A DNA stretch of 64,000 nucleotides from Guillardia theta CCMP2712 (taxonomy: Eukaryota; Protista; Cryptophyta): positions 444,575 to 508,574 of the forward strand of contig NW_005434629.1 of assembly GCF_000315625.1 (NCBI RefSeq), given 5' to 3'. How positions within the stretch are numbered: position 1 is the stretch's first letter; every line of letters starts with the position of its first letter. Below are positions 1-64,000 of the stretch, one piece after another. The notes below the pieces were generated by a model. That model saw nothing but the letters and a program-made list of their open reading frames with translations. It made no database searches and was not told the origin of the DNA. The position numbers were made by a program, and so were the translations under genes.

Positions 1-53
1 AGAGGAACTTGGACAAGAGGAGGAGGGAGAGGATGATTGTGTGCGGCTTCCAG

Positions 54-1118
54 GACGAGGAGGGTGAAGGGTCTGCTGGAGGGGCTGGTGACCAACTTCT
101 TCGTTATTGATAGCGATGGGTGTGTTGTGACATCGGTAAGGAGACGCTCCCTCCCCCCGCTCCCTCTCCCTCTCCCTCTCCCTCTCCCTCTCCCTCTCCC
201 TCTCCCTCCCTCCCTCTCCCCCCCCTGCATGCTTGCCGGCTGGCCTCTCCATTCGTGCCTGCCCGTTTCCTTTCTTTGCTATATCTTTCATTTCACCTTG
301 TTTTTCCATATCCTGTCATACTCGCTCTTCCTCTTCGTGTACCTCGGAACGTTTTCCTGTCTCGTTGCTGTTGTTGACATCCAAGTTGCCCGCATCCCCC
401 ATGATGTTGTCTTCAGGACAGGGACATTCTCTACGGACATGTTCGTGCGCTGCTCGTCTACGTCTGCAAGCGCCATGGCGTGCCGATAAGATTCGAGAAA
501 CCAAAGCTGGTAAGTGAACACAAACATGCATCCATTCACAGAGATGAGGACAGGCGGGCAGGCAGACACATGTCTTGCCTGATTTATCTCAAACACATGC
601 AGAATGATGTCGCTATCGTTCTCTTTCATCTCACCTCTGAAACTATTTTATGATCCTCCTCCTCCTCCTCCTCCTCCTTCATAACGATTTGTTCAGATCG
701 ATGCCAACTCCTGGGCCGGTGCCTTTCTCGCCAGCACCACCCGAGTCGTCCAACCCATCCAGGAGCTGAGATATTTCCGCAACGGCGATCAGAATGTCAG
801 AAGCTTCTCCGACTTTTCCAAGGTTTTCCTCCTCAACCCCGTGCCTCGTTGCTCCTCCTCCTCCTCCTCCTCCTCCTCCTCCTCCTCCTCCTCCTCAGTC
901 TCTCCCTCCTCCCCCACCTTCCAACTTTTCCTTTCCTCCTCGTCCTTGTCCCCGTCCTCTGCCTTCGCTGCTCGCGCTCGAGCTCGTGCTCGTGCTCGTG
1001 CCCCCCCCCTTCACCTTCTCCACCGCAACTTCTCCTCCTCCTCCTTCTCCCTCCCCCCTGACACAGCACTTCTCCTCAGGTCACGCGTATCCGCGAACTG
1101 CTGCTGCTGGAGGGCTAA
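54..1118 (+). CDS. PLP-dependent aminotransferase class IV family protein (3' part; 5' end lies outside the window)
   Basis: Exons 54-135, 417-509, 697-822 and 1080-1118 join in frame at GT-AG. Translation: LLEGLVTNFFVIDSDGCVVTS-DRDILYGHVRALLVYVCKRHGVPIRFEKPKL-IDANSWAGAFLASTTRVVQPI...-VTRIRELLLLEG*. This matches class IV motifs EG..xNFF, IL.G..R and AFL.ST.R.V.P. Confidence 0.8.
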
Positions 1119-4100
1119 ACGATTGCCTGCTGTGACATCCAGTCCTTCACTTGCTCCACCCACTCCCCTAGGACGCGGATGTCTTCGTCCTCCTCCCTCC
1201 TCAGAGTCGCGACCTGCTGGTCGGTCAACAGCTGCGAGGATCAGCACGGGAGAGTGAGCGGGAGAGAAGAGGAGGGAGGAAGGGAATCATGTAGGAGGAG
1301 GAGACGAGGACGGACAGGAGAACAGGGACGAGGTCGAGGAAAAGGGCGGCACCGCTATGAAATTCTCATAGGAAGTGACCATTTTCTTGATGTACGAGAT
1401 CTGCATGAAGGAAAGATGTTATCCCTCCCCCTCTTTCATTGCCTCCCCTCCTCCTCCCAGCCACCTCCCCCTCTCTTTCGGTAATTCCACTCCCCTTCCT
1501 CCTCCAATTCTCCATCCTGACCCTCCACAATCCCATTCGCTCCTCCTCCTCATCCTCCTCCTCCTCCTCCTCTTCCTACTCCTCCTCCTCCTCCTCTTCC
1601 CCTCCCCTCCTCCCCTCCTCGGCTCCTGACCTTGTCCTGCTCCATCACATTCATCAGGTGCTGGTAGAACGCCCCCATGTTCTTGTGCGACGCCGACTGA
1701 TACGGCATCGTCCTCGCCGTCGCCATACTCACTCGCTCCGCCATGGCTGCGATCGCCGTGTCGTTGCTGCTGATGGACAGAGAAGCATGCTCGTCTCTCA
1801 GTGCTGAGATGAAGAACTTCGAGGTGAAAGTGAGGGAGGAGAGGTAGGATTCTTCCGCTGCCCGTTCCCAATTGTCAAGCTCCCTTCCTCCCTCCTGCTC
1901 CTCCTGCTCCTCCTGCTCCTCCTGCTCCTCCTGCTCCTTCTCCTTCTGGTCTGCCACCTCTGCCTCCTCCTTGCTCAGCTTCTTTCTCTCGTTCTGCCGT
2001 CCCCCTTGCAGCTCCTTCCTCCCACCCTCCCTTCCTCCTCCTCTCCTCCCATCGTCCGCACAAACTTCCTGCGACTCCAGCCATGCCTCGATCCGCTGGG
2101 AGAAGTAGTTCCCCTCTCGCTCCTCCAGCAGCCGACGTCTCCTCCTCTCAAACCTCGGCGACAACGAAAGTGCAGCCATGCTCTCATTCGCCCATTTCTT
2201 GAACCAATCCCTCCCTCCTCCTCCTCCTCCTCCTCCTCCTCCTCCTCTTCTCTTCCGAGTGAAAAACACTTCTCTTGCCAGTCCAAACGGCCAGTCCTCA
2301 AACTCCTTCTGGGAGGAAGAGTAAGGAGGAGGGAAGTGGAGAAGAAAAGACATGGTGGGATGGACTGACTGACTGACTGACTGACTGACTGACTGACTGA
2401 CTGACTGACTGACTGACTGACTGACTGACTGACTGACTGACTGACTGACTGACTGACTGACTGACTGACTGACTGACTGACTGACTGACTGACTGACTGA
2501 CTGACTGACTGACTGACTGACTGACTGACCGACCGACTGACTGACTGACTGACTGACTGACTGACTGACTGACTGACTGACTGACTGACTGACTGACTGA
2601 CTGACTGACTGACTGACTGACTGACTGACTGACTGACTGACTGACTGACTGACTGACTGACTGACTGACTGACTGACTGACTGACTGACTGACTGACTGA
2701 CTGACTGACTGAGGGAGGAAGGGAGGGAGGGAGGAAGGTAGGGAGGAAGGTAGGGAAGGAGCGAGCGAGCGAGCGAGCGAGCGAGGCAGGCAGGCAAGCA
2801 GGGAGCGAAGGAGGGAAGGAGTGAACAGGACGATCGTAAGAGGGGGAAGGGAAGGGAAAGTGAGGCAGTAACATTTGTATCACCTGCCATGAATCGTCCG
2901 AGGGAGGTCGCCTACCTAACAGGAATATCCTCCTCCTGCCCATAGCCCCCTCCTCCCTGTCCTCCTTCCTCCTCTGTCTCTTGTCCTTTGTCCTCCCCTC
3001 CTTCCCCCTCTTGTCCCTCCTCTTGTCCCTCCTTTGTCCCCTCTCCCTCTCCTCCTCCCCTCTCCCAAGGTTCGCCTCGAGGAAGCAGCGGAGGTTATAG
3101 ACGTGCTCGTCGCAGTGCGGCACTTCTGGTGCATACCTCCTTCCAGGCAGCACGACAGGGGTCGAAAGAAACTCCTGCACAGGAAAATCAGCTCCTCCTT
3201 CCGTTCTCTTCAGATCCTCCTCCAGCTCCCTCCAGCTCCTCCTCCCATTCTCTTCAGCTCCTCTTCCCGTCCCCTCGTCAACTTTCCTGCCCCCCCAACA
3301 ACACCATCGAAATAGTCTCCTCCTTCTCCTCCTCCTCCTCCTCCTCCTCCTTTCTCCCTAAAGCTTCTGCCCTTTCCTTCTCCCCTGACCATGACCTGTT
3401 GAGCTTGAAACCATTCTCCCTTCATCATCGCTGTGTTGAGCAGAAGAACATCTTGCCGTCTCCTGCATGATGTGAGGGGGAGGATCAGGAAAGTGACTTC
3501 AGGTAAAGATGATGAGGAGTAGAAGTTTGGAGGAGAAAGGGGGGATCAAATGGCACAGAGATGTATTGGTGTGAAGGGAAAGGGGAGTAGGAGCAGGGGC
3601 AAGAGCAGGAGCAGGGGCAGGGGCAGGGGCAGGGGCAGGAGCAGGGGCAGGGGCAGGGGCAGGAGCAGGAGCAGGAGCAGGAGCACAAGAAGGCACAGAA
3701 GCAGACCTCTCGCAGCTTCGTAGGTAGAGGACGGGAAAATAGTTGAGATCTCCCGAGCAAAGAGCTATAGAATGAGGAGGAAGCGCAGAAAGCTGGTCCA
3801 GTGCAAACCTGACGAATCATGTCAAAAGTTATCAATCCCTCGTTCATGATCCTTGTATCAATCTTCAAATGACCTGTTCAACCTCTCTCCTCTCCTCTCC
3901 TGTCTCCTCTCCTCTCCTCTCCTCTCCTCTCCACTCCTCTCCTCCTACTCCGTTCTTCTTTTTTCACTCCCTTGGTTCGACAATCGCTTTTCACCTGTGC
4001 ACTATCATGTTGTTGTACATGTTCCTTCGAGGAAAATTTCTCATCAGTTGCAAAGCAATGATTGCTAACCGATCAAAGGTCAAATCAATCAACAATCATG

Positions 4101-4510
4101 AATTCAGCACCTGCTAACACGACAGGACGTACAAACTGGCCAGCCCGCACATTGAGCAAGCTCTGGACACTTGTCGATGCTCCGTAGGCTATGACGAGGA
4201 AAACAACCTTGCACGACAAGGATGAGCCAAATCACTCAGTGAAGCAAGCTGACCCACTTGATTTGGTTGCATCCAGAACCTTCTCAAGATATCATCGTAG
4301 AATTTCTGATTTACGAACATCACAAAACCAGCTTTGTCAAAGATGCAGCATTCACGGAGTCTGGAAGGTTTGCGAGTGAAGTGAAGATCGCCATGTAAAC
4401 GGCCAAGTAAACAACAAGGTACGCCCCTCCTGTGACCTGGTTTGCATCCTTTGCCAGAAGCAGAAGCTGTAATAGCACAAAAGACAATCATCCGAGCATG
4501 AGTCAAGACA

Positions 4511-4555
<45 letters not shown>

Positions 4556-5841
4556 ACTTGAAAACATCGTCACACGTACAATGAGTCCAAGAACGAACAA
4601 GAATGGCCCAACTCCTGCCGTCTCCTCGTTCAAGTTGCTCCAGTAGTCAGCGACGTTCCTCTTCCATCTGCTCTCCCACGTCTGAACGCTTGTGGTGTTG
4701 CTGGAGAGCTCTGCTCAACAGATTCAGAGAGAGCGGGAGCAGGAGCAAGACAAGTCCAGATCAGCAGGGTGGATCAAAATGTTAGCGAACAATACCTGAT
4801 CGACCAGACGTGTAAAGTTGGAAAGTTCCATACTCCTCTCTCAGTACATGTCGCAATAGTCCTCTCATATCTTGAAACAATCCCCAACTCCCCATGGGAG
4901 GTCGAGACCCTGACGCGATAGTCAAGGACAGGTGAAGCAGAGCAGAGGATGATGGGGACAGGTGAAGCAGAGCAGAAGAGCATGGGAACAACGGAACATG
5001 CACAATGCTGGCGAAGACAACACAGGCAACGAACACGCAAAACATGGTGAGAGAGGTACAAACAGAGACTTACAAGACGACAAGTGACAAAACACGGTAG
5101 CAGATGCATGAAAAGAAGAAGATTGTTCAGGTTCGAACACGAGTCATCCAACAGAGAGATCTGCTGACTACCTGCAACGAAGAGGTAGCAGTATGGACTC
5201 AACCCCAGCACGAACAGAACCAACAGCACAAGCATCCTCCTCGGATGCAGGAGACTGAGCCGACTCCTCCAGACTGCAAAGACGACGGAAACCAGGACGA
5301 GCACAACGATTGTGTGCTGGTTCGTAAGAGCAAGGCCACACAGGAACGACCCGAGCAGGGGCGTCCAGCCCCGCTGGTGGCGGAGGAAGTGAAGGGTGAG
5401 GAGGAGGATGGAGGAGGAGAAGATGTTGTTGAGCGCGAAGACCTCGAACTGAGTACTGAACTTCCATGCCGTGTTGGAAAACGCAAAGAGACCAGCGGCA
5501 AATACGCTGCATGCAACGTCCCCCGTGAGGGACTCGGCGGCTGCGAACTGCATGCTGGCGGCAGCAGCACCCAAAAAGGAGGAGAGGAGAGCGAGCTTTG
5601 AAGAGGGCGGCATGTCGACATGTGACAGCATCGCCAGCCATGCTCTCCCAATCATCGTCAGCAAGGGATACCCTGGGGGGTGCGCTACTCCACCAGTACA
5701 CGCCATTGCCATCAGCTCTCCTGCGTCCCCTCCCGGGACCCCCCGGTATCTTGTTGACGAGTAGACCAGCAGTGAAGTCAAGAAGCAACACAGCATGGCC
5801 GAAATATTGCACAGACAACCGCAGGTTCTCCCCCCTTGCAT
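1115..5841 (-). CDS. TMEM260: TMEM260/DUF2723-family protein O-mannosyltransferase-like membrane protein (multi-exon)
   Basis: N-terminal motifs VPGGDAGEL, GGVAHPPGYPL, EVFALNN, GLALTNQHT and HVLREEYGTFQL. Downstream exons give QDVLLLNTAMMKGEWF, VVLPGRRY, YNLRCFLEANL, EDWPFG, DNWE and HKNMG, paralleling the TMEM260 luminal region. Last exon ...WMSQQAIV* ends with TAG at 1117-1115. The ATG at 5841 is the likely start. Confidence 0.85.
2363..2712. repeat. (GACT)n tetranucleotide microsatellite, about 350 bp, intronic
   Basis: Near-perfect GACT array with a GACC interruption near 2530, inside a TMEM260-like intron. Confidence 0.97.
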
Positions 5842-6281
5842 GGTCGACAAGCGAAGATCCCAGCGCGTCCTTGTCAGTGAGGGCGCAGGATGGTCTGGGT
5901 TGGCCTCGTGTTGGACGTTTGCATCTTCATCAGTGTCTACATCGCTCTCCTCCTCGTCCTCCTCGTCTTCATCCTCCTCGTCCTCCTTGCCTTCCTCTGC
6001 ATCGCATTTCTCTGGATCAACTTGTCCCCGATAACTTCTTTTTTTCTTTTACAGCCCTTTTAGAGCCCTTTACCGCCGGCACCGCCAGGCCCGTGCCACT
6101 GCCGATCGGACAGGCCCGGGCCCGCTGCCGCCGTTCGCCAGCCTGAGACTCGCCGCGGAGACTCTCAAAGTTCGGAACGTCAGTCAGTCGTTGAAGTAAT
6201 AAGACCATATAGAGTTCCAAAAGCTTATGATACACTACTGATACACTTGCCCCCCCCCTCCCGCAGTGTCTGGCAACCGGG

Positions 6282-9200
6282 TCACTCTTCTTCCCCCTCG
6301 AGCTCGAGAAGTATCTCCTTTATGATCAGCTCCGTGTTGTCCTTCAGCAGGTTAGAAACGTCCTCCATCACCTGCCAACCTTTCTCAGCGGGAATCTGAG
6401 TGAACTTCGGCACCCCCCGGCCCCCCTCCCCCTGATCGGACCGGGGACATTACTAGCACAGTGACCAACTCTGGGGCCCTCATCCCCTGGGCTGACCTGT
6501 TTGCGGTGGGCGAGAAGGAGGGTCTTGAGCTCTCTAGTGAGCTGAAAGTTGTCCCCTCCTGCTGACGAGGAGACGTCCCCTGATAACTGCCGCTCTACAC
6601 CATTCCATTCCGGGGACTCAGCTGATTCCGAGCTGGCGGTGCTGTTGGGCAAGCCCAGGCCGGCCCCGTTGGTCTCGGCGATGACAGGGAGAAAGCCATG
6701 GCCGCTGTTCGAGTTCATGAGGGGAATGTGATCGACGGGCTGGATCAGCGGAGTGGTTCTTATGACTGCGAGCAAGCCTGTGAGGAAGGGAAGGAGGGGA
6801 AGGAGGAAGGGAGGGGGAGAGGGAGAGGGAGAGGGAGAGGGGAGAGGGAGAGGGAGAGGGAGAGGGAGAGGGAGAGGGAGAGGGAGAGGGAGAGGAGAGG
6901 GAGAGGGAGAGGGAGAGGGAGAGGGAGAGGGAGGAGGGAGAGGGAGAGGGAGAGGGNNNNNNNNNNNNNNNNNNNNNNNNNNNNNNNNNNNNNNNNNNNN
7001 NNNNNNNNNNNNNNNNNNNNNNNNNNNNNNNNNNNNNNNNNNNNNNNNNNNNNNNNAGAGGGAGAGGGAGGAGAGGACGGGGAGAAGGAAGGGGGCCCGA
7101 AAGAAGGAGGCGGGAAGAAAACAGGTAGCTCACGATCGCTGCTGTTTCTGCTCTCCTGAGCGCTGACAGTAGATTCCGAGCTCTGACTTGGAGTTCGTGA
7201 CAGGTCCTCCTTGGAATAGGTGCTGCAGACGTGGGGTTAGACAGAAACTGCCTGAGGTGGGAGATAGTACATACCTCATCTCTGCCTGGGAATGTTCGGA
7301 GAGAAAGTTGGTCACATAGTTGTCATCGCCGGATCCCTGGAAAGATTTTCTTGGGAAAATAGTTTCTCTGCTCACTGCACAGAGGAGAGGACAACATGGT
7401 CATAGGGAGCACGAGAGCGCATGCGCTGGTGATTTACCTCGCTTCTTCAGCTCTCCTTGGATGTTCAACCCCGTTTTGGATAGCTTGATCGAATGAGTCA
7501 GCTAATGGAGGGAGGGAGCAAGGAGGGAGGGAGGGAGGGAGGGAGGGAGGGAGGGAGCAAGGGAGCAAGGGAGAGGGAGAGGGAGAGGGAGAGGAAGAGG
7601 GAGGACTGACATTCTTGAATTCCTCATCTTCGTACGCCTCCGCAAACGTTGTGCTGATCACAGTGATGGGCAGAGCGAGAATGATCGGGCCGCTGAACAT
7701 AATGAAGAATCCTTGAGATCTATAGTTATTCAAAACGAACGAGAGCAGCGAATGGGAAGGGTAGCAGGGAGGGAGGGAGGATGGGAGGGAGGGAGGGAGG
7801 GAGAAAAGAAGGCAAGGAGGGAAAACCTAGAACTTTCCCTCCGACGGAGCTTGGATACATGTCTCCGTATCCCGTGGTTGTCACTGTTGTCAGACACCAG
7901 TAACCGGAGATGAAGATGCTCGAGAATTGACTCTTTGCCCTGCACAAACAAGCAAGAGACATTAGATGATACTTAATACCCAAGCTCAAAACAAGGTACA
8001 CGTCTTGCTATCACAGGAAAGAAATTCTAGGTGTTTACGAGAGGAAGCCCTCACACTTCACGTATCCTCCTCCTCCTCCTCCTCCTCCTCCTCCTCCTCC
8101 TCAAATCACGATCACAATCATCATCATAAAAAAGCGGAGATGGACGCATCATGCTCACCGGCACCATGAATGTCCTTGGCATCCATCGCTGAACGTCGCT
8201 CCTTTGTATGTATGGGGGATGGCGTACCATCCCTTACCATCTTCTGCTGATCCACCACACATGCTGTTGAGAACTTTTCAGACATGCAACAGCATACAAA
8301 GATGATCTCTTACTTGTTGAACTCATCACACCACACACCCCTTTCCGCGAAGTACATGGCGCTGATCATGATGTCAAGAACGGTGTAGCAGAAGAGCAAA
8401 GTGACGTGAAACAACAAAGGAGGACTGAAGGAGGATGAGGTTGCAAAGGGGAAGGCAGCAGCGGGGAGCACGAAAGAAAGTAGGTGTTGATTGTGGAGGA
8501 GGTCCCCCAGACCTGCTGAAAAGAGTGACAGCGATGGAAACGAAGAAAATGAGCATTCCTAGTGGCTCAATACTTGTCCGGATCGTCCTGAGGCAAGCAA
8601 CCCATCAGCAGCAGACAAGAGTTGGTGCACCTCAAACCTTGCCAAGAGCTCGGATCCCGAGCTGTACTTGATTATCCTCAACAACCTGAAAACCCTTCCA
8701 ATCTTTATGACCTGTCACGGCTCCGCTCAAAACAGTCGAAAGTCATTCACTGTATCTCACTTGAATCGCTCCACTTCTCCGGGAACCAGCAAGCTGCGCA
8801 CATCTTCAGTCTCTTACGGCGATCATGGCAGAGAAATTACCAGTCTGATGTAGAAGGGAAGGATCGAGAGAAGGTCAATCATGTTTGCAATCCGCAAGAC
8901 AAACGAAACCCTCGCTAGGAGCTTTGTCAACCATACTGGTTGTCATACGATCAGGTCAGGATCCCATCTCACAGCAATCAGCAAGCTCTTCTTCTACCTG
9001 GTTTGTTGACTGTGGAATCACTCACTTGGTCTCCCTCGGGAGTTACCGCCTTGTTGTATCCGAAGAGCCGAGGTGCTGGCAGGTACTCGACGTATATGTC
9101 CGGACAGGTGATAACACGCAATACGTAGTCTATTGTGAAGATGGCGATACAAACAATGTCGATTTGGTGCCAAACTCCATCCGTACTCCCGCAGCACAAT

Positions 9201-9544
9201 GAAGGGATCGTTTCTGCTATGAAGGAGGTGCAGCTGATGATGATGGTAACGATCAAAACGATCTGCGACAATCTTTCATCTGATGTATACACATCAAAAG
9301 GCGAACTACCATCCAAACAGAGGCCAGTCTGCTCGAAGAAGGATGCTCCAGCGTATTCCAAACCTATTCACACCATGAAACCAATGCGCGGAACGACAAG
9401 ACGACATCTCACATGTCCGCTCAATCTGTCCAAGATTGATGCGTCTGGAGAAACACTGATGTAGGACGATGTCTTGCGCAGCCCCTTGCGCTCCTCTGCT
9501 TCGCTGCGGCTGGCCTTGCTATTCCGGCGATAGACAGCCCTCAT
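6282..9544 (-). CDS. Voltage-gated (6TM) potassium channel alpha subunit (multi-exon; start approximate)
   Basis: S1/S2 TIIISCTSFIAETIP...IAIFTIDYVLRV; S3 NMIDLLSILPFYI; S4 KIGRVFRLLRIIKYS; S5 LGMLIFFVSIAVTLFS; pore YWCLTTVTTTGYGDMYP (about 7855-7905); S6 IILALPITVISTTF. Last exon ...ELEGEEE* ends with TGA at 6284-6282. Confidence 0.9.
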
Positions 9545-12500
9545 GTCTGCATGCACTCAGCCAGCTTGATCGAGTCTGTCAAGCCCTGCAAAAACGGCAG
9601 AGGGCTGGAACAGAGCTCAAGTCAGGGCAAGGTCGAAGTTTAGCAAAACAAGATATTTGTCAAGGTTGGGCTGTAGATGAATAATTTCACAACTCCTCGA
9701 TATGCTAAGAGTTCAAGAATTCATCCGCTATGTTGCAACACACGACCCCAAATCCTAGTTGCTAAATCAGACTCGCCTAACTCTTCATTCATCGTACTCA
9801 TCTACACTCTTGGAATTGCCTCTACATCGCTCCAACATCATCGCCATGATTCTACTGAATCTTTCACCCCGCTCATCATGGCCCTCTAACTTCAAAAGTC
9901 CGTTCCGTAACTCTGGCATACTGAACTACTAGTTCAATCACACTCCTCAGTGACCGCTCTCACGGTCTCCCCTGTCAAGTTGGTGTTCAACAGTCACAGT
10001 GACGGTGGGAGCCGCTGAGCACTGGCATGACCACTGCGGCTGTGCATGACCCCAGGATGGCCACCGTTCCGCCGCCATCACCACAACCGCAACAGCATGT
10101 TGACAACCGTTACGGTCCCCGGGAGCTCAGGCTAAAACATTCGGTCGCAGGTAACTGTCAAATAACGTCCGTAACTGCGAGTAAAATTGCCCAAAATAAC
10201 TTATCTCGTCACTACAGGCTACCGTGTCACGGTCCGACGGTCCAATCGGCTAGTCGGCAACGGTACTACTTGAACCGTTTTCAATGTGGCCCGCCCGGCC
10301 CGAGTCCGTCGAGTCCCGCGCGGCCGGGCCGCCCGGCCGGGCCCGGCCAGGCCCAGTGTCCGGCTCAGTCCGACACTGGTGAGGGCCACGGCGACATCCG
10401 ACTGCCAGCGGCTGCCAGCCTGGCAGGGCACTGCATGCGGCAGGCCCAGTGCCTGAGTGGCCGGGCCCGGGCCCCCGGCCCAGGGCGCGGGCCCTTCCGA
10501 ACTGGCCGCAGTGACTGGTCCTGCGCCGCCGCAGCTCACGGTACGGTCACTGTTAAGTGAAGGTATCAGCACGGTTAAGCCTTCAATGGTGAGTGTGATT
10601 TTTCTAGTAACTTGGCTTTACTTTGAATAATCTAACCGCCGCGCCGCCGGGGGTGAACTAAGTCCCCGGCGTCCGACTGACCGTGCCCGCCGGTCACCGG
10701 CCTCCCGGCGTGTCCCGGCCGAACCCGGTGCGGCCGCACGGTCAGCGACGCGCGCCGCGGCCGATCCGAGCCGAAGGGCCACCGTGCTGTGAACGTGACT
10801 GCCCGGACCGTACGCACGCCTGCGGCCGCCGGCCCGCCGCCCGGCCCGGCCGCGGGGGACCGGGAGCCGGGCCGACAGCGGCAGCCCGGGCCGGCCCGAT
10901 CCAATCATCCACCGTGGCTCTGAGTACAGTGGTCTCACGAAGTTGGCGACCACTGCGTATTTCCACCCCACCCCCTCCGGATTTTACTTGATTGTCCTAA
11001 ACAATTTCCCCACACCCCTACTGATATTTTTGGAGGACCCACCCTACCCCATCCTACTATTAGTTCAAACGCAGTCCCCTTTTGAAATGTTGAGATGCCG
11101 ACATGGCGCTATGGAGCTGCTTCGCTGACGTCACGAGGAAAGCAAATGGGACCCCCTACCATCATGTCCTTTCATGAAGAGTACCCTACCCCCTCCGCTC
11201 CACCACCACCCTTGCTTCCCCGTTACCCCATGTTGAATCCACCAGACTACCCCCACCTATCTATTCAACTGAGCCCCAACCCTTGGTAGAGATGAAGACC
11301 CCACCCCGGGTCATAGCCACCCCACACACCAACAAGGAAAGGGGTTTACCTACCCTTTTCGAGTGTGGGGGGGTCTTACCTGAGCCCGCCTAGCGTTCGA
11401 ATTAAAGTATTCTTGATTTTTTCCATAATTGAACAGTTTCAATTTTTGCTGCCTTCCATTCTTATTTACCCCCTTCCAGAACGGGTAGAATGATCACCGT
11501 ACCACCACCCCATACGAGAAGACAACCCACGGAATACTACCCCTACCATGCTATCTGAAACGCCATACTGTAGATGACCCCCATATACCAACAAGGAACT
11601 TGAGAATTCCCACCCCCCAACCTCCTGGAATTCAGTCTCACCCCCACCCACTCCTAGGCCCGTTTGAAGGTCTAAGTCCTTTTTCCCCAATCAGTTGGCC
11701 TACGTATTCAAATTTCAAACTGTTTTCGACAAATTTAGTAATTTCTTACAAAATACAGACCGCATCCTTCCTATCATTCCCAAATATTTGAGTGTACACA
11801 GACAAATATTGAACATTTTGTCATAATGGGGGAGAGCTAGCACGCCAATCCCTTCAACTCAACGAGGGTCCCTAAGACCCAAATCTTGTACTCGGATAGG
11901 ACCGATTGTGACTAGGAAATACCCAAGAAGGGGTCCCTGACAAAATTGAGGGGTAGTCATCGTATCTGGTTGTCAAGTAGGGGGTACTTTTGTAGTAACG
12001 ATAAGTCAAAGGACTGGGTTACTATTTTGGAACTAGGGTTGTGTCTCATGGGGGGTAGTGAACAGAAACGAGGGCAAGTGGAGTATATAAGGGGGTGATC
12101 AATGTTGAGTATTGTGCTCTTGTGATAGGAATATAGGGGTGGGTGGTGTTTTTTTTAAACATGGGGTGTTGTCGGGTCAAATGAGGGTGGGGTATGTGAG
12201 CTGTTGCCTCTTATGAAAGGTGGGTACCTACCCACTATACCATTTTTCGATAATTTGCCGATACTTTGGTGGGTTCACATCTGAGATGGACTTGGGGAAG
12301 CGTGTAAACAAGGGGTGGGGTAGTAATCGAGGAGTCGCGAAATGCTCGGGGTGCTAGTGTTTGCCCCCATCTGAGTAGGTGGGGTCCTGAAGACAGGGTA
12401 GCGGTGACGATGGGGTAGGGTACTACGTTGCCGCGCTGGATCCCCTCCTCGCTGCTCCTCCCTACCCCTCCCTCCTCGTCTGCATCCTCACCCGTATTCT

Positions 12501-12576
12501 CTCCTCCTTCAGCGCCCTCCTGTTTTCAGTGTGCGTTACGCCCTTCCAGTTAAACAGATCTATCACTTCCTGTTAG

Positions 12577-13545
<969 letters not shown>

Positions 13546-14034
13546 TCTCTTGATGCTGAATAAACATGTTCCTTCCTCTGCTCTTTCTCGGAATCAGAGG
13601 GAGGAAGGGGAGCGATGGACGGACAAAGCTTTCAACCGGAGCCTCTGGTGGAGTGCAGGCAATGCGATGATGAAGGAACTGTTCCTTGAACGAATGTTTT
13701 GCAACAGAAGTTGAGGGAAATTTTGTACACTGTGCAAAACTAGCTCGACGGAGTGCTCGTTCGCTCTGAATTGATTGTATTTTCGGGAGGGCAACAGATT
13801 CTGTTTTACGTCATCGAGTATAGTTTGCTTGCTCCGTGATTACTTTGCGTCCTTAACTTGTTTAGTAAATCTTCGAGAATTATGTCGCTTCAGAATTTGA
13901 AAACTAGTTGGATATGTAGTCTAAAATCCCCTCATTGTCACCAAGAGCGAGATGTTGAACTTGATTGTGATACAACGAACAAGAATCTCAGCGATGGACC
14001 ACAATATATTTCTTTTCGAATCAAATGAATTAGC

Positions 14035-14695
14035 TTAAGCGGAAGCTCCGTTCTTGAGGCGAGCTGCTGCGAGCTGCTTCTTGGTCTTGCGCACTACGCG
14101 ACCGGCGCCCTCCTCCTCAGGTTTCTTCACGAACTCATCCTGCAACGTTCGTCAGACCACAATGGCTTCAATCATCAAACCCTCACCTTCTCAGCAAGGA
14201 TAACCTCCACATGGCAAGGGTTAGACATGTAGGCATTGATACGACCGTGAGCACGGTAAGTTCTACGGCGTCCCTTGCATGCTTGGTTAACCTGCGGCGT
14301 GTGAGCACCACCATTGGAGCTGACGAGAGTCAAGACACCTGAATGTGGCTGATGTAGAGGTTCTCAGTGTCAATATCCTTGCCCTCGGTGTTGCTCTCGG
14401 CGTTGGTGAGCAGATCGAGGAGGTGCTTGACAGACTTCTCAGGGAATCTTCCAGGGCCGTAGAAGTTGTGCTTCTTGCAGAGGTTGGAGCGGCCAGCGGA
14501 TCCTCCGAAGCGGCGGAGGGGAACGACGTCCTTCTTCTCGAGAACGTTGTTCAAATATTTCTTGGCCTTGCTGAGCTCGAGACCCTTGATGGCCATGGCG
14601 GTCTCCCTCATGTTCTTAAAGGAGGTGCGGAGGTCTGAGGCACGAGCCTTGGCAACCTTTGCAGCGTTCTCCGGCTCACGTGAATACTTTACCAT
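14035..14695 (-). CDS. RPL17: 60S ribosomal protein L17 (uL22)
   Basis: Exons 14695-14339, 14291-14187 and 14139-14035. [34 protein letters not shown]...GRFPEKS...[22 protein letters not shown]. Confidence 0.97.
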
Positions 14696-15736
14696 ATCGC
14701 CTGCACCACAAGACATGAGACGTTGAAGAGAAATCAATATGATGAATGTATTTCTTTGTTTGGCAGCACTCAACTTTGACAATGACTGGCAAGAAGAAAC
14801 GCTGGGTTGAACCAGGTGATTGGAGTACGAACGGGATGAAGTGATATGCATCAAGATTCCACGGATTCAAGGCGAATCAAGCATGGCATAGATGTGATGT
14901 TATGCTGTCTACCTATCTAGAATCGCCCCGCATTAGGTCTCTGAGCTACATGCCAAGGTAACGACACCTCCCTCCACTTCCCTCCCTGATGGCAATCGTG
15001 TTGTGGAAACATATCAAACGAGCGATGGATACTACAAATCTGTGAATACCAACATCAAGCCTTGAATGCATTGAATAACATGATCTTCTGCCCATTCACC
15101 CACCCCTACCAACTACACGTTTCTCTGCTTTATACATGTTCCCAAGATCGTAACAACTGCAGCTGACATACAGAAACAATTGTGTCAATCGCTGAAAATT
15201 ACCAAGACAAATGAAATAAATCCAGACGCTGAGGGAAGAGCTATAGAACACTCGTGGTGGTGAAGATAGAGTACGGGAACAACGCAAGAACAGGTGAATC
15301 CAACAAATCAATGACACGGAGAAAAGAAGAGTTCAGGATGAAGGTGATGGTGTGAAACAAAACGATGTAGAATAGTAGAGGAAGGAGTAGCCGAGGAGGA
15401 TGAAGACAAACGATGTGAAGGGGGTCAAGGAGACAACGCCATTGAAGCCTTGCCCCCCCGCCGCATGCTCTCTGGTACAGCAGCGCGTGCGGAGGAAAAA
15501 AAAATTAGAGTGCCTAAACAAGGCAGGGGTGGTAACAAAAATCACTACTGGTCATCCAGATTGACATATGCTTAACTGATATTAAAATGTATTGTAAATA
15601 AGGTTGATAGTAATATGCAGTATTAAAATGTTTAGTTATTAATTTATCCAGGGTTGACAAACATTTTACTAAAAGTTAGCGGAATTTGGATCAAACTTTG
15701 AGGTTCGAAGGCGAGAAGTTTCAAAGTTTGCGTGTG

Positions 15737-17203
15737 ATGAGGCCCATGGCGGAGGCCCGGACGGTGTTGGCCATGGTCCTCGTCCTGTCGGCCTGTCACC
15801 CGCATGGCTCCTCCTCGAATCCGAACGCCTGTCATGCTCGACCAGCTCAGCTGCGTGCGACGCTGCTGCTGCTGCGTGGAGGGAGCTCAGGGGATCCTTA
15901 CAACCTGCAGGAAAGAAAGCAAGGGGCTTCACTGCTGGCAAGCTTGATTCGCAGTGGAGACATTAAGTTGCACAACCTGAACGTGTCTGGCCATGGTGAA
16001 CTGGGAGAAGAGGAAGGCACTGTTGATCGACAAGGAAGCGAGATGGATGCTGACGTGGCCGAAAGACACGGCGAAAGTTTCAAAGCCGCTCAGGTTGAAG
16101 CGAGGCCAGCAGAGCTTGTTGAAGCGAAGTCAGCAGCAGAGGCGCCGAGACCGAAGGACGAGGCTCGAGAGGCACAATCTGGATATACAGCTCTTAGACA
16201 AGAGTATGATAGACAGGACGAAGGGCGTCGTGACCTTCGCGGTGAGAAAGTGATCTTCATTTGTTGGAGGGGCACGAACAGATGATTGACGTGCTGAACT
16301 TGTATGGGAAGGGGAACTGAAGCAGGATCTTCCTTTGCACGAAGGTTCAGCCAGCATCAGTAATCGGTTGCAGGATGAATGTTGTTGGTAGATGCTCAAC
16401 GTGGGAAGCAATTCTGGGACGACCTCTTCAAAGATCTTGAGGAGAATTATGACGAGGAGGAGGTGAGTTCACACCCTATGTGCAACCCCATCTGGTGTTT
16501 GATGCGAATCTTGCTTCACATCGAAAGCAAAAGCAGTTCATGGACGAGCTCGCTAAGAAGGTGAGCATGGCGACTTCAGCCCGTGGACGCTGAATTCAAA
16601 GCCTCGCAGATGGTGTTCGTGCGGCATGTGCCGAAAGAGAGAGCAGTAATGCTCTTGTAGCGGCGGTCTTTCCCTGATGAGCCATGTTGAAACAGCTCGA
16701 TACCTGCCTCGAACTCTTCTCAGCCCACGGCAAGGTGATGGCAGTCTCGATAGGGAGCACGCCATCTACTTACGGTTTACGAGTAGCGTGAACCTTCGGA
16801 TCTGACAAGTCTCAGGCACTGCGCACATCGTCATGGAAAGCAGGAAATCTGTCATCTCAGCGATACGGCATCTCAATGGCCTGCAAGTCGCGGTTGTAGT
16901 CATCAATGCTTCAGCATGTAAGGTGACCTGCTGTTGATCCTAGGGACGTACACTGCTTGTCGGTACCACTAGTCGAAAGCAGCTTGAGGGGTACGGGAAC
17001 GAAGACTACCAAGCTCGCGCATGGCGGAAGGACGGAGATGGAAGGGACAAGGTGATTTGAACTTGTCCGAGCATGTCAGAGTGAGACTGAAGCTTTCGCA
17101 GCCACCAGAGGGACATGCGAGTGCTCTCTATGACAAGGACCGTAGCAAGCAGGGGCAACCTGGGAGCCATAGATATCGGAGAGACGACTCATACTCAGAC
17201 TGA
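15737..17203 (+). CDS. RRM-domain RNA-binding protein with N-terminal signal peptide and LRGG leader (multi-exon)
   Basis: N-terminus MRPMAEARTVLAMVLVLSAC...LLLLRGG. Later exons MVFVRHVPKE, CLELFSAHGK, GTAHIVMESRKSVISAIRHLNGLQ and GRTLLVG follow the RNP2/RNP1 pattern. Exon boundaries are only partly resolved. Confidence 0.6.
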
Positions 17204-17283
17204 AGGATTCATGGGAGAGGCAACCATGATAACATGTATTGACTGAAGGAACATGCCCCTCCACACTCCCCATATCCAGTTTT

Positions 17284-17505
17284 TCAGTCGTTCTTTTTCA
17301 GCTCTGCTGATTTGAGATCATGGGCAGTAGGCTGGCGGCGATGGTCCTGGAGTCCAGCAGCATTCGCCCTCCTCTTCTTCCTAGCATCGTGTCTCTTCAC
17401 CTGTGCCATCTGCTCAAAGTACCAGTTGATGAAGAAGATCAGCACAAGCACCATTCCCGCCATGTAGAACCATGTCATGTCGCCGTCCTCTCCCACCAGC
17501 GCCAT
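17284..17505 (-). CDS. Small single-pass membrane protein, 73 aa, unknown function
   Basis: ATG-initiated ORF with one hydrophobic segment (WFYMAGMVLVLIFFINWYF) followed by a basic tail. Confidence 0.55.
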   Translation of the reverse strand: MALVGEDGDMTWFYMAGMVLVLIFFINWYFEQMAQVKRHDARKKRRANAAGLQDHRRQPTAHDLKSAELKKND

Positions 17506-17642
17506 CTCTTGCTATTCAAGTCCTCCTCATCCAGTGGCTTCCTTCCTTTGCTTCGGTGCTTTCAAGATCTGCTAGCAAGCTGCTGCCCCGTGGTCACCCT
17601 GCCGCCCCCGCCCTCCCTCCGCCCTTGCGCTGAGATGAGGGA

Positions 17643-17915
17643 AATTCTAGATCAGGGTTCTAGGTTAATTGTCTAGATCAAGATTCTAGATCAGGCCCAG
17701 TGATTCTAGATCAGGGTTCTAGGTTATTTCTAGATCAAGATTCTAGACTCATGCCAGGCCCATGATTCAGAGGCGGCTAGCCTTCATCAGGCCGCGCCCA
17801 GGGTTCTAGGTTATTTTCTAGATCAGGATTTGACTGAGTAGATCGCTGAGGCCCATGATTCAGGCTAGAGTCATGGTTCCGAGGCTAGCCCGGGTTATTC
17901 TCTACTAGCCTGAGC
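17643..17915. repeat. Degenerate tandem repeat (about 58 bp) rich in TCTAGA/CTAG palindromes
   Basis: The unit ATTCTAGATCAGGGTTCTAGGTTA..TCTAGATCAAGATTCTAGA..AGGCCCA occurs twice clearly, followed by 1-2 decayed copies. Confidence 0.8.
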
Positions 17916-18232
17916 CTCAGGATGATTTAAGTTCCGGAGTCCGAGGGCCCGGCTACTCGGATATCAGTACTAGTGTTTCTACCGGGCCGCAGCCAGCCTC
18001 CTCCGAGTCCGGGCTGAACGGGCGGCCCGGCGGCGCCGGGCCGTCCCAACTTGTTGCCAGTGGCCCCGGGAGGCCGCCGCCTCGGAGCACGGGAGTCGGT
18101 CGGACGGGCGGCCACTCAGTGACTACTAGGGCTGAGGCCCCCGGGCCCGGCGCAGTGGGCCATCCGATCCGACCGTCAGTCACTGATGAGTATGTCCATT
18201 GAGTAAAAATATCAGATTTACACTGAGTCGCA

Positions 18233-19081
18233 ATGGTTTTGCTTTTGTCGCTGCTGTTAGCGATGACGATGGCGGCTGGTGGCGAGGGAGAAACGACAGG
18301 ATTGAAGATGTTACACGCAAGCACTGTCAACAGGTGGACCAGTCGAGGCTGCCAGCCGAAGTCAGCCAAGGGCGAAGGAATGCCATGGGCGAAGCCTTCT
18401 CTTGCCATGCTGAGGGCTGTGTGGAAGGAGGATAGACGAGTTGAGGCAACAAGAGATGTCGAGTCATCAAGAAGCTCGTTAGACATGGGAGTTCTACTTG
18501 ATAATGGTGTCTTGTACCGCAACAAAGTGATATCATCCTCTGACTTCAGATGCCTGAGGCTGCTCGGTGGGGGTCCAGGTGAACAGAGGTCTACCAAGTC
18601 GACGGGAGCGAAAGTAGAGGAGGAGGATGGGAGCTACTGTGGAGTAGGAAGCATTTTCAGCTGTCTTTGTCGATGGATCAAAGGGAAGCTGATGAAACAC
18701 CAAGACAAGCAGATCGTTCGTGAGCAATCCAGCACGGAGAAAAATTCCAAGGCAGCATTGAACCTATTGCTTTCCACAACAGGAATCCTGGCTCTCCGCT
18801 CCATCCTCCATCCTCCATCCACTTCTCCTTCAAGCCTACAGCTGATGAACATCCACGGCAAGGGGAGAGAAGGAAAGCAGGAGAGAAGGACATTCTTGGA
18901 GAACTGCGTTCGTTCTAGGGAGCTGATGGAGCGAGCGCTGGAGGACGGAAAGGTGGAGCTTTCACCCCGATATGTCTCCTCCTTTGGTATCATAACTGGT
19001 ATGCTCTGGGCTTCTGTGTGCGGAGAGATCTTCTCGAGCTTGCTGCCTGGCCAGGGGGAGGAGGAGGGAGGAGGAGGATAG
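18233..19081 (+). CDS. Hypothetical protein with N-terminal signal peptide (282 aa)
   Basis: Single ATG ORF with hydrophobic N-terminus MVLLLSLLLAMTMAAG; no recognisable domain. Confidence 0.5.
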   Translation: MVLLLSLLLAMTMAAGGEGETTGLKMLHASTVNRWTSRGCQPKSAKGEGMPWAKPSLAMLRAVWKEDRRVEATRDVESSRSSLDMGVLLDNGVLYRNKVISSSDFRCLRLLGGGPGEQRSTKSTGAKVEEEDGSYCGVGSIFSCLCRWIKGKLMKHQDKQIVREQSSTEKNSKAALNLLLSTTGILALRSILHPPSTSPSSLQLMNIHGKGREGKQERRTFLENCVRSRELMERALEDGKVELSPRYVSSFGIITGMLWASVCGEIFSSLLPGQGEEEGGGG

Positions 19082-19248
19082 AGGGGAAAGCGATAACAGG
19101 ATGGTAGAGAAATGTTTATGGATAGCAGAGCTAAGTTCACAAAGTCAAGAGGGAGGAAGAGGACGAGGCTCCACTTGTGATGTAGCAGCAGCAGCTCCGT
19201 TGCTGTGAGGAGCATAGCCCTTGAGGAAGAGACCTGAGGAGTTTAGAG

Positions 19249-22207
19249 TCAGGGAGAAAGAGGGAGAAGCATTTCAGGCGTACGATTGTTGACGAGCACC
19301 AACTCGCAGACACGAATGAAGAATTGTTTCCTGAGCTTGGAGGTCGTGAGCATCTTGTTCTCGCACGGGTCTCCGAGCTTCTCCTTCCTCGCCTTCTTCT
19401 GCAGCTCCTCAGTCAACTTGGTGGGGCTCAGCCCTCTGGGATGGTTCGCGACGATACCCAGGACAAGGTCACGGAAGGGGAGAAGCCCATCCAGGGCGGC
19501 ATGTCGGAGCTGCGCATGGGAGGGAGAGCTCTCCTGCGCCATCAGCTCTGTCGTTGAGCCGTCTGCGTCTTGCAGCTGATGGTCGTCTTGCCCATCTTTC
19601 TCGTCTCCCGCATGTTCCTTGTCCTCGTCCTCATCCTCTTGGTACCGGCCAAGGACTCCCGATGGGACGGCATGCAAGGGTCCTCGGACTTGTGCTCTCA
19701 CCCTCTTGTCTTGGCCATTCACTTGATTCCCCTTCGGCTGCGAGAGAGCAGATGAAGCAGCACCTGCTTCCTCCTCGTCCTCGTCCTCCTCCCCCGATTC
19801 GTCTTCCTCTCCACCCTCTTCACTCCCTGTGGCCATTGCGGCATCCTTCCCCTCAGCAAACCTTTTGATGCCTCCAGCCTTGACGATGGACTTGAGGAAG
19901 TTGAGGTCAGTTGAAATCGTCGCCGTCCTCGTCCCTTCCTCCTTACAGGTATAGGACTCGTGAGGTATCCTCCCCTTGCAGTGCATGTGCACCAGCTTCC
20001 GTTCCAGCGACGTCTGCAGGGAGGTGAACTCGAGCAGCGCCCTGGAGCCATTGACGGCTGCTGACTTGAACCAACCGACCACCCGCTTCACCGCATCCGA
20101 CTGGATGATCCTCGAGGCGGTGGCAGACTTGGCCGCGAGGATGTGGACGGTGAAGGGGGGGACGGCGACGGAGTAGACGGTGTTGATGGAGACATTCCCG
20201 GGTGCCGCCAGGGAAAGTTTGAACTTGTCGTCGCAGAGGAGCTGGAGAACGAGGTCGTCAGAGGAAGCAGCTGGTGAGCTGCTCTTCTCAGATACTATGA
20301 TCTGAGGGAGGTAGTCCTCCGTCTCCTCCACTGTCAGCTGGAACTCCAGCAAGTCCTTCTTGTGCCCGCTGCCTTCCAACCTCACGGGCTGGCGAGCCAG
20401 CACGGAGGACAGCAGCTGGCTCATCTCCTCCCTGCTCTTCTCGGGTGTGTGGAGGATCGCGTTGCTGATGCACTTGCGGATACGGTTGATCATGTCGAGC
20501 TCGGCCCAGGTGATGAAGTAGGGGTGCAGGTGGATGGCCCTGGCCCCAAGGAGGAAGGAAAGCACGCGCGTACCGTCGCTGCTCGTCCTCATGCTCATCT
20601 TCTCCGCTCTTGGGGTGAAAATCAGCTGCAGCAGCTTGCCGAAGGGAGTGCTGGGCAGCATCGTCACCCCAAGGGCCTTGACCCTCCTTTCGTTGTCGGT
20701 CCCCAGGAGGGACAGGGCCACTGCCACATGCTCAGTCTGCTCGCTGCTGAGGTCGCACACGACGGAGACAGGAGAGCGCCAGTAGGGCACGACGGACACG
20801 GTGGAATCGTTCATCAGGTTCCAGCTGACCATCGCGTCACAGCTCAGACTCCCAACGGTGACCGTCTCCGACCCTCCTGCTCCTGGCACTTCCCTGGGAT
20901 TCGGGAGGACGAGCTTGTAGCGGGAGGCCCAGTAGACCTGCCACAGCAGCTTTGCCTCGTGGCTCAAGTCCTTCACGAGCTCATCTGGGGCGCTCTGGGA
21001 GGAGGAGTAGAGCTGGGGGCCCCTCCCGAGCTGGATGACAGCTCCGTTGGACCCGACCATCTTGTAGTTGACGACCTGCACGTCAAGCACCCGCAGGAGG
21101 TTCTGGAGGCCAACCTTGGAGTTGAACTCGGGAGGAATTTTCTTGAGGCGCACCGAGCTCTCCCTCTCGAAGTTGGCCTTGACGATGTCCGACTTGTCCG
21201 ACTTGTCCAGCACTTGCCCCACAAGAAACGACTGCGAGCAGCAGCCGGCCAGAACGAACCTCAGGACGTCGTCGGGGGCCACGAAGAGCGAGCGGAGCGT
21301 CGCCTGCTGGCATGCCTCCTTCCTCCTCACGGTGTTGTGCAGCAGGTGCACCTTGTCTAGCGAGTCGTCCCTGAGGCCCTCGAGGCGCGCGAAGTACGTC
21401 TCGAACCTCCTGCAGAGGTCCAGCACCAGCGCCTCCATCTGCCTCACCCTAGTCCAGCTGAGCCCCAGGTTCATAGCATCGTGAAAGCCGCGGCCCGTCC
21501 TCATCCACTTCTTGTATCCCTCCAGGTACATAATCGGCTCCGATTTCTTCCCCAAATCGAGCCCAGCTCGGCTCCTGAAGTTGCTCGCCAGGTCCTTGAT
21601 GAAACGGGTCTGGTCGCGCATGAAGACGGGGGAGGGCATGGCGAAGATGTCCTGGATGGAGAGCGCGGCTGCCATGACGATCGACTCGGGAAGGCAGGAG
21701 CAGCTAGTCCCTAGCAGGAGGAGCTTGACGAGCGGGAGGTCTACAGGGAGGTCAGAGGCAAGTCGACCCAGCTCGGTGATAGCTGAGGTCTCGTCCTCGC
21801 GGGTCAGCGCACCGATCTTGAAGAGCTCCTTGATAGCTAAGTTGACTCGAGCTGAGGGAGGAGGGGTCAGAGACTGACTGAGGAGCGAGGAGGGGGAGCC
21901 GAACTGCTCCAGCAGGATCTTGATCTTGAGCACTGTCCTCTCGAGCGGCACGCGGAAGATTTCTGCCTCCTCGAAGGGGAGCATGACAGTGTCATGGAAG
22001 TCACGAGGGAAGAGGTGGAAGACGAAGCCAGGGGCGACCCTTCCTGCCCTCCCCTGACGCTGCTTGGCCGAGGACTGGGAGCACCATGCTCCTAGCAGCG
22101 CCGGCATGTTCCTGGTGTCGTCAAAGAAGATTCCCCTGAGAGGAAGGATGAGAATCGAGCGAAAGCAAGCTGAGGGGATGGTGAAAGATGATGACAAGGG
22201 CGGAGGA

Positions 22208-22244
<37 letters not shown>

Positions 22245-25200
22245 GAAAAGGGGACCAGGAGGCATGAGGGTAAGAGAACGAAGAGGAGAAGGAGGAGAAA
22301 GAGGAGAAGAAGGTGGTGGTGATGGAGATAATGGTGATAGTGATGATCATGCTTATGATGATACGATAATGATGAACATATCATAGGACATGCCTACCTG
22401 TGTAGGCCTGAGTCGATGACGTAGAGGACGTCGGGGATGGTGATGGAGCTCTCAGCGATGTTGGTCGACAAGATCACCTTGCAGTGCCCTGCTGTAGCCG
22501 GAAGCATCGCAGCCTCCTGCTCTTCCCGGGAGACGAGAGAGTGTAGGACGAGGATCTGAAGGGGGCAGGCGAAGGAGGAGAACTTCTCGAGCTCCTCTTG
22601 TAGAGACGCGATCTCTCCGATGCCGGGGAGGAAGATGAGGATGCAGATGCTGGGCTCTACAACCTCTGCAAGCAGCTTGATGATGAGCCTCTCAGAGTCT
22701 GAAGTCATCTGCATGAAAGCGAAATTAAGATGGTCGACTATGAAGAGACTAGCCTTGAACTCAGAAGCATTATCCTGCTCCTGCTCCTGCTCCTGCTCCT
22801 CCTCCTCACCATCATCATTATCATCATCCTCATCATCCTCATCCCATCCTGCTCCTGCTCCTGCTCCTCCTAATCATAATCATCATCTCACCTCAGGTTT
22901 GATCCTGGCTCCCTCGTTACTCTTAGATCCTTGGCAAGCAACCGCGAACTGCTTGGAGAGGCGGCCGAGACAGGCATCAGAGTTGAAGGAGCTACTGAAG
23001 TTTCGCCACTCATCCAAGAAGTACACCTCCACAGGGTATCTCCTCGCTCCCACGAAGATGGTGTCTCGAACTTGTTCGCTCTGAGGGGTGAAGTACTGCC
23101 CGAACAGGTTGGCCTGAAGGGTAGCTGACATGATCACCAACCTTGTGCTGGACTTCTGCGTCTGCGTCAGCTTCTTTATGAGCAAGTTGAGCAGGTCCGA
23201 GTCCATCCCCCTCTCGTGCACTTCGTCAAGGATGATGTGGGTGTACTTTGAGAAGTTCTCAGGGTGGTGGGAGAAGTACTGCAGGAGGTATCCTATGGTC
23301 ACAAAGGTGACACGAGTATCCTTGGAGACCACATGGTCCCCCTGGCCGATGCGGTAGCCTATCGTCTTTCCTATCTCCTCGTTGTTTTGACTCGCCACCC
23401 TCCTTGCGAGCGACACGGCTGCCAACCTGCGCGGCTGAGACACAATGACGTTAACTGGCCGGCGTCGCGCCCTGGCCTCGTCGAGGATGAACTGGGGGAC
23501 CATGGAGCTCTTCCCGCATCCTGTCTCTCCTTGGATGCATGTGACAGTGTGGTTGTTGATCTCTTCAAGGATGACGTCTCTGAACTGCACAATTGGGAGG
23601 GTGTTGGCAGCAAGCGCGACCTCCTGCTGCTCGGGGGTGAGATGAGGAGGAACGTCGCTGACAGGCTCCTCCACCCTCTCTTCTTGCAAAATTTCCTTGG
23701 TTGTTGCTGTTTGAGATCACAATCAGCTCGTGGGCTATAAAAGATAACATCGGAGAGGAGCTCTGATGTGCATGCAGACATCAGGAGCCATCGGGGGAGA
23801 GAGGGGGAGAAAACGTTGTTCATCAACATCTACGACTGACCTGTTTCGATCATGTGGATGTTGTTGAAGAGTTGGAAATCTTCTTCAAAGATCGTCAGCA
23901 CAGCATCGCACAACATGTCGATCTCGTAATGAGGAATTTGCTTCAGCACGCCCTCAAGATGTCCGCTGCTTGACGGATCTTGGGAATGAAGATGGAGAAA
24001 CAATCTACAACACCATAGTCAACTATCTCTCTTACGTACGGTCCAAACATGCACGACACAATTCTCCCCCTTCCCCTCCCCCTCCCCCTCCTCAGTCTTA
24101 TCTGGCATAACCAGACCTGGCACTGAACAGTTTGCTAGGCTCCGGAAAGAGATGAGAAATTTCCAAGAGCTCAGCCAGGTGAAAGACTTCATGGACGACA
24201 TTCTGGAAGAAATTCGCCACCTCGACGGTGGCGAAACTGAACAAAACAAGAAATCAGGTGTGAGAGTTTGTGAAGAAAAGGAGGGCGGGAACTGAGGGAG
24301 AGGAGAGAGATAAGGAGACGAAGAGGAGGATAAGAATATGACGTAGTTGCATTGAAGATCAACAGGGAGCAAGAGTAGCAGGATGGGGGAAGAAGAGGAG
24401 GGAAAGAGGAGCAGGAGCAAGAGAAGGAGAAGGAGAAGGAGAGAGTATGAAGTCGATGCAAACCTGGGGGGATGCACTGGAAGCTCATCAAAATCGAAAT
24501 CGCAGCAGCACATGAACACGCAGGCCTTGAGTGTGTGATAGTCCCAGACGGTGAAGTGGAACTGCCCGCCGTTTAACCTTGAAGGAAAGTCGAACGTGAG
24601 GAGGAGGAAAAGCAAGGAGTGGGGAGAATGATTGTCTGATGGNNNNNNNNNNNNNNNNNNNNNNNNNNNNNNNNNNNNNNNNNNNNNNNNNNNNNNNNNN
24701 NNNNNNNNNNNNNNNNNNNNNNNNNNNNNNNNNNNNNNNNNNTCTCTCTCTCTCTCTCCTCCCTCCCTCCCTCCCCTCCCCCCCCCCCCCCCCCCTCTTC
24801 TCTTCTTTCTATAATCAAGAGTGTTCATACCTCGTTGTTGCGAATGGGGATGCCAAGTCTTTTGATGATATCATATCTTTCACAACAGTCACAACCATCT
24901 TCTTCATCGGAATCGAGTCACGTCTCACTTTTGTACAACGTCTCGTGTCATATCGTTGGAGCAAAGAGCAGCAAACTCCCAAAGTCTGCGATGGCACACA
25001 CGTTCAGACCCAACAATCACAAAGAACAGAGAGCAACCGATCAGGCTTCAGTCGGAGGAACGAAGCTAACTTCTCAGAAGTGAACACCCGGGCATACAAC
25101 TGTATCGCAACCCTCTTTTAGTCCTCAGTAATGCAAGGGGAGGAAATTACCATGTCGCCCTTCACCTCCATGAAATTTAAGGGCGTGTAATGGATTCCGG

Positions 25201-26104
25201 GCATAACGTTGAAATCAGAGTCGTTTGCAACGACGAACGTCCTTGTGTCCGACGATCGGCAGATCAACCAGATGTCTATATCTGCCTCCATCAGGCTCGT
25301 GCGGACCTCTGCCCCACACTTGCGCAGGGTAGCGATGGCTTGATTCTTAGCAAGACATGGCGACTGCCAGGCTTGACGTAACGCATTCTGTCACCAAGAA
25401 CATCAGCATTCCTCCCTCTTCCACTCTCACTGATCGCACTCTACCTCTGACAGAGAGGATGGGTCCTTGTTGTTCTGTATGTACGAGACGATCTGGTCCA
25501 TGTTCTCGCTCCTGTCTGCAAACCTGACGGACATGCACTCGTCAGCCACGAGGAGGGAGGGGTCGATCAGCAGGTAGCACCTCCTCTCATGCTCCCTCCT
25601 CTTCATCTCCGGCCCTTCGGTCCCCCGCGCTGGATCGAAAACCACCAGAACGTCCACCTCGCATCGCTGCAAATTCCCCACCAGGTCTTGGAGCTCTGCA
25701 GGGGAGGAGCTGAGAAACGAAGCTGAGCACGCCTCTCACCTGTAGCAAACATCTTGTAGTCGCCCCCAAGGATCCACTGCCATGTTGGGCAGAGCTCTAA
25801 GAGGCCGCAAGTCAGCCAATGGCGCCAGCGGGACACGGGTCGTTACTCTGAAATACGTGATGGATAAGAAAGAAGCCGTCTATGATCAGCAGCGGTTTCT
25901 TGCCCCCCTGCCGCATCGCTCAGCCCTCAGCATGCGACATGGTCGTCTTGCTCACCTTCCCCGTCCTCTCCCTCGACATCTCGGTTAGGCTATGGCAGGC
26001 AGTTAGCGCTTCCCCTCCTCCTCCCCACCTCCAACTTACTTCACGAGCTCCGAGAGCTCTTCGGCCTTGGACGAGCATAGCGTCTGGAGGCCTCTGACGC
26101 CCAT
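19249..26104 (-). CDS. Fusion protein: Asteroid/FAM120-like (XPG/FEN-type PIN) nuclease + Spindle-E/TDRD9-like DEAH helicase + R3H + LOTUS-like tail
   Basis: Hand-spliced N-terminus: MGVRGLQ, LLIIDG, WILGGDY, VLVVFD, MEAD, VANDSDF, LWEFAALCSND, then LAELLE..PEPSKLFSARLF. An in-frame phase-1 intron (23840-23707) leads into GETGCGKS, QPRRLAA, DEVHER, MSAT, FLPG, STNIAESSITIPDV and QRQGRAGR, then an HA2 region, ERKLVH..HESY (R3H) and a C-terminal LVLGIVANHPRGLS. An N gap at 24643-24742 hides some exons. Confidence 0.85.
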
Positions 26105-27700
26105 CCTATTGCGAGGGACGACCGAAAACCTGCAGGAGAAGGTCAGAGTACACGAGGACACTTAGCTCGCTCCTTCGCTGTTCCCATGCACACACCCCTT
26201 CACCCAGCCCTCATTATCACGATCTCAACATGAAGGACCCATCAACTGCTGACCCTCCTCATGTTCCTTCACTTCATCCTGCTTCCCATCATGATCCTGA
26301 TCCTGCTCTTGCTCCTGCTCCCGCTCCTGCTCTTTCCTCTTCCCCCTCAGGGTCCGCCTCTGTGGCGCCATTCTATCCGCCCCAACACACTGAGGCGGGC
26401 CAGCAATAACTCCTAATGCACTCGTTCATGTTCGCTCGCACCCCCTCACAGCGTTCTACTCACTTGGCCAGCCCCTTCCCCCTCAGCCTCGGCTCCTCTC
26501 CTCCTCCACGCTGGTGACATGACTTGATCCTGCTGACGCTCGTCCCCCCGTCCTCTCCACTTGCCGTCGGTTCATCCATGGGATGTGATAGGCCTGCATG
26601 CCTCGAACCAGTGGTCGTTACGGTCCTGCCATGGGTCCTGCGGCATCCAGCAGCGCCATGCTTCTCTAGGCTCGTCTGGCTATTGTTCAGCATGGCGCAG
26701 CTCTTCGGGCGACGACAGCTCTTGGGCGCTGCCCCGGGATCCTCTCCGACCCTTGCAAGGTGTCTGAATCCATCACGCATCTCCGTTTGCAAGAGAGTCG
26801 GAGTCCTTGGGTTCAAGCACCACAGCATCGCTCTACGAGTCGCCGGGAGACGGTCGACTTTGTCTTCTGTCACCTTCATGCTCCTGCCATGGCGGGGCTG
26901 GTCTTGGGCGACCATCTTACGCGTCCTCTGAGCAGCTGTTGAGCCCCAGCCTGCCTCCCTGCGCTCTCCCAGGCAGGGCACCACAAGCTCTCGGATCATC
27001 GCACCTGTCATACTACCCACAATCCGACCGACGCCTTCCCGTCCATCGCTGCAGGCCCGGGAGGACTCCTTCATGCTATCGGACAGCGGCTTGTCGGGCA
27101 CCTGGAGGATCGCCATGGCGCGAGCCTGACAGCGGGAATGGATGCATGCAGGCAGGAGGCGGCCCATTGGGACTCTGAGTCTCATCGTCTTCATGCTCGA
27201 CTGCTCGTCTGCTCCGACAACGTCGAGCTCGACAGATCTTCCCGTCCTCCACGCGCTCCTGCTTCTATGTCCTGCACGCTCCGACTCCTGCTGTCTTAAA
27301 GCTTCAATCTAGGTGGGTCATATATATAATTTTGCTGCCTTTTTCAATTATCAATAAAGTCATTGAGGCGGGTTGGAGTATATACACTCTCCTTGCCTGC
27401 CTTACCAATGGCACACGCTTTCAGGGAGGCCATGGCGGCATGGAGGTCGGCAGGACTCCCAACCTGATCCCCTTCCATCCTCCCTCCTCCTTCCTCCCAT
27501 CCCTCCTTCACTCTCTGCCATCTTCTCTCTTCCTCTCTTCTGGTTCTTTCTGTTGCCCCCCTCTTCTTTTTCTCCCTCCCCACAAATCCCCGCCCGCAGA
27601 TTCAGTCTGCCCATCGGTCGCGCCCTCTCTCCTTGCCTCTTCCCTCTCCTCTGCTCCTCCTTGAATCTTCGTTGTCTTCTGATCTCTGTGATCGCCTGCC

Positions 27701-34830
<7,130 letters not shown>

Positions 34831-34871
34831 GACTGGAGCTTGTCTTGTTGCCTCCACCGGGAGGTATGCAA

Positions 34872-34985
34872 CAGACAGCCATGCAGCTTATGCCGCAGAC
34901 AGCCATGCAGCTTATGCCGCAGACAGCCATGCAGCTTATGCCGCAGACAGCCATGCAGCTTATGCCGCAGACAGCCATGCAGCTT
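34872..34985 (+). repeat. 24-bp minisatellite (CAGACAGCCATGCAGCTTATGCCG), about 4.7 copies
   Basis: Perfect tandem copies beginning about 40 bp after the helicase stop codon. Confidence 0.95.
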
Positions 34986-35233
34986 TCTTGTCGCTGTTCC
35001 GGCGGCAGCATGAGCATTTGTGCTCCATCTTATGATTGCAAACACATTCCATACCTGTCTGCTTACAGCACGACTCTTTACTGCGAATGAACTGTTTAGA
35101 CATTTATTATTAACTCCTTTCACTGCTTAATTATTGATTATTTTGAACAAATCACGCAGTACACACTTGACAACATTTCACAGCTCTCTCCACAAGAATC
35201 TCAGCTCAGACTTCCCTCATTTCAACCTTCACT

Positions 35234-36335
35234 TCACTCATATGAAAACTTTGATACATCGTTGAAGGTGTTGTGTGCTCGCCGTGACTCTGCAAGGCTT
35301 TCCCTTATCTCAGCGAGCTGCTTCGAAACAATATTCTGCACAATCCCGTCATCTGATTCCCTTCCCGCCCTGCTCCTCCTCTACCACCCATGCTCTGATC
35401 CCCTCTCCTCTTCTCTCCTGCCCTTCCATCTGCTCTCCTGCCCTTCCATTTGCTCTCCTGCCCTTCCATCTCACGTCCTCTCCTCTCCCTCACCATTCCG
35501 CTTCGAATCAGCGCTGTCTCCGAGTCGACCGAGCCCCTGGACTGCAGAGAGGGCTTGCTGGCACTCTTGTTCTCATGGATCGCTATGATCTGCAACAACC
35601 ACCATCATCGATGAAAGTTCATCAAAGGAGCTCCCCACAATCTGCTTTCTCTTCCCGTCCTCCACCATGCTGGAATACCGCTGCAGGCTGGTGTTGCCCG
35701 GGATCCCTACCACGTCCCCCTCCACCTTCATGACCTTGGACTGAGTCAGAGAGGATACTGCATCCTAAACATCTCAAGCAGGAGAACCTCGATCTGCGGC
35801 CAGGAGGTCGACGTGGCTGACTTGGCATGCTCGTGCCTCGCAGCGAACCTGGGCTTGTAGAGCGGGTCTGACTGGGACATCGCCCCCTCTCGTTCATGAT
35901 TGAGAGACATCTTCTTGCGAGACTGCAGTACACAACAAGTTAGACCTTCCGTCTCGAGCCCTCGTTGGCCCTGCAAGCACCATAGCTGTCCGGTTCGCTC
36001 CTCCTAGCCTGTAGAACTGTTTCTTCGGCAAACTCATGGCGGGCTCCGAATGCAGCGTCATCTGTGGAGAGCACTTCACAAGAGCGCACATGGGCGGAGG
36101 ATAGCTTCTCTCTGCATACCATCTTCTCCACCGCGCCACGGCCCTCCCCCGGGCTCTTGTCGCCCGGGTCCTTGAGCTGCTCCGCCAATCCCTTCCTGTG
36201 CTGCCTCATCCTCCACACCGTCTCGTCAACAGTCTCTCACTCCCATGACCCTCTCGTCGGTCCTCCTCCTGCGATCCTCGTGAACGAACTCGCAGGTCCT
36301 CGCTTCCTCCTCCTCAGTCCTCTTCCTCTTGTCAT
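35234..36335 (-). CDS. Hypothetical multi-exon protein (boundaries approximate)
   Basis: Several coding-like segments separated by GT-AG introns, ending ...NIVSKQLAEIRESLAESRRAHNTFNDVSKFSYE*. No recognisable domain. Confidence 0.35.
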
Positions 36336-36514
36336 GCGCAGCACATCAAGAAATCATTGCTCGCGTACTCAAACAAGGGTCCTTCAAGGAAAGGGTAAAT
36401 CAACAAGTCCGCCTCACCAAGAGACTAACGAAGAAAGAGTGACAGCTGTCAGAGTTGTCAAGTTGATCCTCTCGAGGTACCCTAGTACCTTCAGTGCCCC
36501 GGGCCCCATTGTCG

Positions 36515-36708
36515 AGGCTACTGATCGGAGCTAGCCTCACCTCAGGCTACTGATGATCGGAGCTAGCCTGATCGGAGCTAGCCTCACCTCAGGCTACTGA
36601 TGCCATGTCATGATCGGAACTAGCGGCCTTACCTCAGGCTACTGATCGGAGCCAGGCTCTAGCCTCACCTCCGGCTGCTGATCGGAGCTAGCCTCACCTC
36701 AGGCTACG
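36515..36708. repeat. Degenerate 29-bp tandem repeat (CTACTGATCGGAGCTAGCCTCACCTCAGG), about 6 copies
   Basis: Repeated AGGCTACTGATCGGAGCTAGCCTCACCTC units with indels. Confidence 0.85.
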
Positions 36709-37590
36709 TCAAGCAGTTGATGTGGCTCGGTGCACAGATGCAGGCCATGGCATACTTCAAGTTCATAGGGACTCCCCCGCGCTGAGTAGCCGCGGGGGAG
36801 AGCCATGTGCTGAAGCAACTGATCGGAACAAGTTTATGCCAAGACAGCTTATATCGGATTTCTACAGGACAGCAGATGGCAGGATATAGCAGCCTGTCAA
36901 TAACGGCTAGGGGTCACGTTGGAAGTATCACCCCTGAAGTCATGGACATGGGAGAACAAGGGGTCTGATCAAAGAAGACAGTACTATCAGAATTATTCTA
37001 CCGGAGGCCACTGTGACGCGTCTGAGGAAGACACGGGACCACCTCACTCAGCAGATTATAGGGAACACACGGGATCCGTCAGGGTCAAGGGAGCAGCTAC
37101 GTCAACTTCACAGAGAGCGTTGGATGAGAATCGAAGACCTCGTCATGTCAAGCCTATGACTCTTTCTCAGGAGACCTGGTGCAAGGCTCTGGGACTATCA
37201 CCTGGACCGGTCGAGGAATCATATCGCTGATAAGAAGCGCGGAGTAACGGTAGTAGTCTTCACAATCATCATCCCTTCCATTATCTCCTTCATCAACATC
37301 AACACACCCTTCATTGTTAACTCCATTCATCTATATAGTCATCACTATCATCATCATCTCGCTCATTATTACCAACATTGTGGATAGTGTGTTGGTGTTA
37401 TCAAATAAATAAACTTCATATCTCTTCTCTTCACCTTTGCGTGTGATCTAGCGGAGGTGCCTTGAGCAATCGCTGTAGATTTCTTCAACCCGTAAAGCTT
37501 CGGGTTGTGACACCATCTTCTTCTTTTCCTTCATCATCATCATCATCATCTTCTTCTTCTCAATACATCATCTCCATCTCATTCATTATC

Positions 37591-37704
<114 letters not shown>

Positions 37705-38199
37705 GNNNNNNNNNNNNNNNNNNNNNNNNNNNNNNNNNNNNNNNNNNNNNNNNNNNNNNNNNNNNNNNNNNNNNNNNNNNNNNNNNNNNNNNNNNNNNNN
37801 NNNNNCATCATCATCGTCATAGCTCCTCGTCATTGTCATCAGCATCCTCTATATTATCATCACTTTCATCATCGTCATAATCTGCTTCTTCTTCACCACC
37901 ATCATCATCCCCTCCTTCATATTGATCATTATTATCGTCCCCTTTATCATCGTCATCGTCATCGTCATTCTCATCATTATCTATATCATCATCACTAACA
38001 TCATCGTTATCTCCTCCAGTTTTACATAATCTCCATCTTCTCCTTCATCTTCTTCATGATCCCCTCCATCATATCATCATCGTCGTCGTCGTCATTATCG
38101 TCGTCGTCGTCGTCATGATCATCATGATCCTCCATATTATCATCTTCACCATCATCTCCATCATCATCATCTCTATCATCATCATCTCTATCAAAAAAG

Positions 38200-40080
38200 A
38201 AATTCAAATTCGATTTCTGCCGGGCAAAGCTATGTACGTCCATACCAGGGGCAAGCCACAGAATCTGATGAGAGAAACAAGCGAATCATACTAAAAGACG
38301 AGGAGAAACGAGCGGCGTTCGAAAGTGGCAAGATGTGCCGATGTTCACCACGTGTGTTGACAGATTCAAACAACAAGAGAAACAAATTAATTTACAGAGG
38401 ATCTTGCACTTAAAATAGTGATGATACCTGGATTTTCAAGCTGTTCATTTCCTGCAATGTCATAGTCATGCAACTTGGTCTATGGAGTTTGAAGGCGAGA
38501 ATCTTCTAGCTTCAGCGACCCAACATCTTCAGTTGAGTCTTTGTGCTATATCATTATTTGAAGTGCAATACATACTAAAGGTCCTTGGAAATGTTTTTGG
38601 ACAAACATTAGAAGGATTTTCTGGGTGTGTCTAGTCTCACTACGAGTAAGTTTTCCAGCAATACGCGTCTGGAAAATCACATGCAGGCACAACGGCCATG
38701 CATGAACATTTCAATTGACTTCGTACACGCATTGGCAATACTCACAAGAAGAATCGAAAGCTTCTCTCTCGAACCGAACAATGGTCTACTTCACACTTCG
38801 ACAAGTGAATGCTTTGCAATTCGCCGTTCACGATTACTTGTTGAAGTAAGTCTGAGATGTTGCTTTTCACAATGCCAGTAGCCAAATTATCATTCTACAG
38901 TTATGCAAAATTGTTGAATGAAGATGTTGATACAAGTGAGAGTCCAAGAGCGTCCTTGAGAGATACGTTCTGCAGACTGCAAATATTTTGCAGATGGTAT
39001 GAAGTTCTGACATTGCCCAGTCAATTAAAGAGGGGGAGAAATCATTCACTCCATGGGAAATTAAGCAACAAATATCAGATCGACTGAATGACTTGAGAGA
39101 AAACAAGGTCCGCTTTAGATTCGACGAATAGTTATCCAATCCAGACATTTCTCCCATTTCTAAGAAGTTGCTTTTCTTGACGGAGTGCATCAATCACCTG
39201 TTCAAGAATGTCAGGCATTCGATTTGATCAGGGAAGTCGCAATCTTCATCAAGGGAAGTAAAGATATGGCATAAATCTCACAGTGATATTGCCAAGAAGA
39301 ATCCTTCATTCATGACTTAAATGGAGGTCGACGGGACCGCTGATCCAGTCGGTGGATATCATGCTGGAGATGTTCAATGACAAGGCCATCAGTCTGCTGA
39401 AGGCAGAAGGGTATGAAGCGACGTCATGAATTGCAGAGACTATGGCTGGCTTTCACAAAGCATTCGATCAAAGAGGGCTGAATGGTTCAGAGCCGGCGAG
39501 TCTCGTACACGATGGTCGCAGCTGGCTGTGGAAGGCATCGGCAGGACCAGTGTCAGCCAAAGATATGTCAAAGGACATATCTTTCTGTCACGTGTGAAGG
39601 CTTTGTGGTTGCAATTGATACTCATTTGCAAGTACAGTAGCATGTGAAAGGACAGAATCATGTGCTGGGAGATGGGGGCCCCCATCTCTAAATCTCTAAT
39701 TCTCCAACTCTCTGCACCATTAGTGTTGTGGTCTTTGATCGGCCATCTGAACAAGAAGGATTTTCTGGGAAAATTCAACCAGATGTTCGCGAAACTATAT
39801 TATCAAGTGGATCCAAACCTGCCTTTTGTATACGAGCATTCGAAGAAGCGAATTGTCCTCAGAAAAACGCCGAACATAAAACTTTCAATGTACGGGATGG
39901 ATCAAATAGTAACGAGGAACCAGAAATAAGAAATAACACATAGGAGAACAAAATAGAACGATTCTATGATGAATCAGAAGAATATGATGGAGAGTTCATC
40001 AGTAATATGCCCCGGTTGCGGGAATTGCGTGGCGTTGCTGGTTGCAAGACGAAAAAGAGAATACGTAATGTAGAAAATAT
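38200..40080 (+). pseudogene. Decayed AT-rich ORF remnant, possibly a DNA transposase (P-element-like)
   Basis: Lower GC than flanking genes, no clear introns, and protein-like fragments broken by stops and frameshifts, e.g. QSVDIMLEMFNDKAISLLKAEGYEATS*IAETMAGFHKAFDQRGL (39345-39480), SQLKRGRN and YQVDPNLPFVYEHSKKR. Confidence 0.35.
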
Positions 40081-40564
40081 TTAGCGCTGCAACGATGGCA
40101 TCCAAATGATTGATATCATGATATAGATCTCAGATGGACCATGGTGGTTTCACGATTGTCATCATTGCACAGGCTGAATTAATCATCCTCAAACCTGGTC
40201 GCCGCCTTGCAGCCATTGCGGTTTCCTGCAAACTCACCCACCCCCTCCAAGAAAGGCAGTGCATTCAGCGGTACCCCCTAGTTTACCTACCCCAACCCTT
40301 GAACCCCTGCTTGAACCCTGGGCATGGGCCCGGACTGTTTGGTCGGCCCAGTGTTGCACGCATATTGAAGGCCGGGGCCGCCCGGCGGCCCGCATGCCAG
40401 GGCCGTTCCGCCGGCCGCATTCAAGTTTCAGTGTCACCGTGACGGCCAGGTACATTGAGAATGCCATTTATTGATTTCACCAAACTTGACCCTAAATACA
40501 TCCAAGAATATCTCTCCTTTCTTGCAGCTGCTTTCAACCATCATGACAGGGCCAATCACCGTCG

Positions 40565-41594
40565 TCACAGTAGTGCACTTGCGCTTCCTACTATGACGCT
40601 TTCAAGCTCTTCTCGGTACGCAACTTCCACAGGTACATCCCAGCCTACATGTGGAAGGACATCGTCGAAAAATAAATCCAGCCCCTTCGAGTCCCCAAGA
40701 AATTCCTCTAGCAGGAAATCCTCTGCCATCCCTTGGGAAGCCGATGCGAAATCCTGCTCCTCTATTCCCTTGTGCCCGGCGACCAATGATACTGCAATAT
40801 TCTCTTCTTCCGACTGGCGCCCAAAATCGACAGGTGTAGAGCGCGAAGANNNNNNNNNNNNNNNNNNNNNNNNNNNNNNNNNNNNNNNNNNNNNNNNNNN
40901 NNNNNNNNNNNNNNNNNNNNNNNNNNNNNNNNNNNNNNNNNNNNNNNNNCTACCGTTCTTGGGCTTGCAATAAACTCGCCGAGGACTCTTGCTCCAGTTC
41001 TTCGTCACCTTCACCCACTCCGAAAATCTCCTCCGACAGCACTGGACTAGTGTCTCGAAGGACATATCCGTGCCAACCTTGTACAGTAGCTGACGAAGCT
41101 TTTCCCAACCTATCCTGAGCTCTGCGAGCTCTTGAGGGTCGTCGGGGTTCTTCCATCGCCTGTTGCAGAACAAGTATCGTGCACCTGTGCGACGATAATA
41201 TTAGACTCTTGCATGCAAACGGCTGCGCAAAGACGTACCGCTGCCCTTCGCAAAGTCTCTGACTTCTACATCGTTTGGTAGGTTACAGCGATTGCGTATC
41301 TTGATGAAGCCTCCTCTCTCAAGCACCTTGTTAAACTCCACTTCCGTGAGCCCAAAGCTCCCCACTGATTGCTCCCGACTTCGGACCACACCAGGGATGC
41401 ATTCCTTTAGGCCATCATACATGGAAAGATAGCCCTTTCGAGGGATGAAGAGATGATTTAAGGTAGGAGTGATCGTTGAAACCTGAGCTCTTATCAACTT
41501 CGAGCAAAAGAGAATGATAGAGATCATCGCTCACCGTCTGCGCAAAGCAGAGACCAACGACCTTGCTCTCTTGAGTAGCTGCCGGTCTTACCAT
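40565..41594 (-). CDS. Hypothetical protein, left copy of the inverted duplicate (3 exons; N gap inside)
   Basis: Reverse complement of 43139-44153 with the same exon structure; ends in TGA at 40567-40565. Confidence 0.7.
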
Positions 41595-43138
41595 GGAGGC
41601 TAGAAGCAGGAAGAAGGGGACGAGTACGCGAAAACTGAATGGCAAATGTGGGGAGACAGGCAAGGTTTTATACCAAGAGTATTTTTGACAAAAAAAGAAA
41701 CAGTCTCTCACTGAAACTAAGATTCCGAAGGTACCGTGACTTGAAGGGCAATGTCTGTCAGCACATGGTTTTACTACACAAGCACCTCCTTGTGACCCTT
41801 TTTTCGGGATCTGCCGATGGTACTTCGGAGAAAGAATGCTTTTTTTGCGGGAACTGCCGATGCCAACAGGGATGAAAGGGAGTGATTTCGATCATTCCCG
41901 TCGTGTGCCTTCAAAAATATCCCGCACAATGACCAGATGACCCGGTGCAACGCCGGTGGTTCATACCCTCGTGCCAGGGTTCAAGGGCAGAAGTAAACCG
42001 TGACTCGAAGCCGGTATTAGGAATATTCGGAATGCTCGAAAAAAAAGGAAGACTCTGGCAGGCTGTTGAACTTTTTACAAATGTTTTTCCGAGCTCCGAG
42101 CTCCGAGGGCTCCCCGGCGGACGGAGTCCCGATGATTTATTAAGTTGCAAGTTGCAAGCCAGTCTATTTATAATCATCGGTGACAAGTTGTGACGATTCT
42201 ACGAGCCGCGCCCTCCACTACTAATAAGTTAACCGTCACGTTGGTCCGATCTTCACGTTTACTCAAAGTTAAGTTAAAAAGCAGTACGATCAGCATCATC
42301 GGAGCGCGGCCCGGCCTCTCACAGAGACTCAACTTAGGAGTTCGAGCGGCCGCCGCACGCGGCGTGCCGCAGTGAAGCGGCCGCGCCTCCGCCGGGCGGC
42401 CGGGTTCTTGAAGCCCAGTGCCTAGCCTCACGAGTCAGTGCTGCTTATATGTCCAAGGTCTAGTTCACGGTCCGGGCCGGCGTGTGCCCCGGCTTCACTG
42501 AAAATTTAACCTAGTAAACTTGAAAGCCATTAATAAACAGGATTTGGACAAGAACCTGAAATATTACTAATTGGATTTCAGGTATAGCTAAAAATCGTCG
42601 TATGACCCCCCTTTCCGCACCCACTACCAGGCTCCAGACCACAACTTCCACAAAACTGCGTAACACAAAACTATAGCCGGGTCAGATGATGGCAGGGTCA
42701 AAACTTGACACGATGACTCTATATGGTTGCGTTCGTCAGCTCAGTGGAGAGTCGGCATGAGAATCCGATTCGCATCATCGGACTTGAAACTTCACCGGGA
42801 CTCCGTCCGGGAGCCGCTCGGAGCTCGGAAACACATTTGTAAAAAGTTGAATAGTGTCTTCCTTTTTTTTCGAGCATTCCGAATATTCCTAATACCGGCT
42901 TCGAGTCACGGTTCACTTCTGCCCTTGAACCCTGGCACGAGGGTATGAACCACCGGCGTTGCACCGGGTCATCTGGTCATTGTGCGGGCTATTTTTGAAG
43001 GCACACGACGGGAATGATCGAAATCACTCCCTTTCATCCCTGTTGGCATCGGCAGTTCCCGCAGTCACGGTACCTTCGGCATCTGAGTTGTCAATAAGTT
43101 TTCGCGTCCTGGTCCCCTTCTTCCTGCTTCTAGCCTCC

Positions 43139-44153
43139 ATGGTAAGACCGGCAGCTACTCAAGAGAGCAAGGTCGTTGGTCTCTGCTTTGCGCAGACGGT
43201 GAGCGATGATCTCTATCATTCTCTTTTGCTCGAAGTTGATAAGAGCTCAGGTTTCAACGATCACTCCTACCTTAAATCATCTCTTCATCCCTCGAAAGGG
43301 CTATCTTTCCATGTATGATGGCCTAAAGGAATGCATCCCTGGTGTGGTCCGAAGTCGGGAGCAATCAGTGGGGAGCTTTGGGCTCACGGAAGTGGAGTTT
43401 AACAAGGTGCTAGAGAGAGGAGGCTTCATCAAGATACGCAATCGCTGTAACCTACCAAACGATGTAGAAGTCAGGGACTTTGCGAAGGGCAGCGGTACGT
43501 CTTTGCGCAGCCGTTTGCATGCAAGAGTCTAATATTATCGTCGCACAGGTGCACGATACTTGTTCTGCAACAGGCGATGGAAGAACCCCGACGACCCTCA
43601 AGAGCTCGCAGAGCTCAGGATAGGTTGGGAAAAGCTTCGTCAGCTACTGTACAAGGTTGGCACGGATATGTCCTTCGAGACACTAGTCCAGTGCTGTCGG
43701 AGGAGATTTTCGGAGTGGGTGAAGGTGACGAAGAACTGGAGCAAGAGTCCTCGGCGAGTTTATTGCAAGCCCAAGAACGGTGGAGCAAAGCAGGTTGATG
43801 CAGCGCTGAAGATTCCATCAGGGGAGCATCATTGCCTGTCGAGCTCCTTGCCGTCTTCCTCCACTTCATCTTCGCGCTCTACACCTGTCGATTTTGGGCG
43901 CCAGTCGGAAGAAGAGAATATTGCAGTATCATTGGTCGCCGGGCACAAGGGAATAGAGGAGCAGGATTTCGCATCGGCTTCCCAAGGGATGGCAGAGGAT
44001 TTCCTGCTAGAGGAATTTCTTGGGGACTCGAAGGGGCTGGATTTATTTTTCGACGATGTCCTTCCACATGTAGGCTGGGATGTACCTGTGGAAGTTGCGT
44101 ACCGAGAAGAGCTTGAAAGCGTCATAGTAGGAAGCGCTAGTGCACTACTGTAA
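43139..44153 (+). CDS. Hypothetical protein, right copy (exons 43139-43198, 43251-43494, 43549-44153)
   Basis: In-frame GT-AG joins give MVRPAATQESKVVGLCFAQT-VSTITPTLNHLFIPRKG...FAKGS-GARYLFCNRRWKNPDDPQELAELRIGWEKL..., with an acidic C-terminus. Confidence 0.75.
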
Positions 44154-45942
44154 CGGTGATTGGTATGGTTGAAAGCAGCTGTAAGAAAGGAGAGATATTC
44201 TTGGATGTATTTAGGGTCAAGTTTGGTGAAATCAATAAATGGCATTCTCAATGTACCTGGCGCCCGTGACAACGGCGGCCGGCCGCCCCCGGCGGCCGCC
44301 CGGCCGCTGCCCCTGAGGGCCGGGCCGGGGCTGAGTCGGATCGGCGGACGCCGGCGGGCCGCGGGCCCGCGCGACTCGCCGCCACTGGGCGGCCTGCAGG
44401 TTTGCCGGCCCGGCGGCCGGGGCCGGCACCCGGTGACAGTGACCCGCGGGCCGGGCCGGCCCCAGCGGCCCGGGTCCGAGAGTCACGAGTCAGGCTGGCC
44501 CGGTGACTGCCGGGGCGGCCGCCGGGCCCGCCGGGCCGGCCGGGCGTCACGCCACAGGGCCACGGTACTACAAATTGCAATTAGAGCCGTGTCCATGATT
44601 AGTACCAGAAGGACAGGATCGAGAATTAACTAAAGCTACAAGCGAACGTAATGACGGTACCCGGTACCGTCGCCGCCGGTCCGACTCGCCGATCCGTCGT
44701 AGGCCGCGGGGCTCAGCGGCTACTAGCCCCGGTGACCGGGCGCGGGGCCGCCCGGTTAGGCTGTGCCACCGTACGCGGCGGCCGGGCCGGGCCGCTAGGG
44801 ACGGTTCCGCGGCCCGGCCGCCCGGCCGGGCGGCCGGGGCGGGGGGCGCCGCCCGGCCGTTCCCGGGCTCGCCGGGGCCGGCCCGGCCCGGCCGGCGGCG
44901 GCCCCCTAGTCACTGGGCCTACCGTACCGTAGTACTCAGTAACTCCGCACGGTGGGTTAGGCTGGGCTCGGGGTAGGCAAAGCCTCTCGGAGGCTCGGAG
45001 TTTTAAGGACTTTGCATTAGAATTAAGTAACTTTTCGCTTGATTTTAAGGACTTTCCTTCTAAAAATAACTCAATTTCATTCAACTTTACGTATTTTTTA
45101 CTCAAAAAGAACTGCTGCCTTTCAGAGGGTGGTTAATAATTTTGCTCAAGGGGTGGCATATACACAGCGAATAGGCATCCATGATCTACCAACTTACTTA
45201 GTGATCTAGAATATAAATATCCTCTATATGATGGCCTAGATCAACCCTGCTCTATCAAAATCGCCAAAAGGGGGTCCTTTAGAGAGTATGAGGGATGGAG
45301 GAGGGCAGAGAACACTTCCCCTCATCCTCCTCCTCCCCTCCTCCTACCCACCACCCCTCCCCCCCCTCCTGACCCTTTCTTTCCTCCCCCACCCCCTCCC
45401 TCGCCCCGTCCTCCTCCCCCCCCCCTTCCGCCGGCGGCAGCTTCTCCTCTCGTTCCCGGCTGCCCGTGCTCCCGCCGCCCATGTCGCGCCCTCCGCGCCC
45501 TCCTCCTCCGCCATGCATGCTCGCACGCCAGCATGGCGAAGCGCCCCCAGCTCTCGTGCTGCCATTATTGTCGCTGTAGCCCCGTGCCGATGCTTGCTTC
45601 TGAAGGCGCTCGTGAGGCTTGTGTTGATTCGGTGAAGTTGTAAATTCAGAATGTTTTATGCTTCGCAATCTTGTTCGTGCATGTGTGTTGTTCCTGGCGG
45701 ATCTTCATTCCTCCACGCATTTGAGAGTAGCTCGAACCTGTAGTCCCTGGTTAGTTGAGAGTTCGGCTCCGCCGCGCCGTCCTGACGCGAGGCCGCGCCA
45801 TCATAGCTGCTCATCAGAGAGGAATGGGAGGCAGATTGCTAACAATTTTCGTGCTCAGGTCCACACAACACCTGATCTTGGTTCCTCTCGTGGGAGGTCG
45901 CGGGAAGCACAAATGGCAAGTATCTGTTGTTAACAGTGTAAA

Positions 45943-48900
45943 ATGTCCGAAGCTAGCCACAAGGACAGCGAGCAAGTGGCCCTGGATCAAGCAGGAAACG
46001 AGAATGGCGATGCTGAGAAGAGGAAGCGAAAGAGAGAGGGGGGAGACGTGAAGAATCAAGCCCAGACCATGACGAGGCCTCCCAGCCGCAGAAGAAAGTT
46101 ATGAGCGTCAAGGTGATGTGCTCAATAAGCGGCACCCTCTGACAGCTCTATCAGGGACAAGGAGCTCAATGCTTTGAAGAAGGCAAGCGAGAGCCAAATG
46201 AGGATGAAAAATCTCGGATGCTTGCTCGAGATGTCAGTGGAGATCGTCAGAATGTGCGTGAATGCTTGAGCCGTCTTCCTGTCAGTGCACAGTCCCTAAA
46301 CTCACTTGGTAGGGGGACACGGAAGGCACTCTTGCTTCTGCCGCCGAACAAGGTAACGCTGTTATGTGCTTGATGCAGCACGGCATGGTTGACTAACTCA
46401 GCAGCAGGTGGCAAAGGATCGAAGTTTGGGATCCTGCATGCCCAAGATGGAATGGCAGAGACAGGTGCAAGTCAATTCTGATCAATCAAAGTGCAGACGC
46501 GATGTTGACTTGCAGTCTCAGATGAAGGTGCTGAGAGCGATTCCCAAAACAAGACCCTGGATGAGTCGTTGCCAATGTCAGAATCCGCACTGTCATTATC
46601 CCAGGATTCCCAGGGGGTTGTTGATGTGACGACAAGCAGCTTCGGGCTGCGTTACCGCATCGAGGAACAACTTCAGAAGATGCCTCTCAGCGTTGATACA
46701 GATTTCGGGCAGATCACCATCTACTCGTTTGGCGCGATCGTTTTTGACGTGGAGGGATACTGGAATGCAAATCACATCTTCCCTGTAGGTTATTCGGGAA
46801 TCCACACCCTCGTTACTGCGCAGGAAGATCCTGCCAAGATTACTTTCTTCTTTGAGATACGATATGATGGTGCTGGCCTGGGGAACACACCGCTGTTTGT
46901 AGTGTCTCCTCAATCCGTTCCACATGAGTTTTCCTCCGCTGACGCCGACGATGCGTGGAAACAAGCTCTGGATGAGACGAAAGCGACTTGGCCTTGGGAA
47001 TCGGCGGCGATGCCTCCTGGTCCAGCGCTCTTCGGGTTGACCTGCGAGAAGATCAGGGAGAGAATCAACAGCATGCCTGGGAGTAGCCTCTGTCATGTTG
47101 GCTCTAGCCTGCACAAGGCTCGTCGCAGTGCCTTCCTTGAAGCCTCTCGTAGTCTCAAGGATGTAAAGAAGGGAAAAGATGCAGACAGTAGGAAATCAAG
47201 GGATGGAGACAGCCAGGATAAGGACAAGGGCACCAAGAAAGAATCAAGGGAAGAACGCAACCGCCGCAAGGAGGAGGCAAAGAAATCCAGGCTTATGGAA
47301 CGAGAGCGATTGAGGAAAGAGAGGTTGAAGCAGAAACAGCAGGAGAAAGATCACCTGAATGAACTCAAGGAGAAGCAGAAACTAGAAGCGCAAAAGAGGA
47401 AGGATCAAGAGAAAGAGATCGTCAAGGACCTGCGAGAAAAGAGGCAAGCAGAGATAGAGAAAGCCAAGGAGGAGAGGAGGATCGCGGTTGAAAACTATAG
47501 AGAGATGGAGAAGAAAATTAGAGAGCAGCAGCGTCTGGCAAAAGTTCTTGAATTGAGACAGTCGGTGATGGAGGACCTGGAGTTGATGAACCTCAGGAAG
47601 TTTGAGAACCCCGAAGACAGCAAACCCATCAAGGACTGGTCGGAGCAGATTTTTGTCGAGCCCTCAGACAGGAAAGACATCCTGGAGTCAGAGAAACCGT
47701 GCCCGACCTTGCCTGAGCAGCACACCAGCGCGATCATTGAGATCTGGGAGTTTGTCAACATGTTCTCGGAGAGGTTGTGTTGTAAGAAAATGCCGTGGTC
47801 GGAGTTTTCGGAAGCGATCATGGATGAATGCTGTCTGGTCTTTCATGGCCTACATGTCCAACTTGTGAACATGATCTATCATGACTTGCCAGCTGCCGAC
47901 CATCCTTTCCGTGGACGGCCGTTGAACAGTCTGACCTGGCCAGAATTGTTTCGTCAGTACTTGCTAATGGTGCGCCAAGAGTACAAGGATGAAGAACTGG
48001 ATGAGCTGGCTACAAAGCTGCGCCTGCATGAGATGCAATTGTCTCTGGAGCACGAGCGGTACGAAGACCTTCCGTTTGATACCAGAATCCTGCTTCTTTC
48101 CTTCAACATGAACCTGGCCATGGAGACGCACACGATCCGCAACATGATCGACGAGCGCATCGAGAAGCATGCGTCTCTCCAGTATGAGAAGCGACAAGAA
48201 TTCTATCAGCTAGCAAGAGATAGCCGAGAAGGCAAATCGACATTTGGAGACCGCAAGGACGAGTTGCCGTTGCACACGATCGAAGAAGTTGAGAGTGCAG
48301 TCATGGAGCTTCAGGACATTCTGACAGACGCGGTTTCGGATCCCGACGGTTCGTACGGTCCAGGTCTTTGGCCGACCGTGTCACTGGAAGCCATTGAAGT
48401 TATACGGGCCTCGGCGAGGATCTTGTTGGGATGCTTGGCGAGCGGAGAGTGCAGTTTCAAGTCATGCGATGCGATCAGGCGATCGTACATTCACGACCTC
48501 TCAAGTCGGATGGTGAACTCAGTGGAGAAGAACGGGAACAGGTGGCATGAGGAGTGGAAGACTCTGCTCAACAACTCCTTGGATCAAGTGCTGGGGACGC
48601 AGCCGTCGAGCCGACTCCCTGAAATCTTTGAGAACCTTGCAAACTTATACGAGCCTGAACCGACAGAGTCCGAGTATGTTGACAAGAACGGCTCAGAGGG
48701 CACGGAAAGGATGCAGGTTGGAGGAAAGACGATCTATGGGCTGTCAAATAGGGGCGCAAACCCTGAAGATGACGATCATGATGATGCTGAGGATGATGAA
48801 GAAGAGTATGATGAAGAATCCGAGGAAAGCGATGATGCCCACGACAACGATGAGGAGGGAGATAATGACGACGACGATGACGACGATGACGATGCTGAAG

Positions 48901-51900
48901 ACAATCATCACAATGAGGAAGAAGATGAAGATGCGAACGATGATGATGCTGACGACGACGACGACGACGACGACGGCGATGAGGAGGATAGAAAGGAAAG
49001 TCTGCGGGAGTCAGGCAAGAAGCAGCATCGGGGCATACCACAGACAGACGGGCTGGACATCTTTCATTGCCTCTCACAAGTCGATGGTGCAGAGGATGAG
49101 GGGTCGTCGTTTCATCTCGGGTCTGACGACCAGGAATCTAATTTCTCCAATAGAAACTCCCCTACTGGCCTTGAGACCAGTGAGCTCGCCAGCCCAAGTC
49201 AAGGCAAGAAGGCCAAACAATCTCAGCCGAAAAAAGATGTCAAAGGATCCGACGGTGCCAAGAAGAAAGCAGGCGACTCATCTGAAAAGAAACCTGCCAA
49301 GAAACCTTCTCAGAAACAACCGGCTGGCCCGAAACGTCCACAGCCGGCTTTCTTCCACTACTGCAACGCAGTGCGAGATCAAGTCAAGCTCGAAAACCCT
49401 TCGTGCTCGTTTGGCGAGCTGTCGAAGCTGATCGGAAAGAAGTGGTCGGAGCTTCCTGCAGCAGACAAGGTCAAGTACGTCGACATGGAGGAGAAGGACA
49501 GAGAGAGGTACAGCGCAGAGATGAAGTCGACCATGTTGGGAGGGAGCCCCCCTGCGAAGGCATCCAAGTCGACGATCAAAACGGAGAAAGACAGTGAGTT
49601 GCCTGAAGACACGCTGATGACCCTAGAGGACGACAGCGAGTCTGACACGTCATCACCGAGCGCAAACCAGGACGCGAGCGAAAGCGAGCACAGAGCCAAA
49701 GGAGGGCACGTGGGGGCTGATGGCAAGAACTCCAAGGGCTCCAGTGTCAGGATCACTGTCATCCCGATGAGAAAGGCGAGCATGAACGCGAGCAGTAGGA
49801 AAGGAGCCTCGAGGAAGATCCGCAAGGGAGAGGAGCCTGTTGACTGGATCCAGTGCGACTCGTGCAATACCTGGCGATTCTTCTACCCCGGGCTTGCCCC
49901 GAACACTGTGACTGAAGCGTGGAACTGCAAGCAGGCAAAGAGAGAATGCGGTCAGTTGAGAATGGAAGAAGAGTTCATGAAGGACTGGACTGACATGATG
50001 AAGAACGACAACCAGGCAACTTGTTATAAGTTTGTCCTCGAGGGCGTCACGTTTGTTGTCTACGAGCTGTACTGGTCGGTGATCTCCCTCGGAGGGTCCA
50101 GCGCTGTCTCCAAGTGGAAGGACGTCGGCAACGACATGATGTGGCGGAAGAAGGGTGTGCTCGTGAGCAAGACCCCAGGGAAGAACTACGGGCTGATCAA
50201 GAATCAGTGGGAGCGATGGCAGCTATCAAAGTTCGAGGAGCTCTACTCGTCCAAACCCGTGCCGGAGGAGTACCTTGCCCCTGCTGTGGATCCCAAGAGG
50301 AAGGACAAGGACAAGGAGACTGCTGCTATCCACTCTCCCCTTAGCATCGACGCACCCAACTCCAACTCCAAGAAAGAGGCTCCGTGGAAGGGAAGGAAGA
50401 TGTGGCCAAGGAAAGAGATCAGCTTCCCGGCGGAGACAGGCTCTCCTGTCCCCTTTGAAAGCACCAGCCCCATTCCTTCGATGGAGTCTCCAGTCATCCA
50501 GGCACAGCTCCCCCCTCTGCCTGTCTATAACCCTCTTCCTCCTCTCCCCGAGCTGACCTACGACGACAAGCTGCACCTGCGCATGAACGAGAGCGTCTCC
50601 TTCGCGCGAGGGCTGCGGGTGGACGGCGAAGTCTCCGTCAAGAAGGCCAACGACGTGATATGGAGGACGAGGCTCGAGGCCGTGAAGCTGCGCGACGAGC
50701 CGCTGGGGCAGGATCGCTTCTTCAACCGCTACTGGGTGCTCAACGACGACTTCTCCAGGATCTGGGTGCAGAGGGTCAACTCGGAGCACGGGCTGGAGTC
50801 CTCGTGGGGGGCATACACGACCATCGAGGAGGTAGACAAGCTAATAGGGCTCCTCGACCCCCACGGCATGCGCGAGAACAACCTGAAGGAGGTGGGGCAG
50901 AGGCGCTGATGCTGATGTGTGCTGACCGGCTTGCAGTCGTTGGAAGCCTACCGGGATGACTTCAATCGTGCGATGCACAAGAAGGAGGAGGGAGGAGGAG
51001 CATCCAAGTCGCAGGAGGAGGATCCTGACCTGCAAGAGCTCAAAGTCACGCACGACAGCATCAGCACCAAGGCCGCTCACTTCCTGGTTGTGGAGAACAA
51101 GTCCAAGTTCGAGCACGCTCTCAAGATCAAGTTCCACCAGTCAGTTTTCGGCCTGTCGCACGGGAGTGAGATGCAGGTGTGATGTCGTCGGGATGCCAGG
51201 GGAAGCGTCTGGTTGACCCGATGCGCAGGAGATGAGGAGGGTGTTCGCTATCCCCGCGGAGATTTGTACAGAGGAAGCGGGAAAGGTCAGACCAGCTCGA
51301 GGAGTTTTCAACCTCTGAATAGCTGCAGATTCATATCTGTGAGAATCTCCGCAAGCTCAAAGGAGATGCGCTGACTATCCACATGGTCCTCGATCCTCCT
51401 CCTCTCCCTCCTGCTGACTCACTTCGCAGGCGATCTCGGAGCTGCATGGCGGCGAGCTGAGCTTCGGCGACTTGTCAAGGAGGGAGTGGATGGCGACGGT
51501 GAGCTCTTCTTGTGCTCGAGAGCATGCGGCAGCTCACGAGTCTTCACCTCGCAGCTCAGGGATGCGGCGAGTGCTCAAGAGATGGAGCCTATCATAGAGC
51601 TGCTCATCGAGTCAGGTCAGTCTGCCTCCATCCGCTCCCCCCACCTTCCCCTCCACTCCCTTCCTCTCCTCTCCTCTCCCTCCTCCTCCTCCCTGCTTTT
51701 CCTCTCCCTACTTGCCCATCCCCTTCCCCTTCTTTCGTCGATGCATCTGACGTCAAAGCTAGTCAACTCCTGCTGGTTGCATCCTTGGTTTTCCCACATC
51801 CCCAGGTGAGCCGCGTGCTGCGCCTTTTCCCTCGCTCGCTCGCTCGCTCGCTCCTCCCCACCTCCCCTCTCCCCCTTTTCACACTCGCCGGCTCTCATCT

Positions 51901-52254
51901 ACGTTTCTCCCTCTTTTCCGTGTCCTCATCTCGACGCAGGGCTCGATTCTCGACCCTGGAGGAGACGGAGGTGAAGGAGTCGCAAGCTGACGGCAAGGAG
52001 CACGATCATGCAGCTGTTAGCATGGAGGTGGACGAGGATCAGCAGGCGCAGGAGGAAGAGAAGCGAAGCATCGTCACTTGTGCAACCGTCGCCCTCCTCC
52101 TGTCAGTTCCCCACCCCACCCCCCTGCCTCCTCGTTGACGAGTTGCACTCTCAGGTATGGTCTTGATGACGCGCTAGTTTACGACAAAACTGGGAAGAGT
52201 GCCGCTCCTGCGGCCAAGCCCTCGTCCAAGAAGAAGAAGTCAGGGAAGAAGTGA
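45943..52254 (+). CDS. Multidomain chromatin protein: FYRN/FYRC, DDT, WHIM1, HMG box, CW zinc finger, ARID-like, WSD (ISWI-partner type); start approximate
   Basis: HIFPVGY...PALFGLT (FYR); IIEIWEFVNMFSERL and LTWPELFRQYL (DDT); YEDLPFDTRILLL (WHIM1); PKRPQPAFF...IGKKWSEL (HMG); WIQCDSCNTWR...WNC (CW); YELYWSVISLGG..KWKDV (ARID); PLGQDRFFNRYW...LDPHGMRENNL (WSD). Main exon about 46516-50892; stop TGA at 52252-52254. Confidence 0.88.
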
Positions 52255-52791
52255 TTGGTTCGAACAAACAGCAACAGATTGCATGTCTCTCAGATCGTCG
52301 TTGTATTCTTTTCGGAGCTGATGTCCGAAGTCAGTTCTGAACCATGTGGATAGGATGTAAAAAAGGAAATCTCCCAATGAAACAAGCTTCATTCGTGAAT
52401 CATGTCATGTCAAGCAAAGATCAAGATGGTTCTTGCTCGACTGCTGACTATCTCTTCACCAGAACTTCTGATGTGTTGAGAACGAAAAGTGTCCTCTCAG
52501 CAGCTTGTCGTTGGAGTAGGTCGAGATCAGTTTCTAACAGACCAAAAGTCAGAAAGATGATGGGGAGAAATAGAATAAACATGATCTCTCCTTTCCCCCT
52601 CCCTCGCTCCCTCCCTCGCTCCTCCTCTTTCCTCGCTCCCTCCCTCCCTTGCGCTGCCGTCCTCTAACCTTCATCCATTCTCTTCTGTAGTTCTTTCTCA
52701 CCTCTGCAAAGATGCTCAACTCCTTCACCTGTTCCTACTTACTTGCACCACTTTCGCGTCTGCTCTTACTTCACCTCGTTTTCTATTCCCA

Positions 52792-52835
<44 letters not shown>

Positions 52836-53079
52836 CCTCCTTCATCAATAAAACACATCAAGCTAAAACATTTCATCATGGTCAAGATCAAATTTCATCA
52901 TCTTCTTTGTAATTTGAACAGAATCGCTAAGTCCATTGCAATAAAGTGTCATCGTCATTTTTCTAACAAGATCGTTGTCATCTGTTTCATCCTTATCACC
53001 TCTCTCGTAATTTCAACATCATCTCAACAGCCTGTTCCTCCAACACTACCATGTTCTCAACTCATGCTCCTCTTCCTCC

Positions 53080-53325
53080 TTGTCCTTGTCCTCGTTCTCG
53101 TCTTTGTCCTCGTCCTTATCCTCGTCCTTGTCCTCGTCCTTGTCCTCGTCCTTGTCCTCGTCCTTATCCTCCTCCTTGTCCTCGTCCTTATCCTCGTCCT
53201 TATCCTTATCCTCGTCCTCGTCCTCGTCCTCGTCCTTATCCTCGTCCTTGTCCTCGTCCTTATCCTCGTCCTTGTCCTCGTCCTTGTCCTCGTCCTTATC
53301 CTCGTCCTTGTCCTCGTCCTCCTCC
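53080..53325. repeat. Low-complexity 12-mer repeat (TCCTCGTCCTTR)n
   Basis: Directly visible; explains the DKDE/LVLV pseudo-ORFs. Confidence 0.9.
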
Positions 53326-53536
53326 TTTTCACCTCGGTCGGCTGAAGTTTCTTGAACATTCTTTGGCCTTTCGCTGAAGTTGACCCCACCCCCTCCTTGA
53401 AGCTTTTTTGTAGTCCGAACACCCCTACCAGTCCAATTATATTTTTTTAATTTTACGGTTTTCTTTTTTAGATTTGTTTTTTTGTTTTTTTGCTTCTTGC
53501 CGGATGCCCTGCGCACAGGTTGTGCAGAGGAAAATG

Positions 53537-53562
53537 GAGCAGGGGCAGGCGCAGGCGCAGGG

Positions 53563-53609
<47 letters not shown>

Positions 53610-53663
53610 CGCAGGAGCAGGAAGGAGGAGGGGGAGGAGAGGGGGGCTGGGGGTGGAGCAGGA

Positions 53664-53710
<47 letters not shown>

Positions 53711-53825
53711 CGCAGGAGCAGGCGCAGGCGCAGGAGCAGGCGCAGGCGCAGGAGCAGGAAGGAGGAGGGGGAGGAGAGGGGGGCTGGGGGTGGAGCAGGA
53801 ACAGGAACAGGAGCGGGAGCGGGAG
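53537..53825. repeat. (GCAGGA)n hexamer array with a duplicated block of about 55 bp
   Basis: GCAGGAAGGAGGAGGGGGAGGAGAGGGGGGCTGGGGGTGGAGCAGGAACAGGA occurs at about 53617 and about 53753. Confidence 0.85.
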
Positions 53826-54203
53826 GATCGAAGGAGAGAAGCAAGCAGCAATGAAGGAATTATGTTCATAAGATTGAAATCAGGGCCATTGAGTCATGAT
53901 GAGGCAGGTAGATGGAGAGGAAGAGGGAAATCAGATGGAGGATGCAATGAGAAGGACTTTACGACAGGAATACGATGTGAGCCTGGTAGACAAGATGTGG
54001 AAAACTGTGATGGAAATTAACAAAGAAGCAGAATTGTTGTGATCGATCATATGTTTTACCTTCTTGATCTTGGTGTGAAAGATCCGTGACGTGTTGGATG
54101 AGTGTTTGCTCAAGGAATTCTTTTTCAGATTCACAAGTTTGGCCTTGTTTGCATTTCAATCTTGACCTTCGTGGATTCATCATCTGCTGTCGGACATTCC
54201 ATC

Positions 54204-59809
<5,606 letters not shown>

Positions 59810-60019
59810 ACACAGAAATAAACTAGCTCCTCCCTCCTCCCTCCTCCCTCCTCCCTCCTGCTCGCTCCTGATCCTGTTCCTCCTGCTCCTCCTTATCATT
59901 TCCTCCTTCTCAATCCTCGTCCTCGTCCTCAGCAGCAGCAGCAGCAGCAGCTTGAACTCATCTCTCCTTCTCTTTCTCCTACACAGACGGCAGGTACAGG
60001 TGAGATTTCATCGCTATGT

Positions 60020-63987
<3,968 letters not shown>

Positions 63988-64000
63988 GGCAGCAGGTGAG

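What the first reader, a model, noticed from the sequence alone, without database searches (positions are those of the whole stretch)
19249..26104. Asteroid/XPG-type 5' nuclease fused to a Spindle-E/TDRD9-like helicase with R3H and LOTUS-like domains: candidate single-chain RNA-silencing machine
SEEN: the ORF track shows only helicase pieces. Hand-splicing the small upstream exons (26104 to 23841, GT-AG, phases consistent on each side of the N gap) gives MGVRGLQ (26104), LLIIDG (25875-25880), WILGGDY, VLVVFD, EAD (25280-25288), NDSDF (25211-25225), FAALCSND (24952-24960) and LAELL..PEPSKLFSARLF. The last of these exons ends ...ACA G|GT (23841) and joins CAG|CA ACA (23706) in frame into the helicase, with no stop. 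KNOWN: MG(I/V)xGL, DG, EAD, DSD and GND are the acidic metal-binding motifs of FEN1/XPG-like PIN nucleases, with GGDY/GGQW typical of ASTE1/FAM120. The helicase segments VPLERTVLKIKIL..SLTPP, LPVDLPLVKLLLLG..CLPESIVMAAALS and VRLKKIPP..LQNLL recall TDRD9/Spindle-E, a piRNA-pathway helicase, more than generic DHX proteins. INFERENCE: the protein has an apparently intact nuclease active site, a 3'-5' RNA helicase and RNA-binding modules, but no Tudor domain. It could unwind and cleave transposon or viral RNA, or R-loops. I know of no described protein with this architecture.
Basis: partly seen in the sequence, partly recalled or inferred. Interest (0 to 1): 0.92.

Follow-up and report, generated by a model that had tools for sequence, protein, structure and literature searches.

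The report
Asteroid-type nuclease fused to TDRD9-like helicase
This Guillardia theta gene joins a FEN1/XPG-type (Asteroid/FAM120-like) nuclease to a helicase related to the piRNA helicase TDRD9. The same fusion exists, unstudied, in many branches of eukaryotes, so it is a real but uncharacterised enzyme family.

Summary
On the minus strand, 15 GT-AG exons (26104 to 19249) encode one protein. It has an N-terminal XPG/FEN-type nuclease with all seven metal-binding carboxylates, then a DExH helicase with motifs I-VI.

The fusion is real. A paralog on another contig has the same exon order and the same intron at the nuclease/helicase junction. About 50 fetched proteins start with this nuclease and continue into this helicase. 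They come from oomycetes, diatoms, Cyanophora, Andalucia, Euglena, Thecamonas, choanoflagellates and a sponge, and several are transcript-derived.

A folded homolog matches full-length ASTE1, FAM120B and Mkt1. In trees the helicase family is sister to TDRD9.

Corrections:
- There is one extra 57-nt intron.
- The assembly gap hides about 220 codons of the Asteroid-like module.

R3H is unproven and LOTUS is unsupported. No Piwi domain was detected in this genome, so the RNA-silencing role stays speculative.

No paper describing the fusion was found, and the current annotation holds only a 192-aa fragment. The scan noted a similar fusion elsewhere in this genome (s1-441329), probably the paralog.

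The parts
26045..26104 (-). Exon 1: start codon, MGVRGL... (start of the XPG_N-like part)
   Evidence: model; matches family profile positions 1-20. Homologs start with MGVRGL at residue 1.
25847..25907 (-). Exon 2: LLIIDG, first catalytic Asp (D30)
   Evidence: D in 32 of 34 family members.
25740..25796 (-). Exon 3: WILGGDY (the GG motif also seen in ASTE1/FAM120; that part is recalled from memory)
   Evidence: G51 and G52 conserved in 27 and 30 of 34.
25581..25695 (-). Exon 4a: VLVVFD (D80) and a basic segment, KRREHERR (K91, R98)
   Evidence: D 31/34, K 28/34, R 31/34.
25445..25523 (-).
   Evidence: the paralog has a stop in the equivalent stretch..
25151..25387 (-). Exon 5: I-region with EAD (E158, D160) and NDSDF (D180, D182)
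   Evidence: (66 bits for this exon alone); 62% identical paralogous exon on C221.
25038..25099 (-). Exon 6
24929..24985 (-). Exon 7: FAALCSND, seventh carboxylate (D235), H2TH/H3TH region
   Evidence: (aligns with LGSDYT of Rad2).
24831..24876 (-). Exon 8, the last exon before the gap; ends in phase 0
24643..24742 (.). Assembly gap that most likely hides about 220 codons (the middle of the Asteroid-like module)
   Evidence: profile positions of about 266-485 are missing; the paralog has 1.7 kb here, with an exon matching profile 295-359; the missing exon is not elsewhere in the assembly.
24464..24577 (-). Exon 9, the first exon after the gap (LNGGQFHFTVWDY...). The acceptor at 24577 is inferred from conservation.
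   Evidence: (colinear with P0209).
24117..24236 (-). Exon 10: ...LAELLEISHLFPEPSKLFSAR, a conserved end segment of the Asteroid-like module
   Evidence: 79% identical in the paralog; profile 522-560.
23841..24004 (-). Exon 11: linker ending ...IHMIET G|GT
   Evidence: (same intron position in the paralog).
22892..23706 (-). Exon 12: linker plus helicase RecA1 (GETGCGKS 23530-23507, DEVHER 23227-23210, SAT). No Met before motif I.
   Evidence: (DEAD, 46 bits).
22398..22708 (-). Exon 13: first part of RecA2 (FLPG, TNIAESSITI)
   Evidence: Helicase_C; annotated fragment P0062 crosses the exon 13/14 junction exactly.
19249..22135 (-). Exon 14. It holds the rest of RecA2 (QRQGRAGR 22062-22039), the HA2 winged helix and ratchet, a family-specific C-terminal region, an R3H-like motif (20037-19912), an acidic linker and an unassigned C-terminal tail (19482-19252). 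The stop is at 19249-19251; one more short 3' exon is possible.

Best explanation
This is one real protein-coding gene of Guillardia theta (contig C45, minus strand, 15 visible exons plus exons hidden in the assembly gap; about 1,950 aa when complete). It belongs to an old, widespread and unstudied eukaryotic family.

In that family a complete Asteroid/FAM120/Mkt1-class XPG-like module forms the first 450-930 residues. This module is a PIN-like 5' nuclease core plus a long helical C-terminal half. It is followed in the same chain by a DExH (DEAH/RHA-type) helicase that is the sister group of TDRD9/Spindle-E. Lineage-specific nucleic-acid or ribosome-related tails follow the helicase.

Shown here: the exon structure, the fusion, the fold class, the intact catalytic residues of both enzymes, and the position in the tree.

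Inferred: the protein works as a helicase-nuclease. The DExH motor would load on a 3' single strand and translocate 3'->5', unwinding structured RNA, or an RNA:DNA or DNA duplex. The freed 5' end or flap would pass through the basic gateway of the FEN-like domain and be cut by two-metal catalysis. RNA is the more likely substrate, judging by the helicase clade and the accessory domains, but DNA or R-loops are not excluded.
For: Gene model: all GT-AG, no internal stop. Pre-gap exons match the family profile at 197 and 204 bits, colinear from residue 1, and exon by exon in order.

Fusion:
- The paralog on C221 has the same order and the same intron at IHMIET|ATT, with coding conservation up to both splice sites.
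- Exon 12 has no Met before motif I.
- P0209 is a single 397-aa ORF colinear with exons 9-12 across the junction.
- 50 fetched proteins have the nuclease at residue 1 and the helicase downstream. They include transcript-derived ORFs of Salpingoeca urceolata, Diaphanoeca grandis and Euglena gracilis, and gene models of Phytophthora, Lagenidium, Aphanomyces, Nitzschia, Cyanophora, Andalucia, Thecamonas and Sycon.

Nuclease:
- The family profile hits Rad2, FEN1 and EXO1 structures at E 1e-10 to 1e-8.
- Pfam XPG_I_2 hits 9 of 12 members and XPG_I 8 of 12.
- The AF2 model of a homolog (pLDDT 78) matches EXO1/FEN1 in the PDB. It matches full-length ASTE1 (TM 0.68/0.72 over 540 residues), FAM120B and Mkt1 in the Atlas.
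- D30, D80, E158, D160, D180, D182, D235, K91 and R98 are present in the window and conserved in 28-33 of 34 members.

Helicase:
- Pfam DEAD, Helicase_C, HA2_N and HA2_C; motifs I-VI intact.
- The family is a clade at 100/100, and the clade with TDRD9 has 100/99 support.

Expression: runs guessed to be RNA hold 0.77-0.78 of the words of 19249-24640, where exons make up 0.82, against 0.95 for the best DNA run. This is weak evidence.
Against: - No reads could be laid on this locus.
- The middle of the nuclease module is unsequenced (gap). This copy could therefore lack it.
- Single exons of the window do not reach Pfam thresholds on their own.
- The sister position to TDRD9 rests on two TDRD9 sequences, one of them partial, and both groups have long branches. 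The AU test does not reject the alternative (p 0.067).
- Nothing tested here shows substrate, polarity or activity.
- Relatives of the nuclease module include non-catalytic RNA-binding proteins (Mkt1, FAM120A; PMC12345631).
Confidence: 0.8

Rival explanations
1. Two neighbouring genes. An Asteroid-like nuclease gene ends near 23841, and a separate helicase gene begins downstream. The continuous ORF is an artefact of hand-splicing.
For: If intron 11 is retained, the frame stops four codons later (...IETGQS*), so a nuclease-only isoform is possible. The current annotation has only fragments. There are no read data for this locus.
Against: Exon 12 has no Met before helicase motif I. The paralog keeps the same intron, with coding conservation on both sides. 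P0209 is one ORF across the junction. 50 homologs from many lineages, several from transcriptomes, are single fused ORFs.
Confidence: 0.04
2. The window's copy is a decaying or truncated paralog. The gap is short, the middle of the Asteroid-like module is really missing, and only the C221 copy is functional.
For: About 220 profile positions are absent. The missing exon of the paralog has no second copy anywhere in the assembly. With the conserved acceptor the phases do not match across the gap.
Against: All 15 visible exons are open, with intact splice sites and intact catalytic and helicase motifs. The gap is one of five placeholders of exactly 100 N and is flanked by simple repeats that typically break assemblies. 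Runs guessed to be RNA hold most exon words.
Confidence: 0.1
3. The XPG-like module does not act as a nuclease. It is an RNA- or protein-binding platform, as in Mkt1 and FAM120A, so the protein is an RNP-remodelling helicase with a docking domain.
For: The closest structural relatives include Mkt1 and FAM120 proteins. These act in post-transcriptional regulation and are not established nucleases (PMC12345631, PMC7026591).
Against: All seven carboxylates and the two gateway basic residues are present here and conserved in 28-33 of 34 family members. That conservation is not expected for a domain that has lost catalysis. ASTE1 and FAM120B of the same class are reported to have nuclease activity (cited in PMC12345631).
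Confidence: 0.15
4. It is a DNA-repair or R-loop enzyme, not an RNA-silencing factor. It would be an ASTE1-like structure-specific DNA endonuclease coupled to a helicase that opens DNA or RNA:DNA hybrids.
For: ASTE1 is reported to act in DNA double-strand-break repair (Zhao et al. 2021, cited in PMC12345631). The best solved-structure matches are the DNA enzymes EXO1, FEN1 and Rad2. No Piwi domain was detected in this genome.
Against: The helicase clade is sister to TDRD9, which from general knowledge is an RNA helicase of the piRNA pathway. Accessory tails in relatives point to RNA or the ribosome (SUI1 in P0055; WW in P0254 and P0259). None of this is decisive.
Confidence: 0.3

Closest known systems
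ASTE1 (protein asteroid homolog 1) and the Asteroid/FAM120/Mkt1 class of the Rad2/XPG family
   Same: The PIN-like XPG core has the MG(V/I)RGL start, DG, GG, D, EAD, DSDF and GND motifs. It is followed by a long helical C-terminal half. The AF2 model of a family member superposes on full-length ASTE1 (TM 0.68/0.72, 540 residues), FAM120B (0.70/0.67) and Mkt1 (0.66/0.61). Pfam XPG_I_2 hits 9 of 12 members.
   Different: ASTE1, FAM120 and Mkt1 are stand-alone proteins without a helicase. Here the whole module is the N-terminal third of a roughly 1,750-3,450-aa helicase protein. In the window the middle of the module is unsequenced. I could not build a tree of the module against ASTE1, FAM120 and Mkt1.
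TDRD9 / Spindle-E (piRNA-pathway DExH helicase)
   Same: The helicase cores form a clade with 100/99 support, apart from DHX29, DHX57, DHX36, DHX9/MLE and YTHDC2. Neither group has a Pfam OB_NTP_bind hit in the precomputed domain lists. Automatic annotation names several members spindle-E or TDRD9.
   Different: There is no Tudor domain, and there is an N-terminal nuclease that TDRD9 lacks. The family is a sister clade, not nested within TDRD9. The AU test gives p 0.067. It occurs in lineages, and in a genome, with no detectable Piwi.
FEN1 / EXO1 / XPG (Rad2) structure-specific 5' nucleases
   Same: The fold and the seven-carboxylate two-metal site are shared. The profile hits Rad2, FEN1 and EXO1 at E 1e-10 to 1e-8, and Foldseek hits EXO1 at E 2e-6.
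   Different: Sequence identity is only 12-16%. The C-terminal half is different. No PCNA motif was tested. The module is fused to a helicase.
Other helicase-nuclease single chains: bacterial PhoH2 (PIN + PhoH RNA helicase; mentioned in PMC5499597) and Dna2 (from general knowledge)
   Same: The design principle is shared: a motor that exposes a single strand, linked to a nuclease that cuts it.
   Different: The domain families are unrelated (a VapC-type PIN with PhoH; a PD-(D/E)XK nuclease with an SF1 helicase). The domain order and the taxa also differ. This is an analogy only.

Membership tests
Rad2/XPG (FEN-like) PIN-domain nucleases | Significant profile similarity to XPG_N/XPG_I | tested here: met
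   The family profile hits Rad2, FEN1 and EXO1 chains at E 1.8e-10 to 1e-8. Pfam XPG_I scores up to 43 bits in homologs. The window's spliced exons match the family profile at 197 bits. The window's single exons alone give no Pfam hit.
Rad2/XPG (FEN-like) PIN-domain nucleases | Seven conserved acidic metal ligands plus gateway Lys/Arg | tested here: met
   D30, D80, E158, D160, D180, D182, D235, K91 and R98 are present in the window and conserved in 28-33 of 34 members. Equivalence to FEN1 D34, D86, E158, E160, D179, D181, D233, K93 and R100 rests on the Rad2 alignment and on general knowledge.
Rad2/XPG (FEN-like) PIN-domain nucleases | FEN-like fold | tested here: met
   The AF2 model of homolog P0085:1-720 (pLDDT 78, pTM 0.79) gives EXO1, FEN1, Rad2 and T5 exonuclease as top PDB matches. 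This was tested on a homolog, not on the window's own chain.
Asteroid/FAM120/Mkt1 class | PIN-like core followed by the class-specific long C-terminal half | tested here: inconclusive
   Met for the family. The homolog model aligns over residues 1-624 with full-length ASTE1, FAM120B and Mkt1, and the feature search gives FAM120 and Asteroid clusters at 0.94-0.96. For the window only the core (profile 1-265) and the end (about 485-576) are visible; the middle lies in the gap.
Asteroid/FAM120/Mkt1 class | Pfam XPG_I_2 (PF12813) above the gathering score | tested here: inconclusive
   9 of 12 homologs match at E<=1, best 9.7e-8. P0131 scores 22.2 bits, below the 24.2 cut-off. The window's exons give no hit.
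DEAH/RHA (DExH) helicases | Motifs I, Ia, II (DEVH), III (SAT), IV, V and VI, plus HA2 winged helix and ratchet | tested here: met
   Pfam DEAD 46 bits, Helicase_C 41.7, HA2_N 25.6, HA2_C 22.8.
DEAH/RHA (DExH) helicases | C-terminal OB fold (PF07717) | tested here: not met
   No PF07717 hit in the window or in family members. The two TDRD9 sequences also lack this hit. The fold itself was not tested.
TDRD9 / Spindle-E | Helicase core inside the TDRD9 clade | tested here: inconclusive
   It is sister to TDRD9, not nested within it. The joint clade has 100/99 support and 97-98 SH-aLRT. The AU test of the alternative gives p 0.067. Only two TDRD9 sequences were available.
TDRD9 / Spindle-E | Tudor domain C-terminal to the helicase | tested here: not met
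   No PF00567 hit in the window's exon 14 or in family members. The C-terminal parts of the two TDRD9s match no other fetched protein.
R3H domain | Pfam PF01424 or profile similarity to known R3H | tested here: not met
   No hit at E<=10. hhalign against the N-terminal, R3H-bearing parts of P0046 and P0031 gives probability 0.1%. The R-x3-H motif (ERKLVH) and its spacing are present in the window and in P0052, but not in the paralog or in P0081. The predicted strand-helix-strand-strand-helix order comes from a model with pLDDT 44.
LOTUS / OST-HTH | Pfam PF12872 or any detectable similarity | tested here: not met
   No Pfam hit at E<=10. No usable Atlas hit. No counterpart in the paralog region searched.

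The most novel reading that the evidence does not exclude
The fusion is a 'Rosetta stone'. The last eukaryotic common ancestor would have had a single-chain Asteroid-type nuclease plus TDRD9-type helicase, acting as a Piwi-independent unwind-and-cut enzyme against structured or foreign RNA. In most animals its two halves would survive as separate proteins, ASTE1/FAM120 and TDRD9/Spindle-E. That predicts a so far unrecognised functional partnership between those proteins in small-RNA pathways. FAM120A is already reported to associate with Ago2, and Mkt1 is required for RNAi in fission yeast.
Probability: 0.15. Interest if true: 0.85.

Novelty: new variant of a known kind. Interest (0 to 1): 0.62.

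Why it matters
- It defines a conserved, pan-eukaryotic, apparently unstudied enzyme family: an Asteroid-class XPG-like nuclease covalently joined to the closest relatives of the TDRD9/Spindle-E helicase.
- It gives a testable idea of what the poorly understood Asteroid/FAM120/Mkt1 class and TDRD9 do at the molecular level, namely coupled unwinding and 5'-end or flap cleavage.
- It raises the question of whether TDRD9 descends from a nuclease-helicase.
- It shows that the current Guillardia theta annotation holds only 170-192-aa fragments of two roughly 1,900-aa genes.
- Culturable hosts that carry the family, such as Phytophthora and diatoms, could be used for genetic tests.

Tried and rejected
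- **Pfam on single N-terminal exons** gave nothing. XPG_I searched in the whole genome finds four other XPG-type loci but not this gene.
- **First homolog search** with exon 14 was swamped by generic DEAH helicases.
- **The look-up of encoding contigs for P0062** found nothing. P0062 turned out to be the annotated partial model GUITHDRAFT_54409, so it is not independent RNA evidence.
- **R3H.** The fold of the repeated C-terminal module had pLDDT 44 and was not used for fold search. hhalign against the N-terminal parts of two R3H-bearing proteins was negative.
- **LOTUS** was negative in Pfam and the Atlas.
- **AU test** on 49 rows did not finish. It was repeated on 24 rows.
- **mafft --add --keeplength** misaligned the window's row. 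I replaced it with hmmalign.
- **Tandem Repeats Finder** missed the 576-nt repeats of the paralog. The repeat finder found them.
- **The paralog's hidden-region exon** was searched in the whole assembly and only the paralog itself matched.


Full report
**Organism and locus.** The window is contig C45:444575-508574 of an 87.1-Mb assembly in 669 contigs. Annotated fragments of the gene and of its paralog are named GUITHDRAFT_54409 and GUITHDRAFT_60737 of Guillardia theta CCMP2712. The current annotation holds only 192 aa and 170 aa of these two genes.

**Observation.** Reading the minus strand and splicing by script gives exons that all have GT-AG borders and no internal stop. Most introns are 44-57 nt.

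Four corrections were needed:
- Exon 1 ends at 26045.
- A further 57-nt intron lies at 25524-25580. The paralog has a stop codon there.
- The conserved LNGGQFH puts the first post-gap acceptor at 24577.
- With that acceptor, exon 8 (phase 0) cannot join exon 9 directly.

**The gap.** A profile of the family's N-terminal region has 690 positions. The window's pre-gap exons cover positions 1-265 (204 bits). The post-gap exons start at about position 485. Exon-by-exon matches are in the right order in both the window and the paralog. In the paralog the equivalent interval is 1.7 kb and holds at least one exon that matches profile positions 295-359. That exon has no second copy in the assembly. 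Five gaps in the window are exactly 100 N, so I take the length as a placeholder.

My conclusion is that both sides of the gap belong to the same gene and that the gap most likely hides about 220 codons. A misjoin is unlikely, because only two loci in the genome carry the nuclease exon and each also carries the helicase.

**Is the fusion real?** No reads could be laid. The evidence is therefore comparative:
- The paralog on C221 has the same order of parts and an intron at exactly the same place (IHMIET|ATT). Protein conservation runs up to both splice sites.
- Exon 12 has no methionine before helicase motif I.
- P0209, a single 397-aa ORF on a JGI contig, is colinear with exons 9-12 across the junction at 40% identity.
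- An exhaustive HMMER search with exon 14 and a word-index search recovered proteins of 1,380-3,455 aa. In 50 of them the XPG-like domain starts at residue 1 and the helicase starts at residue 340-930.
- These proteins come from Phytophthora, Lagenidium, Aphanomyces and other oomycetes, Nitzschia, Aureococcus, Cyanophora (two copies), Andalucia godoyi, Euglena gracilis, Thecamonas trahens, Papus, the choanoflagellates Salpingoeca urceolata and Diaphanoeca grandis, and the sponge Sycon ciliatum.
- Several are complete ORFs from transcriptomes, so the fusion is present in mRNA of other species.

As weak support for expression in this species, runs guessed to be RNA hold 0.77-0.78 of the sampled words of 19249-24640. 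Exons make up 0.82 of that stretch, and the best DNA run holds 0.95.

**The nuclease module.**
- A 12-sequence profile of the family's N-termini hits Rad2, FEN1, EXO1, GEN1 and XPG structures, best E 1.8e-10.
- Pfam XPG_I_2 matches 9 of 12 members and XPG_I matches 8 of 12.
- The window's spliced pre-gap protein matches the profile over its whole length.
- All seven acidic ligands (D30, D80, E158, D160, D180, D182, D235) and two basic gateway residues (K91, R98) are present. They are conserved in 28-33 of 34 members.
- An AF2 model of Salpingoeca residues 1-720, built with a 34-sequence alignment, has pLDDT 78 and pTM 0.79. Its best PDB matches are EXO1, FEN1 and Rad2.
- Residues 1-624 of that model superpose on full-length ASTE1 (TM 0.68/0.72), FAM120B (0.70/0.67) and Mkt1 (0.66/0.61) models. 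This agrees with a language-model feature search.

The N-terminal third is therefore a whole Asteroid/FAM120/Mkt1-class module. That class was recently proposed within the Rad2/XPG family (PMC12345631).

**The helicase.** Pfam finds DEAD, Helicase_C, HA2_N and HA2_C, and motifs I-VI are intact. In maximum-likelihood trees of the core (LG+C20), the fused family, which includes dinoflagellate proteins auto-named spn-E, is a clade at 100/100. It is sister to two Tudor-bearing TDRD9 sequences at 100/99. Both lie apart from DHX29, DHX57, DHX36, DHX9/MLE and YTHDC2. The AU test of the alternative placement gives p 0.067. TDRD9 sampling is thin and the branches are long. I therefore call the family 'TDRD9-like, sister family' and not a TDRD9 ortholog. 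No Tudor domain is present.

**The C-terminal parts.** The region after the ratchet is conserved in the family up to about residue 630 of exon 14.

It is conserved in a JGI metagenomic fragment (P0052), in Hanusia phi (P0081) and in the paralog, where the module is repeated. However, Pfam and hhalign give no support, and the fold was of low confidence. R3H is therefore unproven.

The 'LOTUS-like' tail has no support.

Relatives carry other tails: SUI1 in P0055 and WW in P0254 and P0259.

**Function.** The architecture, the catalytic residues and the clade are shown. The rest is inferred: a 3'->5' DExH motor that unwinds structured RNA or hybrids and hands a 5' end or flap to the FEN-like site. 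RNA against DNA is open. A six-frame search finds no Piwi domain in this genome. It finds only a weak PAZ in an 883-aa ORF. A piRNA-like role is therefore not supported here.

**Novelty.** Four full-text searches and two papers read gave no description of this fusion. The 2017 PIN-domain catalogue lists Asteroid as of unknown function, and its passages on Asteroid and on helicases that I read do not mention this fusion. Databases do hold many members, as hypothetical or auto-named proteins. The scan holds another first-reader note on the same genome with a very similar title (s1-441329). It is probably the C221 paralog that I examined.

Noticed in passing
G000:C221:33227-36294 (L003:228-3295), minus strand: The paralog's 3' part carries five to six tandem copies of a 576-nt (192-codon) unit, 92-100% identical. 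The unit encodes the same R3H-like module that is single-copy in the window. This looks like a recent in-frame expansion.
   Followed up: partly
G000:C54:418957-421605 (L008:1958-4606, +): This 883-aa open frame has a weak PAZ domain (22.6 bits, below the cut-off) and weak Argonaute N-half look-alikes (0.79). It has no detectable Piwi domain. PF02171 (Piwi) gives no six-frame match anywhere in this genome.
   Followed up: partly
window 19249-26104 and G000:C221: The public annotation covers these two roughly 1,900-aa genes only as partial models of 192 aa (GUITHDRAFT_54409) and 170 aa (GUITHDRAFT_60737).
   Followed up: yes
The stretch was not sent to any search tool afterwards.
   Followed up: no
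P0055 (991 aa), P0254 and P0259: Relatives of the helicase carry other C-terminal modules: SUI1/eIF1 (28 bits) in P0055, and WW in P0254 and P0259. The tail of the family is therefore lineage-specific and looks RNA- or translation-related.
   Followed up: no
window 19140-19290: A possible extra 3' intron (donor AAT C|GTACGC, acceptor ...CTCCTCAG|) would replace the last 11 codons with about 29 others, ending at a TGA near 19146. Nothing available here decides between the two ends.
   Followed up: no
window 46509-50906 (+): A 1,466-codon open frame, the longest in the window, was not examined.
   Followed up: no
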